A stretch of 64,000 bases of DNA from positions 4,042-68,041 of the forward strand of contig JAZLBO010000006.1 of assembly GCA_045613765.1 (NCBI GenBank), read 5' to 3'. Below are positions 1 through 64,000 of the stretch, piece after piece (the stretch's first letter is position 1; each line of letters starts with the position of its first letter). The notes under the pieces are model-generated. The model searched no databases. It was not told the origin of the DNA and worked only from the letters and a program-made list of their open reading frames with translations. Source of the stretch: Clostridia bacterium. Lineage in GTDB: Bacteria > Bacillota > Clostridia > Christensenellales > CAG-917. The position numbers were made by a program, and so were the translations under genes.

Positions 1-979
1 TCAAGTAGGTTGCAAGGTTGTCAACGCCGGGTTGAGAGTCCGTGTCGCAGAATTTGCCGTGCAAATCATTGACCACATAAAAGTCAAGGACAACGAGCAC
101 TGACTCAAAGCAAGTATCGCATTGGTCGTCATTATTGGTGTCGGTGTGAGTATGCTCGGACTCTACGTAATCGGGATCATCTGCCCCACATCCAGTGCAC
201 TTTCCATTTGAATATTGATGGTCGAGTTTTGTGCCTGATGTTGTGCCACAAGTGTCACAGGTCTTGGGTGTTGTGCAGGTTGCACTGTTCCAAGAGTGAC
301 CGAGTGCTGTGCCTGTTGTTGTACCACAAGTGCCACAGGTCTTGGGGGTTGTGCAGGTTGCATTATTCCAAGAGTGACCAAGCGCAGTGCCTGTTGTTGT
401 GCCACAAGTGCCACAGGTCTTGGGCAAGGTGCAGGTTGCGTTGCTCCAATTATGCCCTTTGGCACTGCCTTCAGTTGTTCCACAAGTGGAACAAACTTTG
501 GGGGTTGTGCAAGTGGCTTCTGTCCAAGAGTGTGTATGCACAGGGGTATCTGGGGTGTCGCTTGGGATTGTTGCGCCACAATACTTGCAAGTATTGTTCA
601 CATAAGAGTGATTGTTTTCATCAGGTTGGAACGTGACGATAATCGTGTATTCACTTCCGTCCTTTGTGTAACTCCAGACGCTTTGTCCACCACTTGTGCA
701 AGTGGGTGCAGTATGGGTATATTCAGGCACAAGACCTTCATCTACGTATATGGTTTTATTGCAGTTTTCAGCAACACAAGTGCCTTCAAGAGCAAATACG
801 CCATTGTTGTTGACAAGGGCATATTGATAAGTGTGAGCGTGGGTATCCTGCTCGGTGGGATTTGTGCCATCGGGGATTTGTGGACCGATATTTGCCCAAT
901 CAATATTGCACGAACAAAGAAACAGTGCTGACAGAGTCAACACAATCACCAATATCAAAACTGCAGAAAACTTTTTCAT
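1..979 (-). CDS. Secreted lipoprotein, N-terminal part: signal peptide, 26-aa Cys-rich tandem repeats, then the start of a calcineurin-like metallophosphoesterase / 5'-nucleotidase-type domain. Truncated by the window edge.
   Basis: Not in the ORF track because it runs off the left edge. My translation from the ATG at 977-979 (minus) is open to position 1: MKKFSAVLILVIVLTLSALFLCSCNIDW..., repeats GH(S/N)W(N/S)xATCTxPKTCGTCGTTTGTAL, ending ...DFYVVNDLHGKF (DxHG phosphoesterase motif I). AGGGAG lies 5 nt upstream of the ATG. Confidence 0.7.
   Translation of the reverse strand, partial: MKKFSAVLILVIVLTLSALFLCSCNIDWANIGPQIPDGTNPTEQDTHAHTYQYALVNNNGVFALEGTCVAENCNKTIYVDEGLVPEYTHTAPTCTSGGQSVWSYTKDGSEYTIIVTFQPDENNHSYVNNTCKYCGATIPSDTPDTPVHTHSWTEATCTTPKVCSTCGTTEGSAKGHNWSNATCTLPKTCGTCGTTTGTALGHSWNNATCTTPKTCGTCGTTTGTALGHSWNSATCTTPKTCDTCGTTSGTKLDHQYSNGKCTGCGADDPDYVESEHTHTDTNNDDQCDTCFESVLVVLDFYVVNDLHGKFCDTDSQPGVDNLATYL
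221..535 (-). repeat. About four tandem 78-nt (26-aa) coding repeats, HSW-x-ATCT-x-PK-x-C-x-TCGTT-x-G
   Basis: Seen directly in the translation (residues ~149-253). It also produces the Cys/Gly-rich shadow ORFs on the plus strand (208..636, 296..931). Confidence 0.8.
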
Positions 980-1096
980 TTATTCTCCCTTTTATGCCAC
1001 ACTCCACTGAAAAGTCTCAGTGAAAGCCCGATTCAGTTGTTTATTTCAACACTATTATATCATGAAATAATAAAAATACAAGTGATTTTACATAAA

Positions 1097-1126
1097 CAAA
1101 AAGTGGACTTAATGTCCACTTTTTTG
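1097..1126 (-). terminator. Intrinsic terminator after kdgK
   Basis: Hairpin AGTGGAC-ttaat-GTCCACT (1102-1120) flanked by an A-run and a T-run. On the minus strand the stem is followed by TTTTT. Confidence 0.7.
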
Positions 1127-1148
1127 CTTGTTTAAGTGCCTATTTGGA

Positions 1149-2171
1149 TTATCTTTGCACTCTGCCACTGCCGTCGCCACCTGCGAGTTTTTCAACTTCG
1201 CTGACGCTGACACGGTTGTAGTCCCCTTCAACTGAGTGTTTGAGTGCAGATGCTGCCACTGCAAATTCAATGGCTTGTTGTGTGTCTTTGCCGTTCAAGA
1301 GAGCGTAGATAAGACCACCACCAAAACTGTCGCCACCACCAACACGGTCAACAATGTGAAGATGATATGACTTTGAGAAACAATAGTTATCGCCATCATA
1401 GAGCATGCCTGCCCAATCATTGTCGTTGGCAGAGATTGATGAACGAAGTGTGATTGCAACTTTTTCAAAGCCGAACTTGTCTGCAAGTTGTTTTGCCACT
1501 GATTTGTAGCCTTCGTGATTGAGTTTGCCACCGTAGATGTCTGTATTTTCTGCTTCGATACCAAAGACGTCCTTTGCATCTTCTTCGTTTGAGATGCACA
1601 CGTCAATGTACTGACAGAGTTTTGTCATTGCTTCTCTTGCTTCTGCTCTTGTCCAAAGTTTGCCACGATAGTTAAGGTCGCAAGAAATCTTGACACCTTT
1701 TGCCTTTGCCACTTTGCAAGCCTCAAGGCAGATGTCAACCATATTGCCACCGAGTGCAGGGGTTATGCCTGTAAAGTGGAACCAGTCTGCGCCTTCAAAA
1801 ATGCTATCCCAATCAAAGTCTTCGGGCTTTGCTTCTGCGATTGCAGAGTGTGCTCTATCGTAGATACACACAGAGCCTCTTTGTGATGCGCCTTTTTCAA
1901 GGAAGTAGATGCCTACTCTATCGCCACCACGGACAACCTTTGATGTGTCAACACCAAAATATCTAAGAGAATCCACTGCTGCTTGACCGATTGCGTGCTT
2001 GGGAAGTTTTGTCACATAGACACTGTCAAGGCCGTAGTTGGCAAGGGATACTGCCACGTTGGCTTCTCCGCCGCCAAACGTTGCTTGCATTTGATCGTTT
2101 TGGAAAAATCTATAATATCCGTTGGGTGCAAGACGAAGCATAAGTTCGCCAAATGTTACAACTCTTTTCAT
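1149..2171 (-). CDS. kdgK: 2-dehydro-3-deoxygluconokinase (PfkB family)
   Basis: 340 aa. N-terminus VVTFGELMLRLAPNGYYRF..ATFGGGEANVAVSLANYG and a C-terminal DRVGGGDSFGGGLIY motif are typical of KdgK. Its start overlaps the eda stop (TAATG). Confidence 0.9.
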   Translation of the reverse strand: MKRVVTFGELMLRLAPNGYYRFFQNDQMQATFGGGEANVAVSLANYGLDSVYVTKLPKHAIGQAAVDSLRYFGVDTSKVVRGGDRVGIYFLEKGASQRGSVCIYDRAHSAIAEAKPEDFDWDSIFEGADWFHFTGITPALGGNMVDICLEACKVAKAKGVKISCDLNYRGKLWTRAEAREAMTKLCQYIDVCISNEEDAKDVFGIEAENTDIYGGKLNHEGYKSVAKQLADKFGFEKVAITLRSSISANDNDWAGMLYDGDNYCFSKSYHLHIVDRVGGGDSFGGGLIYALLNGKDTQQAIEFAVAASALKHSVEGDYNRVSVSEVEKLAGGDGSGRVQR

Positions 2172-2728
2172 TATTTTTCTGCCTCCATTTTTTCAAGTGC
2201 CTCTTTGACAAAGAAACTGCCACCAATGGCTGCGATCTTGTCAAATGCCAAAAACTCGTCAATATTGCTTCTGTCCACTCCACCTGTGGGGATAAACTTC
2301 ACTTGGGGGAAAGGTGCAGAGAGTGCTTTCAATGCCTTAAGTCCACCATAGATGTTTGCAGGAAAGAATTTGACTGTTGTGATGCCGTATTCAAGGGCTG
2401 TCATAATTTCTGTGGGGGTTACACAACCAGGATAGTATGGCACGCCACGTTCAACGCAAATCTTTGCCACTGCGTGAGAAAATCCGGGAGATACGATAAA
2501 GGTTGCGCCTGCTTCAAGTGCTTGAAGGCATTGCTCGCCATTGATGACTGTGCCTGCGCCAATTTCCATATCGGGATAGTTTTTCACTGCATATTCAATG
2601 GCTTCTCTTGCACAGGCTGTACGGAAAGTGATTTCTGCACAGTTGATGCCGTTGTTTTTCAATGCTGTAAGAATTTTGTCTGTTTCACCAAGTTCTTTGA
2701 TGACTACAACAGGGATAAATCTTTCCAT
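2171..2728 (-). CDS. eda: KDPG / 4-hydroxy-2-oxoglutarate aldolase
   Basis: 185 aa. IPVVVIKELGET...GINCAEITFRT...FFPA pattern of Eda-family class I aldolases. AGGAG RBS upstream. Confidence 0.85.
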   Translation of the reverse strand: MERFIPVVVIKELGETDKILTALKNNGINCAEITFRTACAREAIEYAVKNYPDMEIGAGTVINGEQCLQALEAGATFIVSPGFSHAVAKICVERGVPYYPGCVTPTEIMTALEYGITTVKFFPANIYGGLKALKALSAPFPQVKFIPTGGVDRSNIDEFLAFDKIAAIGGSFFVKEALEKMEAEK

Positions 2729-2740
2729 TATGCTCTCCTT

Positions 2741-3586
2741 TTACACACCTGAGTATGATGCAAAGCCACAGTCGATGGGAAGGACGACACCTGTGATTGC
2801 TGATGCAGACTTGTCATCACAAAGGAAGAGTGTGCCACCAAGAAGTTCGCTTGCGTCAACAAAACGTCCCATAGGTGTGCCTTTCAAGATCTTTTCGCTA
2901 CGTGCTGTGGGTGTGCCATCTTCGTTGTAGAGAAGTTTGTAATTTTGTGCTGACACCAAAAATCCGGGTGCGATTGCATTGCAACGGATGCCTGTGCCTG
3001 CAAAGTGTGTTGCAAGCCATTGTGTAAAGTTGGAGATGCCTGCCTTTGCTGCTGAATATGCAGGAATTTTGGTGAGAGGTGTGTATGCGTTCATTGATGA
3101 AACGTTGAGGATACAACCACTCTTCTTTTCAACCATATCTTTTGCAAATGCTTGTGTGGGAAGAAGTGTGCCTTGGAAGTTGAGTTTGAAGACGAAATCT
3201 ACACCGTCTGCTGAAAGGTCAAAGAAAGACTTTCCACCTTCTTTTGCTTCGTGTTGATATTCGTTGTCTGTGGTTGCTCTGGGGTTGTTGCCACCTGCAC
3301 CGTTGACAAGGATATCGCAAGCACCAAGGTCACGAAGGACTGCTTGATGCACTTCTTCAAGAGAAACGGGATCAAGGACGTTTGCCTTGTAACCTTCACA
3401 GACAAAGCCTTCTGCCTTCAATTCTTCTGCAAGTGCCTTGACTGCATCTTCATTAAGGTCAAGGGCTGCAACCTTTGCGCCTGATTGAGCAAATGCTCTT
3501 GCCATTGCGCCACAGATAAGTCCACCTGCACCTGTGACAACCACTACTTTTCCACTGAAATCTACGTTGATGGGAAGTTGTATCAT
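2741..3586 (-). CDS. uxuB: SDR-family D-mannonate oxidoreductase (fructuronate reductase type)
   Basis: 281 aa. Rossmann motif VVVVTGAGGLICGAMA and SDR Y/K region SAYSAAKAG. Sits between uxuA and eda. Confidence 0.75.
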   Translation of the reverse strand: MIQLPINVDFSGKVVVVTGAGGLICGAMARAFAQSGAKVAALDLNEDAVKALAEELKAEGFVCEGYKANVLDPVSLEEVHQAVLRDLGACDILVNGAGGNNPRATTDNEYQHEAKEGGKSFFDLSADGVDFVFKLNFQGTLLPTQAFAKDMVEKKSGCILNVSSMNAYTPLTKIPAYSAAKAGISNFTQWLATHFAGTGIRCNAIAPGFLVSAQNYKLLYNEDGTPTARSEKILKGTPMGRFVDASELLGGTLFLCDDKSASAITGVVLPIDCGFASYSGV

Positions 3587-3689
3587 TTATATGTTCTCCT
3601 TATCATTAAATCAATATAACATTTTAATTTGTTTTGATAAATTTGTTTGTGTTTTTGAATATTTTGTTTGTTTTGAGTGTTCTAACCGA

Positions 3690-4778
3690 CTATTTTTTGT
3701 CAAACTTTTCAAGGCTATCCCACACGCCGAGCATATACATTATGCCGAGAGCACGGTCATAAAGTCCATAGCCGGGACGTACCTTGCCGGGAACTTCGTC
3801 CCAAAGGTGTCTGCCGTGGTCGGGACGGATGTATCCTTCAAAGCCACAATCGTGATATGCTTTGAGGATTTCAAGAATGCCTGTATCTCCGTCACAATCT
3901 CTATGGCTTGCCTCTGAAAAATCACCGTTTTCAAAGTGCTTGACGTTTCTTATGTGTGCAAATGCAATTCTATCGCAGTGCTTGCGTACGATTTCTGCCA
4001 CGTTGTTGTTGGGGTCTGCATTAAGACTGCCAGAACAAAGGGTAAGACAGTTGTATTCATCATCAACCATCTTGAGAAATCTGTCAATATTTGCCTCGTT
4101 GACAAGAAGTCTGGGAAGACCAAAGATATCCCAAGGGGGATCATCCATGTGGATTGCCATCTTAATGTCACACTCACGGCAAGTGGGCATAATTGCTTCA
4201 AGGAAGTATTTGAGATTTGCCCAAAGTTTTTCGTGGTCGATACCTTCATATGCCTTGAAAAGTTCATCAAGTTTTGCCATACGTTCAGGCTCCCAACCGG
4301 GGAAAGACATATTGTACTTTTCTGTGAAGTCAAGGATGTACTTTGCCATTGCATTGTAGTCATCTTGGATCATATTCTTTTGGTAGAAAAGTGCCGTTGA
4401 GCCGTCGCCTACGGGGTGGAAAAGATCACTTCTTGTCCAGTCAAAGATGGGCATAAAGTTATAACATATAACTTTGACACCAAATTTTGAAAGGTTGCGG
4501 ATGGTTGTCTTGTAGTTTTCAATGTAGCCATCTCTTGTGGGAAGACCAATCTTGATGTCGTCGTGCACGTTGACTGATTCTACAACGTCCATATTGAAGC
4601 CGTATTCATCAAATTGTGCTTTGACTTCAGCGATTTCTTCTTCTGTCCACACTTCGCCGGGAAGTTTGTGATGAAGTGCCCACACGATTCCGTCAACACC
4701 GGGAATTTGCTTGATGTCACTGAGTTTTATGCGATCATTTCCTTCGCCATACCAGCGAAAAGTCATTTTCATTGGCAT
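3690..4778 (-). CDS. uxuA: Mannonate dehydratase
   Basis: 362 aa. MKMTFRWYGEGND... N-terminus is characteristic of UxuA. AAGGAGAA RBS 7 nt upstream. Confidence 0.92.
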   Translation of the reverse strand: MPMKMTFRWYGEGNDRIKLSDIKQIPGVDGIVWALHHKLPGEVWTEEEIAEVKAQFDEYGFNMDVVESVNVHDDIKIGLPTRDGYIENYKTTIRNLSKFGVKVICYNFMPIFDWTRSDLFHPVGDGSTALFYQKNMIQDDYNAMAKYILDFTEKYNMSFPGWEPERMAKLDELFKAYEGIDHEKLWANLKYFLEAIMPTCRECDIKMAIHMDDPPWDIFGLPRLLVNEANIDRFLKMVDDEYNCLTLCSGSLNADPNNNVAEIVRKHCDRIAFAHIRNVKHFENGDFSEASHRDCDGDTGILEILKAYHDCGFEGYIRPDHGRHLWDEVPGKVRPGYGLYDRALGIMYMLGVWDSLEKFDKK

Positions 4779-4809
4779 ATATCTATTCTCCTTTTATATT
4801 GAACAAATT

Positions 4810-6210
4810 TTACAGATTAAAATATTTTTGTGCATTGTGGTGGCAGATGTCACTGACAATTTTGCCAAGGGCGTCATAGTCGCAAGGATATTCGCCGTTT
4901 TCTACCCACTCGCCTATAAGACTGCAAAGTATTCTTCTAAAATACTCGTGTCTTGTATAACTCAAGAAACTTCTGCTGTCTGTGAGCATACCCACAAAGT
5001 TGCCAAGAAGGGACAAATTGGCAAGGCTTGTAAGTTGGTCACGCATACCCTGTTTGTTGTCGTTGAACCACCAAGCACTGCCGTGTTGTATTTTGCCTTG
5101 AACTTCTGTGCCTTGGAAAGCACCGATAAGTGTGTCAATAAATTGATTGTCACTGGGGTCAAGGCTGTAAATGATTGTTTTGGGCAAATTGTTTTCTTTG
5201 TTGAGTCTGTCAAGAAGTGATGCAAGTTTTCTACTGCCGTTGTCGGGGCCTATGCAATCAAATCCTGTGTCTGCACCAAGGGTTGCAAATGCCTTTGAAT
5301 TGGGGTTGCGCATACAGTTGTAATGAAGTTGCATAACCCAACCCAAACGATTGTACTCTCTTGCACAGTGGACAAGAAGTTCAGTTTTGACACTTTCAAC
5401 TTCTTCTGCTGTGACGCTCTTGCCTGCAAGTGCTTTTGAGATGATTTTGTTCATTTCATCTTCACTTGCCTCAACATAAATCATCTTGTCAAGACCGTGA
5501 TCACTTGCCTTGCATCCGTGATTGTTGAAATATTCAATTCTATTTGTAAGCGCACTCTTGATTGAATTCAAATCCTTGATTTCAACACCGGACACAACTT
5601 CAAGTTTTTTGATGTATTCTGTCCAATCTGCCTTTTCAAGATTGAGTGCTTTGTCAGGTCTAAATGAAGGGGCAACCACTGTGTCAAAGGTGTTGTCTTC
5701 TTTGAGCAATTTGTGGTATTCGAGGGTGTCAATGGGATCGTCTGTTGTGCCAATCATTTGAACGTTGCTATCCTTGATGATACTGCGCACACTGACATTT
5801 TCTTCCTTGAGTTTTTTCTCACAAAGATCCCACACGTCTTTGGCAGTTTGTCCGTTTAGAACGCCTGTATATCCAAAATATTTCTTAAGTTCCAAGTGAC
5901 ACCAGTGATACATAGGATTGCCGATTGCCTTGGGAAGAAGTTCTGCAAATTTGACAAACTTTTCATAGGGTGTTGCGCCACCTGTGATGTAATATTCATC
6001 AACTCCGTTAGAGCGCATAAGACGCCACTTGTAGTGGTCGCCAGAAAGCCAAAGTTCAGTTATGTTGGCAAAGTGCTTATCTTCGTAAATCTCTTTGGGA
6101 TTGACGTGACAATGATAGTCAATGATAGGCAATTTTTCTGCATAGTCAAAATAGAGTTTCCTTGAAGTCTTTGTGTTCAAAAGAAAGTTCTTATCCAAAA
6201 ATTTTGACAT
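4810..6210 (-). CDS. uxaC: Glucuronate isomerase
   Basis: 466 aa. FLDKNFLL..LYFDYAEKLPIIDYHCHV is the conserved UxaC N-terminus. AGGAGA RBS. Confidence 0.93.
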   Translation of the reverse strand: MSKFLDKNFLLNTKTSRKLYFDYAEKLPIIDYHCHVNPKEIYEDKHFANITELWLSGDHYKWRLMRSNGVDEYYITGGATPYEKFVKFAELLPKAIGNPMYHWCHLELKKYFGYTGVLNGQTAKDVWDLCEKKLKEENVSVRSIIKDSNVQMIGTTDDPIDTLEYHKLLKEDNTFDTVVAPSFRPDKALNLEKADWTEYIKKLEVVSGVEIKDLNSIKSALTNRIEYFNNHGCKASDHGLDKMIYVEASEDEMNKIISKALAGKSVTAEEVESVKTELLVHCAREYNRLGWVMQLHYNCMRNPNSKAFATLGADTGFDCIGPDNGSRKLASLLDRLNKENNLPKTIIYSLDPSDNQFIDTLIGAFQGTEVQGKIQHGSAWWFNDNKQGMRDQLTSLANLSLLGNFVGMLTDSRSFLSYTRHEYFRRILCSLIGEWVENGEYPCDYDALGKIVSDICHHNAQKYFNL

Positions 6211-6255
6211 CTTTTTCTCCTTGTAGTCCTTGTATAGTTTGTCCTATTCAGTCAC

Positions 6256-7482
6256 TTATTTTCTTATATTCTCACGATATTCACGAGGGGTTTTGCCCAC
6301 TTGTCTTTTGAATATTTTTGAGAAGTACTGCACGTCCATAATGCCACAGTGCATTGCGATTGTTTGGATTTGCAGATTGGTTGTGTTGAGAAGGTGCACT
6401 GCGTGATTGATGCGCTTATCTCTTATATACTCAATGACTGTCTTTCCCGTTTCCTTTTTGAACACGGTTGCAAGATACTCTGCAGTTATGTTTTGCCTTC
6501 TTGCAAGGTCGTGGAGAGAAAGTTCGGCAGAAATGTCTGCTTCAATCATCAAGATTGTGTTTTTTACCACGTTAGAATACTTGTTTGTCACGTGTTTTCT
6601 TACAAGACGGCAATATGAAGAAAAGATTTCTCTCATCATATCAGGCACTGTTTTCACATTGGCGATTTGCTCAATCTTGGTGGCAATACGTGATGATATT
6701 CTATCTATGTGCAAGGGGTGGACACCACCTTGTTCTGCTGCTTTACGAAGGAGCGTATTCATGATGATGCAGTAGTTTTTCGCATTTCTAACTGGGTCTT
6801 GCACTCTCTTTTCCAAAATGTTGCTCGTGAAGGTAGACATCAAAATTTTGTCCTTGTGCTGTTGACCAAGTGCCACTGCTTGTATCATTTCATTTTCAAA
6901 GGCATAGCGAAGTTCAAGCCTTTCAATATTGGCAAGGGTTTCATTGAAGTCATCATTTCTTGTGATTTGGTCAAGAGATGAAAATGCGAGAAGATCCCCT
7001 TTGTTGACGTCAACGATTGCAAAGGACTTTGTGTCCCAAATATTTTCACAAAAGGCGTCAATCATCATAAACAAATGATCGTTGTCGCCAATGATAGGCA
7101 AAGTTGTGTAATACTCTTTCAAATATTTCTGCACATTGGGGGCAATGGCAAGTTTCTCGCTGATTTCCAAAATCTCGTTTGAAGACATGGGATTTTTGAG
7201 ATAGGGCCCAATAGATAACAGGTTTTGCTCATCTTTGGTGGGAAGTTTGATGACTATGAAGTGCAATCTAAACTCGTTGACGAAATTGTACTTCGTCTTT
7301 GCGTCAACAGTGCCAAGATACTCTTTTATTGTGACACTCAAGGACTTGCAATCCCCAACGATTGACGTAAGATATGAATCAAGCATCACTTCTGCCTTGT
7401 CATCTTGTGAAAAATTGCAGGTGTGAATATGACATTTGGTCAATGTGTCAATCAAAAACTTGTATTCCACTTCACAATTCAT
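6256..7482 (-). CDS. AraC-family transcriptional regulator
   Basis: 408 aa. C-terminal double HTH (LSLHDLARRQNITAEYLATVFKKETGKTVIEYIRDKRINHAVHLL...TIAMHCGIMDVQYFSKIFKRQVGKTPREYR). The N-terminal domain is not recognised. Confidence 0.85.
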   Translation of the reverse strand: MNCEVEYKFLIDTLTKCHIHTCNFSQDDKAEVMLDSYLTSIVGDCKSLSVTIKEYLGTVDAKTKYNFVNEFRLHFIVIKLPTKDEQNLLSIGPYLKNPMSSNEILEISEKLAIAPNVQKYLKEYYTTLPIIGDNDHLFMMIDAFCENIWDTKSFAIVDVNKGDLLAFSSLDQITRNDDFNETLANIERLELRYAFENEMIQAVALGQQHKDKILMSTFTSNILEKRVQDPVRNAKNYCIIMNTLLRKAAEQGGVHPLHIDRISSRIATKIEQIANVKTVPDMMREIFSSYCRLVRKHVTNKYSNVVKNTILMIEADISAELSLHDLARRQNITAEYLATVFKKETGKTVIEYIRDKRINHAVHLLNTTNLQIQTIAMHCGIMDVQYFSKIFKRQVGKTPREYRENIRK

Positions 7483-7531
7483 ATCTCACCTATTGCACAA
7501 ATTTTGTTGCGCCAATTTCCTTTGTGCTTTC

Positions 7532-7560
7532 ATTATTACACGAATTTTTGACTTTTGCAA
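7532..7560 (-). promoter_or_regulatory. Candidate sigma-A promoter for the araC-uxaC...kdgK transcription unit
   Basis: Minus strand reads TTGCAA (7555-7560), 17 nt, then TGtAATAAT (extended -10, hexamer 7532-7537), about 50 nt upstream of the araC start. Confidence 0.4.
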
Positions 7561-7702
7561 TAGTTTTTTTTCAACAAATATGAAAATAATACAAAAAAAG
7601 ATTAAATTTGCTCTATAATTTTTTTCTAAATGCAGTTATAATATAATCAGTCTTTAAGACACAATATAAAAACAATATTAAAAACATAAGGGAGAAAATC
7701 AA

Positions 7703-9373
7703 ATGAAAAAAAGACAACCCCAATTGGATGCCAATGGCCGTCGCAAATTTGGTATTCTCGACAAACTGGCTTATGCAGCAGGCGATCTTGGCTGTAACAT
7801 GAGTTTTGGTTTGAAGAGTACCGTCCAAACATTCTGGCTCATCTATATGGCCATGGAAACCGGTATCCTTTCTGCACTTCTCTTGGTCGTTCAAATTTGG
7901 GACGCAATCAATGACCCCATTATCGGCACAATTATTGACGCAGACAAGCGCAAGTACAAACTTGGCAAATTCAAGACCTATATCTTGATTGGCGCAATTG
8001 GTCTTATCGTCGGTGGCGCAATGGTATTCTTGCCCTTCCCCAATGCAGATCTCTGGCTCAAGTGTGTTCTCTTCATCCTTGGCTATATCGTTTGGGACGC
8101 AGCATACACAATGGCAAACGTGCCTTACGGCTCAATGCTTTCATTGGTCTCAGAAGACGCATCAGAAAGAGCACAACTTTCAACATGGCGTTCAATCGGC
8201 TCAATGATCGGCAATATCCTTCCCGGTGTTATCCTTCCCTTCCTTATCTGGCACAATGAAGTTGATGCAGCAGGCAATCCTATCATCAACCCCGAAACAG
8301 GAAAACAAGTTCAAACCCTCATGGGCGACAGAGTTTTCTGGGCAGCACTCATTATGGGTGTCCTTGGATTTGCATGCTTTATGTTTATGATCAAAGGCAT
8401 CACAATCCGTGCAGACGAATATTCAGTCAAAACAAATGAAGGTGGCGGAAAATTCAACGTAGGCAAAGCATTTGTCAACTTTATAAAGAACCGTCCTGCA
8501 GTTGGCGCAACTGTTGCAGCAATGGGTATGTTCCTTGGTATGCAATCTGCAACAACAGCAAATACAGTTATGTTTGCAACATACTTTGGCAAGGCAGAAT
8601 GGGCAGGCCTTGTCATGGCAATAGGTTTTGTGCCTATGTTCGTATTTATGCCCTTCGTAAAGAAACTTGTTGATAAGTTCGGCAAGAAAGAAGCATCAAC
8701 AGTTGGCACGTTGGTTTCAGTCCTTGGTGGCGCAGTCATGATGATCTTCCCCGCAATCAAGAACACTGACGCAGCACTTGCTGTCTATATGGTTGCTCTC
8801 GTTCTCTTTGGTCTTGGCATGGGCTTCTACACCTGTGTTTCATGGGCACTCATGGGCGACGCAATCGACTACAACGAATGGAAGACAGGTCAACGTGAAG
8901 AAGGCACAGTCTATTCACTCCACTCATTCTTCCGTAAACTTGCACAAGGTGTTGGACCCTCAATCGTCCTTCTCATCATGGGCGCACTCGGTTACGTTTC
9001 AGCACTTGGCACAGAAGGTCAATCATTTGAAACATCACACAATATGTGCTGGCTCGTTGCAGGCCTCTATCTCTTCAGTGCAGTTGTTCAATTTATCGGT
9101 ATTGGCGTCATCTACAACATTGACAAGAAGACTCTCATCAAGATGACAGAAGAACTCCAAGAACAACGCAAACTCAACGCAGAACAAGAAGCACAAGAAA
9201 ACGGCGAAGTTGCAGAAGGCGAAGAAAATGTTGAAACAGAAGACAACGTCTTCACAACAGAAGAAGATCCTTGTGGACAATGTGATGTTCCTGAAGTTGA
9301 AATGCCTGAATTGGAATCACCCGAATTCCCCGTGGTCGAATTCCCCGAAATTATTGACAACGATAAAGAATAA
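7703..9373 (+). CDS. GPH/MFS-family glycoside-pentoside-hexuronide:cation symporter (glucuronide transporter-like) with a ~70-aa acidic C-terminal tail
   Basis: 556 aa. N-terminus KFGILDKLAYAAGDLGCNMSF and a multi-TM profile typical of MelB/GusB-type carriers. Adjacent to the GH2 gene. AGGGAGAA RBS. Confidence 0.8.
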   Translation: MKKRQPQLDANGRRKFGILDKLAYAAGDLGCNMSFGLKSTVQTFWLIYMAMETGILSALLLVVQIWDAINDPIIGTIIDADKRKYKLGKFKTYILIGAIGLIVGGAMVFLPFPNADLWLKCVLFILGYIVWDAAYTMANVPYGSMLSLVSEDASERAQLSTWRSIGSMIGNILPGVILPFLIWHNEVDAAGNPIINPETGKQVQTLMGDRVFWAALIMGVLGFACFMFMIKGITIRADEYSVKTNEGGGKFNVGKAFVNFIKNRPAVGATVAAMGMFLGMQSATTANTVMFATYFGKAEWAGLVMAIGFVPMFVFMPFVKKLVDKFGKKEASTVGTLVSVLGGAVMMIFPAIKNTDAALAVYMVALVLFGLGMGFYTCVSWALMGDAIDYNEWKTGQREEGTVYSLHSFFRKLAQGVGPSIVLLIMGALGYVSALGTEGQSFETSHNMCWLVAGLYLFSAVVQFIGIGVIYNIDKKTLIKMTEELQEQRKLNAEQEAQENGEVAEGEENVETEDNVFTTEEDPCGQCDVPEVEMPELESPEFPVVEFPEIIDNDKE

Positions 9374-9392
9374 TCACTGAACTTAAAACTTG

Positions 9393-9422
9393 GGCGTCCG
9401 TTCGTTTGGACGGACGCCTTTT
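9393..9422 (+). terminator. Intrinsic terminator after the transporter gene
   Basis: 9-bp stem GGCGTCCGT / ACGGACGCC (9393-9401, 9410-9418) followed by TTTT. Confidence 0.75.
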
Positions 9423-9476
9423 ATAAGGCTTTTATATTTGATATTGGGATATACCAATATATAATAAGGAGAAAAT

Positions 9477-11759
9477 ATGAGAAAAATAATCAATCTCAAT
9501 GAAAACTGGTTATTTGTCAAAGATACAACAGACATCACTCGCAATGACGGTGTAGCACTCAATCTGCCCCACTCTTGGAACGCAGAAGACGGCTATGACG
9601 GTGGCAACGACTACTTCCGTGGATCATGCCTTTATTCAAAGAAACTTGTCAAGGCAGAACTTCCTGAAAGCGACCTTTACTATCTTGAATTTAGAGGCAC
9701 AAACGCATCAGCAGACGTTTATGTCAACGGCAAGAAACTTGCTCATCACGATGGTGGCTATTCAACATGGCGTGTCAACATCACTGAGGAACTCACTGAT
9801 GAAACAGAAATCGCAGTCCTTGTTGAAAATACAATCAACGAAACAGTTTATCCCCAAATGGCAGACTTCACTTTCTACGGTGGTATTTACCGTGATGTGA
9901 ACCTTGTCTGCGTCAATGATGCTCACTTTGACCTTGACTACTATGGTGCACCTGGAATCCAAATTACGCCTACAGTCAACGGCACAAAGGCATCAGTTGA
10001 AGTGGTTGCTTACGTCAAGAACTTGAAAGACGGTCAATCACTTGCCTACACTCTCTACGATAAGGAAGAAAATGAACTTCAAAAGGTGGAAACAACAGAC
10101 ACAACTGTCACCTTTGAAATTGAAAACGTACATCTCTGGCACGGACGCAAAGACCCCTATCTCTACTGCTGTGAAGTTGAAATAGTGGAAAACGGCCAAG
10201 TTCTTGACAATGTTTGCAGTCGTTTTGGTTGCCGTACATTTGTCATTGACCCCAACAACGGATTTATCCTCAATGGTGAAGAATATCCTCTCCGTGGCGT
10301 ATCACGTCACCAAGACAGAACTGGTGTTGGCAATGCTCTCCTTAAGGAACATCACGAAGAAGACATTGAACTCATTTGTGAAATGGGCGCAACAACAATC
10401 CGTCTTGCACACTATCAACACGATCAATACTTCTATGATCTTTGTGACGAAAAGGGCTTGGTCATCTGGGCAGAAATCCCCTACATTTCAAGACACATGC
10501 CCACAGGCCGTGAAAACACAATCTCACAAATGAAGGAATTGGTTGCTCAAAACTACAACCACCCCAGTATTGTTGTTTGGGGACTTTCAAACGAAATCTC
10601 AATCGCAGGATCAGACGAAGATTTGCTTGAAAACCATCGCATCTTGAACGATCTCGTTCACAGCATGGACAAGACACGTCTTACAACCATTGCAGCAGTT
10701 TCAATGTGCAAGATGGAAGATCCTTATCTCCAAATCCCCGACGTCGTTTCATACAACCACTACTTCGGTTGGTACGGTGGCGAAACATCAATGAACGGCC
10801 CTTGGTTTGACAAATTCCATGCAATGCACCCCAACATCCCTATCGGTTGCTCCGAATATGGTTGCGAAGCATTGAACTGGCACACAAGCGACCCCAGACA
10901 AGGCGACTACACCGAAGAATATCAAGCATACTATCACGAAGAACTCATCAAACAACTTTACACAAGAAAGTATATCTGGGCAACTCACGTATGGAATATG
11001 TTTGACTTTGGCGCAGATGCAAGAGCAGAAGGTGGCGAAAACGGTCAAAACCACAAAGGTCTTGTGACAATGGATAGAAAGTACAAGAAAGACTCTTTCT
11101 ATGCATACAAGGCATGGTTGGTGTCCCCCGAAGTCGATCCTTTTGTACACCTTTGTGGCAAGAGATACGTCGACAGAGTTGAAGACGTGACAAAGGTTAC
11201 AGTGTACTCCAACCTTCCTGAAGTTGAACTTTTCGTCAACGGCGAAAGCCTTGGCAAAAAGACTGCAGATGACCACTTCTTCTACTTTGACGTCCCCAAC
11301 GTTGGCGAAAGCACAATCGTTGCAAAGGCAGGCGAACTCACAGACGAAGGTCACATCCGCAAAGTCGACGAAATGAATATGGATTACGTCCTTGTTGAAA
11401 AGGGTGCAGTGCTCAACTGGTTTGACGTCAATGCTCCTGAAGGCAGATTCTCACTCAACGACAAGATTGCAGACATTATGTCATCTTTCCGTGGCAAACT
11501 TTGGTTCTTGGGTGTCGGTCTTCAAATCAAGAAACAAATGGACGCAAACAAGAAAGGCAAGAAAGGCGAAAAGAACTCCGGTGGATTTGAGGTTGATCTC
11601 AAGGCAGACGGTGGCATCATGCAAATGATGGGCAGCTTTACAGTCCTTCGTTTGACAAGTATGATGGGTATGATGAACATCTCATTTACAAAGGAAGAAC
11701 TCCTTAAGATGAACAAAAAACTCAATCGTATTAGAAAGCCCAAAAACAAGAAAAACTAA
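9477..11759 (+). CDS. Glycoside hydrolase family 2, beta-glucuronidase-like, with a ~150-aa Lys/Met-rich C-terminal extension
   Basis: 760 aa. GH2 catalytic regions WGLSNEIS and CSEYGCEA, NHYFGWYGG, and an N-x-K-G motif (GQNHKGLVTMDRKYKK) matching the glucuronate-recognising NxK of characterised GUS enzymes. Sits in a glucuronate-catabolism neighbourhood. Confidence 0.8.
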   Translation: MRKIINLNENWLFVKDTTDITRNDGVALNLPHSWNAEDGYDGGNDYFRGSCLYSKKLVKAELPESDLYYLEFRGTNASADVYVNGKKLAHHDGGYSTWRVNITEELTDETEIAVLVENTINETVYPQMADFTFYGGIYRDVNLVCVNDAHFDLDYYGAPGIQITPTVNGTKASVEVVAYVKNLKDGQSLAYTLYDKEENELQKVETTDTTVTFEIENVHLWHGRKDPYLYCCEVEIVENGQVLDNVCSRFGCRTFVIDPNNGFILNGEEYPLRGVSRHQDRTGVGNALLKEHHEEDIELICEMGATTIRLAHYQHDQYFYDLCDEKGLVIWAEIPYISRHMPTGRENTISQMKELVAQNYNHPSIVVWGLSNEISIAGSDEDLLENHRILNDLVHSMDKTRLTTIAAVSMCKMEDPYLQIPDVVSYNHYFGWYGGETSMNGPWFDKFHAMHPNIPIGCSEYGCEALNWHTSDPRQGDYTEEYQAYYHEELIKQLYTRKYIWATHVWNMFDFGADARAEGGENGQNHKGLVTMDRKYKKDSFYAYKAWLVSPEVDPFVHLCGKRYVDRVEDVTKVTVYSNLPEVELFVNGESLGKKTADDHFFYFDVPNVGESTIVAKAGELTDEGHIRKVDEMNMDYVLVEKGAVLNWFDVNAPEGRFSLNDKIADIMSSFRGKLWFLGVGLQIKKQMDANKKGKKGEKNSGGFEVDLKADGGIMQMMGSFTVLRLTSMMGMMNISFTKEELLKMNKKLNRIRKPKNKKN

Positions 11760-11805
11760 TCTTCAAAGATAAAACCAATATCTCCATTTTATTTAAGAAA
11801 AAAGC

Positions 11806-11838
11806 AAAAAGCAGACTTTATGGTCTGCTTTTTGTTTT
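11806..11838. terminator. Bidirectional intrinsic terminator
   Basis: AAAAA-GCAGAC-tttatg-GTCTGC-TTTTTGTTTTT, with an A-run and a T-run on either side of the stem. Confidence 0.75.
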
Positions 11839-12133
11839 TGTAAACACTTGCTTTGAGAAAGTTTTATAATCCAATTCAATAGCGCAAAGTGAGTGCGAAC
11901 ATGTCTATTCAGGATCCCCCCCCCTTCCTCATGTGTTTCCCCCCATTTGCCTACGGCAAAGCCCTGCGGGCAGGGGACACACTCGGCACGCGCACATTAG
12001 GGATATTCCTCTCATTATGTCACTTGCCACTTGGGTGGGAAAAATAGGATTCCCAAGTGGCTGGCGTACTTTCGTCTGGTGCTTGGCACTCGCTATGTCG
12101 CCACCCTGTGGCTCCCGTTCCGTCTTCGTATAA

Positions 12134-12408
12134 GTGAGTGCTTGTATAAGTACCCCACGAACTTGCCGTAAAACCCTACTTTTCGGAAGATTCGTGAATC
12201 TCCCCTACAGGGAGTTTATAAATCATCCCACCATTTGGGAAGATGTCATTATCATTTGATTGATGTACAATTTCTTTTTTCGTTGGTATGAGTTTGAGTT
12301 TGGCAGTAGGGGCGATTCACGAATCGCCCGATATAATTACACCAAAATGTGCCATAGGCACAATTCATGCAACGCAGTTGCAATTCATTGCACTATAAGC
12401 ACACTCAC
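12134..12408. repeat. Nested long inverted repeat
   Basis: Inner arms 12185-12208 (GGAAGATTCGTGAATCTCCCCTAC) and 12306-12329 (GTAGGGGCGATTCACGAATCGCCC) pair at 21/24 positions around a 97-nt spacer. Outer arms GTGAGTGCTTGTATA (12134-) and TATAAGCACACTCAC (-12408) pair with a 2-nt bulge. Confidence 0.7.
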
Positions 12409-12615
12409 AAAAAACTGCGATATTTAGATGCATGACGAGAAAGAAAAACCCACACGGGTCGTGGCGTACTTGTCGTACGCGAGAATCGTGTGGGTTGTAT
12501 CTGTAAGGAACGAGGTGACGGAATAGCGCATTGCTACGGTTTACCGTCAATCGCGTCCAAAGTCAGGCGCTAAATAGCGTGAATTTAAGTGGTGGATGTT
12601 TGCAGTCTGCTTTTT
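12399..12615. repeat. Tandem unit A of a paralogous structured element
   Basis: 5' block GCACACTCACAAAAAACTGCGATATTTAGATG; stem CCCACACG (12449-56) / CGTGTGGG (12487-94) enclosing GTACTTGTCGTAC (12466-78); 3' block CGCTAAATAGCG (12568-79); T5 at 12611-15. Confidence 0.6.
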
Positions 12616-12618
12616 AAT

Positions 12619-12754
12619 GCACTCACTAAAAACTGTGATATTTAGATGAAGAACAAGAAAGGCACTTTTAGATCAGTCCGCAGTGTACTTGTCGTACATA
12701 AGGATTGAAATAAAAGTGCCTGCCGAAGTTATTCGCTAAATAGCGCAGTTTTTT
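12619..12754. repeat. Tandem unit B of the same element
   Basis: 5' block GCACTCACTAAAAACTGTGATATTTAGATG; stem GGCACTTTT (12661-69) / AAAAGTGCC (12712-20) enclosing the identical GTACTTGTCGTAC (12685-97); an 18-bp closing stem 12628-45 / 12736-53 (1 mismatch, 1 GU); T6 overlaps the stop codon of the neighbouring gene. Confidence 0.6.
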
Positions 12755-14411
12755 ACACTTCGAAACAACTGCCCCCTACAAACTCACGAAGGATTGAGTT
12801 GCAAGGGATGACGCTTTCATCTTCAAGGGGTTTGAAGTACTTGAGATATTTGATGAGTCTGTTTGCAATGACGTATTGAGGATCGGTGGGTTTGATCTCT
12901 TTGAGTGCAGGCATTGCTTGTTTTCTGAGGACACAGAGTTCATAAAGCAATGATGAGTTGAACACAAAGTTGACGCCTTCTTGATGGGGATAAATCCATC
13001 TAAACTCGCCGTTGCGCACTGACTTCCACATATCAATTGTTGTTGCTGCGCTTGCGCCACGATGTTTCATATCACGGACGATTCTGCGAATAAGACGAAC
13101 GTCTGTGGTTGACAATGGTGCATGGTCATCAATGTTGATTTGTGCTTGTGGTGCAATGAAGATCTTAAACTTTTGATGTTTGGGGATTGATGATGTAAGT
13201 TGCTCGTTGAGTGCGTGTATGCCTTCAATGATGATGGGGCTATCGCTGTCAACTCTGATGGTCTTGCCCGCCTCTCTTTGACCTGTCTTGAAGTTGAAAT
13301 ACGGAAGTGTGACTTCTTCTCCGTTGATAAGGTCATACAAGTCCTTATTGAACTGCTCTACGTCAAGGGTGTTGACGTGTTCAAGGTCTATTTCTGCAAG
13401 GGACACACCTTGGATTTTGCAGATCTCTGCCTTTGGAAGATAATAGTCATCCATTGAGATCATGACGGGCTTGATGCCTCTTGACAACAATTCTATGCGC
13501 AAACGGTTGCAGAAGGTGGTCTTACCACTTGAACTGGGGCCTGCGATACCGATAAGACGGATGTTTTCCTTTTCCTTTTCAATGGCGTTGCCCAATTCTG
13601 AGAGCATGTGGTTGTGACGCGCTTCGCAGAGTTGAACGAAATCTCTGGGATTGCCTTGGATGATCTTTTTGTTGATGCTGACGATTGTCTGCACGCCAAC
13701 CTTCTTTGACCATTGATATGCGTTTTGAAGTGTTTTTCCGTAGGTTGTTTCCTCTTGGAATTCAGGAATTGTTGCTCCCAATTCGTGACGAGGATATTGG
13801 ATGATCATACCGGGGCTATAGGGGGAGATGCGATAGTTTTTGATTGCACCCGTTGATGAAACCATATAGCCGTGCAAATAGTCGCAGTACTCTGCACACT
13901 TGTAAAGGTGGACGGTGGATTCGGGACGGAATTCCAAGATTTCCATTTTGTCGAGATGGCCGAACTTGGTATATACTTCCTTTGCCTCCTCCGTGCTGAC
14001 AACAACACGGTCAATGAAAAGGTCTTCTGCGATAATCTTTTCCACTTCTCTCTTGATGGGCTCAGTGGCTCTTGACATATTAAAGCCGGGGGTCAATGAT
14101 TGGCAGAAGATTGCACGTGATACGTTATAACTGAAACGCACTTGCACGTCAGGGTACAATCTATGGAAAGCCATTGCCACCACAAAGCGAAGGCTGGTTT
14201 CGTATGCCTTTGACGCCTCCTCGTGATCAAGACCAAGGAGTGTGATTTCTTCTCCGTCATTTTTGTTGGTCAGTTGATAGTTGAGTTCCTTGATGACAGA
14301 ACCAACTTTGCAGATGATAAAGTCGTCCTTTTGGTTTTCGGGGATAAGGTCGATGACTCTTTGTCCCTTGTTGACGGCTACCGTTTTGCCGTTGATGATT
14401 ACGTTGAACAT
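12753..14411 (-). CDS. Uridine/nucleoside kinase-family protein with N-terminal TGS and ThrRS-like second additional domain
   Basis: 552 aa. TGS-like start MFNVIINGKTVAVNKGQRVIDLI and the uridine-kinase P-loop IGIAGPSSSGKTTF. AGGGAGAA RBS. Confidence 0.8.
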   Translation of the reverse strand: MFNVIINGKTVAVNKGQRVIDLIPENQKDDFIICKVGSVIKELNYQLTNKNDGEEITLLGLDHEEASKAYETSLRFVVAMAFHRLYPDVQVRFSYNVSRAIFCQSLTPGFNMSRATEPIKREVEKIIAEDLFIDRVVVSTEEAKEVYTKFGHLDKMEILEFRPESTVHLYKCAEYCDYLHGYMVSSTGAIKNYRISPYSPGMIIQYPRHELGATIPEFQEETTYGKTLQNAYQWSKKVGVQTIVSINKKIIQGNPRDFVQLCEARHNHMLSELGNAIEKEKENIRLIGIAGPSSSGKTTFCNRLRIELLSRGIKPVMISMDDYYLPKAEICKIQGVSLAEIDLEHVNTLDVEQFNKDLYDLINGEEVTLPYFNFKTGQREAGKTIRVDSDSPIIIEGIHALNEQLTSSIPKHQKFKIFIAPQAQINIDDHAPLSTTDVRLIRRIVRDMKHRGASAATTIDMWKSVRNGEFRWIYPHQEGVNFVFNSSLLYELCVLRKQAMPALKEIKPTDPQYVIANRLIKYLKYFKPLEDESVIPCNSILREFVGGSCFEV

Positions 14412-14486
14412 ATTTTTCTCCCTTAAAATTCTTTCTACTTAATTCCAATTAAGCCGTATTTTATATACTATTTCTAATGCTTGGAT

Positions 14487-14515
14487 ATTCTACCACAAAA
14501 ACCAAAATCCGTCAA
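14487..14515 (-). promoter_or_regulatory. Candidate sigma-A promoter for the kinase gene
   Basis: Minus strand reads TTGACG (14510-15), 17 nt, then TGgTAGAAT (hexamer 14487-92). A 19-bp palindrome AATTTGATAACATCAAATT (14521-39) lies just upstream of the -35. Confidence 0.5.
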
Positions 14516-14615
14516 TAGTGAATTTGATAACATCAAATTAAGCACCACCTAAAAACTGCCCCAAAAACAAGTTTATAATAGGCAAAAATCACATCATAAA
14601 ATTTCAAAAAGCCCC

Positions 14616-14647
14616 AAAAAAAAGGACTGCGATTTGCAGTCCTTTTT
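14616..14647. terminator. Bidirectional intrinsic terminator after the HExxH lipoprotein gene
   Basis: A8-GGACTGC-gattt-GCAGTCC-T5. On the minus strand the stem is followed by a T8 run. Confidence 0.8.
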
Positions 14648-14671
14648 ACTTTGTTGAATTGGCTTGTTGGA

Positions 14672-16495
14672 TTAATATCCCAAAACGTATTCTGCATATT
14701 CTCTTGCATCAATTTCTCTTGCATTATAATAATATTTGTCATAATCTTCAGCAGAGTCTGTATAGTCCAAATATTTCCATGCGCCATATTGATTGTCTGT
14801 GGGCACAACAAGTAGATCGTCCACGCTACATCCGTCCACTGATCCAATCGCAATGCTTTGATAGTAGTGACGGACTTCGTGAATAAGAACGCTGACAATT
14901 CCTCTTGTGTAATATTCTCCTTCAGTCAATTTTTGAATTGTTATGGTTTGTGTCCCCTCTGTATAGAAACCAAAAATGCCTTCTGGCATATTCTCGTCAA
15001 AAATGATGTTTATGCCAACAATAGATTTTGTCAGTTTGTGCAATTCGTTTACCACAATGCCTCTCAAGTTTGTTTCGCTCATATTCAAAATGACATTTTC
15101 TGAGCAACCATAAAAATCTGTTGCTTTCAAATCTGTTCTATCTGCACCAAACGTCACTGTTGCAAATCCACCATAGCCCAAGTATCTAAATGCACCGCGG
15201 GCAAAATTGACGATTGTATCGGGGATGATCAAGTTGCCTGCAAATTGTTCGTTCAAAACGCCAAGTCCTGTGACTTTTCTGCCGTCCACTTCCATTGGGA
15301 TTTCCACGTCATCAAATTGTTCAGCAACAAAATCGTGCAAAGTCAACGTATTATCGTCATTGATTGTGAAATAGAATTGCTTGCCTTTATAAACTGTGCT
15401 AACTTCAAATGTGCGAACAATGAGATACAACGTTGTGGTTTCAGTTACTATAAACTCAAATTCCTCTTGGGTGGAAATGACGTTGCCGTCTTTGTCTTGC
15501 CACTCCTTGAAAATGCCTGTTCTTCCCAAAAGGGTTGTATCCACGTTGACCACTTGATTTTTGTCGCAAATCTTGTGGACTTCTTCAAGGGCAATATCAA
15601 CTTCATTCAATGTGAGAATATATTTATCCCTAATGTCTGCAAAATCAAATGTGACGGTGTCGATCATACATGTTTCTGTTGTAAAACTACTGTATGTATA
15701 GCCAGTGCTATGGGGCAAAAGTTTTACACCTGTTTCTTCCTCGACGTGACCGATCACATATCCACCAATAGGACTTTCTGGGTCGGTTTCTTTGAGAATT
15801 GAGGTGTGTGTGCGCAATGCCAATTTATCGTTCTTGTGAATATGATATGAGAAAGATGGATGTGCTTTGTTTACATAAGGCAAATACTCTATGTCAACAC
15901 CCAAGTTATTTTCCACCTGAATATCAACTGTGATGGGTTGAATCAGCGATTCATCTTGTGTGAAAACTGGAGTGTACTCTTCATCCCACAATGAGACCAG
16001 TGTAACATTGGTGCCAAGAATTGCATCATGTGCTACCGAAATTTGGTTCTGGCTTTCTCTCTTCCAATTAAGAAAATAATAACCCTCATCTGCCACAGGC
16101 TTGATGACAATTACTGGCACATCTGTAACATCGTGGACATAAAAGTCAACGATCTCTGCATGGCCACCTTCTGACTCACCAAATATGTCGGAGAGATCAT
16201 ATACCGTTTCTTCTCCGCAAACTTGACAGAAAGTTGACACCAAACTGATGTCATCGTTTGTGCTCCATCGAATATCATGTTGCAAAATTTCGCCAGAATC
16301 TCTAACCTCTGTTTCATCACAGTTGAAACAGCATCTTATTTCTCTGCCCCTTGCAGTACATGTTGCTTCTTTGATTGTAACCCAATCACTGTAGTTGTGT
16401 TGGCAATTATGATTGCACGCTACAAGCATACACAAGCATGCAAGCATGAGTATGCATATCATTATTGTCATTAAGTTCTTTCTTGCTTTGTTCAT
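14672..16495 (-). CDS. Secreted lipoprotein: Cys-rich CTxxG..CxxC module, Listeria-Bacteroides (InlB B-repeat-like) repeats, a BspA-like LRR segment, and a C-terminal HExxH zincin-like domain
   Basis: 607 aa. Signal plus lipobox MLACLCMLVAC; ATCTARGREIRCCFNCDE; GYYFLNW and GIFKEWQDKDG repeat signatures; HEVRH encoded at 14867-14881 (checked codon by codon), followed by a Tyr/Glu-rich tail. AGGAGAA RBS. Confidence 0.7.
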   Translation of the reverse strand: MNKARKNLMTIMICILMLACLCMLVACNHNCQHNYSDWVTIKEATCTARGREIRCCFNCDETEVRDSGEILQHDIRWSTNDDISLVSTFCQVCGEETVYDLSDIFGESEGGHAEIVDFYVHDVTDVPVIVIKPVADEGYYFLNWKRESQNQISVAHDAILGTNVTLVSLWDEEYTPVFTQDESLIQPITVDIQVENNLGVDIEYLPYVNKAHPSFSYHIHKNDKLALRTHTSILKETDPESPIGGYVIGHVEEETGVKLLPHSTGYTYSSFTTETCMIDTVTFDFADIRDKYILTLNEVDIALEEVHKICDKNQVVNVDTTLLGRTGIFKEWQDKDGNVISTQEEFEFIVTETTTLYLIVRTFEVSTVYKGKQFYFTINDDNTLTLHDFVAEQFDDVEIPMEVDGRKVTGLGVLNEQFAGNLIIPDTIVNFARGAFRYLGYGGFATVTFGADRTDLKATDFYGCSENVILNMSETNLRGIVVNELHKLTKSIVGINIIFDENMPEGIFGFYTEGTQTITIQKLTEGEYYTRGIVSVLIHEVRHYYQSIAIGSVDGCSVDDLLVVPTDNQYGAWKYLDYTDSAEDYDKYYYNAREIDAREYAEYVLGY

Positions 16496-16522
16496 TTACT
16501 TTTCTCCTTTTCGTTGACGAAA

Positions 16523-16628
16523 GCCATGGCGTACAACGTCTTTTTCATGGCTTTATTGTATCACACAATGGACAAAATTGTTCTCTACCAAAACGGGAGC
16601 CACTCCCGAAATTTAAGATTTCGGCATT
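16523..16628. promoter_or_regulatory. Conserved upstream/leader element, copy A (paralogous to 20251-20357)
   Basis: The 38-nt stretch 16523-16560 is identical to 20251-20288. The next 75 nt are about 67% identical without gaps (hand count) and contain two hairpins preserved by compensatory or wobble changes. Confidence 0.55.
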
Positions 16629-16786
16629 TTTCAAATTCTCGCAATATGAGAATTTGTTATTTTTGTGCAGTTTTCAGTGTTTATTGCTCATTTTTGATAT
16701 GTTTAAGTGCTATTTTTGAAAAATAATTGGGCACTGTGCATAAATGAGTCAACACGAAAATTCAATTATTTTTTTCTTTTTATTGA

Positions 16787-16821
16787 CAGAAAGGACTGCA
16801 AATCGCAGTCCTTTCTGTTTT
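16787..16821. terminator. Strong hairpin downstream of the LRR surface-protein gene
   Basis: Perfect 13-bp stem CAGAAAGGACTGC / GCAGTCCTTTCTG (16787-99, 16805-17). The T-run lies on the plus-strand side only, so the direction of termination is ambiguous. Confidence 0.55.
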
Positions 16822-16831
16822 GTTTGTTGAT

Positions 16832-19800
16832 TTAGTTTTGTTCGGGAACATAGTTGAAATGGATTGTTACGTTTGACGTTCCTGCAAGAGCAAGAGAATT
16901 TTTGGTCAGTGCGTTCCATTCTGCTTCTGTGCCTGTGAAATAGATGTCAGTAAGATTGTCGCAGAGAGAAAATGCGCCCATGCCAATGATTGTTACGCTC
17001 TTGGGAATGACAACACTTGTCAGGCTTGTACAGCCTGTAAATGCCATTTCTTCAATGGTTGTGACACTGTCAGAGATAACAACGGACTCCAATTGTGCGC
17101 ACATATCAAATGCAAATTTTCCTATGACGGTAATGGGCTTATTATTGTACATGTTTTCCATCACGTAAGTGCCTGCAAGATTTTTGTTGGCAATGCGTTC
17201 AAGAATATAACCTGTGCCATCTTCTGTGAGTGTATATCTTGATTCTGGATCTTCACACACCCAGCAGTTTCCATTGCTGTCATAATCGTGTCCAAGGGCA
17301 TCAATGCTTTCTTGTGCAACGACAGTTTTTTTGCATGTTTCGCAGTACTTACCTTCAGTAAGACCGGTCTTTGTGCAAGTGGGTTCAACTGCATCAAGGG
17401 TTATGATAAAGTGAATTTTAACATTTTCCAAATCAGTTCCTATACCTGCAGATGGCAAGTAAATTACATCATAAACGTCATCCCATCTATCTTCGGAGCC
17501 ATAATAATAAATATCCGTAAGACTTAGGCAATCGTGGAATGCATCATCCTCAATCTTGGTCACGTTGCTTGGAATTTCTATAGTTTTCAACCTTGCACAT
17601 TTTGCAAATGCGGATGACCCGATGGTCAAATTGTAATAACCTTCTTCAATCTTGATGCTTGTAAGATTTACACAACCTGAAAATGCATTATTGGCAATCG
17701 CTGTCACAGGCTTACCGTTGAATTTGCTGGGGACAACAAAGTCTCCTCTGACGTTTTTATTCACTTCTACAAGTTCGTATTCCATGCCGTTTTTTACAGG
17801 TATATACGTGACGCCAACTGCATAATCGCCGTGGATGCAAACATCGTTCTCATCAATGTCGTGTCCTGTTGCGGGGATTTCATTGTATGTGCTGTAATCA
17901 CAACGCGAACAGGCTTCATAAGCATCCCAACCAATTTGTGTGCAGGTGGGTGCTTTTGCCTTGTGGTTGACTATATTGTGTTCAAGTGTATCAACAACTT
18001 CTTGTGCTACGAGAACTTTGTCACAAGTTGCACAATACTTACCTTCTGTAAGACCTGTTTCTGTACAAGTGGGTGCAACTGCATCACGGATCTCAATAAA
18101 GTGGATGGTTGCATTTGCCAAAGCGTCATTGCCTTCTGCGATGACAATTGCGTTCCATTCTGCTTCTGTGCCTGTGAAATAGATATCTGTAAGTTCGCGA
18201 CAATTGTAGAATGCGCGTTCGCCAATTGTTGTCACAGTGTTGGGAATCGTGATTGAAGTGAGTTTGTTATATCCCTCAAACACGAATCTGCCGATTGTTA
18301 CAAGTTTGCTATTTGAACTGATATTGACCGTTGTCAAATTGTCACAAAGACTGAAAGCAGATTCTTCCAATATTGTTACACTATCGGGGATTGTCACGCT
18401 CGTCAGGTTATCACATTGTGAGAAAGCGTGGTTGCCAATGGTAGTCACACTGTCGGGGATGACAACACTTGTCAAACTGGTGCAACCGTTGAAATTATAA
18501 TGTGTGCCGAGTTTTGTTACTGTGTTGGGGATGATGATGGTTTTCAAGTTTTGACAACCACTAAAGGCCTCACTACCAATTATTGTAACTTCTGCAGGAA
18601 TTACAAAAGCTTCACCATTGCTTGCAGGAGCATACAAAATAAGGCTTGTGCCATCAATGCTATACAACACATCATCAACTGCCTTGAGATATTGGCTGTT
18701 TGCGTCCACCTTGATTTCTGCCAAGTTATTGCAGTTTACAAATGCATTATCTGTAACTTGTCTTACACTTGCGGGAATGGTTATGCTTGCAAAGCCACAA
18801 CCGTCAAATGCTCCATCTTTGATATAGTATGCATTGGTTATGGTTACATCCGTCAAGTTGGTGCATCCGGCAAATGCATCGTTAAAAATAAGTCCAGCGT
18901 TGTTGAGAACTGCTTTTTGCAGGTTATCACATGACCCAAATGCAGATTGTCCAATGAAATTTACAGTATCTGGAACAGTGACACCTGTCAAATTATGACA
19001 ATACTGAAAAGTAAATGCGCTGATTTCTCTTATTGGTTTTCCGTTATATGTACTTGGGATAACAATATCGCCACTAATGCTTTTATCTGCCTTAATAATG
19101 TCATAGTATTCGCCTAATTCATTTGATCCAAATTGATAAGTGAAATAACTATAATCACACCTTACACAAGCACCATTTTCATTGTTGACGTGTCCAAGTG
19201 CATCATCCACCACAACGGTTTCTCTACTAAGTTCCACTTCACACACTGTACAACGAACAACATTGTCGTAAGAACCATCGGTTGTGCAAGTGGGTGCAAC
19301 ATTGTTCTCTACAACAACTGCACCTTCTGTATGTCCAAGCGCATCAACAACTTCTTGTGCTACGAGAACTTTGTCGCAAGTTGAACAGCGCTTGCCTTCT
19401 GTAAGACCTGTTGTTGTGCAGGTGGGTGCAACTGCAGACAAAATTTCTTCTGTGTGTTCAAGTGCATCAACAACTTTTTGTTCGACGGTATCCTTGCCAC
19501 AAGTTGTGCAATGCTTGCCTTCGGTAAGGCCAGAGGTCGTGCAAGTTGCAGGCACTGCAGGCAATATTTCTTCTGTGTGTCCAAGTGCATCAATTACTTG
19601 TTGTACCTCGATTGTTTCGCCACATATGTTGCAATATCTTCCCGCTGTAAGACCTGTGGTTGTGCAGGTTGCAGGACGTGCTTGACCTGCTACGATATTG
19701 TGCATGCCAACCACTTGTTGTTCTACGGTTGTCTTTCCACATACCGTACAACGCTTGCCTTCTGTAAGACCTGTTGTTGTACAAGTTGAAGGCACTGCGG

Positions 19801-20149
19801 GGATGATTTCTTCTGTGTGTGCACACATTTCAATCACTTGTTGCTCTACAAGAACTTCGCCACAGGTTGCACAGTGTTTGCCTTCGGTGAGACCTGTTGT
19901 TGTACAGGTTGAAGGCACTGCTTGATCTATGACTTCTGTGTGTCCAAGAGCAGGTATTTTTTCTTGTGCGACAAAGCCTTTGAAACAACGGCTACAATGC
20001 TTGCCTTCAGTGAATCCACCTTCTGTGCAAGTTGCAGGAACTGCTTCATCAATGACGATATCATGATTGCACAATTCATCACATGCAGTCAATGTCAATG
20101 CCACTGTCAGGAGCAATGCCAATATCAAAATTACTGTAAATTTTTTCAT
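16832..20149 (-). CDS. Large surface lipoprotein: seven ~40-aa Cys-rich repeats, then three BspA-type leucine-rich-repeat blocks separated by further Cys-rich modules
   Basis: The track ORF is 16832..20182. I prefer the ATG at 20149 (MKKFTVILILALLLTVALTLTAC, lipobox LTAC, AGGAAA RBS). Repeats read PxTCTTTGLTEGKxCxxCG....E.V.ALGH. LRR units read IPDSVTTIGNHAFSQCDNLTSVTIPDSVT. Confidence 0.8.
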   Translation of the reverse strand: MKKFTVILILALLLTVALTLTACDELCNHDIVIDEAVPATCTEGGFTEGKHCSRCFKGFVAQEKIPALGHTEVIDQAVPSTCTTTGLTEGKHCATCGEVLVEQQVIEMCAHTEEIIPAVPSTCTTTGLTEGKRCTVCGKTTVEQQVVGMHNIVAGQARPATCTTTGLTAGRYCNICGETIEVQQVIDALGHTEEILPAVPATCTTSGLTEGKHCTTCGKDTVEQKVVDALEHTEEILSAVAPTCTTTGLTEGKRCSTCDKVLVAQEVVDALGHTEGAVVVENNVAPTCTTDGSYDNVVRCTVCEVELSRETVVVDDALGHVNNENGACVRCDYSYFTYQFGSNELGEYYDIIKADKSISGDIVIPSTYNGKPIREISAFTFQYCHNLTGVTVPDTVNFIGQSAFGSCDNLQKAVLNNAGLIFNDAFAGCTNLTDVTITNAYYIKDGAFDGCGFASITIPASVRQVTDNAFVNCNNLAEIKVDANSQYLKAVDDVLYSIDGTSLILYAPASNGEAFVIPAEVTIIGSEAFSGCQNLKTIIIPNTVTKLGTHYNFNGCTSLTSVVIPDSVTTIGNHAFSQCDNLTSVTIPDSVTILEESAFSLCDNLTTVNISSNSKLVTIGRFVFEGYNKLTSITIPNTVTTIGERAFYNCRELTDIYFTGTEAEWNAIVIAEGNDALANATIHFIEIRDAVAPTCTETGLTEGKYCATCDKVLVAQEVVDTLEHNIVNHKAKAPTCTQIGWDAYEACSRCDYSTYNEIPATGHDIDENDVCIHGDYAVGVTYIPVKNGMEYELVEVNKNVRGDFVVPSKFNGKPVTAIANNAFSGCVNLTSIKIEEGYYNLTIGSSAFAKCARLKTIEIPSNVTKIEDDAFHDCLSLTDIYYYGSEDRWDDVYDVIYLPSAGIGTDLENVKIHFIITLDAVEPTCTKTGLTEGKYCETCKKTVVAQESIDALGHDYDSNGNCWVCEDPESRYTLTEDGTGYILERIANKNLAGTYVMENMYNNKPITVIGKFAFDMCAQLESVVISDSVTTIEEMAFTGCTSLTSVVIPKSVTIIGMGAFSLCDNLTDIYFTGTEAEWNALTKNSLALAGTSNVTIHFNYVPEQN
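19190..20071 (-). repeat. Seven tandem ~120-nt coding repeats (Cys-rich module)
   Basis: Residues ~38-331 of the track ORF. The periodic GH/EH...TCT..G.....C..C pattern generates many shadow ORFs on both strands. Confidence 0.8.
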
Positions 20150-20250
20150 CTTGATTTCCTTTGGTTCGGCCTGCAATCTCACGTGTTGAGCAAGCCAAAT
20201 CTTTTTTGTTTTTTATACTCTGAAAAACTGTTGTATAGTACTTATCAAAT

Positions 20251-20357
20251 GCCATGGCGTACAACGTCTTTTTCATGGCTTTATTGTACAACACCGTGGG
20301 CAAAAGTGTGCTCCACCAACCCGAGAATTACTCTCGAAATGCGAGAATTTTGCCTTT
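20251..20357. promoter_or_regulatory. Conserved upstream/leader element, copy B
   Basis: See copy A. Here the block lies ~100 nt upstream of the start codon. Homology to copy A resumes at about 20430 after a ~75-nt insertion. Confidence 0.55.
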
Positions 20358-20477
20358 TTAGGTTCTCACAGAGTACAAAAATGGGTGATTTTGGGGCAAA
20401 AACTGCCTTTTTTAAGGGTTTTTAGCCAATTTTTGCAAATTCTCCCGTTTTTTGTGCTTTATATTTATTTTAATCAA

Positions 20478-20500
20478 AAGAACTGCGCGCGCAGTCCTTT
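20478..20500 (-). terminator. Terminator-like hairpin after the SDR gene
   Basis: GAACTGCGCGCGCAGTCC palindrome. On the minus strand it is followed by TCTTTTGATT. Confidence 0.5.
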
Positions 20501-20513
20501 TATGTATGCAAAA

Positions 20514-21314
20514 TCAGTGCGTTTGTGCCTCTTCTTTTTGTTGAAGGAAACGTGTGAGTTTCTTCTTTTCCATGGCAAGATATATCCACTTTACAGGGGG
20601 CAAAATTGCCATGAGAACTTTGGCAAATACAAAGAGTTTTGAGGGGTTGACTTTCTTCTTTCCCTTCTCAAGTCCTTTGACCATACGCCTTGCAACAACC
20701 TTGGGGCTTTGCACGGGGAAAGGTCTTTCCGTGATCTTTCTGTGGCTGCCTTCCGTTGCCTTTTTGAAGAATCCCGTGTCTGTTGCAATAGGGTACAAAC
20801 AAGTGAGTTTGACGTTGTCTGGGATCTCCATTTGCACGCCTTCTTGAAAGCCGTTCATGGCAAATTTTGATGCGCTATAAATGGTGTAGCCGGGGATTGC
20901 CATTGTGCCGATTGCAGACACTGTGATGGCAAATTGTCCTTGTCTGCCGTCAAGATATTCCACGTATTTTGAGTAGGAATAGATGGGTGAGAAAACGTTG
21001 GTTTCAAACATCTTTTCCACTCGCTCCCAGTTGGTGTAATCAAAGAGTTCATAGTAGGGATAGCCGGCGTTGGCATAGAAAATATCAATGCCACCAAGGA
21101 CTTCTATTGCCCTTTCAAAAATAAGGTCAACGTTCTCCTTTTTGGACACGTCCATAACCATGGGGATAACCTTGGAATTGTCAAAAGTTTCAAGTTTGTC
21201 AGTGTGCAAATCTACTGCCAAAATCTTGTTGTCGCCCTCGGCAAGAAGTTTCAAGACTTCAAGACCGATGCCGCTGTTTGCTCCTGTCAAAACGATTTTT
21301 TTGTTGTTTATCAT
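20514..21314 (-). CDS. SDR-family oxidoreductase
   Basis: 266 aa. KKIVLTGANSGIGLE Rossmann motif and the YSASKFA catalytic motif. AGGTGA RBS. Confidence 0.85.
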   Translation of the reverse strand: MINNKKIVLTGANSGIGLEVLKLLAEGDNKILAVDLHTDKLETFDNSKVIPMVMDVSKKENVDLIFERAIEVLGGIDIFYANAGYPYYELFDYTNWERVEKMFETNVFSPIYSYSKYVEYLDGRQGQFAITVSAIGTMAIPGYTIYSASKFAMNGFQEGVQMEIPDNVKLTCLYPIATDTGFFKKATEGSHRKITERPFPVQSPKVVARRMVKGLEKGKKKVNPSKLFVFAKVLMAILPPVKWIYLAMEKKKLTRFLQQKEEAQTH

Positions 21315-21347
21315 ACTATCACCTGCTGATATTTTTTTTGAGTTTTG

Positions 21348-21902
21348 TTACAGCAATGCACTTGCGATTGCGCTTGCTTTTGAGATAAGTTGCTCCATTG
21401 TGCCGTTGTTGGTCAAGATGATATGGGCGTGCTTTTTCAGTTCTTTCACGGGGGGTTGTACTGCCATAATCTCCTTGGCTCTCTTTCTTGTCACTCCCCT
21501 GCCTTCAAGACGTTTCAAGCGCACTCGCTTTTTTGTGTCAACCAATATCACTTTGTCAAAGGTGTCAAGAATTCCACTTTCTATTGCAAGGGGCAACTCT
21601 ACTGCAAGATGCTCATCATTGCACTCTTTGATTTTGCCCACGATCAATGGGTGTGCCATTGAGTTGAGCAAATCAAGTTTTTCTTTGTTGCCAAATACTA
21701 CGCTTGCAAGAGTTGACTTTGTGATATTGCCATCTATGACTGCCTCGGGGAAATTGGCTTTCAGTGTGTCAAGATAAGCGTCGTCTTGCCACAGTTCGCC
21801 ATTGATTTTGTCGGCAGAGAGCGTGGTGTAGCCTGCCCGTTCAAATGCGAGCATAACTTCACTTTTGCCACTGCCTATTCCACCTATAACTGCAATTTTC
21901 AT
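21348..21902 (-). CDS. coaE: Dephospho-CoA kinase
   Basis: 184 aa. MKIAVIGGIGSGKSEV P-loop. Located directly downstream of polA, as in many bacteria. Confidence 0.85.
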   Translation of the reverse strand: MKIAVIGGIGSGKSEVMLAFERAGYTTLSADKINGELWQDDAYLDTLKANFPEAVIDGNITKSTLASVVFGNKEKLDLLNSMAHPLIVGKIKECNDEHLAVELPLAIESGILDTFDKVILVDTKKRVRLKRLEGRGVTRKRAKEIMAVQPPVKELKKHAHIILTNNGTMEQLISKASAIASALL

Positions 21903-21905
21903 ATC

Positions 21906-24401
21906 TTAAATCTCTGCCCAGTTGTCCCCTACCACTGCTTCTGCAACAAGGGGTACGTTGAGTGCCATTGCCTTTTCCATTTCTTCTTGAAGGATGGCTT
22001 TGACTTCTTCCACTTCGCCTGCATCTGCATCAATAATCAATTCGTCGTGGACTTGAAGGATCATCTTTGACTTCATATTTTCAAGGCGTTTTTCAACACC
22101 AAGCATTGCCACCTTGATGATGTCGGCTGCAGAGCCTTGCAAGGGTGTGTTCTTTGCCATGCGTTGTGCTGCACTGCGCACAAGATAATTGCTTGCGCTC
22201 AAATCACTGAGATTTCTGCGTCTGCCAAGGATTGTAGTGCTATATCCTTTTTCTGTTGCCTCACGGACGTTGCCTTCAAGATAGTCCTTGACTGTGGGAT
22301 ATTTTTCAAAATACCTTTCGATAAATTCCTTGGCACGATAGTTGGATATGCCAAGTTGCTCGGCAAGACCAAAGTCGCTCATGCCATAGATGATGCCAAA
22401 GTTGACGGCTTTTGCATCTCTGCGCATATCATCTGTCACTTCTTCAACTGGCACACCAAAGATTTGTGATGCAGTGGTGGCGTGGACGTCTATGCCATTG
22501 TTGTATGAAGCAAGCAAAATATCGTCCTTGCTAAAGTGTGCAAGAAGACGAAGTTCAATTTGACTGTAGTCGGCAGACACAAGCCTGCAACCCTTTGAAG
22601 GTACAAAGGCTTTTTTGATGTCCTTTGATTCTTCACTGCGCACGGGTATGTTTTGCAAGTTGGGGTTGGTTGATGAAAGTCTGCCCGTTGTTGTAATACA
22701 TTGGTTGAATTCAGTGTGAATTCTGCCTCTGTTGACCAAGGGTTGCAGACCTTGTACGTAGGTTGACAAGAGTTTTGCATAGTGACGGTAGTCAAGGATG
22801 AGTTCTATGACGGGATGCTCGTCTTTGAGCCCCACAAGGACTTCTTCCCCTACGCTATAACCTGTCTTAGTCTTCTTTCCGTGACGAAGACCAAGTCTTT
22901 CAAAAAGCACTTCTCCAAGTTGTTTGGGAGATGCCACATTAAATTCAAAGCCAACGGATTCGTGTATATTTCGAACAAGTCCGTCAACAAGGCTCGTATA
23001 TTTTTCATTGAGTTTTTGCAGTTCATCACTATCCACTGCAAAACCCCTTTCTTCCATATTTTTCAGTACTACTGCAAGGGGTTGTTCCACTTCATAAAAG
23101 AGTTTTGTAAGTCCCTTTTCTTCAAGTGCTTTTTCAATCTTTTTTCTTTGTGCAAAGAGTTCTGCTGCACCGATTTCATATCCGTCTGCACCAAGGCAAG
23201 CGTCTATTGATTTCATGGGGGCACTATCTCTCACAAGGTGTGCACCAATCATATTATCAAAGAATTTCTCTTGGTTGATGCCGTACTCTTTTGACAAAGA
23301 TTTGTAGTCGTAGCAGATGAGTGTTTTGCCCGAAATGGCACTTTTTACTGTGTCAATGGCTATATCAAAGGTCAATTCTGCAAAAAGATCGTCCCCACAG
23401 TTGATGACGTATTCAGTTTTGCCGTCTGTTGAAAAGGATATTTGTTCTCTCACAAGAAGTGCAACTTCTTCCCCTTTCAATGCCTTCAAAATGCCGTCAA
23501 CAGTGTCAATTTGCTCAACCGTCTTTTCAAAATTGACTTCCCCTACTTCTGCTTCGTCAAAGGTCATACCTGCAGACACAGAGTTCAGTTCAAGTTCTGC
23601 AAGTTTACGCTTTACGTCCATAGAATACACCCCTTTGAAGATCATATCTTCAAGGGTGCAAGGTATGGGTGCATTGCACTCTATTGTGGCAAGTTCTCTG
23701 CTCAAACGAGCAACGTCTTCGCTTCCACGGATGGTTTCACCAAGTTTGCCCTTGATTTCCTCTGCGTGAGCATATACGCCGTCAAGGTTGCCGTAGGTTT
23801 GAAGAAGATCTCTTGCCGTCTTCTCCCCTACCCCTTTGACGCCGGGAATATTGTCTGAAGGGTCGCCACGAAGTGCCTTATAGTCAATGAAGGTGTCCAC
23901 TGTAAAGCCGTCGTTGAGCAACCACTCGGGTGTGATATATTCAATATCCGTGACACCTTTCTTTGTCCACAAAATTGTGGTTGTATCACTGACAAGTTGG
24001 AAACTATCTCTATCCCCTGTGACAACGTAGGTGGTGTCTGCAAATCTCTTTGAGAGTGTGCCAAGAATATCGTCTGCCTCGTAGCCTTCCATTGATACAA
24101 CCTTGATGTCCATAAGGGCAAGAAGGTCTTTCAAAGGTTGAATTTGCATTGCAAGTTCGGGATCCATAGGCTTGCGAGTTGCCTTGTATTCTGCAAAGCG
24201 CAAATGTCTAAAAGTGGGTGCTTTCAGGTCAAACGCCACTGCCATGTGGGTGGGCTTATGCTCTTTGACAAGTTTTGTGATTAGACGAAGGAAACCAAAA
24301 ATCGCACCGGTAAAAAATCCCTTTGAGGTTTTAAGTCCTGGGAGTGCGTGGTAGGCTCTATGCAACAAACTGTTGCCATCAATTAAAATAATTTTGTTCA
24401 T
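21906..24401 (-). CDS. polA: DNA polymerase I
   Basis: 831 aa. 5'-nuclease N-terminus ILIDGNSLLHRAYHA and polymerase motifs LVSADYSQIELRLLAH, RRDAKAVNFGIIYG and QVHDEL. I saw no intact Exo I DxE motif in the middle domain. Confidence 0.95.
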   Translation of the reverse strand: MNKIILIDGNSLLHRAYHALPGLKTSKGFFTGAIFGFLRLITKLVKEHKPTHMAVAFDLKAPTFRHLRFAEYKATRKPMDPELAMQIQPLKDLLALMDIKVVSMEGYEADDILGTLSKRFADTTYVVTGDRDSFQLVSDTTTILWTKKGVTDIEYITPEWLLNDGFTVDTFIDYKALRGDPSDNIPGVKGVGEKTARDLLQTYGNLDGVYAHAEEIKGKLGETIRGSEDVARLSRELATIECNAPIPCTLEDMIFKGVYSMDVKRKLAELELNSVSAGMTFDEAEVGEVNFEKTVEQIDTVDGILKALKGEEVALLVREQISFSTDGKTEYVINCGDDLFAELTFDIAIDTVKSAISGKTLICYDYKSLSKEYGINQEKFFDNMIGAHLVRDSAPMKSIDACLGADGYEIGAAELFAQRKKIEKALEEKGLTKLFYEVEQPLAVVLKNMEERGFAVDSDELQKLNEKYTSLVDGLVRNIHESVGFEFNVASPKQLGEVLFERLGLRHGKKTKTGYSVGEEVLVGLKDEHPVIELILDYRHYAKLLSTYVQGLQPLVNRGRIHTEFNQCITTTGRLSSTNPNLQNIPVRSEESKDIKKAFVPSKGCRLVSADYSQIELRLLAHFSKDDILLASYNNGIDVHATTASQIFGVPVEEVTDDMRRDAKAVNFGIIYGMSDFGLAEQLGISNYRAKEFIERYFEKYPTVKDYLEGNVREATEKGYSTTILGRRRNLSDLSASNYLVRSAAQRMAKNTPLQGSAADIIKVAMLGVEKRLENMKSKMILQVHDELIIDADAGEVEEVKAILQEEMEKAMALNVPLVAEAVVGDNWAEI

Positions 24402-24483
24402 AAAATATAACCCTGCTTTTTTGTAAGGTTGGATTATTTATACACGCACCCAAAAATTGAGTGCGTGTAAATAATTACATTAT

Positions 24484-27444
24484 TTAGATTTCGCCGTGCA
24501 AGTGACGGATAAGGTTCTTGTCAACTTCGTAGGTGCTACCGGGGCCAATTTCGCCATAGTTGTGTCCATAAGTGAACATATAGATGGGTTTCAAACTGCC
24601 CAAGATTGCACTTGCTGCGCCCTTTGCATCTGCAAAGAGTTCTTGTGAGTTGACCATTTGTATTCTCTCGTCTTCAAAACTATAGACGGGATATGGTGTT
24701 TCAACGATTGATGTGCCAAAGCCTGCGATAAGGAAGCCCAAGTGGAAATATTCTTCATCTTCAACCATAATGCTGTACTCACTGAACTTGTTGCTTTCTT
24801 CAAGGGCTTTTCTTATAAGTCCGTTGAGATCAAGTCCGTTCAAGCCGTCGATTGCATCAAGGAAGTTGAGGACGTTGACTGATTGCCAGTTGTAGATGTC
24901 CCAGAAGCCTGTTTGATTGAGAACAAACGTTCTGCCTTCTGCTTGGTCTTTGAGTGCTCTTTCAACAGATGCAGGATCGGTGTCCTTGACAAAGCCGTCA
25001 AAACGGACTGTCATTGCTGTTGCAAGCATATTGGAAAACACGCAGTTGTTGAGCGTGAGATGTGTATAACTGACCTTATCTCCATTACGTCTGATGGGGG
25101 TGTAGATTGCAGTTTGTGATGTGTTTCTTGCAATACAACCGTCCAACGTGACGTCACTGCCGTAAATACGCAATACCGTTGCAGTATTTTCAAGGATACA
25201 GAATTCAATGACGTTGTTTTCAAGGCGCAAATCGTAGTTGCCACTGTTGATTGATTCAACACGGATACAGTTGCCCACAAGACCTGACGTATCTTCGGGA
25301 TCATCTACGATAATATCTCCAACTTCGCAAGAACGAATGATAACGTTGGACACAGTGACACCACCTTCAATGATACGGATATTTTGGTCACCCGTTGTGC
25401 CGTGATATTGTTCCTTATATCCATAGATCATGTGGCCGTTGCCGTAGAGATTGTTGCGAAGGTGGATTGACGTATCTCTTGTGTATGTGCGCATACGTTT
25501 CAAGTAGTCAAGGCCTGCGCTCTCTCCGTTTTCAAGCCAGAGTGCTTCTTCATCTGCAGAAAGTGCTGTGCCTGCAACCATCTTGTTATTGATTGCTTCA
25601 AGTGCTGTGATGAGTTCATCATTGGGACGGAAACCATCTGCTCTTTGGATATTTTGTGCAAGGCACATATCGTATGTGCGAGCATTACTGTTTGCTTTGC
25701 GCAATTTGTAGTTTTCGTCAGATACTGCAAGCATTTCTGCCCAACTTGTGATATTGACACCATTTGTGACCTTCACTGTAAATTGAACTGTCGTATATTC
25801 AGGACGTGAAGGGAATTTGGGGTATTTTGCAGTGATTGTCACTATGAGTTCACTGTAACTGTCAATGTTGACACTGTTGAAAATCAACGTATTGCCATCA
25901 AACCTTGCCTTGTCGGTGTCAACGAGAACTCTGTCATCCCCAGAACCTTGATATTCTTGAACTTTGAAATCAAATGCAGAATAGAATTCTTCTTCGTTGG
26001 CGTTTTCAGGAAGTGAAGGACGCAAGAACTTGAAGTCGAAACTATTGTCTTTCTTTGTAAGGTTGAAGTCTGCAAGTTTAGGCACGTAAGTGTCGGGGTT
26101 TGTGACGTTGGCAAAAAGATTGACGTAAACCATACTGCCGTTGATTGTTTCCCCTGCTATACCTGCACTTTCGCACTCGTCGGGTGTTTCAATCAAAAGG
26201 ACTGTGACGATTTCTCTTACGTTGATTGTAAAGGTATAACTCTTGCCATCTCCGGTGGTTGCAGTGATTTCTGCTCTGCCGTTGCTGACACCTGTCACTG
26301 TGCCGTCTTCACTGACTTGTGCAATGGAAGGACGGTTTGATGACCAAGTGACGTCAGGTCTGCTCGTTGTAAAGCAATCTGCAAAACTTGCTGTGAGATA
26401 GAGTTTGCCACCTGTAGGAAGGACGTAGCCACCACTTTCTTGTGCTTCAAAGAGATTTGCGTTGTCAATGATGATTGCACCTTCTTCGCACTTGGTGATA
26501 CTGACTGTTGTGCCGTTGACGTCAATGATTGCAATATCATCAGTGATGACAATTCCGTCACCTGCTGAATTGAGTTCTGCACCAACACCAATTGTCACGT
26601 TGTCTTTGTTTACACCAAGTTGTGAGAACAAGATTTCATCTCTTGATGTGACAATATTGTTGCCGTAGAGCGTCACACCGTCTTTGACTGTGATTGTCAC
26701 TGACTTTGAAACAAACCTGTTTGTTTCGCCAAAGACACTTGCTTTGACTGTCACTGTTGATGTGCCTGCACCGACTGCATTAATGACACCGTTGCTGTCA
26801 ACTGTCAAAACGTCGGTGTTGCTGCTTGTATAAATCCACGTATCTACGATTGCTTCAACGGGGTCTGTTTCCACTTGAAGAAGTGCATTTTGACCGATTG
26901 CCATTTCTGTGGGGCAATTAATCTCAATTTTTTCAACCTTAAAACCAACCACATACACAAAGCAAGTGGCTGTGTGGGTTTCTGCTTGCACCTTCAACTT
27001 AAATGAGCAATATGTGTTGATATGCAAATATCCTTTTGGTCCACAAGTTGAATCTTCAATGTCCCCAAGGACTTCTTCTCTTGACACATCTACGCTGTTG
27101 TGTACAAAGGCAGGTGCAGGTGCAGAGCCTTCTTTCCACATACTTGCATATTCGCTGTCAATACACACAAGGTTTTCAATGCTCCAAGTATAGTTCTTGT
27201 TGCTTGCCCTATCGGGTGTAATCGTCACGTCAAAGAGATCTGACAACTTGTAGGTTGAGTTGGCAGAATTGTATTCTAATTCTAAATAATCTTTGTTCGG
27301 TTGCTTGTACTGCTCACTTATTTCAAGAGTGATATCATCAACTGCGATATGTGTTCTCATGGAAACGAAGACACTGACAAGTGCCACCACCAGAACGATT
27401 ATCACAGGGATAATGACAAGGATGCCGATCATTACTTTTTTCAT
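24484..27444 (-). CDS. Membrane-anchored extracytoplasmic protein with Big_2 Ig-like domains and a right-handed beta-helix-like C-terminal half
   Basis: 986 aa. N-terminal TM MIGILVIIPVIIVLVVALVSVFV. Big_2 signatures VLTVDSNGVINAVGAGTSTVTVKA and IAQVSEDGTVTGVSNGRAEITATT. PbH1-like repeats (VSNVIIRSCEVGD.., NNVIEFCILENT.., LNNCVFSN). AAGGAG RBS. Confidence 0.65.
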   Translation of the reverse strand: MKKVMIGILVIIPVIIVLVVALVSVFVSMRTHIAVDDITLEISEQYKQPNKDYLELEYNSANSTYKLSDLFDVTITPDRASNKNYTWSIENLVCIDSEYASMWKEGSAPAPAFVHNSVDVSREEVLGDIEDSTCGPKGYLHINTYCSFKLKVQAETHTATCFVYVVGFKVEKIEINCPTEMAIGQNALLQVETDPVEAIVDTWIYTSSNTDVLTVDSNGVINAVGAGTSTVTVKASVFGETNRFVSKSVTITVKDGVTLYGNNIVTSRDEILFSQLGVNKDNVTIGVGAELNSAGDGIVITDDIAIIDVNGTTVSITKCEEGAIIIDNANLFEAQESGGYVLPTGGKLYLTASFADCFTTSRPDVTWSSNRPSIAQVSEDGTVTGVSNGRAEITATTGDGKSYTFTINVREIVTVLLIETPDECESAGIAGETINGSMVYVNLFANVTNPDTYVPKLADFNLTKKDNSFDFKFLRPSLPENANEEEFYSAFDFKVQEYQGSGDDRVLVDTDKARFDGNTLIFNSVNIDSYSELIVTITAKYPKFPSRPEYTTVQFTVKVTNGVNITSWAEMLAVSDENYKLRKANSNARTYDMCLAQNIQRADGFRPNDELITALEAINNKMVAGTALSADEEALWLENGESAGLDYLKRMRTYTRDTSIHLRNNLYGNGHMIYGYKEQYHGTTGDQNIRIIEGGVTVSNVIIRSCEVGDIIVDDPEDTSGLVGNCIRVESINSGNYDLRLENNVIEFCILENTATVLRIYGSDVTLDGCIARNTSQTAIYTPIRRNGDKVSYTHLTLNNCVFSNMLATAMTVRFDGFVKDTDPASVERALKDQAEGRTFVLNQTGFWDIYNWQSVNVLNFLDAIDGLNGLDLNGLIRKALEESNKFSEYSIMVEDEEYFHLGFLIAGFGTSIVETPYPVYSFEDERIQMVNSQELFADAKGAASAILGSLKPIYMFTYGHNYGEIGPGSTYEVDKNLIRHLHGEI

Positions 27445-27487
27445 AATATCTCCTTGGCAGTCTAAAAGACTGCCGTCAATTCAAAGT

Positions 27488-29200
27488 TTACGGAACTATC
27501 TTTTGATAGCGCTTTTCAAGGTTGACAAACAACAGACAGGCACTGCCAATCAAGATTGCAGCAGACACGCCAATGAGTATGCCATAGACCTCTGCAGGTT
27601 TCATATCAAACACTACACTGCCCAGTGTCAAGCCTTGGAAACTGAACACCATTGCAAATACGCCGTAAAGCACTGCTGTAAATATGCCTACAAACAATGC
27701 AAGTGCCACGTTTTTGTTGGCAGAAACCAACTCGCCGTCGCCACTGACGTTGAAGGTGGGTGACTTGATGTCTGCCCATATTGAAAGGCAAGTTTCTGCA
27801 AGGACAACCAATTCACTGATGATGAATATCATGCCCACGTCAAGGGGTGTCAACAGATTGCCCCCTGCTTCCGTTGCAAAGGCGATTGCCACCGTCACAC
27901 AACAAAGCACCACTGATGCCGTTGCCACAATGCCGTAAAGGAACAACTTTGTGAGAATTTGATTTGTGAAACTGACGGGGATTATCTTCGTATGATAGAA
28001 TACGTTGCCTTCTCTTGAAATTGAGGTTGATGCAAATGAAACTATGATTGTGACGAAGATGATGATGACAAGAAGTGTCAAGCCGGGCACGATGGTTGTG
28101 CCGACACTCTTTGTGCCCATTGCGCTTGCGAGTGCGTTGCAATAGTACACCATAACAGGTGCTGCGCATGCCATTGCGAGATATTGGAAGGAATAGTTGA
28201 AACTTCTAAAAATCAAGAAGAACTCTCTGTTGAGCAATGTGCCAAAGACACTGCGCACTTTGTTTTTCTTGTTGAGTTTGACCAATGATTCCTTTTCGCT
28301 TTCAATACCTTTCAAGATTGTGCCGTAATAGCACTTTGTTGTGACGAAAAATGCGCCCACGCCAAGTGCTGCATTGATAAGGAACAACCAAAGGAAAGCA
28401 AGACCAAGGTCGCCACCTGTAAGACCTGCTTGCACTTTGCCGTTGAGCAAGTATGCATACCAGTTGAAGGGATAGCAGTTGCTTGCAAACTTGACTATGC
28501 TTTCATAGATTGTGGGATCATCAAAGAGGTTTACTCTGTTGGTTGCAAGATATTCAAGAACGCTTGAGAGTGCTGTCATATATGCAACAAAGCAAGCACA
28601 GATTGCAATGATGATCATAATCAACACCAAAAGGAATTGGTTTTTGATTACGTTGACAATCTTCATCACGGGGATTGCAATAAGGTTGGCGACAAAGAAG
28701 GGGAACAACGTTTGGAAAAGCACCATTGCGATTGATGCAAAATAATATCCTACGTTTGCCCCTGTGATTGCTCCAAATACTACGTGGAAAGGGAGTGTGA
28801 TGAGCACTGTCACCACAAGATTGTGCAAAGCACAATAGATTGACTTTGCAATGAGAATTTCTGCGCCACTGACAGGGAATCGCAAAAGCAATTCGTTGTC
28901 ACCGTTCATATAAAGGTTTTTGACGACGGTGGACACTGCGACAATGGTTGAGATGCCTATTGTCAAAAGGTTGGCAATGGTCAAAAACTCAATGCGAAGC
29001 CCTGCTCTTTTGACAAACATATTTGAGAAGAAGTATATGCCTGTCACAAGCATGCCGTAAAGGACAAGACCAAAGATGAAGTTCATCACCTTCATTGCTT
29101 TGTCCTTTTTGCCCATTTCGTGAGCATTGTCTTTTCTTGACCTAAGGTCAAGACGGAAAAGCGTCAGTACGCTTTGCCAAGAGATACTGCCGTTTTTCAT
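27488..29200 (-). CDS. Multi-pass membrane protein, putative ABC exporter permease
   Basis: 570 aa with at least 10 predicted hydrophobic helices. Its start overlaps the stop of the upstream ABC ATPase (TAATG). Confidence 0.65.
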   Translation of the reverse strand: MKNGSISWQSVLTLFRLDLRSRKDNAHEMGKKDKAMKVMNFIFGLVLYGMLVTGIYFFSNMFVKRAGLRIEFLTIANLLTIGISTIVAVSTVVKNLYMNGDNELLLRFPVSGAEILIAKSIYCALHNLVVTVLITLPFHVVFGAITGANVGYYFASIAMVLFQTLFPFFVANLIAIPVMKIVNVIKNQFLLVLIMIIIAICACFVAYMTALSSVLEYLATNRVNLFDDPTIYESIVKFASNCYPFNWYAYLLNGKVQAGLTGGDLGLAFLWLFLINAALGVGAFFVTTKCYYGTILKGIESEKESLVKLNKKNKVRSVFGTLLNREFFLIFRSFNYSFQYLAMACAAPVMVYYCNALASAMGTKSVGTTIVPGLTLLVIIIFVTIIVSFASTSISREGNVFYHTKIIPVSFTNQILTKLFLYGIVATASVVLCCVTVAIAFATEAGGNLLTPLDVGMIFIISELVVLAETCLSIWADIKSPTFNVSGDGELVSANKNVALALFVGIFTAVLYGVFAMVFSFQGLTLGSVVFDMKPAEVYGILIGVSAAILIGSACLLFVNLEKRYQKIVP

Positions 29201-30036
29201 TATTTTTCCTCTTTTGTTTCAGTGGGTGTCACGTCTTCTGTTTCAGTTTCTTCTGCAGGAAGTTCTGGACGCATATCTTCACTCTCTTGTGATGCGTAGT
29301 CTTCAAAAAGACGCTTTTCATAAGTGCCTGTGATTTTGAAGAATCTTTCTTCAAGGTTGGCTTTGTTTTGTTCGTTGTTTTTCAAATCAAACATATCAAT
29401 GAGTTGTCCGTCATTGATGATTGCCACTCTATCACAAAGTTTCTTGACAAGGTCAAGGTTGTGTGAACTGAAAAATACTGTATTACCTTTTCTGCAGTGC
29501 TCACGCATATATGCGATAATTTCTGCCGTTGATTGAGGGTCAAGACCCATCATAGGTTCATCAAGCACCCAGAGTTTAGGTTCGTGGATGAGGGCTGCAA
29601 TGATACAAATCTTTTGTTTCATGCCGTGTGAGTATGCCTTGATTTGTCTATCCACTGCAAAGCGAAGACGGAAAAGGTCAAGATAGTGTTCAAGACGTGC
29701 TGTTCTGTCCTCAAGGGACACCTTGTAGAGATCTGCAACATAGTTGACGTATTCTCTGCCCGTCAATTTTTCATAAACAGAGTGGTTGTCGGGGACGTAG
29801 CCCATTTCCATTTTTGCTTTAATAGGTTCTTTTTGCATATCGTAGCCACAAATTTCAATTGTGCCACTGTCAAAAGGCAAGATGCCTGTAAGACACTTGA
29901 TTGTTGTGGACTTGCCTGCGCCGTTTTGTCCAAGGAAACCGAAGATTTCACCGGGTTTCAACTCGATGGAAATATCGTTGACTGCAAGTCTGTCACTTTT
30001 GGGGTAAGTTTTCTTCAAATTTTTAATTGTTAGCAT
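29200..30036 (-). CDS. ABC transporter ATP-binding protein with an acidic C-terminal tail
   Basis: The track ORF extends to 30162. I prefer the ATG at 30036 (MLTIKNLKKTY, AGGAGA RBS). Walker A GQNGAGKST, signature-like SHGMKQK, Walker B LWVLDEP. Confidence 0.88.
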   Translation of the reverse strand: MLTIKNLKKTYPKSDRLAVNDISIELKPGEIFGFLGQNGAGKSTTIKCLTGILPFDSGTIEICGYDMQKEPIKAKMEMGYVPDNHSVYEKLTGREYVNYVADLYKVSLEDRTARLEHYLDLFRLRFAVDRQIKAYSHGMKQKICIIAALIHEPKLWVLDEPMMGLDPQSTAEIIAYMREHCRKGNTVFFSSHNLDLVKKLCDRVAIINDGQLIDMFDLKNNEQNKANLEERFFKITGTYEKRLFEDYASQESEDMRPELPAEETETEDVTPTETKEEK

Positions 30037-30479
30037 AAGATTTTCTCCTGCTTTTTGTCTGCAATTTTGTGTTTTATTTCTGTCTTTCAACTTTTGTCTT
30101 GCGTGTGCATAAGGTGTGTGCGCACGCAATAAAGAAAATGCAACGGCAAAAATATGCAACATTGCACCTTATCATTTTAACACCACCAACCGTTTCTGTC
30201 AACGATTAAATTATTACATAATTTCCCGTTGGATTTTGGGGGGTTTTAATGAACAAAAAGTGATTTTTGATGATGTTTTATGTAAGTTTTTGCTTTGTGA
30301 CAATAAATAATCTAAATTTTTCAAAAAAATTTTCAAAGAGTGCAAAATTGGGGGTGCTTTTTGCTTGACTTAAACTTTCAAATAGTGCTATATATCATTG
30401 ACACTTAAATTTACAAGATATAAACCTTTGAATTTTTCAAGTGAATTTACGGCAGATTAAATGATTTTTTAGGATAAAT

Positions 30480-32048
30480 ATGGCACAAGAACTCACATCA
30501 AAAAAACTTGGCACAATGCCCATTGGCAAACTCATTTTCTCTATGAGTGGCCCTGCAATTCTTTCAATGCTTGTTCAAGCACTTTACAACATTGTTGACA
30601 GCATTTTTATCGGCATGTACGACCCTACAAACGGCGTTCTTGCTCTTTCATACGCATTGCCAATTCAGTTGCTTGTCAACGCCTTTGGCGTTGGTCTTGC
30701 AGTTGGCACAGGCTCAATGATCTCTCGTCTTCTCGGCGAAGGCAAAAATAAAGAGGCAGGACTCACTGCTCAAACAGGTCTTTTGCTCGCCCTAATTATG
30801 AGTGCCGTATTTGCAATTTCAGGCTACTTTATTGCACACGCTTTTGTGGGTATTTACACAGATGACCCCGTCATCTACAAGATGTCTGCCGATTATCTTA
30901 CAATCTGCACTTGTTGTTCATTTGGTATGATGATTGAAATTATGTTCAACCGTATTTTGCAATCAATGGGCAATATGATTATCCCTATGATAACTCAAAT
31001 CGTGGGCGCAGTTGTCAACATCATCCTTGACCCAATCCTCATCAGTGTGGCAGGTATGGGAGCAGTGGGTGCTGCTGTTGCAACCATCATTGGACAAATT
31101 GTGGCAATGTGCGTGCCTATCTTCATCATCATAAAGGACAAGAGCAAGTTTGACGTGGATATATTCTTTACAAAAGAATATCGTCTGCGCAAAAATATCT
31201 TGGGTGGCATTTTGCAAGTTGGCTTGCCCACTATCGTTATGAACTCAATCGGTTCAATTATGTATATGATTGCCAACACCCTTCTCAACGGCTTTACAAC
31301 ACCCATCAACGACAACGGCACAACCAAGGATTTTGCAGTTGGCGTGTGGGCATTTGGCATCTACTTCAAACTCAATTCATTTGCATTTATGCCTTGCTTT
31401 GGGCTCAACCAAGGTTGTATCCCCATCATGGGCTACAACTACGGTGCAAACATTAGAAAGCGCTTTGACAAGACCTTCCGTCTGTCAATCATCATTGCAC
31501 TTTCATATATGACCTTTGCAACAATCTTGTTCCACGCAATGCCCGTGCCTTTCCTTAAGTTGTTCTCTGCCCCCAATGATGCAGTTGTGCTCTTTGAAGG
31601 TGCAAGAGCCTTGCGTCTCTGCTCTCTTGCATTTATCCCTGCAGCAGTCAGTGTCATCACCATTGCAATGTTCAATGCAGTTGGACACGGCATCAAGGCA
31701 ATGCTCATGTCAATCCTTCGTCAAATTGGATTGCTCATCCCCCTTGCAATTGTGCTTTCACAATTCACTGAACTTGGCATGGTCGGCTTCTGGATTTCCT
31801 TCCCCATTTCAGAAGCAGTGTCCCTTGCAATCTTCTTCCCCATCGCACTTGCAACCATCAAAAAGATCTTCTTGAAGAAAGACCTTGAAATGCCTGCATC
31901 AATGGTGGAAGGTTTGTTCCCCACACCCTCTCTCGACGCTGAAAATGACGGCAAAGAAAATGGTGTTGAAGACGAATTGGCAGAAGATGAAAACACCACA
32001 ATTCTTGAAACAGAAAACGACGTTGAAATAAGCGAAGAAATCGCATAA
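30480..32048 (+). CDS. MATE-family efflux transporter with an acidic C-terminal tail
   Basis: 522 aa. The N-terminus PIGKLIFSMSGPAILSMLVQALYNIVDSIFIG is typical of MATE/NorM-like pumps, with a 12-TM profile. Confidence 0.85.
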   Translation: MAQELTSKKLGTMPIGKLIFSMSGPAILSMLVQALYNIVDSIFIGMYDPTNGVLALSYALPIQLLVNAFGVGLAVGTGSMISRLLGEGKNKEAGLTAQTGLLLALIMSAVFAISGYFIAHAFVGIYTDDPVIYKMSADYLTICTCCSFGMMIEIMFNRILQSMGNMIIPMITQIVGAVVNIILDPILISVAGMGAVGAAVATIIGQIVAMCVPIFIIIKDKSKFDVDIFFTKEYRLRKNILGGILQVGLPTIVMNSIGSIMYMIANTLLNGFTTPINDNGTTKDFAVGVWAFGIYFKLNSFAFMPCFGLNQGCIPIMGYNYGANIRKRFDKTFRLSIIIALSYMTFATILFHAMPVPFLKLFSAPNDAVVLFEGARALRLCSLAFIPAAVSVITIAMFNAVGHGIKAMLMSILRQIGLLIPLAIVLSQFTELGMVGFWISFPISEAVSLAIFFPIALATIKKIFLKKDLEMPASMVEGLFPTPSLDAENDGKENGVEDELAEDENTTILETENDVEISEEIA

Positions 32049-32176
32049 AAAAGGTTTTATAATTGTCAAAATGACACATAAACATTGTGTTGTTTGATTT
32101 GAAAGGATAATATGCGCCCTAAAAATACAACAAATTTGGGGGCAAAAAATATCAAATAAAATGCAAAAATTCAATC

Positions 32177-32208
32177 AAAAAAGGCACTCGATTTGAGTGC
32201 CTTTTTTT
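32177..32208. terminator. Bidirectional intrinsic terminator between the MATE gene and gpmI
   Basis: A6-GGCACTC-gattt-GAGTGCC-T7. Confidence 0.8.
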
Positions 32209-32250
32209 GTTGTAAAATCTGTTGTGAAGATGAGTTTTGTCTTCAAACGA

Positions 32251-33816
32251 TTACTTGATCATTGCCTTATCCCAGTTGGCATTGGGTTCAAGACCCATAA
32301 GTTTTGCAACTGTTGCAGCAACGTTTGAAAGACCATATTCGCCATCTTCGATTTCAACATCTGCATTGTAGATGATGAAAGGAACGGGGTTAAGACTGTG
32401 TGCTGTACGCACTGCTGTCTTGCCTTTCTTGTTCATTTCAAGCATTTCATCTGCATTGCCGTGGTCTGCTGTAATGACAAGGATTGAGCCTGATTTGTCA
32501 ATGACGGGAAGAAGACGCTTGAGTGCAAGGTCAACTGCTTCTACGCCGATAATTGTAGCGTCAAGACTGCCTGTATGACCAACCATATCCCCGTTGGGAT
32601 AGTTGCAACGGATGAATTGATATTTGCCACTTTCAATGGCGTTGATGACTGCATCTGTGACTTCTGCTGACTTCATCCAAGGACGTTCATCAAAGGACAC
32701 TTTGTCACTTTCGATTTCTGCCCATGTTTCAAGTGTATCACTGAACTTTTCACTTCTGTTGCCGTTCCAGAAATATGTCACGTGGCCGTACTTTTGTGTT
32801 TCGCTCACTGCGTAAGAGTTGATGCCGTGGTTGACACAGAACTCTGAGAGCGTGTGCTTAATTTTGGGAGGTTCAACCAAGAAACGCTTGGGAAGTGCCA
32901 AATCTCCGTCATATTGGAGCATGCCTGCATACATAACTTTGGGCATATCCTTACGGTCAAAGCCGTCAAATTCTGCATTGTCAAATGCCATAGAGAGTTC
33001 GATTGCTCTATCTCCACGGAAGTTGAAAAGAATGACGCTATCGTTGTCTTTCATTGCGCCAACGGGTGCTCCGTTTTCTGCAACGACAAAGGCAGGAAGG
33101 TCTTGGTCGATAATGCCGGGATTGTCTGCTCTAAACTTCTCAACTGCTTCTGTTGCGCTTGAAAAGGCAGTTCCTTCACCATAAACGTGTGTATAAAAGC
33201 CTTTTTTGACCATATCCCAGTTGGCGAAGTATCTGTCCATTGTGATGGTCATTCTGCCACCACCTGATGCGATTCTGCCATCAAATGTGCTGTCGTTGAG
33301 TTCTGCAAGTGCGCTTTCAAGTTGGTCGATATACACAAGCGCAGATGTTGCAGGCACGTCACGTCCGTCAAGAAGAACGTGGATGCGAACTCTTTGAACA
33401 CCATCATTTTTTGCGCCCTTTACAAGTGCGATAAGATGGCCGATATTGCTGTGAACGTTGCCGTCTGAAAGAAGGCCGATAAAGTGCATTGTGGACTTGT
33501 TGTCAACACAGTTATCCTTGAGGGTTGTCCAAGCAGATGACTTGAAGATTTCGCCACTTTCAATTGCTTCTTCAACGAGTTTTGCGCCTTGTGAATAGAC
33601 TTGACCACAACCAAGTGCGTTGTGACCGACTTCACTGTTGCCCATATCGTCATCAGAAGGAAGACCAACTGCTGTGCCGTGTGCTTTGATATAGGTATGG
33701 GGGCAAGTTGCAAGAAGTTTGTCAAGGACGGGTGTGTTTGCAAGAGTGACGGCATCTCCAAGGCCAGTCTTTGACTTGCCTATGCCGTCCATTACTACGA
33801 GAACGATATTTTTCAT
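32251..33816 (-). CDS. gpmI: 2,3-bisphosphoglycerate-independent phosphoglycerate mutase
   Basis: MKNIVLVVMDGIG..., DDDMGNSEVGHNALG, ITADHGNA. The track ORF starts at a TTG at 33870. The ATG at 33816 matches the usual GpmI N-terminus but has no obvious SD. Confidence 0.92.
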   Translation of the reverse strand: MKNIVLVVMDGIGKSKTGLGDAVTLANTPVLDKLLATCPHTYIKAHGTAVGLPSDDDMGNSEVGHNALGCGQVYSQGAKLVEEAIESGEIFKSSAWTTLKDNCVDNKSTMHFIGLLSDGNVHSNIGHLIALVKGAKNDGVQRVRIHVLLDGRDVPATSALVYIDQLESALAELNDSTFDGRIASGGGRMTITMDRYFANWDMVKKGFYTHVYGEGTAFSSATEAVEKFRADNPGIIDQDLPAFVVAENGAPVGAMKDNDSVILFNFRGDRAIELSMAFDNAEFDGFDRKDMPKVMYAGMLQYDGDLALPKRFLVEPPKIKHTLSEFCVNHGINSYAVSETQKYGHVTYFWNGNRSEKFSDTLETWAEIESDKVSFDERPWMKSAEVTDAVINAIESGKYQFIRCNYPNGDMVGHTGSLDATIIGVEAVDLALKRLLPVIDKSGSILVITADHGNADEMLEMNKKGKTAVRTAHSLNPVPFIIYNADVEIEDGEYGLSNVAATVAKLMGLEPNANWDKAMIK

Positions 33817-33873
33817 AATAAAACAATCTGCACCGAAACAAGTTTCGGTGTTTCGGCGCAGTCCTTTCAAATA

Positions 33874-34623
33874 TTAATAGTTTACGACTTGTGAGAAATC
33901 TACTGCTTTGAGTGATGCACCACCAATAAGACCACCGTCAATGTTGGGTTGTGCCATAAGTTCACTTGCGTTCTTGGGGTTCATACTTCCACCGTATTGG
34001 ATGCGAAGTTTGTTTGCAAGTTTTCTGCCGTAGAGTTTTGCAATCATTGAACGGATGTTCTTGATTGTTTCTTCTGCTTGTTCGCTTGTTGCTGTCTTGC
34101 CTGTGCCGATTGCCCAGACGGGTTCGTATGCGATTACGATATTCTTGAGTTCTTCTGCATCAATGCCTTCAAATGCGCCATTGACTTGCTTACGAAGGAC
34201 TGACTTTGTGCGATTCTTTTCACGTTGTTCAAGTGTTTCGCCTACGCAGATAATGGGTTTAAGACCACTTGCAAGTGCTGCCTTTGTGCGTGCATTGACT
34301 GTTGCATCGGTTTCGCCAAAGTATTGACGGCGTTCGCTATGGCCGATAATGACGTATTCAACACCAAGTTCAACAAGCATTTTTGCACTGATTTCGCCTG
34401 TAAATGCACCCTTTTCTGCCCAGTGAACGTTTTCTGCACCGACTTTGATGTTTGAACCCTTTGTGAGTTCAACTGCTGCCATAAGGTCTGTGTAAGGTGT
34501 GCAGATAACGACGTCACATTTTGCATCTTTGACAAGGGGCTTGAGTTCTTCGATAAGAGCCTTTGTTTCTGCGATGGTGTTGTTCATTTTCCAGTTGCCT
34601 GCGATGATAGGTTTTCTTGCCAT
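33874..34623 (-). CDS. tpiA: Triosephosphate isomerase
   Basis: 249 aa. PIIAGNWKMN, IIGHSERR, AYEPVWAIGTG. Confidence 0.95.
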   Translation of the reverse strand: MARKPIIAGNWKMNNTIAETKALIEELKPLVKDAKCDVVICTPYTDLMAAVELTKGSNIKVGAENVHWAEKGAFTGEISAKMLVELGVEYVIIGHSERRQYFGETDATVNARTKAALASGLKPIICVGETLEQREKNRTKSVLRKQVNGAFEGIDAEELKNIVIAYEPVWAIGTGKTATSEQAEETIKNIRSMIAKLYGRKLANKLRIQYGGSMNPKNASELMAQPNIDGGLIGGASLKAVDFSQVVNY

Positions 34624-34738
34624 ATTATTTAGTTTCTCCTGTACAAGATTGTGTGTTATTTTGTATTCGTCTTTGACTTACGTCTAAAAGACGTACGGCA
34701 CAATCAAGAGCCTTGTTGTGCCGTGGTTTAGAGTGTGC

Positions 34739-36052
34739 TTATTTTTCGTTGAGGCATGCAATACCGGGGAGGACTTTGCCTTCAAGGTATTCAAGTGATG
34801 CGCCACCACCTGTTGAGATGTGGCTCATCTTGTCTGCATAACCAAGTTGTGCAACTGCTGCTGCGCTGTCGCCACCACCGATAATTGTGATTGCGTCTGT
34901 GTCTGCCATTGCCTTTGCAACTGCGTTTGTGCCTGCTGCGAGTGTGGGGTTTTCAAAGACGCCCATAGGTCCGTTCCAGACGACTGTCTTTGCGTTCTTG
35001 ACTGCGTTTGCAAAGAGTTCTTGTGTCTTAGGACCAATGTCAAGACCCATTCTGTCTGCGGGGATTGCATTTGTGGGATAATATTCGATTTCCACGGGTG
35101 CATCAATGGGGTTGGGGAAGTCAACTACTGTTGCTGAATCGATGGGGAGATAGATTTCCTTGCCAAGTTCTTTTGCTTTTGCAAGCATTTCCTTGCAGTA
35201 TTCAATCTTTTCATCATCAACCAATGATGTACCGATTGAACCACCTTGTGCTTTGATGAAGGTGTATGCCATACCACCACCGATAATGAGTGTGTCACAC
35301 TTGTTGAGAAGGTTGTCGATAACGTTGAGTTTGTCTGCAACTTTTGCGCCACCAAGGATTGCTACGAAGGGACGGACGGGTTCTTCAACTGCGCCACCAA
35401 GGAACTTAAGTTCCTTTTCAATAAGGAAACCACTGACTGCTTCCTTTGCAAAGCCGTATTGAACGATACCTGCTGTGGTTGCGTGTGCTCTGTGTGCTGT
35501 GCCAAATGCGTCGTTGACATAGATGTCGCAGAATTCTGCAAGTGCTTTGCAAAGTTCTTCACTGTTCTTTTCTTCGCCTTGGTAGAAACGTGTGTTTTCA
35601 AGAAGGACGATTTCGCCGTCGCCAAGTGCTGCAACTTTTGCTTTTGCATCTTCGCCAACAAGATCTGTTGCAAATGTGACCTTTCCGGGGAAATGATCTG
35701 CAAGTCTGTCTGCAACGGGCTTCAATGTGAACTTTTTGGGGTCGCTCTTGAGAGCCTTTTCAATGTATTCTTGCTTTGCTGCTGCTTGTTCTTCTTGAGG
35801 AAGTGCTTCCACTGCCTTCTTTTCCTTCTTTGTCAAACCAAAGCCGGGTGTGAAAATGTTGTGTGGCTTGCCCATGTGTGAACAAAGGATAACCTTTGCG
35901 CCATTTTCAACCAAGTGCTTGATTGTGGGAAGTGCGCCATTGATACGGTTTTCATCAGTGATGACACCGTCTTTCATAGGAACGTTGAAGTCGCAACGGA
36001 CGAGAACTTTTTTGCCTTTGACATCGATGTCACGGACAGTCATTTTTGCCAT
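34739..36052 (-). CDS. pgk: Phosphoglycerate kinase (with a ~40-aa Lys/Glu-rich insertion near the N-terminus)
   Basis: 437 aa. [42 protein letters not shown]. Confidence 0.95.
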
Positions 36053-36149
36053 AAATGTATTCTCCTTAAAATAAATATTTCAAAATTTTTGTGGCAAGAG
36101 ATAGTAAACTATGCGTTCATGTACGCATATACACGTGCCACAGATAGAA

Positions 36150-36178
36150 ATTTTAGCACAAATTCCAGAAAATAGCAA
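36150..36178 (-). promoter_or_regulatory. Candidate sigma-A promoter of pgk-tpiA-gpmI
   Basis: Minus strand reads TTGCTA (36173-78), 17 nt, then TGcTAAAAT (hexamer 36150-55). Confidence 0.5.
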
Positions 36179-36191
36179 GAAAAATCTCATT

Positions 36192-36209
36192 TAGACAAAT
36201 ATTTGTCTA
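36192..36209. promoter_or_regulatory. Perfect 18-bp palindrome TAGACAAATATTTGTCTA, candidate operator
   Basis: Lies 14 nt upstream of the candidate -35. An extra half-site TTTAGACAA recurs at 36231-39. Confidence 0.45.
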
Positions 36210-36244
36210 TAACCAACAAAAAACTCGCAAATTTAGACAAGAGC

Positions 36245-36417
36245 AAATTCCCACGATTTATGATCCCAAGCTGCAGACACGCTCACGTCTGGCGCTTGAA
36301 AGTCGCTTTCACATCATGGGCGACAACGAGAATAAAATCGCCGTCCATCGCTCACGGCTTGCGCGTCAGGTCTTTGAAACAATCAAGTGCTTGCGTTAGA
36401 ACCCTTGCCCAATCCAT
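36245..36417 (-). pseudogene. Relic of a histidine-phosphatase (PGM/cobC-like) gene
   Basis: A single minus-strand frame reads MDWARVLTQALDCFKDLTRKP*AMDGDFILVVAHDVKATFKRQT*ACLQLGI, with two in-frame TGA codons (36352-54, 36283-85). It resembles the ..R....L......G..VLVV.HG region of that family. No RBS or extended ORF. Confidence 0.35.
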
Positions 36418-36434
36418 AACACAAATAAAACACC

Positions 36435-36566
36435 GTACACTTATCGTGTTATTATGGGGTTATATTGTACACTTTTCGTGTTTTTATATATTTCAAATAC
36501 GGGTAAATAGGCTTGATTTTGGCAGTTTTGGCGATTTTTGTCCACATTTAATACACTTATCGTGTT
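36435..36566. repeat. Three copies of the 16-nt motif (G/A)TACACTT(A/T)TCGTGTT
   Basis: Copies at 36435-50, 36467-82 and 36551-66. Each contains the ACAC-N5-GTGT inverted half-sites and is followed by a T/A-rich tail. Confidence 0.6.
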
Positions 36567-36652
36567 TTATTACAAAAATGGTGTCTTTTATATTTTGAGT
36601 TGTTTTCTTTGTTTCCAAGAACAAAATTCCGTAAAATTGACATATAATTGAC

Positions 36653-36684
36653 ACAAAAAAAGACAACCCGTCGGTTGTCTTTTG
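36653..36684 (-). terminator. Intrinsic terminator after trmL
   Basis: A8-GACAACC-cgtc-GGTTGTC-TTTT. On the minus strand the stem is followed by a T-run of 7-8. Confidence 0.8.
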
Positions 36685-36744
36685 ATCTTTTTATTTCTGT
36701 GAGCGCGATTTATTGGCTCTTCTTTTTAGTATTTTTGATTAATT

Positions 36745-37233
36745 TCAATATTTTGTGAGGTGTCCTTGTTCAAGAAGGTGACTGCAATCGTTTTGGCGTA
36801 TTGCCTCGTAGACAACTATTGCAACGGAATTGGACAAATTCAAACTTCTTGCATCTGCAATCATAGGAATACGGATTGCATTGTCATAATTATCGTGCAA
36901 AAGTTCTTCGGGAAGTCCTTTTGTTTCCTTGCCAAAAATGAAGTAGTCGCCATCTTTCAAGGGTGCTTGGTCATATCTTTTTGCACCTTTTGTGGTGAGA
37001 TACCACTTGTTGCCGTCCTTATTCTTCTCAAAGAATTCATCAAGGTTTTCATAGACCGTCACGTCAAGAAGATGCCAATAATCAAGCCCTGCACGTTTCA
37101 AGGACTTGTCGTCAATGGCAAAGCCCAAGGGCTTGATGAGATGCAATCTTGCCCCTGTTGCTGCGCAGGTGCGCGCTATATTGCCCGTATTTTGTGGGAT
37201 TTCTGGCTCAACCAGAACTATATTAAATGCCAT
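36745..37233 (-). CDS. trmL: tRNA (cytidine/uridine-2'-O-)-methyltransferase, SpoU/TrmL family
   Basis: 162 aa. NIVLVEPEIPQNTGNIARTCAATGARLHLIKPLGF is the TrmL signature. Confidence 0.9.
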   Translation of the reverse strand: MAFNIVLVEPEIPQNTGNIARTCAATGARLHLIKPLGFAIDDKSLKRAGLDYWHLLDVTVYENLDEFFEKNKDGNKWYLTTKGAKRYDQAPLKDGDYFIFGKETKGLPEELLHDNYDNAIRIPMIADARSLNLSNSVAIVVYEAIRQNDCSHLLEQGHLTKY

Positions 37234-37258
37234 AATAATCCACTATTGTCTTTCGTTT

Positions 37259-37798
37259 TTAGTTGTTTTTGTTGGTTTTGACCCAAAATCTTTTGAGATT
37301 GACTTGTTCATCTGGCTCAAAAACAGTCGATTCGTACACGCCACCGTTGGCACGTATGACCTTTTCACTGCCTATATTGTCATCATTGCAAGTGATAAGC
37401 ACTTTGTCAAGTCCTATACTACTACAAAATGGCAAAACCATTTTGAGCATCTCTGTTCCATATCTTTTTCTTCTTTCGGTGGGGCGAATTGAATAGCCAA
37501 TATGTCCTGCATATTTTTCAAGATACTCATTGAAATAGTGTCTTACTTGAATCATACCAACTATTTTGCTATCACTCTTTCTTACAAACATAAACTGAGT
37601 TGCAATAACTCTTCCTTCAGGCAAGGTTTCTTTCTTCTCATAATTTCTGCACTTTGCTATGTAGTCATAAGGATTTTCCATAACCCTCAATGAGCCTGTG
37701 CCGTCCATTGAACTGCCCATATCAAGCATTTCCTGACGATAATCTGCAATTTGACTTGCATATTCCTCTGAAACTTTTACTAAAATAAATTCTTCCAT
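37259..37798 (-). CDS. GNAT-family N-acetyltransferase
   Basis: The track ORF runs to 37957 and would overlap dus by ~100 nt. I prefer the ATG at 37798 (MEEFILVKVSEEYA...). Acetyl-CoA motif region IRPTERRKRYGTEML. Confidence 0.7.
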   Translation of the reverse strand: MEEFILVKVSEEYASQIADYRQEMLDMGSSMDGTGSLRVMENPYDYIAKCRNYEKKETLPEGRVIATQFMFVRKSDSKIVGMIQVRHYFNEYLEKYAGHIGYSIRPTERRKRYGTEMLKMVLPFCSSIGLDKVLITCNDDNIGSEKVIRANGGVYESTVFEPDEQVNLKRFWVKTNKNN

Positions 37799-37859
37799 AT
37801 CCTTAATTGTACAAAATTGTTTAATATCTTTATCTGTATCTGTGTTTGCAATTATAAAA

Positions 37860-38786
37860 TCAAAGGTATTCGTCAACCAATTTGAGTATGCCGTCAAGGT
37901 CGGTGGCAGTTGCAAGTGCCATACGCACTGCCTTAGTGTTGCCGGTGTTTTTGGCATAGTGGCAGAGGTGTAATTTCATCATATTTGCCACAACTCTGTC
38001 GGGAAGATGTGAGCGTAAAATTTCAATATGTTCAAGAACTGTTTTTTTGTTGTCGTACTCAAATTCTGCGTCTTGAATTTCACTGAAAATATAGGGCTTT
38101 CCAAGTGCGCCACGGGCAATCATAAAGCCGTCTGCGCCACTGATTTCTTTCACTCTTTCAAGGCTATTTTTATCCACTATATCCCCATTGGCAACGACGG
38201 GAATTTTGAGTGCATCTTTGACCATTTTCGTTATGGTGTGATCGGCATATCCTGCATACATTTGCTCCCTAAATCTTGGGTGGACTGCCACCATATCTGC
38301 ACCACCTTTTTCAGCAGAAAGCGCACACTCAACGGCAAGGATTTCTCCCATTTTTACACCTGCACGAATCTTGACTGTGACAGGTCTTTTGCCACCTTCT
38401 TTTGCAGCGCAAACGATCTCGTTGATGAGTGTGGGATTTTCCATCAAGGCACTGCCTTCGCCATTGGAAACAATCTTCCGTACAGGGCAACCCATATTGA
38501 TATCTATAATGTCAAATTTATGTAGTCTTTCATCCTTTGATGCCTTGTAGATATACTCAGGCTCACTGCCAAAAATTTGCACTGCTGTAGGCACACCCGT
38601 GTCCGTTGTATGGAGTAAATCTTCTGTGCCTCTACCACCATAGCAAAGCCCTTTGGCACTGACCATTTCTGTATATAAAAGCCCTGCACCATAGCGTGCA
38701 GAAAGATGCCTTGCCCCTGCGTCAGAAAAGCCTGCAATGGGTGCAAACATAAGATTTGATTTCAGTTCAATGTTGCCAATACGCAT
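37860..38786 (-). CDS. dus: tRNA-dihydrouridine synthase
   Basis: 308 aa. LMFAPIAGFSD, DINMGCP and RPVTVKIR motifs of the Dus family. Confidence 0.9.
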   Translation of the reverse strand: MRIGNIELKSNLMFAPIAGFSDAGARHLSARYGAGLLYTEMVSAKGLCYGGRGTEDLLHTTDTGVPTAVQIFGSEPEYIYKASKDERLHKFDIIDINMGCPVRKIVSNGEGSALMENPTLINEIVCAAKEGGKRPVTVKIRAGVKMGEILAVECALSAEKGGADMVAVHPRFREQMYAGYADHTITKMVKDALKIPVVANGDIVDKNSLERVKEISGADGFMIARGALGKPYIFSEIQDAEFEYDNKKTVLEHIEILRSHLPDRVVANMMKLHLCHYAKNTGNTKAVRMALATATDLDGILKLVDEYL

Positions 38787-38853
38787 TTTATCAACTTGTT
38801 TTGTGTATTTTATCTATCGTTTGTGTAATTTCGCTGAGAATTGACTTTATCAG

Positions 38854-39897
38854 TTATTTGCCCTGTCTTTTGGCTTCGTTCCAAAATTCATCAAGTTCGG
38901 CAAGGGTGAAATCTGTCATTGATTTGCCGTCCTTCGTTGCCATTTGTTCAACCACTTCAAAGCGTCTTACAAACTTTCTTGATGCATCGTGAAGTGCCAT
39001 TTCGTTGTCAACTTTGAAGAAACGGAGAACGTTGCAAACTGCAAAGAGAAGATCCCCTGCTTCTTCGTGTCTATCTTCAGGTTTGGCAGTCAAAAGTTCG
39101 TCAAGTTCTTCCTTGACTTTGTCAACTGCGCCGTCAACGTTATCCCAATCAAAGCCACATTTTTTGGCTATTTTTTGCACCTTTTCTGCATACAAAAGTG
39201 CAGGGAAATTTTTGGGCACTCTGCCCATTGCATCCGTGCTTGACGTATATTTCTTTTCCTTCTTTTTTGCCTCTGCCCAATACATCAAAGCCTCCTCGGG
39301 TGTATCGGCATGGTTTTCTCCAAAAATATGGGTGTGACGGTCAAGGAGTTTTCTGCAAATTCCTGTGATCATATCCGTCCAAGTGAAGTCCTTTTCGTCT
39401 TCTGCAATTTGGGTGTGGAACACTGCTTGCAACATCACGTCGCCACACTCTTCAAGCATCATTTCTCTATCCTTTGCATCTATGCCTTCAAGGAGTTCAT
39501 AAGCCTCCTCAATGAGATTGATACGGATTGAATCATGGGTTTGAATTTTGTCCCACTCACAGCCGTCATCTGCACGAAGTCTTTTCATAATTTCTTCAAG
39601 ATCGCCAAGGTCAAAACGCTTTCTTTCAGTCAAGGTTTTTTCACTGTCCAAGAGCACTTCATCAAAGAGTTCAAGGTCTGTTGCTTTGACATTTTCTTCC
39701 TTTCCGTCGAGTGAAAAAACTACGGACTTTTCACTTCCGTAGGCAGACACAATCTTGTCCTTGACTGACTTGCACATTGACTTGTCCGTCACTTTGACTA
39801 TGCAAGGAATACGTTTGTTGACAAGTATGTAACTGGGGGTGAAATCTTCCCCCATATAGACTTGGTATGAGCCGTTGATTTTGTCATTGAGTGCCAT
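38854..39897 (-). CDS. mazG: MazG-family nucleoside triphosphate pyrophosphohydrolase with a degenerate YabN-like N-terminal region
   Basis: 347 aa. Tandem MazG repeats (CEWDKIQTHDSIRINLIEEAYELLEGID and FPALLYAEKVQKIAKKCGFDW...EEAGDLLFAVCNV). Confidence 0.85.
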   Translation of the reverse strand: MALNDKINGSYQVYMGEDFTPSYILVNKRIPCIVKVTDKSMCKSVKDKIVSAYGSEKSVVFSLDGKEENVKATDLELFDEVLLDSEKTLTERKRFDLGDLEEIMKRLRADDGCEWDKIQTHDSIRINLIEEAYELLEGIDAKDREMMLEECGDVMLQAVFHTQIAEDEKDFTWTDMITGICRKLLDRHTHIFGENHADTPEEALMYWAEAKKKEKKYTSSTDAMGRVPKNFPALLYAEKVQKIAKKCGFDWDNVDGAVDKVKEELDELLTAKPEDRHEEAGDLLFAVCNVLRFFKVDNEMALHDASRKFVRRFEVVEQMATKDGKSMTDFTLAELDEFWNEAKRQGK

Positions 39898-41494
39898 TTG
39901 AATACTCCCAAAACCGAATTATTCGGTGTGCTTTCAACAGGACTTTGCCCATTGGTATTGAATTGTACTCTTGCTTGTCCAAAACTCCAAAGAGTATAGA
40001 CAGAAAGAAGTACATTACATAGCATAACACAAAACCCACCAAAAGCGCAAGTATATCGTGTACGATATAAACCTTTGGCACGATAAGTGCAAGGGCTGTC
40101 ATCAATCCTGAAAACAGAGCCAGTCCAATGGGATTACGGATTGACATTGACGTGAGTTTCAAGAAGTAGGCGTTGACTATCGCAAGAGATACAACTCCCA
40201 TAGACAATAGCGCAACACCTGCCCCAACTATGCCAAGGTATCGCACAAGCACCAACATAAGCAGTGTTTTGACAACAACTGCACCACCAAGACCACCCAC
40301 TGCCCACTTTGTTCTGTCAAGGGCTTGCAAAAGGGATACGTATATCTGCATAACTGACATTATGAGGATATTTGGCGCAGTTATCGTGAGAAGCCGTGAT
40401 GCAATCAACACCGAGTTATAGTCCAAGGACGAGTATAGCACGGATATGATTTCCTTTGAAAACACCATCATAAATACCGAAGATGGTATGCCTATTGTAT
40501 AGGCAAGTTTCAAGGATAGGCGACTTTTGAAAAGTATGCTACTGACATCTCGCTCTGCTCTTGACACCGACACCGATGGCACGATTGCAATGGCAAGGGA
40601 CATTATAAACACCACGGGCATATTGACAAGTGACGTGACGGGGCCGGACAACAATCCGTAGTTGGACGTTGCGCTTGCCGTTGAAAGTCCACCCATTTTC
40701 AACAAGTTGACAACCATAAAACTGTCAAAAAAGTTGGATAGGGGCATAATTATCGCCACGATGGCAATGGGGAAGGCAATACGAAACATCCTTGCCCCTT
40801 CCTTTTTGTCAAATCGCAAGACTTTGTCTTGCACCTTGTGTTTTCGCTGTCTATAAACATAGGTGGCAATGAGATATACAAGTGCCACAATTTCAGACAC
40901 CGTCACTCCAACAAAAGCCCCTGCCACCGACCACATAAGTCCGTATGGTTTCAAGTATATGGCAAGAAACAACCCAAGCCCCAACTTCACTGCTTGCTCT
41001 ATGACGTTTGATACGGCAGTGGGGAGCATATACATTTCTCCTTGAAACCAACCACGAAATCCCGCGATTATCCCAACGAAAAATATTGATGGTGCAACAA
41101 TTTGAAAGCCGAGTGCCACATCTTCGTTTCCTTGCCACTTGGCAAGGGGGCGTGCAAGAGATAATACAAGCACCGTGCTTATGACGGATAATAGTGCAAG
41201 GACGGCTATGCTTGCAAAAAGGTATTTCTTGACACCTTCGCCCACTGCTCGCTTTTCTGCCACAATTCGTGACAGTGCCGTAGGCACTCCTGCACTTGAC
41301 AACACCATAAAAAGAGCAAAGACAGGAAACACAAGTTGATACATACCCATGCCCTCTGCTCCAAGAACGTTGGTCAAGGGTATGCGATATAGTGCACCAA
41401 TGACTTTTGCCACCACCGATCCTGTGGCAAGAACAGATGCACCACTCATCAAACTACCATGCTTTTTGAACTTTGAAATAGACTTTTCCTTCAT
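39884..41494 (-). CDS. MOP-superfamily polysaccharide/lipid II flippase-like protein (SpoVB/YabM-like)
   Basis: 536 aa. SGASVLATGSVVAKVIGALYRIPLTNVLGAEGMGMYQLVFP with a 14-TM-type profile. Position between spoVT and mazG matches B. subtilis yabM. Confidence 0.8.
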   Translation of the reverse strand: MKEKSISKFKKHGSLMSGASVLATGSVVAKVIGALYRIPLTNVLGAEGMGMYQLVFPVFALFMVLSSAGVPTALSRIVAEKRAVGEGVKKYLFASIAVLALLSVISTVLVLSLARPLAKWQGNEDVALGFQIVAPSIFFVGIIAGFRGWFQGEMYMLPTAVSNVIEQAVKLGLGLFLAIYLKPYGLMWSVAGAFVGVTVSEIVALVYLIATYVYRQRKHKVQDKVLRFDKKEGARMFRIAFPIAIVAIIMPLSNFFDSFMVVNLLKMGGLSTASATSNYGLLSGPVTSLVNMPVVFIMSLAIAIVPSVSVSRAERDVSSILFKSRLSLKLAYTIGIPSSVFMMVFSKEIISVLYSSLDYNSVLIASRLLTITAPNILIMSVMQIYVSLLQALDRTKWAVGGLGGAVVVKTLLMLVLVRYLGIVGAGVALLSMGVVSLAIVNAYFLKLTSMSIRNPIGLALFSGLMTALALIVPKVYIVHDILALLVGFVLCYVMYFFLSILFGVLDKQEYNSIPMGKVLLKAHRIIRFWEYSNGTQ

Positions 41495-42015
41495 TGTCCA
41501 ACCACTGCGCCAAGGACTGCCGATGCAAAACGAATATAGCCAAGTTTGTTTTCATCAAGTTGCACTTTTGACACCACGATAACAGTGCCAAGAAGATCCC
41601 CATTGACAAGGACGGGCTCTGCAATCAAATAGCCTTCCTTGACAGGTTGTTCTTCAAAAATAGCACCCATTTCAAGAGCGTCAAGCACAACGGAACTGCG
41701 TGTTGAAATGACCTTGTTCAAGTTGTCGGTTGGAGTGGAATTTCGTGGACTTTTGCCCTTGCCAAAGCAAGAAATAACCCTATCTCCTGCAATGACATAC
41801 ACTTCGCCACCAACGTACTCCCCTATCATATTCACAACGCCATCAGAGGCATAAAGCATCTCATCAAAGGGGGAGTATTTGCGCAATACAAGGTTTTCTC
41901 CTTGGGGCAAAATTTCAAGCTCATCTCCTTCCTTGATACGCAGTGTGCGTCTTAATTCTTTGGGGATTACAATACGTCCCAACTCGTCAATTCGTCTTGT
42001 GATTGTTCCGTTCAT
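41491..42015 (-). CDS. spoVT: AbrB-family stage V sporulation regulator SpoVT
   Basis: I prefer the ATG at 42015 (AGGAGG RBS 8 nt upstream). ITRRIDELGRIVIPKELRRTLRIKEGDELEI swapped-hairpin domain plus a GAF-like C-terminus. Confidence 0.85.
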   Translation of the reverse strand: MNGTITRRIDELGRIVIPKELRRTLRIKEGDELEILPQGENLVLRKYSPFDEMLYASDGVVNMIGEYVGGEVYVIAGDRVISCFGKGKSPRNSTPTDNLNKVISTRSSVVLDALEMGAIFEEQPVKEGYLIAEPVLVNGDLLGTVIVVSKVQLDENKLGYIRFASAVLGAVVGQ

Positions 42016-42112
42016 AGAAAAAACCTCCTGCTTTGTAGTTTGCATTGCAGAAGGTTTATTATTCCAATTTTTTACTATAAAATCCGTTTTCGGTCAGTTG
42101 AAGAATTTTCTA

Positions 42113-42376
42113 TCACTTCTTTTCCACCACCAATTCAAGCACCAATGATGTAAAATCAACATCTTCAACAAAGTCACGAGGGATATATTTGATACGGTTG
42201 AATTTGTCAAAATGCTTGTAGTGTGTAGGAAGACTGACGGGTGTTGAAACATCCATTGTATAGCATATTTCTTGCAAGTCTTTTTTGAAATTTGCAGGGG
42301 TTGACACAAGGGCACTATCGTGGATAATGCTCTTCAAAAGTTTGTCGCCCTTCATAAGTTTTGCCCAGATTTTCAT
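42113..42376 (-). CDS. Small conserved hypothetical protein (87 aa)
   Basis: Clean ORF starting 1 nt after the stop of the upstream gene. No domain recognised. Confidence 0.55.
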   Translation of the reverse strand: MKIWAKLMKGDKLLKSIIHDSALVSTPANFKKDLQEICYTMDVSTPVSLPTHYKHFDKFNRIKYIPRDFVEDVDFTSLVLELVVEKK

Positions 42377-42377
42377 A

Positions 42378-42863
42378 TTAGTATTCTTCTATAATTTCGC
42401 CAAAGAAAAATGAGTGTCTATCGTCTGCTGAATATTGGTCTTTGCCGGTGTACCACTTTGGCACAAGGCTCACGTCCATATCGCCCATAGGCACTATGCC
42501 AACGACCTTACATTCATAGTACTTTTGGCAACCCTTGACAACACAAGTTCCAACAGATTTTGCAGGTTGTTTTTCCATGCCTGTTTCTGCCCACTTGTCA
42601 TAATCTCTGCCACTCTTTGAGCCACAAAAACCAAGTTCCTTTTTGAAAGTGCCTGCCTCGGGGACACTGACTGTAAACTCTCTTGTCTTTTCAATAAGAC
42701 CGTATGTGTGACGGCACTCTCTTATGGGTGCAATGAAAATCTTTTTGCCCCACATGACGCCAACAAAACCCCAACTGCAAACCATAGGATTGTCATCAGC
42801 AGTGACAAAACAGCCGGTGTTGAAAGCGCTATTCATAAAATCCATATCTTTGAATTCGTGCAT
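42378..42863 (-). CDS. Flavin reductase-like (FMN-binding split-barrel) protein
   Basis: I prefer the ATG at 42863 (AGGAG RBS). The pattern FVTADDNPMVCSWGFVGVMWGKKIFIAPIRECRHTYGLIEKTREFTVSVP is typical of this family. Confidence 0.7.
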   Translation of the reverse strand: MHEFKDMDFMNSAFNTGCFVTADDNPMVCSWGFVGVMWGKKIFIAPIRECRHTYGLIEKTREFTVSVPEAGTFKKELGFCGSKSGRDYDKWAETGMEKQPAKSVGTCVVKGCQKYYECKVVGIVPMGDMDVSLVPKWYTGKDQYSADDRHSFFFGEIIEEY

Positions 42864-43090
42864 ACTAACTCCTAAAATCAATATATTTTAATATATGATA
42901 ACACACTTTCACGGGTGTCGGCAATAGCCATTGTAAAAAAAGCCAAGATATGTTCAATTTTGCTCGCATTTTTATATTCAATCGAGTCTATTTCTCAATT
43001 TTTTGCAAGATTTGGCAAGATTTTCAATAGTCGCCGACAACCAGTCGTGCCACCATATATTGTAAAAAATAATTTTATTATTTTACCCCT

Positions 43091-43119
43091 TTGGTTTTTT
43101 TTGAGTTTTGTGCTAAAAT
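43091..43119 (+). promoter_or_regulatory. Candidate sigma-A promoter for the dnaD/dnaI-like operon
   Basis: TTGGTT (43091-96), 17 nt, then TGcTAAAAT (hexamer 43114-19). Confidence 0.4.
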
Positions 43120-43148
43120 TTGTTTCACTTAATTTTGGAGATATAGAT

Positions 43149-44597
43149 ATGGCATTTGTACGATTTTCAAGCGACTTTTTGATGGAAACTTTCACTCTCG
43201 TTGACAACCTTTTTGTCCACGAGCATTTGCCCTATCTTGAAGAAAAACAAATCAAGGTCTATATCTATGGTCTTTATCTTTGTGGTACAAACTGCGACAA
43301 TACTGTGGAAAATCTCTGCACCGTCCTTGACGTCACTGAAGATGAACTCCTTGCAATCTACAAGGAATTTGAAGATCTTGGTCTTGTGAAGATTTTGAAT
43401 ACATTGCCTTTTGAAGTGAAATATCTCTCTTTGAAACGTGGTATGCAACCCCCCAAGAAGTACAAGGCAGAAAAGTGGAACGATTTCAACACTATTCTTC
43501 AATCTCTTTTCCCCGAAAGATTGCTCACACCCAACGAGTACAACGAGTACTACAACTTCATTGAAAGCACCAAGATCCAAGAAGACGTGCTTCTTATGAT
43601 CGTGCAATACTGCATTGATGCAAAGGGCCCTTCCGTGAGATACCCCTACGTCTTTACAGTGGCAAGAAGTTGGATACAAGATGGTGTCCGTACTGTCACT
43701 GACGTTGAAAACAAACTCAACGAGTTTGAATCTCAAAGCGAAGAAATGCGCGAAATTCTCCTTTCTCTTGGCAGAAAGAGTGGCGCAGATATTGAAGAAA
43801 AACAAATGCTTCGCAAGTGGAAACGTAGTTGGGGATTTGAACTTCCTGCCATTTTGACTGCATCAAAATCACTCAAAGGTGGCAAAACTTTCAAAAAGTT
43901 GGATGCAAAACTTGACGAGTTCTTCCGTATGAACATCTTCACTCCCGAAGAAATGAAGGACTACGCTCAATATCGTGAGCATCTCAATGAACTTGCCATT
44001 GCAATCAACAAAACCATTGGCGTATATTACGAATCACTTGAGCACATCATTGAAGTTTACACTATCCCTTGGACAACAAAGGGTTTCAGTGATGATGCAC
44101 TTTTGAAGATTGCACACTACTGCTTTGTCAGTGGCATACGCACCCTTGACGGCATGAACAATGCAGTCAACAAGTTCTACTCACAAGGCTACATAACTGC
44201 AGAAGGCGTTGATGAATTTATCTCTGCCGGCATCAAGCAAGACGGCAAAATCAAAGACATCATTGACAAAGTTCAAAGCAGTCGAAATGTCAGTGGTAAG
44301 GATAGAGAGTTCTATCGCACTTGGACAAGCGTGTGGGGATTTGATGATGAAATCATCCTTTACGCAGCAGAACTTGCAGTGGGCAAGCCCTACCCTATGA
44401 CTTTCATCAACCAACTTCTTTCAGGTTGGAAAAATGCAAACGTTTCAACCATTGATGATGCAAAGAAACTTGGCGTAAAAGTGGCAGAAAACAAGCAACA
44501 AAACCACAAAGAAACCTATATTGAAAGACAATACACTGAAGAAGAAATCCAAGCAATTTTCAGTGATATAGACAACTTTGACAATCTGGAAATTTGA
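43149..44597 (+). CDS. DnaD/DnaB(Firmicute)-family replication initiation / helicase-loading protein
   Basis: The track ORF starts at 42915. I prefer the ATG at 43149 (GGAGA RBS). Three DnaB_2-like repeats (e.g. LLMIVQYCIDAKGPSVRYPYVFTVARSWIQDGVRT; IILYAAELAVGKPYPMTFINQLLSGWKNANV). Confidence 0.75.
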   Translation: MAFVRFSSDFLMETFTLVDNLFVHEHLPYLEEKQIKVYIYGLYLCGTNCDNTVENLCTVLDVTEDELLAIYKEFEDLGLVKILNTLPFEVKYLSLKRGMQPPKKYKAEKWNDFNTILQSLFPERLLTPNEYNEYYNFIESTKIQEDVLLMIVQYCIDAKGPSVRYPYVFTVARSWIQDGVRTVTDVENKLNEFESQSEEMREILLSLGRKSGADIEEKQMLRKWKRSWGFELPAILTASKSLKGGKTFKKLDAKLDEFFRMNIFTPEEMKDYAQYREHLNELAIAINKTIGVYYESLEHIIEVYTIPWTTKGFSDDALLKIAHYCFVSGIRTLDGMNNAVNKFYSQGYITAEGVDEFISAGIKQDGKIKDIIDKVQSSRNVSGKDREFYRTWTSVWGFDDEIILYAAELAVGKPYPMTFINQLLSGWKNANVSTIDDAKKLGVKVAENKQQNHKETYIERQYTEEEIQAIFSDIDNFDNLEI

Positions 44598-44598
44598 T

Positions 44599-45519
44599 AT
44601 GAAAAAAAGAGTTCTTGACAAGGTCTTTGCCGACCTCAATCAAAAAGTACAAGCAAGGCAAAACGCCCTTGCATCTTTGCGTGCACAAGCATACGAGATT
44701 GAAGAAATCTCCAATGCACAAAGAGATTATTCAAAGGCAAAGTTTGACGCTCTTGCAAAAGGTGTTCAAAATGATGAAAATCTCAAAAACGCACGTTCAA
44801 AGTATATAAATGCACTTGTAAAATACGGATATAGTGAAAATTCCTTTGATTACGTGCCTTTCTGCAAGGCTTGTGGCGACACGGGATACACTGACGGTAA
44901 GTTGTGTGGTTGTGTCAAAAAAAAATATATCATCAACCTTGCAAAAGAGTGCGATATCATCACAAAAGCCCCCTTCTCTTTCAAAGATTGCAACACTGAC
45001 GGCATGAGAAAGGAACAAGGAGATGCACTTAAAAAACTCTATGATTTTGCAGAGAAATACGTGGCAAAATACCCAAACGTCACAAAACACATTTTGGTGT
45101 TTATGGGCGCAACCGGCACAGGCAAAAGTTGTCTTGCATCTGCCATGTCAAGAAAGGCAGTCCTTGAAAAAGGAAAAAGCGCACTTGTGATGTCTGCATA
45201 CGAGTTCAACAACAACTCTCTCAACTGCCATCTCGCACCTATGGAAGACAAAAATCGTATCCTTCACGACGTGATGACCTGCGATTTCCTTGTCATTGAC
45301 GACCTTGGCACAGAGCCTATGCTCAAAAACGTAACTTGTGAATATATGCAACTCATCCTTGACGAAAGAGTGCGCAGAAACGTGACGACTATCATCACAA
45401 CCAATCTCAGTGAATTGCAGTTGAAGGAAAGATATGGCGAGCGTATCTTCAGCAGATTGAGTGATGCAAAGGGATCACTTATGCGCAATATCCCCGGTCA
45501 AGACCTTAGATTGAAGTAA
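44599..45519 (+). CDS. DnaI/DnaC-like helicase loader ATPase
   Basis: ATG 2 nt after the upstream stop. Zn-finger-like CKACGDTGY..CGC, Walker A GATGTGKSCLASA, Walker B LVIDDLG. Confidence 0.85.
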   Translation: MKKRVLDKVFADLNQKVQARQNALASLRAQAYEIEEISNAQRDYSKAKFDALAKGVQNDENLKNARSKYINALVKYGYSENSFDYVPFCKACGDTGYTDGKLCGCVKKKYIINLAKECDIITKAPFSFKDCNTDGMRKEQGDALKKLYDFAEKYVAKYPNVTKHILVFMGATGTGKSCLASAMSRKAVLEKGKSALVMSAYEFNNNSLNCHLAPMEDKNRILHDVMTCDFLVIDDLGTEPMLKNVTCEYMQLILDERVRRNVTTIITTNLSELQLKERYGERIFSRLSDAKGSLMRNIPGQDLRLK

Positions 45520-45586
45520 TTGATATCCTTGACAAAGTAAATATCAACCAAGCAAAACAATAATCAACAACCTACAATTAGCAAAT

Positions 45587-45617
45587 GAAAAAGCACCGAA
45601 GTTTCGGTGCTTTTTTG
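45587..45617. terminator. Bidirectional intrinsic terminator
   Basis: AAAAA-GCACCGA-agtt-TCGGTGC-TTTTTT. Confidence 0.8.
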
Positions 45618-45655
45618 TTTTGATTGATTTGAGATACGCTATTTGATTTGACGTT

Positions 45656-46159
45656 TTAGCCTATGTTGATAGAATTTGTAAGACCAAGTGCATTGAAGAT
45701 TTGGTTGGGCAATGATGTCACGCCTTCAACAAAGTGGACTTTGTAGTTTTTGCCTGTTGTGTCAATGTGCAACACACCGTAATCTCTCACAAGATATTTG
45801 ATGAAAAGGTTTTCAGGGACACCAATAATTGTGTCGATATCATCTTTTGCAATGACCACTTCGCCTTTTCTTGTGTAGATAACAAGATTGTCGCCTTCAA
45901 TACGGACAAGGTCTTCGGGGGATTTCTTCCAGTTGACAAAACGGATTGTAAACCAAACGCTACCACAAATGGTGACTGCCAAAAAGAGTCCAACAATGAG
46001 TGACACATAGTATCCATCAACAAAAAGACCGGGGCCATACAATGAGATGACAACTATGACGCCAACGATTGTTGCAACTGTGAGAACCATGCAAAGAATT
46101 GCACAACCCAAGAGATAATAGAAGATTGCTGATGCTGTAGATTTTCTGCCTAAAGTCAT
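45656..46159 (-). CDS. Membrane protein with two or three N-terminal TM helices and a bacterial PH-like C-terminal domain
   Basis: 167 aa. Hydrophobic N-terminal half, then LVRIEGDNLVIYTRKGEVVIAKDDI...VLHIDTTGKNYKVHFV, which resembles bPH/YdbT-type domains. Confidence 0.5.
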   Translation of the reverse strand: MTLGRKSTASAIFYYLLGCAILCMVLTVATIVGVIVVISLYGPGLFVDGYYVSLIVGLFLAVTICGSVWFTIRFVNWKKSPEDLVRIEGDNLVIYTRKGEVVIAKDDIDTIIGVPENLFIKYLVRDYGVLHIDTTGKNYKVHFVEGVTSLPNQIFNALGLTNSINIG

Positions 46160-46360
46160 TTCTATATTCCTTTTTTGTTAAATTATTTTTCTTTTGATAC
46201 ACCGATATTTGCACTGCGTTTTGTCGCACAAATATCATCTATTGATGATAATACACCTTCTTGCGCACAATGTCAATAGTCAATTTTGTTCATGTCATTT
46301 GATGATGGCAAATGATGACATTTATTTTTTGTAATTTGCTTGAAATAGTGTTTTATCTTC

Positions 46361-47269
46361 CTATTCTTCGCACATAAAGTGTTCTTTGTGCTTATTGAAG
46401 AAATTAAAATACATTTTGGGATTTTCAAGTTCCCACCACTTTTTCACGGACACAGGGTATTCGTCAAGGTCATAGATTTTGGCATTGTCTATGGCAAGCA
46501 TAAAGGGTGAGTGAGTGGCAATGATAAACTGACAACCACTGTACTTTGCCATATCCTTGATCATATCTGCAAGTTCCATTTGGAATTTGGGGGATAGACT
46601 ATTTTCAGGCTCGTCAAGAAGGAAGAGTGTATCGTTTTTCAACTTTTTGTAGAAGAACTTGAGCGCAGTTTCTCCATTGGAATTGAGTTTGACTTCCTTG
46701 CCGTTTTTGAGATATACGTATTGCCTTTTGGACAAACTCTTTTTCCTTGCAAGGACTTGTTCTCTCTTTTCTTCATAGTCTTCAAGGCCACGCATTTTAA
46801 CGGTGTCGCTATACTTAAGTTCAAGATGCATTTGACGTACGTTTTCCACGTTGTCGTGTATATCTTGATTGTTGACACGGACATTGAGCATATAGTCAAA
46901 CACATCATCACTTGTGATTATTCTACTGCCGTTTGGCACGTTTAGTTTGTCCCCTTCGTCATCATAACCCATTTTGTGCTTGCAACAATCAGTGTAAACG
47001 TCAAACATTGTACTACTATTGAACGGCGCCATTCTTTTCAAACTCAACTTGTTTGTTATAAGGTTGAGCAATGTGCTTTTGCCACTTCCGTTGCCACCAT
47101 ACAAAATTGTCACGTCACTGAAATCAAGGCTTGAAAGACCTTTTTCAATAAATATACGGCAAGGATACGGATTTGAGGTGTATCCTGCTTGACTACTATA
47201 CCAATCGCCCTGCGAAATATCATCTTCTTGGGCATGGGCGGGCAATTTGAATTGGTCAAGATAAATCAT
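46361..47269 (-). CDS. Stand-alone ABC/SMC-like AAA ATPase
   Basis: 302 aa. Walker A GGNGSGKSTLLNLI, NSNGE, Walker B LFLLDEPENSLSP, H-loop ATHSPFML. No fused effector domain. Confidence 0.75.
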   Translation of the reverse strand: MIYLDQFKLPAHAQEDDISQGDWYSSQAGYTSNPYPCRIFIEKGLSSLDFSDVTILYGGNGSGKSTLLNLITNKLSLKRMAPFNSSTMFDVYTDCCKHKMGYDDEGDKLNVPNGSRIITSDDVFDYMLNVRVNNQDIHDNVENVRQMHLELKYSDTVKMRGLEDYEEKREQVLARKKSLSKRQYVYLKNGKEVKLNSNGETALKFFYKKLKNDTLFLLDEPENSLSPKFQMELADMIKDMAKYSGCQFIIATHSPFMLAIDNAKIYDLDEYPVSVKKWWELENPKMYFNFFNKHKEHFMCEE

Positions 47270-47278
47270 ATTCCTCTC

Positions 47279-47728
47279 TTATCCTTCTGCATCAATATTG
47301 TTTGTCATCAATTTGAGCAAAGCCTCAAAGACTTGTCTTTCTGTTGTTTCAAAGTGATTGAAGGCCTTTTCAAAAAATTCTGCTCTTGTTTCTTCAATGG
47401 CAAGACGAATTTCTTCTCCTTTTGTAGTAAGCACCAACGTTTGCTCACGTTTGTCGGCGTTGGACACTTGGGCAGTGATATATCCTTTTTCTTTCAAGGA
47501 TTTGACACTGCGAGATACAAGACCTTTGCTCACATCAGTCATTGCCACGATTTCCCTTGCAGAATTTGTGTGTATAAGACAACACAAAACTTCAATCTCG
47601 TTGGGAGAAAGTGTAAATCTGCCAAGTGCTTTCAAAAGGTGCTTGGTGTAGGATTGCTCCAACTTCTTGAAAGCGCTGAAAAAATATGCGTTGTTTTCAA
47701 AATTTCTTTCCATACAAATAGTATACAA
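47279..47728 (-). CDS. MarR-family transcriptional regulator
   Basis: 149 aa. wHTH region LSPNEIEVLCCLIHTNSAREIVAMTDVSKGLVSRSVKSLKEKGYI. Ends 9 nt before the ATPase gene. Confidence 0.85.
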   Translation of the reverse strand: MYTICMERNFENNAYFFSAFKKLEQSYTKHLLKALGRFTLSPNEIEVLCCLIHTNSAREIVAMTDVSKGLVSRSVKSLKEKGYITAQVSNADKREQTLVLTTKGEEIRLAIEETRAEFFEKAFNHFETTERQVFEALLKLMTNNIDAEG

Positions 47729-47842
47729 TGTAAACTAATTTTTGTCAAAAGAAATAAAAAATATTTTCAAAAGCACGGCTCGTGTGATTGACAAGACACA
47801 TACCGTGTATTATAATAGGATACAATCAAATGGAGGTGCAAT

Positions 47843-48055
47843 ATGCTTCATACATGTTTCCCTGAAAGACTCAAATCACTTCGTCAAGAAAAGAATATCA
47901 AGCAAAGTGATCTTGCAGAACATCTCAAAGTGACAAAATCTGCCGTTTCCGGCTGGGAAGTTGGCAGAAATCAACCAAGTTTTGACATTTTGATTGAACT
48001 CAGCATATATTTTGAAGTTTCAGTTGACTACCTTATTGGCAGAAGAAACTACTAA
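47843..48055 (+). CDS. XRE-family HTH transcriptional regulator
   Basis: 70 aa. RLKSLRQEKNIKQSDLAEHLKVTKSAVSGWEVGRNQPSFDILIELSIYFEVSVDYLIG. Confidence 0.85.
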   Translation: MLHTCFPERLKSLRQEKNIKQSDLAEHLKVTKSAVSGWEVGRNQPSFDILIELSIYFEVSVDYLIGRRNY

Positions 48056-48118
48056 TATCAAAGGGGTATTTCTCTCCTTCCCCTGAAAATCAAGCGCAAA
48101 TGACCTTTGCGAGCAAAA

Positions 48119-48152
48119 TAAAAGCGAAACACAAATCGTGTTTCGCTTTTTG
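48119..48152. terminator. Bidirectional intrinsic terminator between the XRE gene and uvrA
   Basis: 9-bp stem GCGAAACAC / GTGTTTCGC (48124-32, 48138-46) with A- and T-runs. Confidence 0.8.
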
Positions 48153-48215
48153 TTTCAGTCAACGTTTCGTTGATTTGATTTTTGTCACAGTTTTTCTTAT
48201 ATCGTTTTGTTTTAA

Positions 48216-51026
48216 TTATTTTAGAATTTTATTCAAGTATTCCCCAGTGGCACTGCTTTCAACCTTGGCGACTTGCTCGGGTGTGCCTATTGCCACGATT
48301 GTTCCACCACCATCTCCACCTGCTGGGCCAAGATCTATGATATGGTCTGCCACCTTGATAACGTCAAGGTTGTGTTCAATGACGATAACCGTGTTGCCAC
48401 TGTCTGCAAGTCGGTTGAGAATTGAAAGAAGTCTTGAAACGTCGTGCGAGTGCAGTCCTGTTGTTGGCTCGTCAAGGATATAGACGGTTTTGCCCGTGCT
48501 ACGCTTTGAAAGTTCGGTGGCAAGTTTCACTCTTTGGGCTTCGCCACCTGAAAGGGTTGTTGATGACTGTCCAAGTTTGATATATCCAAGACCAACATCA
48601 TACAAGGTTTGGATTTTAGATTTGATTTTGGGCACGTTTTTGAAGAATTCAAGTGCTTCTTCCACCGTCATTTCAAGGACTTCGCCTATGGATTTGCCCT
48701 TGTACTTGACTTCCAATGTTTCTCTATTATAGCGTGCGCCCTTGCACACTTCACAAGGAATATATATGTCGGGAAGGAAGTGCATTTCAATCTTGATTAT
48801 GCCATCGCCTGAACAATGCTCACATCTGCCACCTGCCACATTAAATGAGAATCTGCCTGCGTTATAACCTCTTGCTTTTGCATCAGGCAGTGATGCAAAG
48901 AGTTCTCTAATTGGACCAAACACGCCTGTGTACGTTGCAGGGTTTGAGCGAGGTGTTCTGCCGATAGGACTTTGGTCTATGCAGATGACTTTGTCAAGAT
49001 GCTCAACGCCGTCTATGGAATTGTATTTGCCTTCTACAATATGACTGCCCATAAGTTTATTGGAAAGTGCAGGGTACAAAATTTCGTTGACAAGTGATGA
49101 TTTTCCACTGCCACTGACACCTGTCACTGCCGTAAATACGCCTATGGGGAAGTTGACATCAACATTTTTCAAGTTGTTTTGGCTTGCGCCTTTGACGGAT
49201 ATGAATTTATCCCCTATTTCTCTACGTTTTTGGGGTACGTCAATAGAATATTCACCAGACAAGTATTTGCCCGTGATACTATCCTTGCAGTTGATGATAT
49301 CTTCAACAGTGCCTTGTGCAACAACTTTGCCACCGTGCACGCCTGCGCCCGGGCCTATATCTACAATATAGTCGGCTTCACGGACTGTTTCTTCGTCGTG
49401 TTCGACAACAATGAGGGTATTGCCCAAGTCACGAAGTCCTTTCAATGAGTTGAGCAACTTTCTATTATCCCTTTGATGAAGTCCAATGCTTGGCTCGTCA
49501 AGGATATAAAGGACGCCTGTAAGTCCACTGCCAATTTGTGTGGCAAGACGGATACGTTGGCTCTCTCCACCAGACAACGTTGATGCAGTACGGCTCAACG
49601 TGAGATAACCAAGCCCAACGTTGATAAGGAAGTTGAGCCTTGCATTGATTTCCTTCAAAATTCGCCTTGCAATCATTTCTTCTGTTGAAGTAAGTTGCAG
49701 GCTTGAGATAAAGTCGTTCATCTTAAGGACGGACAACTCGCAAAGGTCATAAATATTCAATCCACCCACTGTCACTGCAAGTGCTTCGGCCTTTAATCTC
49801 TTGCCGTTGCACACAGGACAAGGCACGTTGATCATATACCTTGAAATCTCGGCTTTGACCATTTCGCTGTCTGTTTCACGATATCTTCTTTCAAGGTTGT
49901 TGACTATGCCTTCAAAGGGCGTGTGCATAACCCCTGAGAAACTGCGAGAATTCCACTCAACTGCAATAGGAGCACCTTCAGTGCCGTAAAAGATGACATT
50001 AAGTGCCGATTTGGACAAATCTTTGACAGGTGTATGCATAGAAAAGCCATATTCTTCTGCCAATGCTTTGAACTCGTTGCGAGCCATCTTTGATGAGTCG
50101 ATATACCATCCGTTTGCCTTGATGCCACCTTCTGCCAAGGACAAGTTTTCATCACGGATGAGAAGTTGTGGATCTATCTTTTGAGTGAACCCAAGACCTG
50201 TACAATGGGGGCAAGCACCATAGGGGTTGTTGAAAGAGAAAAGTCTTGGTGTCAGTTCCTCAAAACTCAATTCACAATGAGGGCAAGCGTACTTTGTTGA
50301 GTAGATGACTTCTTCGCTGTCAAAATCTACAATCACAAGTCCTTCTGCAAGTTTGACTGCATTTTCCACTGCCTCACTGACACGTCTTTCAACGCCTTCC
50401 TTGATGACAAGTCTGTCAATGATGACACCGATCTCGTGCTTGACGTTTTTGTCAAGGGTTATTTCTTCGTCAAGAGTGTAGTTTACACCGTCAATACGTA
50501 CACGGACGTAGCCTGCTCTCTTGTATTGTTCAAGTTCCTTTTTATATTCCCCTTTTCTGCCACGGACAACAGGTGCAATTACAAGGGTTTTTGCCCCTGT
50601 ACGAGCCATAACCTTGTCTGTGATTTGGTCAACGGTTTGTCTTTCTATTTCTCTGCCACATTTTGGACAATGAGGCTTGCCAATGCGAGCATACAAAAGA
50701 CGAAGATAGTCATATATTTCAGTGACTGTACCCACCGTTGAGCGAGGATTTTTTGATGTTGTTTTTTGGTCAATTGAAACGGCAGGGGAAAGACCTTCAA
50801 TATACTCCACGTCGGGCTTTTGCATTTGTCCAAGGAACATTCTTGCATAGGAAGAAAGACTTTCCATATACTTTCTTTGACCTTCTGCAAAAATGGTGTC
50901 AAAAGCAAGAGATGACTTGCCTGATCCAGACAAGCCAGAGAACACAACCAGTTTATCTCTTGGGATAGACAGGTCTATGTTTTGAAGATTGTTTTCCTTT
51001 GCGCCTTTTACAAAAATTTCTTTCAT
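48216..51026 (-). CDS. uvrA: Excinuclease ABC subunit A
   Basis: 936 aa. [23 protein letters not shown], two ABC modules and zinc-finger Cys clusters. Confidence 0.97.
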
Positions 51027-51027
51027 A

Positions 51028-52983
51028 CTACTTAAATTTGTTCAGTTGTTTTTTGAGTTCGCTTATCTCATCACGAAGTTTGATTGCCTTTTCAAAATCA
51101 AGGTCGCTTGATGCCACTTTCATAAGTCCTTTCAAGCGTTCAATTTCACTTACAAGGTCTTTATGTGACAAAACCTCATCTTTAACTTTCTTTTTTGTGA
51201 TTTCAAGGGTGTTTTTGAACTGTCTTTCAACTGTCCTTGGCACTATGCCATTTGCCTTGTTGTAGTCGCTTTGGATTTGCCTACGGCGATTGGTTTCTGT
51301 GATGGCTCTATTCATACTGTCCGTCATCACATCAGCGTACATAATGACTTTGCTCATGTGGTTTCGGGCTGCTCTGCCTATGGTTTGAATCAAGGCTTGC
51401 TCACTGCGTAAGAACCCTTCCTTGTCGGCATCAAGTATGGCAACGAGTTGCACTTCGGGGATATCCAAGCCTTCTCTCAAAAGGTCGATGCCCACAAGCA
51501 CGTCAAACTGCCCTTCACGAAGTCCACCAACTATGTCAATACGCTCAAGGGTGTCTATATCTGAGTGCATATATCTCACACGAATTCCCACTTCTTTGAG
51601 ATAGTCTGTAAGGTTTTCTGCCATCTTCTTTGTGAGAGTTGTCACAAGCACTCTGCCACCACGTTTCACAACGGCGTTGATTTCGCCAATCAAGTCATCA
51701 ATTTGTCCGTCAACGGGGCGCACTTCAATCTCGGGATCAAGAAGCCCTGTGGGACGGATGATCTGCTCTGCCACATTGTCTGCAAGATCCATTTCATACT
51801 TGCCGGGGGTTGCAGACACACAGACCATTTGACGTATTCTACTGTCAAATTCCTCAAAGTTCAACGGTCTATTGTCATAAGCAGATGGCAGACGGAAACC
51901 ATAGTCCACAAGATTGGTTTTTCTTGCTCTATCCCCGTTATACATACCACGGATTTGTGGCAAGGTCATGTGGCTTTCATCAACAAAGACAATAAAGTCC
52001 TTGGGGAAGAAGTCCAAAAGTGTGTATGGGGGTTGACCGATTTCTCTGCCGTCAAAATATCGTGAGTAGTTTTCAATGCCGGTGCAATAGCCCATCTCTT
52101 TCATCATTTCCACATCGTAGTTGACTCTTTCTTCAATACGTTGTGCCTCAATGAGTTTGTTGTTGGCTTTGAAGTACTCAATTTGATGCTGTTTATCTCT
52201 GTGAATTTGCGCAAAGATTTCTTCCTTTTCGCCACCAACAACATAGTGACTTGCAGGGAAAATATTTGCGTGTTTCAAATCGTTCAAAATCTTGCCTGTC
52301 AAGGCGTCAATTTCACTTATACGCTCAATGGTGTCGCCAAAAAATTCCACACGGATTGCCACTTCACTGTTGCTTGCAGGAAAAATGTCAACCACGTCGC
52401 CACGGACACGGAAAGTAGAACGAGAAAAATCAAAGTCTGCTCTCTTGTATTGTATATCCACAAGGTTGCGAAGAAGGGCATCTCTGTCCATATCTTCCCC
52501 TTCACGAAGGGATATGGCTTGAGAATAGTAGTCCAAGGGCGCACCAAGGCCGTATATACAACTGACAGATGCAACAACAATTACGTCACGTCTTTCACAA
52601 AGCGCACTTGTGGCAGAGTGGCGCAACTTGTCAATCTCGTCATTGATTTCAAGTTCCTTTTCTATATAAGTATCAGAGCGTGGGATATATGCTTCGGGTT
52701 GATAGTAGTCATAATAACTGACAAAAAACTCAACTCGATTGTGTGGGAAAAACTCCCTAAATTCATTGCAAAGTTGGGCAGCAAGTGTCTTGTTGTGTGC
52801 AATGACCAATGCAGGACGTTGCAATCTTTCAATGACATTTGCCATAGTAAAAGTTTTTCCACTGCCTGTCACGCCAAGCAAAACTTGAGTGGAAAAACCG
52901 TTTTCAAGTCCTTCTGCAAGGGACTCGATTGCCCGTGGTTGATCCCCACAGGGCTTATAGGATGAAACAAGTTGAAATTTCAT
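51028..52983 (-). CDS. uvrB: Excinuclease ABC subunit B
   Basis: 651 aa. [14 protein letters not shown], the helicase motifs and a C-terminal UVR domain ([14 protein letters not shown]). Confidence 0.97.
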
Positions 52984-53018
52984 ATCTTACGTTCTTGTCC
53001 GTCCAAAGAAAATTGGTT

Positions 53019-53423
53019 TTATTTTGCGAGAAGATGCTCAATAAGAGCCTTAAGACCCATAGCAGCAAGACCGGAGCAAATACCACATCCAACTGCAAGC
53101 AAAAGACGGAAAGTGACGTTTGAACGGAACGCCCTTTCAACTCTTGCAAAAGCAAGACCTTTCTGCAACATATTGATGCAATACACAAGTTCGCCCTTCT
53201 TGTCACTGCGTGTGAGTTCAAAGTAGCCGTCGATTGCAAGGTTGGACATAATTGTGTCCAATTCATGTTCTTCGTATTCAATATCAAGGGGCAACTTTTC
53301 AAAAATTTCGATGGGTGAAATAAGACAAGTTCCATCTTTCTTGTCTGCCGATTGATATATGACACGCATTACCCATTTTTCTTTCTTTGTGAGAACGTGT
53401 TGTCTTTCAAGATTTATTCCCAT
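53019..53423 (-). CDS. Hypothetical 134-aa protein: BlaI-like winged-helix N-terminus plus a C-terminal TM helix (paralogue 1)
   Basis: LTKKEKWVMRVIY...ISPIEIFEKLP...LAIDGYFEL, then the hydrophobic segment FRLLLAVGCGICSGLAAMGL. Weak RBS. Confidence 0.6.
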   Translation of the reverse strand: MGINLERQHVLTKKEKWVMRVIYQSADKKDGTCLISPIEIFEKLPLDIEYEEHELDTIMSNLAIDGYFELTRSDKKGELVYCINMLQKGLAFARVERAFRSNVTFRLLLAVGCGICSGLAAMGLKALIEHLLAK

Positions 53424-53461
53424 AGTACACCAAAGAGCACTTTATAGTGCTTTTAATTACA

Positions 53462-53866
53462 TTAAAATACGTATTTGAGCAAAACAACTGCGATTGACAT
53501 CACTGTGCCACCACCAAGAAATGCGCCAAGGAAACCCATCCAAAATGCTTTTCTTGATGACACGTTGATTGCCTTATCTGTCTTGGCAGGGGCAGTCACA
53601 AGAGTGGCTTCTGCCACTTCTTCTGTGTGTTCAAGGACTTCATCAACAACCTTGACTGTCAAAAGACAGTATTCTTCAGGCTTGAAGTATTTGACCTTGA
53701 TATACTCTCTATCACGCAAGTCTTTGATGATAGATGAAAGTTGAAGTTTGGTCATTTGCTTGGGCAAGATTGCAAGAATTTCTTCTGCTTCAATGACCTT
53801 GTATATATCATCAGTGCCTGTCAAAGTGCGCAGTGCTTCCAGTACGACTTTTGCTTCTTCAACCAT
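53462..53866 (-). CDS. Hypothetical 134-aa protein: winged-helix-like N-terminus plus a C-terminal TM helix (paralogue 2)
   Basis: I prefer the ATG at 53866 (AAGGAG RBS). EAKVVLEALRTL...EEILAILP...LRDREYIKV, then AFWMGFLGAFLGGGTVMSIAVVLL. Confidence 0.6.
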   Translation of the reverse strand: MVEEAKVVLEALRTLTGTDDIYKVIEAEEILAILPKQMTKLQLSSIIKDLRDREYIKVKYFKPEEYCLLTVKVVDEVLEHTEEVAEATLVTAPAKTDKAINVSSRKAFWMGFLGAFLGGGTVMSIAVVLLKYVF

Positions 53867-53877
53867 AGTTTTTCTCC

Positions 53878-55194
53878 TTATTGTTCCTTTTGAAATGCGT
53901 AGTAGATTGCGTTGATTGCCTTCTCGTAGTCGCAAGTGTCAACACCGACAATGATGTTCAACTCGCTTGAGCCTTGGTCAATCATTCTTATGTTGATATG
54001 TGCCCCTGCAAGCGCCGAGAACACTGTTGCAGCAGTGCCAAGACGTGATGCCATATTGTGTCCAACGATTGCCACAAGTGAAAGACCACTGTGGATTTCA
54101 AGGTTGTCGGGGTTGATGTCTTCCTTGATTTTCTGCAATATCTTTTGCATCTTGCCGTTCAAGAACTCGTCACGTATGACAAGGGACATTGTGTCAATAC
54201 CACTGGGCAAATGCTCGAAGGATATTCCTTCGTATTCAAGGATTGAAAGCACTCTACGGACAAAGCCAACTTCACTGTTCATCATATCCTTTTCGATATT
54301 GATGATTGTCATACCCTTCTTGCCGGAGATACCCGTGACGATATTGTTGCCGTCAAGTTGATCCACCTTTTTGACGATCATTGTGCCAGGGTGGGAAGGA
54401 TTGAAGGTGTTTTTGATGTTGATAGGAAGACCTATGCTATGAACGGGGAAAATGCTTTCCGGGTGCATAACTTCTGCGCCCATATAGGACAATTCTCTCA
54501 ATTCCTTATAACTCAAACAGTTGATGGTTGTAGGCTTTTCAACGATACGAGGATCGGCAGTCAAAAATCCGTCAACGTCTGTCCAGTTTTCATAGATGTC
54601 AACGTGCATTGCACGAGCAACGATTGCACCACTGATGTCAGAGCCACCACGTGAGAAGGTGTGGACTTTGCCCTTACTATCACTTCCGTAAAAGCCGGGT
54701 ATGACTGCATAGTGCAATGTTGAGAGTTTTGCCTTCACTCTGTCGAGTGAATAGTCCAAAAGCAACTCACCCTTGTCGTTGAACTTGATGATGTCGTAGG
54801 CGTCAACAAACTCATAGCCAAGTTTTGCAGCAAGGATTTTTGCTGACAAATATTCCCCACGAGATGCTGCGTAGTCAGGTGTGGTTGACTCCTCAATACC
54901 CTTTTTGATGATTTGAAGATTTTCTTCAAGTTCAATGTCAACATTCAAGCCTTCAACGATTTCACGGAAACGTTTTTCCACTGTTTTGAAAGTGGAATCA
55001 CAGTTGCCTTTTTGCTTGACTTCACTGAAACAAGCGTAAAGCGCATCAGTGACCTTTACGTCTTGTGGCGTACGTTTGCCCGGTGCTGATACAACGATAT
55101 ATTTTCTTGACAGATCACTTTCGACAATATCCACAACCTTGTTGATCGTGCTTGCATTTGCCATTGAAGTTCCGCCAAATTTGCAAACTTTCAT
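53878..55194 (-). CDS. Aspartate kinase
   Basis: MKVCKFGGTSMA..., VVSAPGKRT, and a C-terminal ACT region. I prefer the ATG at 55194 over 55206. Confidence 0.9.
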   Translation of the reverse strand: MKVCKFGGTSMANASTINKVVDIVESDLSRKYIVVSAPGKRTPQDVKVTDALYACFSEVKQKGNCDSTFKTVEKRFREIVEGLNVDIELEENLQIIKKGIEESTTPDYAASRGEYLSAKILAAKLGYEFVDAYDIIKFNDKGELLLDYSLDRVKAKLSTLHYAVIPGFYGSDSKGKVHTFSRGGSDISGAIVARAMHVDIYENWTDVDGFLTADPRIVEKPTTINCLSYKELRELSYMGAEVMHPESIFPVHSIGLPINIKNTFNPSHPGTMIVKKVDQLDGNNIVTGISGKKGMTIINIEKDMMNSEVGFVRRVLSILEYEGISFEHLPSGIDTMSLVIRDEFLNGKMQKILQKIKEDINPDNLEIHSGLSLVAIVGHNMASRLGTAATVFSALAGAHINIRMIDQGSSELNIIVGVDTCDYEKAINAIYYAFQKEQ

Positions 55195-55264
55195 ATATGC
55201 TCCCATTATACTTTATAATAAGATTTCCTTTGGAAAAATGTGATTTTCTACGTCACTGACTTTG

Positions 55265-56485
55265 TCAGTCCTTGACGATTTTGTGGCACTCATAATAATA
55301 TCTCTTTTCCTCTGCTTCGCCCATACTAAATGCCTTTCTACAAAGGTTGCCGTGATCTACAACATATTGGAAAAGTTCTTCTTTTTTGATTGTGGGCATC
55401 AAGATTGCCACGCCGTCCTTTTCTTCTGCCACTGCTTTCAAGTGTTCAAGTCCGTGAATATAGTCAACAGTGCCGCCACCCTTTGCCATATAGTCATCAA
55501 TGACCTTTTGCACTTCTGCAATACACTCTGCGCCTATGGGGTTGCAAGGAATAACCTTGCTTGTGCCGTCAACCATAATTTCAAGTGCGCCACTTCCAGA
55601 AATGCCACCCTCAAGTGCATTGACAAAATCTGCCTTGTCAACGTCAAATACAACTCTATGTATAGGCTCAAAGACTATGCCGTTGTCGTGAAGATTTTCA
55701 AGTTCACAAAGGGCATATCTTGCAGGATGGTTTTCCTGTTCATCAAGAGGCAACGTCTTTTTGATTTCTTGCCAGTGTGCTTGTGCAGTTGCAAGAGAGT
55801 GATTGCCATCTCCCACTGCAAAGGTCAACTCTGTCTTGACACCATAAAGTCCGTCTATGTCTTCTTCGTACTTGGCAAGACGGTCAAAGACTTCCTTTTT
55901 GTCAACCTTGTATCCTGTCAAATGTCCACCTTTCATATTGAGGTCAAAGTCATAAAGTTTTTCAAACTTGTCCCTTTGTTCATACAAGTCCTCAATGACT
56001 CTGCCCTTTCTATCGTCCATAACCACAAGGATATGAGGAAGTTCGATTGGTGCATCTCTACGGATTTTGAGGCGAGGGGGGATTCTATCAGGCACAACGC
56101 CTTCGGTTGCGCGCAAGGGTGCGCTCGTAGGGTATGCGTATGAGTAGTCTTCAAGGTCGATTGCCACCATAAGTCCAAGACGGCTACGATACTCCGTGTC
56201 GCGTTTGACAAGGATGAAACTGTCCTTCAATGTATAAAATACATTGTTTGAAAGATAATCCTTCATTGTGGCGTTGATTTGAGCCACTCTTTCTTCGCCG
56301 TCGCCATCTTCAAGATACACTTCGGGGAAAATAAGTTTCAACGTGCTGGGACTATCTCCAACCACCCTTTCAACCTCTTTCCAATAACTCGGTTGTGATG
56401 TGAATTGGTCACAAGATACAACTGCCCACTTTTCAGGCTCTGCCACTTTTGGAAGTAAAATATCTACACACTTGATTGTTTTCAT
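55265..56485 (-). CDS. DUF1015-family protein
   Basis: 406 aa. The N-terminus DILLPKVAEPEKWAVVSCDQFTSQPSYW resembles the clostridial ACDQ(F/Y)TS subtype of DUF1015. Its ATG overlaps the cdaA stop (TAATG at 56483-56487). Confidence 0.7.
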   Translation of the reverse strand: MKTIKCVDILLPKVAEPEKWAVVSCDQFTSQPSYWKEVERVVGDSPSTLKLIFPEVYLEDGDGEERVAQINATMKDYLSNNVFYTLKDSFILVKRDTEYRSRLGLMVAIDLEDYSYAYPTSAPLRATEGVVPDRIPPRLKIRRDAPIELPHILVVMDDRKGRVIEDLYEQRDKFEKLYDFDLNMKGGHLTGYKVDKKEVFDRLAKYEEDIDGLYGVKTELTFAVGDGNHSLATAQAHWQEIKKTLPLDEQENHPARYALCELENLHDNGIVFEPIHRVVFDVDKADFVNALEGGISGSGALEIMVDGTSKVIPCNPIGAECIAEVQKVIDDYMAKGGGTVDYIHGLEHLKAVAEEKDGVAILMPTIKKEELFQYVVDHGNLCRKAFSMGEAEEKRYYYECHKIVKD

Positions 56486-57342
56486 TAGAACCTGCCGTGA
56501 TGTTTTTTCTCTTTCTTTTCTTCACGTCTTTGAAGTGCTGCAAGTGAGATGCCATAGACGTCTTCGATTTCATCTTTAAGTTTGTCCATGGTCATATATC
56601 TCTTGATTTCGCCGTGTCTTACAACAGAGATGATGCCTGTTTCTTCACTGACAACGATTGAGAGAACGTCGGTTTCTTCAGTGATGCCGATTGCAGCACG
56701 GTGACGTGTGCCCATTTCCTTGTTGACGTTTCTTTGTGTCAAAGGAAGGAAACAACCCGCCGCCACAATTTTGTTGCCACGGACGATAACTGCGCCGTCG
56801 TGCAAAGGTGCTTTGGTATTGAAAATACTTTCAAGCAAAGGTGCTGTCAACACTGCGCCAAGCATAGTGCCGGACTCAATGATTGTGTCTTGAATATCGC
56901 CGTTCATATCAATGATGATAATTGCACCCACGTCTTGTTTTGCCATATCTTGACAGGCAGACAAAATTTCTGTGGTTGCTTCACGAAGTTCGTCATCACT
57001 TGACATATTTTCGCCAAATATTGACAAGCCTTTGGGGTTGCCGAGTTTTTGGAATATTGATTTGAAGTCGCTTTGATAGACAACTGCAACAACCACAAGC
57101 ACGAGTATTGTAAAGTAATGCATGCAGTATCTTGCAAGTGTCAATGCCTCGCCATCGTGAAGTCCTGCAAGGACTTGCACCAAAATGTCAAGGATAAAGA
57201 TTGATGTCAAAAGACAAAGCACTCTCAAATGACGCTTGTATGCAAAGAAAATGATGAACAACACAATGAAAGTCACGGCAATCACTGCGTCAATGAGTGC
57301 ATACAAGTCGATATTTTTGATCCAATCAACAAAGTTATACAT
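56485..57342 (-). CDS. cdaA: Diadenylate cyclase (c-di-AMP synthase), membrane-anchored
   Basis: 285 aa. Three N-terminal TM helices and DAC-domain motifs PLHDGAVIVRG and GTRHRAAIGITEETD. Confidence 0.93.
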   Translation of the reverse strand: MYNFVDWIKNIDLYALIDAVIAVTFIVLFIIFFAYKRHLRVLCLLTSIFILDILVQVLAGLHDGEALTLARYCMHYFTILVLVVVAVVYQSDFKSIFQKLGNPKGLSIFGENMSSDDELREATTEILSACQDMAKQDVGAIIIIDMNGDIQDTIIESGTMLGAVLTAPLLESIFNTKAPLHDGAVIVRGNKIVAAGCFLPLTQRNVNKEMGTRHRAAIGITEETDVLSIVVSEETGIISVVRHGEIKRYMTMDKLKDEIEDVYGISLAALQRREEKKEKKHHGRF

Positions 57343-57476
57343 ACTACCCTCTCAAAAGAGTTTATTTTCCATAAGTGAAGACAAAGTCTTCAAAATCATT
57401 TTATACGGTTTTATTTTCCGTTTTTTGTTTACCGTTCCAACTGCGCCACGTTTGTGGCTCTGCCGTCTTGATTATC

Positions 57477-58418
57477 TTACAAGTCGAATTCATCAAAGAC
57501 TTTTTCTTCTTGGTCTTCAGGTTCGTCTTCTGCAAAAGGATTGCCGTTTGCACCAAAGCCGTTTTTCTTCAAGTCATCTACTGTGTAGAAGTTTTTGCCG
57601 TCTGTGAATACGACACCGTCCATGGTGGGATTTTCTTCTTTGAAGTCTTTTGCCTTGTTTTTGAGATATTTGTCAAGGACGACAAATGCAATGATTATCA
57701 AGGCGCACACTGCCAAGTTGATGTACATTGACACCTTCATGCCGGGGATTGCATATTCAAGCATTTGACCAAGTTCTGCAATGGTCATTGATTCACCTGC
57801 TGCCGTTGTGTAATATACGCTGTCAAAGGTGGCAAGCAATTCAGGATCTTCAAGAATATCAAAGAAGGTCAAGAACATGACTGATGCAAACACGTTGAGT
57901 ACAACTGTCAAAATGACGTAGATCTTGCCATAGTAGTTGAAATATCTGCTTGCTTGTCTTGGCTTGAGATATTGTGGGATAAACACAAGGAAGAACATAA
58001 GTGCATACGCCACCGTGCTTGTGACAATGTTCACTGCAAAAGGCACACAAAGTTCAATAACAGGCTCGATAAATGAGAAAGTGTTGATGATACCATTTGT
58101 CAAGGTGGCAAATGCCACAAATATCATAATGATATACTTGAAATCTTGCCTTGGAATTGCAATCAAGCCTTTTCTTGCGCCCAGTGTCCACAAAAATGAT
58201 GCCACAAGGTATATGAGAAATGCGCTCATTCCACAACTGACGACTACGTCAACCAATCCGTAGAGTATGGCAAGCCATACTGATGAATTTGGCTCGTATG
58301 CCACAAACACACCATAAAAGTTGTTGACAAAGTATGCAAAAATAAGCGCCACCCAAATGAGTGGGTAGAACTTGGGGTTGATCTTCAAATTATTGTTGGG
58401 ATTTATGTTGATGTTCAT
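57477..58418 (-). CDS. Multi-pass membrane protein of unknown function with an acidic C-terminal tail
   Basis: 313 aa with ~8 hydrophobic helices. Its start overlaps the holA stop by 4 nt. Confidence 0.6.
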   Translation of the reverse strand: MNININPNNNLKINPKFYPLIWVALIFAYFVNNFYGVFVAYEPNSSVWLAILYGLVDVVVSCGMSAFLIYLVASFLWTLGARKGLIAIPRQDFKYIIMIFVAFATLTNGIINTFSFIEPVIELCVPFAVNIVTSTVAYALMFFLVFIPQYLKPRQASRYFNYYGKIYVILTVVLNVFASVMFLTFFDILEDPELLATFDSVYYTTAAGESMTIAELGQMLEYAIPGMKVSMYINLAVCALIIIAFVVLDKYLKNKAKDFKEENPTMDGVVFTDGKNFYTVDDLKKNGFGANGNPFAEDEPEDQEEKVFDEFDL

Positions 58419-59401
58419 ATATTCAATAATGTCAACACTGCATCATGTACTGCAGTTTGTTCAAGGCGTTTGCCTATGAGAATTGAGTACTGCAAGTTGT
58501 GGAGATAATCCACTGCTTGTTTCAATCGTACTTGGGTATAGTTTTTTGACACTCTCTTGACGTGGTACAACTGACCTGTTGATATGCCAAGATGACTTGC
58601 AAGTTGTCCGTTGTCCGTTGCTTTGTGCAGTTCGGCATGCAACATTTTGCGATATTGTCCGTAAAGCATTGTGATGATTGTATGTCCACGAACCCCTTGC
58701 TTGAAAAATACGTCAAGGATTTCAAGTGCCTTTTCAGGTTGCTTTTCACTGACTGCACCAGTCAACTCATAGATGGCAAATTCAAGGTCGGGGGCAACCA
58801 TAACTTCCACGTCTTGAAGGGTGATAATATCCCCCGAATATGACTTCAACTTTTTCACTTCGCAGACTATCCTTGACATATCCCCGAGCGTCTTTTCAAC
58901 AAGAGCGTGAAGTGCCTTTGGCTCTATGGATTTTTGAGGATTTTCCTTGAGCAAAGTGTCAAGTTCAAATGCGATCATATTTTCATCAAGTTTGTCGCAA
59001 TCTACGTATGCAAGTTTTTCTTCCTTGGCAAAATCTTTGACTGATTTTTCGTCCCCAACTACAACAAAAATTGATGCAGGATTTGGGGCTTTGAGATACC
59101 CTTTGATAAGGTCTTTATCTTGGTCTGCAACCTTCTCGGGAAAGTCGGGGATGATGACCACTTTTCTCTCGTCAAATACAGGATAAAGTGACAGTGCATC
59201 AATGGCAGATGAAACCCCTTGTCCTTGTGCAACAATGGACAAGTTGAAGTCTGCATAATCGGGGTCAACAAGCCCCTTGAACATTGCAGTTGCACTTTGA
59301 CGAAGGTATGCGTCACCACCACCGATAAGGTATATCGGCTCAAATTTAGTGACACCTTTCAAGGCATCATCAATGTGCTTTTTCAGTTCAACGTATTTCA
59401 T
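58415..59401 (-). CDS. holA: DNA polymerase III delta subunit
   Basis: I prefer the ATG at 59401 (MKYVELKKHI...PIYLIGGGDAYL). Length and helical C-terminal domain are typical of HolA. Confidence 0.75.
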   Translation of the reverse strand: MKYVELKKHIDDALKGVTKFEPIYLIGGGDAYLRQSATAMFKGLVDPDYADFNLSIVAQGQGVSSAIDALSLYPVFDERKVVIIPDFPEKVADQDKDLIKGYLKAPNPASIFVVVGDEKSVKDFAKEEKLAYVDCDKLDENMIAFELDTLLKENPQKSIEPKALHALVEKTLGDMSRIVCEVKKLKSYSGDIITLQDVEVMVAPDLEFAIYELTGAVSEKQPEKALEILDVFFKQGVRGHTIITMLYGQYRKMLHAELHKATDNGQLASHLGISTGQLYHVKRVSKNYTQVRLKQAVDYLHNLQYSILIGKRLEQTAVHDAVLTLLNI

Positions 59402-59738
59402 TTTTTCACCGTCAAATTCATTACGTGCGCGTGTGCTTATATGCACGCCCACACAAGATTACACTATATCTTAGCATATTCTATTACATTTTGTAAAGAA
59501 CAAATATTTTTTGAAACGGGTTTTTCATGTTGGGCGCAATGTTTTTCCACACCAAATTATACCCACTTTTGCACCCTTTTTTACAGGGTTTGAAAACAAA
59601 AAAACACGGTCTTGACCTGCTCAAATCCGTGTTTTATATGTATATATTGATTTTGTAAACTATTTCTTGTGTTTGTTGACCGATAAACCCGTCATAAGTC
59701 TTAGGGGTGTATTTTTCAAAGCAAACTGCCCCAAAAAT

Positions 59739-60809
59739 TTAGTCAAGAATATTTGACAAAAATTCTTTGAGTCTGGGATGTTTTGGCTCTGTGAAAAACT
59801 TGTCGGGGGTGTTTTCTTCCAAGATTTTGCCTTCTGCCATAAACACAATTCTTGTGCCAACTTCTCTTGCAAAGCCCATTTCGTGTGTGACGATAACCAT
59901 TGTCATACCTTCTTCTGCCACTTGTTTGATGAGTTCAAGAACTTCGCCAACCATTTCAGGATCAAGGGCTGACGTGGGCTCATCAAAGAGCAAAACTTTG
60001 GGGTTCATTGCAAGGGCTCTTGCAATGGCAACACGTTGCTTTTGTCCACCCGAAAGAGTGCTTGGATATACGTCTGCTTTGTCAAGAAGACCAATTCTTT
60101 CAAGAAGTTCATTTGCCTTGATATTTGCATTGTCTTTCACTTCTTGCGCAGTGACAAATTCGGGGATTGAAATTGCCTTTTCTTCATAGGGCAAAAGGTG
60201 TGAAAGTTTGCGCTCTTTCTTTTCAATTTTCAAGGACAAATCCAGCTTTTCTTTTGTCAACTTTTTGTCATAAGTGGCGTACTTTTTGCCTGCATTTTCC
60301 TTGATGACTTTTGTCTTTTCCCACTGCTCTGTCAAGGGTGCAAGTTGCTCTTTTAAGACGGCTATTTCTTCTTCAATTTTCTTGCGCTTTTGGTCTATAT
60401 TTGCATTGTATTTTGCACCAAAGGTTTTGACAAAACTGTTGTACATTGGCACATACAATTTTTGCCATTTCATTTGACGTATTTTCTTCAGTCCAATGGT
60501 TATGGGTGCAAGGGTGATATTCTCTTTGACTGTGAGATTGTTGAACAGATTGAACTGTTGGAAAACCATGCCAACATTTTCTCTTTGCTCGTCAATATCC
60601 ACTTTCAAGTCAACAAGATCGTTGCCCATAAACATAACTTTGCCAGAAGTGGGGTCTTCAAGGACGTTAAGACAACGAAGGAAAGTTGATTTGCCACCAC
60701 CTGATGGGCCAACTATGACAACTTTTTCCCCTTCTTTAATTGATGTGGTAATATCGTCAAGGACCAAAAGGTCGCCGTATTTCTTTGTGAGGTTAATTGC
60801 GTCTATCAC
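59739..60809 (-). CDS. Polar amino-acid ABC transporter ATP-binding protein carrying a ~113-aa Lys/Glu-rich insertion
   Basis: 356 aa versus ~240-250 for GlnQ/ArtP-type ATPases. [45 protein letters not shown]. The extra segment lies between APITIGLKK and ELLERIGL. Confidence 0.88.
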
Positions 60810-62370
60810 TGCGTTTCATCCTCCTTTCAATGAGTTTGATGATGCCTGTGACGACAAGCACCAAAACGAGATATATAAGTGCCAACAAAAGATACGGCAC
60901 GACAAATTCATAGTTTTGTGAGCCGATACGCTTGAAGGCTTGTGTAATGTCAAGGGTTGCAATAAATCCAACCACCGAAGTATCCTTGATGAGTGCGATA
61001 AACTCGTTGCCAAGGGTGGGAAGCACGTTTTTCATTGCTTGGGGTATGACAATCTTTGCCATAGTTGTGCCGTAGCCAAGGCCCAATGCTCTGCCTGCCT
61101 CAAACTGTCCTTTGTCAATGGACTGTATGCCACCACGCATAATTTCTGCCACGTAAGCACCACTATTCATGCCAAACGTGACAACTGCAACAACAAGGCT
61201 GTCAATACGAAGTCCCATTGCGGGGAAAAGGATATAATAGAAAATAAGCAGTTGGACAACCAGTGGTGTGCCACGGAATACTGTCACATACAAGTCGCCA
61301 ATGTATCCAAAGAATTTTGCCACCTTGTTTTCACGGGGCATAACCTTGATGACGGCAATGATTGTGCCAATAACAATACCGATTGCAAGGCCAATGACTG
61401 CAATGAGCAATGTATTCTTCAAGCCTTCAAGAATTGTCTTGCCACCGTCATATTCATTGAATGAACGGACAAAGAGTTTCCACTTTGCACCACTTTCATT
61501 TTGTGAATTGATTTTTTCAACCATAGCCAGTGCAGGTGCTTTGTCAACCATTACAAAATCCACTGCTCCGTTGATCATGTCCGTCACTGCCAAAGATGCA
61601 GAATCATAGGAATTGAGTGCAATATTTTCAAAACCATCAAAGCCAAAATCCTCACTGCCATTTATGTAGTAAAATCCCGTAGTGCTGGTTTGTGCGCCTG
61701 CTTTGACATCTTTAAGTGCCGATAGTGTCTTTTCAACGTCTTCTTTTGTGGTGCAGTTGTCAAAGGTTGTATTGTCAATATCAACCACAATCATTTGTGT
61801 TGTGCCATAGTATGGAATAGAAAATTGCACTGCCTCTTTGCGATCATCACTGATGGTCAAACCTGCCATGCCAATGTGGCAAAGACCTTGCTCAACTGAT
61901 GTGACAACGGCATCAAAATCCATATCCTTGACCACCAATGTTTTGCCAAGATATTCTGCAAGAAGCAAGGCGACTTCCATGTCAATACCACAGAAGTTTT
62001 CCCCATTTTTGTATTCAAAAGGCTCAAAGTCGGTGTTGGTTGCAACAATAAGTGGGTTGTCAATTCCACTGTCATCTGTTGCCACTGCACCTATGCCTGT
62101 GATTGATGAATACTCGTGGTTTTTTGCGCTATCATACTTTGCATAAATTCCGTCAAGGGTGCCGTCTTCAATTATGTTTTCAAGAAAACTGTTGACACTT
62201 GCAAGCAACTGACTGTCTTCAGTATTTACACAATAGCCGTATTGCTCTCCCGTCAATTCAATTGGAACAATCTTCACTGTCTTGTCTTGCTTGTTGCAAC
62301 CTGCAAAGGCAAAAAGCGCCCCTACAAGCAAGGTCAAAACAACCAAAATTGTCAAAAGTTTTTTCTTCAT
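60793..62370 (-). CDS. Fused amino-acid ABC substrate-binding lipoprotein and permease
   Basis: 525 aa. Lipobox FAFAGC, an SBP_bac_3-like N-terminal half, and a HisM/GlnP-type permease C-terminal half ([22 protein letters not shown]). Confidence 0.88.
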
Positions 62371-62556
62371 ATATCACCAAAAATTTGTATTTCTTATAAA
62401 TGCTTGACAATAATACCAATTTATACCAAAAAATGCAAACATTTTTGCATAAAATTTGCAAAATAACAAAATTATTTTGAATATCTCATATTTTATGCAA
62501 TTTTGGGCGATTTTTATACATTTATAAATATTTTTTGCTCTTTTTATTTGCAAAAT

Positions 62557-62587
62557 AAAAAACCCGACCGATTGGTCGGGCTTTTTA
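62557..62587 (-). terminator. Intrinsic terminator after acpP
   Basis: CCCGACC-gatt-GGTCGGG (62563-80). On the minus strand it is followed by T6. Confidence 0.8.
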
Positions 62588-62600
62588 CAACTTTCAAAAA

Positions 62601-62834
62601 TTAGTTTTGCTTTGCTTCGATAAGTTTCACAACGTCGCCAACTGTCTTGATGTCAATTGCTTCTGCATTGTCAAATTCAAAACCATATTTGTTTTCAACG
62701 TTCATAAGCATTTCAACCATATCAAGGCTATCGCAACCAATGTCATCAGTGATGTTTGTGTCTTCGGTGATGGATGCAGGATCGCAACCCATTTGTTCAA
62801 CGATGATTTCTCTGAGTTCTTCAAAAATTGCCAT
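62601..62834 (-). CDS. acpP: Acyl carrier protein
   Basis: 77 aa. DIGCDSLDMVEMLM with the phosphopantetheine-attachment Ser. AAGGAGAA RBS. Confidence 0.9.
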   Translation of the reverse strand: MAIFEELREIIVEQMGCDPASITEDTNITDDIGCDSLDMVEMLMNVENKYGFEFDNAEAIDIKTVGDVVKLIEAKQN

Positions 62835-62972
62835 TTTATTCTCCTTGTGCCTTACGGCTATTTTTTCTATTTATTGCAACGGTGTTGCTGTTGTTTTTTA
62901 TTTATCGGTGGGTGTATATACTACCCTTTAGGCTTTGGCAGTTGCCTTCTCGCTGTTGAGCCCATTTGTATC

Positions 62973-63001
62973 ATTATAATACACTTTCAAGAAAATTTCA
63001 A
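62973..63001 (-). promoter_or_regulatory. Candidate sigma-A promoter for acpP
   Basis: Minus strand reads TTGAAA (62996-63001), 17 nt, then TATAAT (62973-78), giving a ~135-nt leader. Confidence 0.5.
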
Positions 63002-63004
63002 GTA

Positions 63005-63508
63005 CTACTTATTTTCAAAATCTTCAACTGCTTTTGGATCAATTTCAAAGGCACGAATATTTTGTTCGGGCGCGCATATACAGGCGTGATAGTCCCACAT
63101 ATCAAAATGCTCAAAGTGAGCGTCTTCGGGGATAGGTTTACGTATGGATATTATGCCTTCCCCTGTAAACTTGCAGTAACTTTCCCTTTCCGTCCACTTC
63201 TCAAAAAATTCTGCATCATCTTCTGCATCAATGAAAGTGAACTTTTCTCTGTTGACAGGGCGTATCTTTTCCACGTCAACGCCAATCTCGGTGTTGGACA
63301 CTGCAAGGATAACCAAGCCATGAGAGTGAGAAAGGTTGAAATAGACACCGTCAACGTCAAGACGGGGCTTGCGATTTTCTTCTCTTATTATGTTGACTTT
63401 TTCGGGTAGTCCACCGTGAAGATGACCACAAAGGTCACGATAATTGCTGTATCCAAAACGGATAAAACTGTCACTGTCAACTTTTTGTCTTACAACGAAA
63501 ACTATCAT
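63005..63508 (-). CDS. 4'-phosphopantetheinyl transferase (short Sfp-like)
   Basis: 167 aa. FNLSHSHGLVILAV, IGVDVEKI, WTERESYCKFTG. Its start overlaps the stop of the upstream hom gene (TAATG). Confidence 0.8.
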   Translation of the reverse strand: MIVFVVRQKVDSDSFIRFGYSNYRDLCGHLHGGLPEKVNIIREENRKPRLDVDGVYFNLSHSHGLVILAVSNTEIGVDVEKIRPVNREKFTFIDAEDDAEFFEKWTERESYCKFTGEGIISIRKPIPEDAHFEHFDMWDYHACICAPEQNIRAFEIDPKAVEDFENK

Positions 63509-64000
63509 TATTTTTCAATTCTAATAAGTGCACCAAGGCAGTCAACTTGTGCCAACTTGACAATACGTGACACCAAGTCTTGCATGACGCTTTCTTTTGC
63601 TTTTGATGTGATGATGATGACGTCCTTGCCCTTTGTCAATGCCTTGACAACTTCAATGCCGTTGTCCAAGAGCATTGCAGAGATCTTGTTAAGACCCTCG
63701 CCCTTTTCATCTGCTACGAAACGAAGGTAATATTCTGTTGAAAAATCTGTTGCAAACGTGTCATCACCCACGTCTTCGTTTTCTTCAAAATAAAATCTTC
63801 TGTGGTCTGTGTTTTTGCCTGCAAACACAATGTCACTGACGATTGCACTGCCTGTGGGAAGTGAGCCTGCACCACGGCCGTAAAGCATAACGTCATCAAC
63901 GTTGTCGCCGTGGATAAACACTGCATTAAATGAACCCTTTACGCCAGAAAGTGGGTGTTCAGTGGGCAAAAATGCAGGATGAACTCTTGCTTCTGTCATT
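63508..64000 (-). CDS. hom: Homoserine dehydrogenase, C-terminal part (gene start lies beyond the window)
   Basis: HPLSGVKGSFNAVFIHGDNVDDVMLYGRGAGSLPTGSAIVSDIV plus a C-terminal ACT-like domain. The reading frame is open to the right edge. Confidence 0.85.
   Translation of the reverse strand, partial: MTEARVHPAFLPTEHPLSGVKGSFNAVFIHGDNVDDVMLYGRGAGSLPTGSAIVSDIVFAGKNTDHRRFYFEENEDVGDDTFATDFSTEYYLRFVADEKGEGLNKISAMLLDNGIEVVKALTKGKDVIIITSKAKESVMQDLVSRIVKLAQVDCLGALIRIEK

Follow-up and report, generated by a model that had tools for sequence, protein, structure and literature searches.

REP and BIME elements are extragenic hairpin repeats of 3' UTRs and of the spaces between convergent genes that stabilise the upstream mRNA, and REPINs are hairpins of ~100 nt made of 2 inverted repeats. 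The attC sites of integrons are imperfect hairpins of 57-141 nt in which structure is conserved above sequence. Each follows the preceding gene immediately, often overlapping its stop codon, in a fixed orientation. Some ERIC copies carry extra insertions at fixed internal sites, the orientation of ERIC relative to genes is variable, and ERIC is not known to be anchored on stop codons. ERIC, or IRU, is a ~127-bp imperfect palindrome of transcribed intergenic regions with TA at both ends (PMC3184786). The bcr1 repeat of the Bacillus cereus group is about 155 bp long and transcribed, with compensatory changes that keep the RNA structure and a distribution that is not conserved between strains (PMC3184786). 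SPRITE of S. pneumoniae, which is about 105 bp long and present in about 30 copies per genome, is bounded by AAAA/TTTT, forms a long duplex and contains a U-rich tract; it is enriched beside the 3' ends of convergent genes and has been proposed to be co-opted as a terminator (PMC3049150).

The GH2-kinase gap and its modules

The window, by which we mean the whole stretch of 64,000 nt that was analysed, contains an intergenic gap of 993 nt (11760-12752) between the end of a GH2 gene (11759) and the stop codon of a kinase gene (12753-12755). A sequence-only reading had singled out this gap as unusually large, at ~990 nt, and it exceeds all other intergenic gaps in the window, the runners-up being 692, 634 and 626 nt. 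The longest open reading frame within it is 66 aa. The hand count of 159 G+C in 300 nt at 11901-12200 made in the same reading was exact, and the enrichment is local, the G+C content being 0.55 at 11900-12099, whereas the interval as a whole has 45.7% and the window 42.2%.

The gap is a mosaic of distinct structured repeat modules, which are found elsewhere in other combinations, orders and orientations, in line with the "composite palindromic element" that had been proposed. It contains a bidirectional terminator, a module of ~280 nt here called X, an inverted repeat of ~150 nt, and 2 tandem hairpins here called rods. The modules are restricted to a Clostridia lineage of the gut and rumen that is uncultured and, among public MAGs, mostly labelled "Clostridia bacterium" or "Christensenella sp."; the carriers include RGIG5583, SGB_7393 and CP091723. 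The features are located as follows.

11800-11839, unstranded: bidirectional intrinsic terminator with A-run, 12-bp stem (GCAGAC..) and T-run; inverted repeat I5
11841-11870, plus strand: promoter-like TAAACA-18-TATAAT, 10/12 matches
11861-12165, unstranded: module X, non-coding, ~280-300 nt, a second conserved element
11887-11896, plus strand: left copy of the 10-nt direct repeat AAGTGAGTGC (D12), at the start of X
12014-12041, minus strand: promoter-like TTCCCA-16-CATAAT preceded by TG, on the invariant core of X
12132-12141, plus strand: right copy of AAGTGAGTGC, inside the right part of X
12183-12331, unstranded: local long inverted repeat (I1), 48-nt arms, 73% complementary, 53 nt apart
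12348-12362, minus strand: small hairpin TGTGCCTATGGCACA followed by TTTTGG, weakly terminator-like
12410-12587, unstranded: rod unit 1, gene-distal, subfamily GCATGAC (model R1, 93 bits, E 8e-20; I2)
12503-12558, plus strand: 56-nt mini-hairpin GTAAGGAACG..GCGATTG..CAATCGC..GTCC within rod unit 1 (nhmmer E 2e-18)
12588-12627, unstranded: clade-specific linker between the rods, ..GTTTGCAGTCTGCTTTTTAATGCACTCACT, with an inverted AGTGAGTGC motif (I7, I8, I10)
12628-12753, unstranded: rod unit 2, gene-proximal, complete, subfamily GAAGAAC (model R1, 129 bits, E 3e-28)
12753-14411, minus strand: kinase gene of the PRK/uridine-kinase family, 552 aa (Pfam PF00485, E 2e-19)

The sequence-only reading had raised the idea of a single large, ornate structured non-coding RNA spanning the ~0.9 kb, in the class of OLE, GOLLD, ROOL and raiA. 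The interval is gene-free and locally rich in G+C, it has a TATAAT box at its left edge, and 12166-12760 folds far better than shuffled sequences, with z scores of -7.6/-8.1 for 12395-12760 and -5.0/-4.9 for 12166-12409. However, the left part (11878-12170) folds weakly (z -2.2/-1.3), the middle part (12166-12409) was not conserved in the fetched loci, and the 0.9 kb is nowhere conserved as a whole. Elsewhere the modules turn up apart from one another, with order and orientation changed, X occurs in either orientation relative to the rods, and there are kinase orthologues without the entire interval. The covariance models of Rfam, which cover these 4 families and all others, gave 0 matches at the gathering score for the whole window and 0 for 14 related loci (96 kb); at E<=10, the region 11700-12900 gave only sub-threshold terminator-like matches (11733-11916) and 2 weak chance matches elsewhere. 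A single large RNA is already contradicted by the comparative data, and we regard it as highly improbable.

The bidirectional terminator that had been predicted was found at 11800-11839. It begins 40 nt past the GH2 stop codon, a terminator scan of the minus strand matched at 11834-11805, and a homologous arrangement of terminator and X is also present in loci L030, L009 and L012. Transcription of module X on the minus strand would stop here as well. The TATAAT box noted at 11865-70 is present, with TAAACA located 18 nt upstream, and the plus-strand transcript that had been proposed to start from it is possible, but the promoter-like pair is not conserved and the other X copies have a terminator or a rod <=30 nt upstream. 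The CATTATGCCAC columns at the second promoter-like site were invariant or nearly so in 15 X copies, and each of the 5 X copies from the window's clade is followed, in the minus direction, by a terminator or a rod. The site at 12014-12041 is a candidate start for a ~200-nt minus-strand RNA, which would end at the 11800-11839 terminator.

Matches to X were identified with nhmmer in 20 loci from several MAG lineages, and the alignment of X (A4) contains invariant columns as well as compensated hairpins. The invariant core reads TCGGCAC.CGCA.A.TAGGG....T.CTC.TTATGCCAC at about 11978-12024. The hairpin at 12026-35/12052-61 had been recognised in the sequence-only reading, as had GTGCC-ata-GGCAC at 12349-61, and both are present; another hairpin in X is GCCACC-ctg-TGGC (12111-12124). 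X was located on the gene-distal side of the rods in all cases, in either orientation. It contains tracts that are C-rich in the plus sense and G-rich in the minus sense. The motif AAGTGAGTGC had been listed 4 times, and the 2 plus-oriented copies at 11887 and 12132 are exact. The inverted copy at 12619-12628 has one mismatch, whereas a search allowing <=1 mismatch did not recover the one at 12399, which only approximates the motif (GCACACTCAC). AAGTGAGTGC followed by GAACAT opens X also in L004, L009 and L030, with the variant GCGAAGTGC in L012. Target-site duplication of X was rejected as an explanation for the motif because the conservation of X extends to about 12165, past the right copy, and because other clades lack the motif. 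A coding X was also rejected, given single-base indels in the core between copies; the small reading frame MFAL.. in X is not conserved in length, nor is it conserved outside the window's clade.

The nested long inverted repeat and the 2 tandem units of the sequence-only reading were both recovered, and the units covary with each other. The inverted repeat at 12183-12331 includes the small hairpins GGAAGATTCGTGAATCTCC and GGGCGATTCACGAATCGCCC and was not conserved in the fetched loci, with the exception of a 25-nt match to L017.

The rods are a covarying hairpin family placed at stop codons

With a 21-mer from the rod, 37 loci were collected from one-genome-per-species contigs, a sample that is biased by the 21-mer used and in which orthologous loci are counted repeatedly. 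Nearly all of the loci are from Clostridia MAGs, which often contained several copies, arranged in tandem or located at contig ends. Covariance model R1 identified 63 unique rod copies, and exactly 2 copies in the window.

Each rod is an imperfect hairpin of ~125 nt with about 50 paired positions, in which the arms are inverted copies of an A+T-rich, heterogeneous sequence of ~27 nt. In the alignment, 95.4% of the cells are paired and both sides change in 30 of 39 pairs. The covariation score was 0.469 versus 0.145 in shuffles, none of which reached 0.469 in 500 trials, and it fell to <=0.10 when the partners were slid. The sequence-only reading had proposed that homologues should be searched for covarying pairs, and the 63 copies form a strongly covarying hairpin. 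The helices covary, and the internal loops and the apex are conserved; visual inspection of the conserved loops revealed no K-turn, sarcin-ricin or attC core motifs. The sequences of the basal arms diverge with pairing kept (for example AAAACTGCGCTATTTAGCG, AAAACCGTCTGATTGAGCG and AAAAGCGCACCAAATCGCG), even on a single contig, as in L097, which has 2 arm types and a compensating partner arm. Selection keeps the rod family as a hairpin.

In the window, the 3' basal arm of unit 1 itself is degraded (CGTGAATTT), and the 5' arm of this unit (12409-12427) instead shows 95% complementarity to the final bases of unit 2 (12736-12754). Copies in L012, L004, L026, L009 and L024 share 86-91% identity with unit 1 along about 95-103 nt. 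The linker sequence corresponds to the conserved left rod flank in L022, L017, L024, L026, L030, L033 and L009. Unit 2 is 91% identical to L030:3886-4010, and its minimum free energy is -54.7 kcal/mol on the plus strand versus -43.5 kcal/mol on the minus strand. Its T-run (12749-12754) overlaps the TAA stop codon of the kinase gene (12753-12755, minus strand). The C-terminus of the kinase, EFVGGSCFEV*, has the same length as the EFIGGSCFNV* of orthologues, and the rod therefore starts at the native stop codon. The 3' end of the kinase mRNA would carry both rods.

The 56-nt mini-hairpin in unit 1 was found at the identical site in the rods of L013, L017, L025 and L089, and at one fixed site in the X modules of L030, L084, L083, L077, L010, L001 and L047. 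It is present or absent among strains with ~100% identical flanks.

The stop codon of a long open reading frame is abutted by 45 of the 63 rods (offset -4 to +2), always via the same arm, and the codon is TAA in 44 of these 45 cases versus a background of 60%. The remaining rods are mostly distal members of tandem arrays, and a few are located >200 nt from the nearest end of a reading frame. The genes upstream of rods include those for GAPDH, ribosomal protein L1, GroEL, rubrerythrin and [FeFe]-hydrogenase, as well as class II aldolase, PNPase, UPRTase and UMP kinase. Orthologues of the kinase elsewhere were found without a rod and without the whole array, and among strains in which the GroEL tails and the flanks are identical, the rod varies in its central ~80 nt. 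Furthermore, rod copies that are 94-97% identical occur at non-orthologous loci, both within and between MAGs, chimeric and patch-replaced copies exist, and the tandem arrays vary in copy number.

Termination, antisense RNA or mobile DNA

The rods read as A-run, stem and U-run, the basal stem CUGCG/CGCAG being placed between A5 and U5-6, and the tails on both senses average 5.5-5.7 T per 10 nt in 62 copies. Like intrinsic terminators, the rods are thus hairpins closed by G+C pairs and followed by a U-run, with a stem far longer than is typical. On the basis of this architecture, we think it somewhat probable that the rods are a terminator-like or 3'-end-stabilising structured repeat that acts in cis; we infer both this function and its action at the RNA level. 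The basal stem of the rod begins in the UAA stop codon of the kinase, at the extreme 3' end of the gene, and the rod would serve as an extended two-way intrinsic terminator and a 3'-end-protecting hairpin. In the window, the kinase mRNA on the minus strand would be terminated and stabilised by the rods, which would also halt plus-strand transcription coming from the GH2/X side. The family is reshuffled among loci, presumably via recombination or another copy mechanism.

Several observations run counter to termination. The ~50 paired positions are many more than in normal intrinsic terminators, the strictly fixed orientation is unexplained if the element is two-way and symmetrical, and the near-fixed U.G pair, together with the lower fold energies, points slightly towards the strand antisense to the upstream gene. 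A terminator would not need internal loops and an apex as conserved as these, which suggest a bound factor.

The antisense strand is central to another reading, which we consider unlikely, namely that the rods are functional RNAs in the opposite sense (the plus strand of the window, antisense to the upstream gene's 3' UTR). On this view they would form the 3' part or terminator of transcripts begun in neighbouring non-coding DNA, such as module X, and would not be the terminator of the gene itself but a small RNA that binds protein or acts in antisense. Folding was more stable in the plus sense for 29 of 36 copies (mean -4.2 kcal/mol), with a margin of 8-12 kcal/mol in the window's clade. At columns 21-168 of alignment A5, 62 of 63 copies retain a U.G pair, and at columns 58-77, 21 of 63 retain a G.U pair; these would become C.A or A.C mismatches in the gene sense, where standard pairs amount to 92.5% versus 95.4%. 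The orientation of the mini-hairpin insert is constant relative to the plus sense in both rods and X(-), and X(-) leads straight into a rod in that sense at 6 loci. However, beyond the fixed wobble there is no real asymmetry (G.T 50 versus A.C 42), and the alignment was fitted to a model of the plus strand, which biases it in that direction. No conserved promoter was seen upstream of the rods, the left flanks of which vary among clades, and an independent RNA would not readily account for the strict link to the convergent gene's stop codon. It was also noted that the gene-sense RNA is almost certainly made, since there is no terminator between the stop codon and the rod. As a guide to strand, the wobble asymmetry is weak and ambiguous.

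The turnover of the rods would also be expected of primarily mobile or recombinogenic DNA of a MITE, REPIN or attC-like kind, whose terminator-like appearance is incidental or was co-opted later and whose folded single strand is recognised by a transposase or recombinase encoded elsewhere. The multiple copies, which often break assemblies, the tandem arrays of variable number, the near-identical (94-97%) copies at non-orthologous loci, the presence or absence among orthologues, the chimeric and patch-replaced copies, and the wobble pairs without clear strand asymmetry are all consistent with such an origin. TA is readable at both ends in many copies (TAAAAAC...GTTTTTA), as in ERIC, which is likewise a 127-bp imperfect palindrome with TA flanks (PMC3184786), but it is not universal: L009, L015, L025 and L037, for example, lack it, and rod ends elsewhere read, for example, AAAAGC../..CTTTT. 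Conserved terminal inverted repeats as in classical MITEs were not observed; the ends are complementary but variable, with compensating changes, and the covarying terminal arms, including the 2 types in L097, are unlike terminal repeats bound by a transposase. The "ordinary MITE cluster" named in the sequence-only reading as a way in which the proposal could fail does not fit cleanly, as the copies are few and divergent, the terminal arms vary in sequence, and the placement is tied to stop codons. The 221 neighbouring reading frames in the 37 loci cluster into housekeeping families only, with no recurrent transposase- or integrase-like gene and no mobilising gene among them. Distant-mode BLAST of phage and plasmid collections gave no rod match, and the 66 loci found in viral contigs with a degenerate purine-rich rod pattern were all chance, 0 of them matching R1. 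A TA target alone would not yield 45 of 45 stop-codon placements in one orientation, and neither the attC core sites (RYYYAAC/GTTRRRY) nor neighbours other than housekeeping genes were present. Mobile DNA as the primary nature of the rods is in our view doubtful.

A more speculative and rather unlikely possibility is that the rods are a stop-codon-anchored structured element of a new class. In one form, it may be a conserved 3'-UTR RNA in which the internal loops, the fixed wobble and the apex are read by a lineage-specific factor, and may link translation termination on highly expressed genes to the fate of the mRNA. In the other form, it may home to stop codons, always in one orientation, as a structure-specific genetic element. 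The 48-56-nt mini-hairpin would then be a mobile insert of exceptionally small size whose targets are such RNAs or DNAs, and module X would be a small-RNA gene that travels with the rods.

Structured intergenic repeats in uncultured gut Firmicutes are poorly charted, and the rod family, which neither Rfam nor the searched phage and plasmid collections contained, is undescribed. It combines features in an unusual mix: RNA-like covariation and conserved loops, exact anchoring at stop codons in a fixed orientation, a preference for the ends of housekeeping genes, which are typically highly expressed, and reshuffling between near-identical strains. If the rods are terminators or stabilisers, they would represent a two-way terminator module, compact and portable, of bacteria about which little is known, and illustrate the spread of terminators as repeats. 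Rods break MAG assemblies, as judged from the many copies at contig ends, and can pass for novel large RNAs. The nested mini-hairpin and the patch replacement are markers that separate very close strains.

Comparison with described repeats

Unlike the integron attC sites, the rods lack the core sites R'' RYYYAAC and R' GTTRRRY; their neighbours are housekeeping genes (GAPDH, L1, GroEL) rather than cassettes, and no integrase was found in the fetched loci. REPs are short, G+C-rich, homogeneous within a genome and tied to a RAYT gene, whereas the rod arms are heterogeneous within a genome, and none of the fetched loci contained a Y1-transposase-like neighbour of a rod. Full-text searches of the literature returned nothing relevant on REP-, REPIN- or RAYT-type repeats in Firmicutes or Clostridia.

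On our best reading, the rods are nearest in kind to SPRITE, ERIC and bcr1. They resemble bcr1 as a Firmicute repeat with compensatory base changes and a patchy distribution, but bcr1 consists of 2 independent stem-loops flanked by 5-bp direct repeats, whereas the rod is one long hairpin with no clear target duplication and is anchored at stop codons. The likeness to ERIC lies in the size, the imperfect palindrome and the TA ends, and the insert in rod unit 1 resembles the internal insertions of ERIC. However, ERIC has a conserved consensus throughout, in contrast to the rod helices, which vary and covary, and it is found in a different phylum. Compared by description, the rods agree in kind with SPRITE, also an interspersed Firmicute repeat at gene 3' ends, in having A-/T-run ends and a long stem or duplex that leads into a U-rich tail. 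They differ from it in being fully paired over ~125 nt, with conserved loops and apex and extensive covariation that includes the basal arms, and in overlapping the stop codon itself, in one fixed orientation and in another class of bacteria.

Composition of the intergenic gap

The gene-free interval between the convergent GH2 and kinase genes had been put forward as a candidate large structured RNA or a composite palindromic element. One large ornate RNA was not borne out, and the interval instead consists of several small structured repeat modules nested together, which belong to a type familiar from other bacteria. We refer to an imperfect hairpin repeat of about 125 nt as the rod, and to a second conserved non-coding element as module X.

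9477-11759, plus strand: GH2 glycosidase gene, with the stop at 11759 forming the left border of the interval
11861-12165: module X
12183-12331: inverted repeat with 48-nt arms, followed by small hairpins
12410-12587: rod unit 1, distal to the kinase gene
12503-12558: 56-nt mini-hairpin insert (GTAAGGAACG..GCGATTG..CAATCGC..GTCC) inside rod unit 1
12628-12753: rod unit 2, proximal to the kinase gene
12753-14411, minus strand: PRK/uridine-kinase-family gene (552 aa), forming the right border of the interval

Most of what the sequence-only reading had described was recovered. The gap is indeed unusually wide, and at 993 nt it is the largest in the window, followed by gaps of 692, 634, and 626 nt (36053-36744, 62371-63004, and 37234-37859, counting ORFs of at least 120 aa), in which the rod covariance model R1 identified no rod. 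The hand count of 159 G+C in 11901-12200 was exact; the enrichment is local, with a G+C content of 0.55 at 11900-12099 versus 45.7% in the whole interval and 42.2% in the window. We located each of the hairpins named, as well as the TATAAT box (11865-70), the bidirectional terminator (11800-11839), both units of the tandem, and the inverted repeat that is nested. The motif AAGTGAGTGC was exact in plus orientation at 11887 and 12132, while its inverted copy at 12619 contained one mismatch and that at 12399 was approximate. It was also noted that C exceeded G on the coding strands of both the GH2 (plus) and kinase (minus) genes (9000-14400), so that the GC skew tracks the coding strand and is unusable for replication direction.

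Compared to dinucleotide shuffles, the segment at 12395-12760 folded far better on both strands (z -7.6/-8.1), the excess was also strong at 12166-12409 (z -5.0/-4.9), and it was weak at 11878-12170 (z -2.2/-1.3). No match was obtained to Rfam 15 at the gathering score over the whole window, and a search of 11700-12900 at E<=10 yielded sub-threshold matches only, nearly all of them terminator-like and located on the GH2 terminator. Rfam searches of fourteen related loci and BLAST searches of phage and plasmid collections were likewise without matches.

Covariation and stop-codon placement of the rods

The 2 rod units have common ends, AAAAACTG(C/T)GATATTTAGATG... and ...CGCTAAATAGCG, and a common apex, GTACTTGTCGTAC, whereas their middles differ in sequence with the pairing kept in both. 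When one genome per species was scanned, the 21-mer AAAAACTGYGATATTTAGATG gathered 37 loci, nearly all from uncultured Clostridia MAGs, with titles that included Christensenella sp. UBA7588, UBA767, and UBA6880, CP091723, Firmicutes bacterium CAG:475 and CAG:238, UMGS1043, RGIG5583 (sheep colon), and SGB_7393. Several MAGs contained multiple copies, some in tandem at a spacing of 118-166 nt, and many copies were located at contig ends. Model R1, which was built on 36 copies, identified only 2 copies in the 64-kb window and 63 distinct copies over all fetched loci.

Each rod forms a single long, imperfect hairpin, which measures 124-127 nt, or 177 nt where an insert of about 52 nt is present. 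In the alignment A5, standard pairs occupied 95.4% of the cells and changes on both sides were observed in 30 of the 39 pairs. The covariation score was 0.469, compared to 0.145 for column shuffles (reached by 0 of 500) and at most 0.10 once the partners were slid by one to three columns; A5 was fitted to R1, which favours the structure, but the effect is large nonetheless, and a MAFFT alignment had already revealed compensation in 22 of the 39 pairs. The basal arms vary yet stay paired (for example AAAACTGCGCTATTTAGCG, AAAACCGTCTGATTGAGCG, AAAATTGTGTGATTGAGCG, and AAAAGCGCACCAAATCGCG, the partner arm matching in every case), and 2 versions were present on a single contig (L097). Conserved, on the other hand, were the sequences of the internal loops and the apex, together with an A.G mismatch and a U.G pair (62 of 63 copies). 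Covarying helices around fixed loops are the signature of a selected hairpin rather than of terminal repeats bound by a transposase. No transposase-like gene recurred among the 221 ORFs neighbouring rods, and a pattern search of viral contigs revealed no rods.

Among the first 36 rod copies, 27 had the same element end no more than 2 nt from the stop codon of a convergent long ORF, the remainder being mostly distal members of tandem arrays, and no gene ended at the other arm. In the full set of unique rods, 45 of 63 abutted a stop codon (offset -4 to +2), always with the arm GCGCTATTTAGCGAATAAC or a covarying variant in the gene-proximal position. Of these stops, 44 were TAA and one was TAG, against a background TAA share of 60% (binomial P about 4e-9, or about 5e-4 by hand arithmetic when recounted by about 20 distinct gene families). 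The gene-sense RNA reads gene-UAA-AAACUGCGCUAUUUAGCG..., and the A residues of the stop codon therefore belong to the basal stem. The kinase in the window ends in ...EFVGGSCFEV* and its orthologues, which are of equal length, in ...EFIGGSCFNV*; the orthologues have no rod, with short conventional hairpins or nothing past the stop. Thus, the native stop is where the rod begins, and its presence in the window is not an ancestral feature of this gene family.

Genes followed by rods include those for GAPDH, ribosomal protein L1, GroEL, rubrerythrin, [FeFe]-hydrogenase, class II fructose-bisphosphate aldolase, PNPase, uracil phosphoribosyltransferase, and UMP kinase, in a sample that is biased because the loci were found by one 21-mer and orthologous loci recur. 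Genes of these kinds are typically highly expressed.

Turnover of the rods and the associated modules

Closely related loci revealed turnover of the rods. The GroEL tails and flanks of loci L085 and L083 were 98-100% identical and the rods shared their basal arms, yet the central 80 nt or so differed. In this pair (L085 3153-3279, L083 3024-3150), the centre came from another rod subfamily and the borders of the patch were located in the conserved internal loop. Tails of p179 or Upp were 97-100% identical between loci that had entirely different rods, and tandem rod number varied between close strains. The rod in L033 (3855-3979) is a chimera of one subfamily in the 5' half and another in the 3' half, joined at the conserved apex, which means that the hairpin was broken. 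Rods that were 94-97% identical were located next to unrelated genes, both inside the RGIG5583 and SGB_7393 MAGs and across the two. In the window, units 1 and 2 were only 52% identical to each other, whereas unit 2 was 91% identical to the copy in L030 over its full length and unit 1 up to 91% identical to that in L012 over the 5' 95 nt or so. Together, these patterns argue that rods have passed between loci through recombination or some other form of copying, and that the tandem pair in the window was assembled from 2 old subfamilies and not duplicated locally.

Arrays of three or four rods were identified at L027 5716-6090, L013 1070-1320, and L016 3716-4221, where only the gene-proximal copy kept the 3' half of the basal stem and pairing of the outermost 5' arm to the final 3' arm could enclose the array. 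The parallel in the window is 12409-12427 with 12736-12754.

The mini-hairpin, of 48-56 nt across copies, behaves like a hairpin that is optional or moves independently. Its site in the rods was fixed at G^CC or G^AC on the 3' strand of the lower internal loop (unit 1, L013, L017, L025, L089), and it was also found at one fixed site in module X (L001, L010, L030, L047, L077, L083, L084), with a constant orientation relative to the plus sense of rods, antisense to the abutting gene, and the minus sense of X. It was present in L083, L084, and L077 (about 3547-3596) and absent from L085 and L092, with flanks about 100% identical.

Module X, a non-coding element of about 280 nt (11861/11887-12165), matched about 20 loci from several MAG lineages, including L004, L009, L010, L012, L018, L020, L021, L030, L031, L037, L080, L084, L085, and L088. 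It was always gene-distal to the rods, running into the rod in minus orientation in six loci and facing it in plus orientation in eight, including the window. The alignment contained an invariant core of about 42 nt (about 11978-12024) and compensated hairpins; X folds weakly, and neither a conserved ORF nor an Rfam match was found in the copies. On the minus strand the core reads TG-n-CATAAT, which resembles a promoter with an extended -10 box, and in the clade of the window 5 of 5 copies had a terminator or rod within about 130-190 nt downstream. This arrangement makes a minus-strand RNA plausible, and X may be a small-RNA gene, the candidate transcript in the window being about 200 nt long and ending at 11800-11839. 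The plus sense contained C-rich tracts, with a good TATAAT box in this window only.

The middle region (12183-12331) was unconserved in the fetched loci except for a 25-nt hairpin common to L017, an unrelated locus in a sheep-colon MAG. This small perfect hairpin, GGGCGATTCACGAATCGCCC with adjoining CCCTAC/GTAGGG (window 12312-12331, L017 1042-1066), may represent a further short repeat family. Short hairpins of the GGGTGTGGGTGTCCCACCC or GTGCGGGTGTCCCGCCC type, which look like another small repeat, recurred beside rods and X in 'Christensenella sp.' MAGs (L029 about 150-230, L006 about 4735-4760, and adjoining X in L018 and L031).

Terminator-like design and comparison with known repeats

The basal stem is closed by CUGCG/CGCAG with an A-run on one side and a U-run on the other, and T residues averaged 5.7 (plus sense) and 5.5 (gene sense) in the 10-nt windows at the 3' ends. 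The predicted role is that of an intrinsic terminator that works both ways and has a very long stem. In the window, the minus-strand kinase mRNA would end at the rod, which would also stop transcription from the GH2/X side before antisense entry into the kinase gene.

Fold energies and wobble pairs were ambiguous as to the functional strand. The plus-sense fold was more stable in 29 of the 36 copies (mean 4.2 kcal/mol; 8-12 kcal/mol in the clade of the window), and the common structure had 95.4% standard pairs in the plus sense versus 92.5% in the gene sense, a difference that is due to the fixed U.G and one G.U column. Outside these columns we counted 50 G.T versus 42 A.C mismatches, and a strand-neutral self-alignment gave 129 versus 106. 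The gene-sense RNA almost certainly exists as a 3' UTR, since no terminator precedes the rod.

Repeats of this kind long known in bacteria include REP/BIME, ERIC, Correia, BOX/RUP/SPRITE, and bcr1 (PMC3184786). The rods differ from all of these in their covarying helices, terminal arms included, around conserved loops, in the overlap of the element with the stop codon, in their strictly fixed orientation, and in the modular replacement of the centre between near-identical strains. We consider it rather unlikely that the stop-codon anchoring and the conserved loops reflect something new, such as a 3'-UTR element bound by a factor, or an element that is structure-specific and homes to stop codons. 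In size and shape the rods are nearest to ERIC, and in design to SPRITE of the pneumococcus, a repeat that resembles a terminator, has AAAA/TTTT ends, and is located next to convergent genes at their 3' ends (PMC3049150).

Follow-up and report, generated by a model that had tools for sequence, protein, structure and literature searches.

A ~125-nt interspersed hairpin repeat family abutting TAA stop codons in Christensenella-like gut Clostridia

Introduction

In the 64,000-nt stretch of Clostridia DNA analyzed here (the window), a GH2 glycosidase gene (9477–11759, + strand) and a PRK-family nucleoside kinase gene (12753–14411, − strand) converge on a spacer of 993 nt. The spacer holds two similar units, A and B, whose stems differ in sequence and yet keep pairing around a shared 13-mer. 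A sequence-only reading of this locus took them for tandem paralogous units, implied two local sRNA genes, and drew a loose likeness to 6S-type RNAs. Are the units local RNA genes, or copies of something more widespread, and what is the meaning of the contact between unit B and the kinase stop codon? To our knowledge, hardly any small mobile palindromes are on record for the Christensenella-like gut lineage.

Results

Two diverged hairpin units occupy the spacer

Units A and B share their outer blocks: the 5′ blocks (12402–12443 and 12620–12661) are 86% identical over 42 nt, and the 3′ blocks (12557–12579 and 12723–12745) are 83% identical over 23 nt. The 13-mer GTACTTGTCGTAC is exact at 12466–12478 and 12685–12697; when up to two mismatches are allowed, five matches are found versus 0.69 expected. 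The inner helices that enclose it differ in sequence but pair in both units (AACCCACACG/CGTGTGGGTT in A; AGGCACTTTT.../...AAAAGTGCCT in B), and closing stems join the 5′ and 3′ blocks (inverted repeats I2, I4, and I17). The shared blocks, the 13-mer, and the pairing stems had been described in the sequence-only reading, and we recovered them. The observation stands, with unit limits better placed at 12411–12579 for A and 12629–12752 for B. The units are non-coding: the short ATG-initiated ORFs of A and B read the 13-mer in different frames, as had been remarked, they have no Shine-Dalgarno sequence, and they are not conserved across units, so peptide coding was rejected.

Unit B (subfamily B; 12629–12752, + strand) closes the array and contains the hairpin repeat in full, over 124 nt; it matches the family covariance model introduced below with 124.4 bits (E = 4.6e-30). 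It folds as one long hairpin; the + strand reaches −55.2 kcal/mol (z = −7.8), the − strand −44.5 kcal/mol (z = −5.1). Two details of the earlier model have to be redrawn. The 13-mer, taken for a loop, is an apical hairpin of 4–6 bp (GTAC/GTAC) with a 5-nt loop (12685–12697, + strand, in unit B). The supposed symmetric 15/15 internal loop is largely paired in the minimum free energy (MFE) structure (GAAGAAC with GUUAUUC, one G·A mismatch, one bulge), which makes unit B a nearly continuous helix. The likeness to 6S RNA was not borne out: there is no large central bubble in the MFE structure, and a search of positions 11700–12900 against Rfam gave no 6S match at E ≤ 10. Rfam returned no relevant match either at gathering thresholds (whole window) or at permissive ones, and no tRNA or tmRNA was found.

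Unit A (subfamily A; 12411–12579, + strand in the family-consensus orientation) matches the model with 50 bits. It consists, in this order, of the 5′ block AAAACTGCGATATTTAGATG, the first inner stem strand, the apical mini-hairpin GTAC-TTGTC-GTAC (12466–12478, + strand), the second stem strand, a nested insert, and the 3′ block AAAGTCAGGCGCTAAATAGCG. The insert, which distorts the alignment of unit A to the model, is a 55-nt mini-palindromic module, TAAGGAACG..GGAATAGCG..CGTCAATCGCGTCC (12504–12558, + strand). The 99%-related strain L001 has an insert-free unit A, which serves for comparison, and carries the module inverted within another small repeat of the spacer, repeat X. The module occupies the same position in units of L025, L026, L030, L040, and L043, and lies within repeat X in L013, L044, and L052. 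Unit A, an internal array unit, is missing the outer CGCAGTTTT arm; its transcript would be of the − strand, within the kinase 3′ UTR.

Between the units lies a 49-nt linker or leader, TGAATTTAAGTGGTGGATGTTTGCAGTCTGCTTTTTAATGCACTCACT (12580–12628, + strand), kept upstream of units in the window's clade and seen in L013, L030, L036, L038, L039, L041, L044, L048, and L055; positions 2–295 of L038 align with 12410–12753 of the window. A target duplication bracketing an insertion of 771 nt was considered for the 11-nt sequence GTCTGCTTTTT (11823 and 12605) and rejected because the 11-mer belongs to the conserved leader of units in the clade. A piece at 12063–12076 that had been proposed as a third, degenerate copy of the motif is part of repeat X, and the covariance model has no match there. 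Repeat X itself is conserved, but its alignment shows essentially no covariation, and it was rejected as a structured RNA.

The units belong to a dispersed repeat family

The 20-mer of the 5′ block, AAAACTGYGATATTTAGATG, was scanned against genome contigs, with one genome per species. It identified 53 loci, 51 of them in about 19 metagenome-assembled genomes (MAGs) labelled Christensenella sp., Clostridia, or Clostridiales; L016 and L033, chance matches in unrelated sequence, were left out of the 51. The hosts are uncultured Christensenella-like gut Clostridia. Family copies occur at several loci per genome, on up to ~10 contigs, and frequently form head-to-tail arrays in which tandem copies are spaced by 118–180 nt. 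A covariance model, R1, built from 35 units detected 88 non-overlapping units in the collected loci and the window, the window itself contributing only two. No similarity to the repeat was found in viral contigs, phages, or plasmids, and a full-text search of the accessible literature with three signature sequences found no paper. The ~125-nt hairpin repeat is previously undescribed, and there is no Rfam model for the family.

Each unit of ~125 nt has the same layout: a 5′ block AAAACTGCGATATTTAGATGAAGAACAAGAAAG, a variable stem, an apical NTAC-loop-GTAN hairpin, the complementary stem, and a 3′ block CTGMCGAAGTTATTCGCTAAATAGCGCAGTTTT. The 5′ and 3′ blocks are conserved and pair with each other; the middle varies in sequence and is always self-complementary. 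Units A and B are diverged members (subfamilies) of this one interspersed, imperfectly palindromic family. The implied pair of local sRNA genes thus gives way to MITE-like copies at many loci: the element with the inverted termini CTGYGATATTTAG...CTAAATAGCGCAG recurs at many loci of many genomes and is polymorphic between strains, a finding that the sequence-only reading had itself named as one that would speak against it.

The fold is preserved through compensatory substitutions

We measured covariation in an alignment (A3) of 60 distinct units with 38 base pairs, using 500 shuffles as control. Standard pairs fill 96.2% of cells, versus 81.6% after column shuffling and 34%–44% when the partners are slid by 1–3 columns. 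Double-sided changes occur in 28 of the 38 pairs, and the observed values were reached by none of the 500 shuffles. All parts of the helix take part. In the closing stem, GATATTTAG/CTAAATAGC is replaced by GATAAATAG/CTATTTAGC or GCCAAATAG/CTATTTGGC, and CTG/CAG by ATG/CAT; the middle stem covaries too; and the apical hairpin appears as GTAC..GTAC, ATAC..GTAT, TTAC..GTAA, or GTGC..GCAC around a variable loop. Hence the 13-mer, invariant within the window as had been stated, is not invariant in the family. The mean MFE of the units is about −55 kcal/mol. The fold is preserved through compensatory substitutions, which keep the structure far beyond the two local copies whose helices had first suggested it.

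Does the pattern of substitutions reveal which strand folds? Subfamilies A and B fold some 8–12 kcal/mol better on the + strand than on the −, and the pair 20/125 is U·G (+ strand) in 59 of 60 units, as is the pair 57/88 G·U in 20; both would favor genes for a + strand RNA. The largest subfamily, however, folds as well or better on the − strand, and the MFE strand asymmetry depends on subfamily. Similarly, the alignment contains 111 G·T versus 36 A·C pairs, but 79 of the G·T come from the two fixed positions, without which there is no excess (32 G·T versus 36 A·C). As G·T and A·C are equally common at variable positions, the sequences do not tell the folding strand, and strand assignment from wobble pairs was rejected.

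Terminal units abut stop codons with a single polarity

The sequence-only reading had pointed out that unit B abuts the kinase stop, and this proved to be the most distinctive property of the whole family. In the window, the kinase TAA (12753–12755, − strand) is contiguous with the closing helix of unit B and partly paired into it, the T-run of the unit overlapping the complement of the stop codon; the array forms the start of the kinase 3′ UTR. To place the other units, we looked for an ORF of at least 60 codons beside the 3′-block (TTTT) end, on the opposite strand, and 44 of the 88 units qualified. A stop codon lies within −2 to +4 nt of the 3′-block end in 43 of these 44 (42 TAA, 1 TAG), always with the same polarity, and the modal junction in gene sense is NNN-TAA-AAACTGCGCTATTTAGCG. 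No ORF ends closer than 46 nt to a 5′-block end. Most units with no adjacent ORF stand inside head-to-tail arrays or are truncated by the end of a contig. Since a terminal unit has a fixed polarity and its 3′-block end 0–4 nt from the TAA, it is the first part of the 3′ UTR of the upstream gene. Neither random insertion nor symmetric terminator function explains the zero distance to the TAA together with strict polarity.

The contact extends to the stop codon itself. The helix takes in at least two stop-codon bases in 31/47 units and all three in 14/47. In the variant L037 the A and T tracts are lost and GTAAGAAGGC still pairs with GCCTTCTTAC across the TAA. The orthologous pair L022/L043 differs in the wobble base of its final sense codon and, in step with it, in the distal flank. 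This fits selection on a stop-spanning helix, and also a TA duplication in which one stop was TAA and the other TAG.

The adjacent genes are mutually unrelated and mostly highly expressed housekeeping genes. Their products include ribosomal protein L1 (rplA), GAPDH (gap), GroEL (groL), class II aldolase (fba), PNPase (pnp), FeFe hydrogenase (hydA), rubrerythrin, UMP kinase (PyrH), IMPDH, CorA, and the nucleoside kinase. At the base of the helix, CUGCG/CGCAG is followed by a tract of 4–8 T, which L037 does not have. A separate canonical terminator-like hairpin lies within 300 nt after 24 of 54 arrays, e.g., 25 nt past the gap units.

Copies are gained, lost, and recombined between close strains

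Strains with a kinase 95%–99% identical to that of the window have four different arrangements of the spacer: in L069, a fragment of a third subfamily before B; in L003, L005, and L070, repeat X before B; in L001 and L002, repeat X, a 5′ half-unit of B, and then A; and, in the window, repeat X, a REP pair, A with its nested insert, and then B. Kinase orthologs at 91%, 82%–84%, and 70% identity have no unit and ordinary terminators instead. Units at different genes of the same genome (gap and rplA; gap and groL in another genome) can have a 97% identical variable core, compared with a median of 69% for the same gene across genomes or species and a background of 61% between genomes when the genes differ too. 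In L055 a B-type 5′ half is joined to an A-type 3′ half, a chimera, and L001 carries a truncated B; the chimeric junction and the truncation point are both in the apical hairpin. Copies are gained, lost, truncated, and recombined between close strains.

Further kinase haplotypes and a metagenome scan with the kinase 3′ end yielded new haplotypes and unrelated organisms, with no clean pair of filled and empty sites with intact flanks among them. No fixed-length target-site duplication was established; a TA precedes the distal A run in about half of the units, where it may reflect a duplicated TA or belong to the inverted repeat. Comparison of 10 window ORFs with Pfam gave no transposase or RAYT, and a tblastn search of the window and 385 kb of loci with an approximate TnpA query gave no similarity to Y1-transposase/IS200. 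No autonomous IS with the unit termini was seen in the window or the collected loci.

Discussion

Nearly every copy lies directly after a TAA stop, so that the two units of the window are members of a REP/MITE-like repeat family rather than a 6S-like pair of sRNA genes. The explanation that we favor, with a probability of roughly 0.7, is that the units are mobile hairpins of a REPIN/MITE-like kind, transcribed together with the upstream gene and forming a 3′-UTR structure that abuts its stop codon. As DNA, the elements would be non-autonomous and selfish, of the REPIN/MITE type, and a candidate enzyme acting in trans would require the hairpin in single-stranded form. As RNA, a hairpin of −45 to −60 kcal/mol flanked by A and U tracts may form a barrier at the mRNA 3′ end, because the units would be co-transcribed with the upstream gene; such a barrier could provide exonuclease protection, partial termination, or both, and a ribosome terminating there would need to open the helix at its foot. 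Given their position and polarity, every terminal unit must be transcribed as the start of the upstream 3′ UTR, and the most economical RNA role is therefore that of a 3′-end barrier or of a REP-like stop-proximal hairpin.

Correia/NEMIS, RUP, ERIC, BOX, B. cereus bcr1, and E. faecalis EFAR are the MITE-type elements that offer themselves for comparison. Like them, the units are non-coding, fall within the range of 100–170 nt, have terminal inverted repeats (AAAACTGYGATATTTAG / CTAAATAGCGCAGTTTT), are dispersed in many copies with presence/absence polymorphism between strains, lie near gene ends, and would be co-transcribed with flanking genes; with BOX they share a modular build of outer modules and a variable middle. 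Unlike them, the family has no demonstrated target-site duplication or parent IS, the whole element is one continuous helix, its polarity is fixed to the upstream gene, and the stop codon lies partly inside the helix. This comparison draws in part on a review (PMC10969869).

The second class of relatives are REPINs, ~100-nt hairpins of paired REPs (PMC3116915); REP doublets are mobilized by RAYT transposases (PMC3116915, PMC3733652). REPIN/REP-BIME elements and the present units alike are extragenic hairpins of ~100–125 nt with two inverted, short palindromic ends and a more variable spacer, present in several to tens of copies per genome as singlets, clusters, or arrays, kept in shape by compensatory change, and persistent at gene 3′ ends. 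The 3′ block of our units, which are extragenic, contains the palindrome CGCTA-AA-TAGCG, and the 5′ block is a degenerate inverted copy of it; these ends may be REPs in the strict sense or only resemble them. The differences are that the family termini read (TA)AAAACTGCG with no GTAG or CGTC head tag (PMC3733652), that no RAYT was found in the window or the loci, that the host is a lineage of Clostridia and not of Proteobacteria, and that the conserved parts are two outer blocks plus the apical hairpin. REPs too can sit near stop codons, where they are known to influence translation and mRNA decay: those of E. coli less than 16 nt from a stop codon stall ribosomes and affect translation, as stated in PMC12306157 with reference to its ref. 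17. E. coli REPs within 15 nt of a stop make up ~11% in the census of PMC12306157 and 260/496 in an earlier study, as that paper cites it. The position of our family is far stricter (43/44 within 4 nt of the stop, one polarity), and this near-absolute, one-polarity placement at the TAA of highly expressed genes exceeds what is reported for REPs. Here the effects of stop-proximal hairpins on ribosome release, mRNA ends, and element targeting could be studied in a natural setting.

One extension of the favored explanation, which we regard as possible though doubtful, is that the family is a polar, stop-codon-homing hairpin element, mobilized or retained through a mechanistic link to the termination of translation or to the transcription of highly expressed genes. 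The folded single strand might insert into ribosome-free, R-loop-prone DNA that starts at the stop codon; or else selection might act for a TAA-including helix, with the terminating ribosome gating the folding of a 3′-UTR switch. The hints are the 43/44 positions, the overlap of helix and stop codon in 31/47 units, the pairing across the TAA in L037, and the joint change in L022/L043.

Could the units be non-mobile? They might be long bidirectional terminators or 3′-UTR hairpins of highly expressed genes, evolved by the host and homogenized by gene conversion via the conserved blocks. With intrinsic terminators of the bidirectional, long-stem type (PMC10325885) they share an A tract, a GC-clamped base (CUGCG/CGCAG), and a U tract straight after the gene. 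An A tract, a long helix, and a T tract are present on both strands, units are located at gene ends with enrichment at highly expressed genes, and gap, rplA, and hydA keep them in many species; chimeric units break within shared sequence, as gene conversion would have it, and long-stem terminators have special properties of their own (PMC10325885). However, the kinase units are confined to the 95%–99% strain group, more distant orthologs having none and ordinary terminators elsewhere, and new loci have therefore been colonized. A helix of ~50 bp compares with 5–15 bp in intrinsic terminators, the internal blocks are conserved, the element is repeated, and a bidirectional terminator, being symmetric, would not be expected to keep one strict polarity. 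The role of a simple terminator is itself doubtful because the U tract measures only 4–6 nt, and is absent in L037, and because separate terminator-like hairpins follow many arrays. On balance we consider a non-mobile origin unlikely.

Another reading would give the hairpin no RNA role at all: the units would be recombination sites that act as folded single-stranded DNA, attC-like or with ends recognized by HUH enzymes, and site-specific recombination, at the CGCTAAATAGCGC box or else in the apical GTAC hairpin, would make arrays grow and shuffle. Several observations speak for it, namely the conservation of structure, including bulges and mismatches, over variable sequence; the head-to-tail arrays, with the box at both unit ends in the window's clade; a unit order that differs by strain (A-B versus B-A); the break points in the apical hairpin; and the strict polarity. 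The GTAG-type REPs of the same spacer suggest an HUH/RAYT-type activity in the genome. Against it, no integrase, RAYT, or HUH gene was seen in the window or the collected loci, the unit ends have neither the R″/R′ core sites of integron attC (RYYYAAC/GTTRRRY) nor a GTAG/CGTC tag, and the flanking genes are dispersed housekeeping genes rather than cassettes. As a complete account we find this reading quite improbable; it overlaps the mobility half of the favored explanation rather than excluding it.

That the units are independent + strand sRNA genes convergent with their neighbor, multi-copy paralogous trans- or cis-antisense regulators in which the purine-rich AAGAACAAGAAAG and the 3′ CGCUAAAUAGCG hairpin with its U tail are protein- or target-binding modules, is very unlikely: a small palindrome followed by a T run at the 3′ end and a weak promoter-like + strand site 140 nt upstream in the window (12243–12271) agree with it, but there is no conserved promoter, upstream flanks are unrelated outside the window's clade, internal array units have no outer arm, and an independent gene has no reason to end at the stop of its neighbor in 43/44 cases. 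A promoter in the 5′ block (TGnGATATT) was rejected, since covariation with the 3′ block marks the 5′ block as a helix strand and not as a −10 box. As for 6S RNA, the units share its elongated, mostly helical shape, but they measure ~125 nt versus ~190 nt, occur in multiple copies per genome, and lie in 3′ UTRs.

MAG annotation will mistake such units for sRNA genes or terminators. From the present analysis, a poorly studied but health-associated gut lineage gains a well-defined repeat family that covaries strongly and comes with a usable covariance model.

The spacer of the window is of some interest beyond the units. A GTAG-tagged REP pair, separate from the units, adjoins them, and repeat X lies in the same interval; in all, at least four types of small repeat are nested here. 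Because its haplotypes differ among strains that are 95%–99% identical, the spacer should be useful as a strain-level marker.

Small-Repeat Turnover in the GH2-Kinase Spacer

The spacer between the convergent GH2 glycosidase and PRK-family nucleoside kinase genes (window 11760-12752) is a hot spot of small-repeat turnover. When the window was compared with strains L001, L003, L069, and L070, whose kinases are 95-99% identical, at least four structural haplotypes of this spacer were found, with lengths ranging from 310 to 993 nt.

A second repeat type, repeat X (window 11885-12165), is about 270 nt long and rich in C/G tracts. It is conserved in sequence, with essentially no covariation, and has no match in Rfam. 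Further copies occur at loci L012, L013, L018, L024, L044, L050, and L052; repeat X is found in both orientations and always takes the gene-distal side of the arrays of hairpin-forming units. Strain L069 is without it. What the sequence-only reading took for a degenerate third copy of the 13-mer motif of units A and B, at 12063-76, falls inside repeat X. The C homopolymer tracts of the repeat (window 11915-11950) vary in length among strains (nine C in the window versus six in L003 and L001), suggesting that they are slippage-prone. Because these lengths differ, a conserved reading frame at 11915-11950 is ruled out.

Nested within unit A is a 55-nt mini-palindromic module (window 12504-12558), whose behavior is that of a mobile insert of very small size. 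In the 99%-related strain L001, unit A is without the module, which lies inverted within repeat X instead. Units of L025, L026, L030, L040, and L043 carry it at the same internal position, and it is also contained in repeat X of L013, L044, and L052.

Two GTAG-headed REP-like palindromes (GTAGGGGMGATTCACGAATC...), one on the minus strand (window 12189-12208) and one on the plus strand (12306-12325), lie about 97 nt apart and tail-to-tail, forming a REPIN-like doublet. The 448-nt block that includes the doublet (12171-12618) is missing in the L003, L070, L069, and L001 haplotypes. One further copy is present in L030. These palindromes suggest a RAYT-type system in the lineage of the window.

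Variation in Hairpin Units at Other Loci and the ORF Adjoining the Kinase Gene

Units were also compared at one small gene shared by two species (L022 2764-2889 and L043 5085-5260). The last sense codon is GGT in L022 versus GGC in L043, and the distal unit flank ahead of the A run is TTA versus CTA; these differences are mutually complementary, and the helix thereby spans the stop codon. In L014 (5612-5811, minus strand), the apical region of two units holds another kind of insertion, about 70 nt long (CACATTATTATCACGAGC..GCGATGTGGCGGAATTGAGGCAAG..), whose middle is similar to the 5' portion of a tRNA.

The 607-aa ORF adjoining the kinase gene (window 14672-16495, minus strand) has no Pfam match and is kept in L003 and L004.
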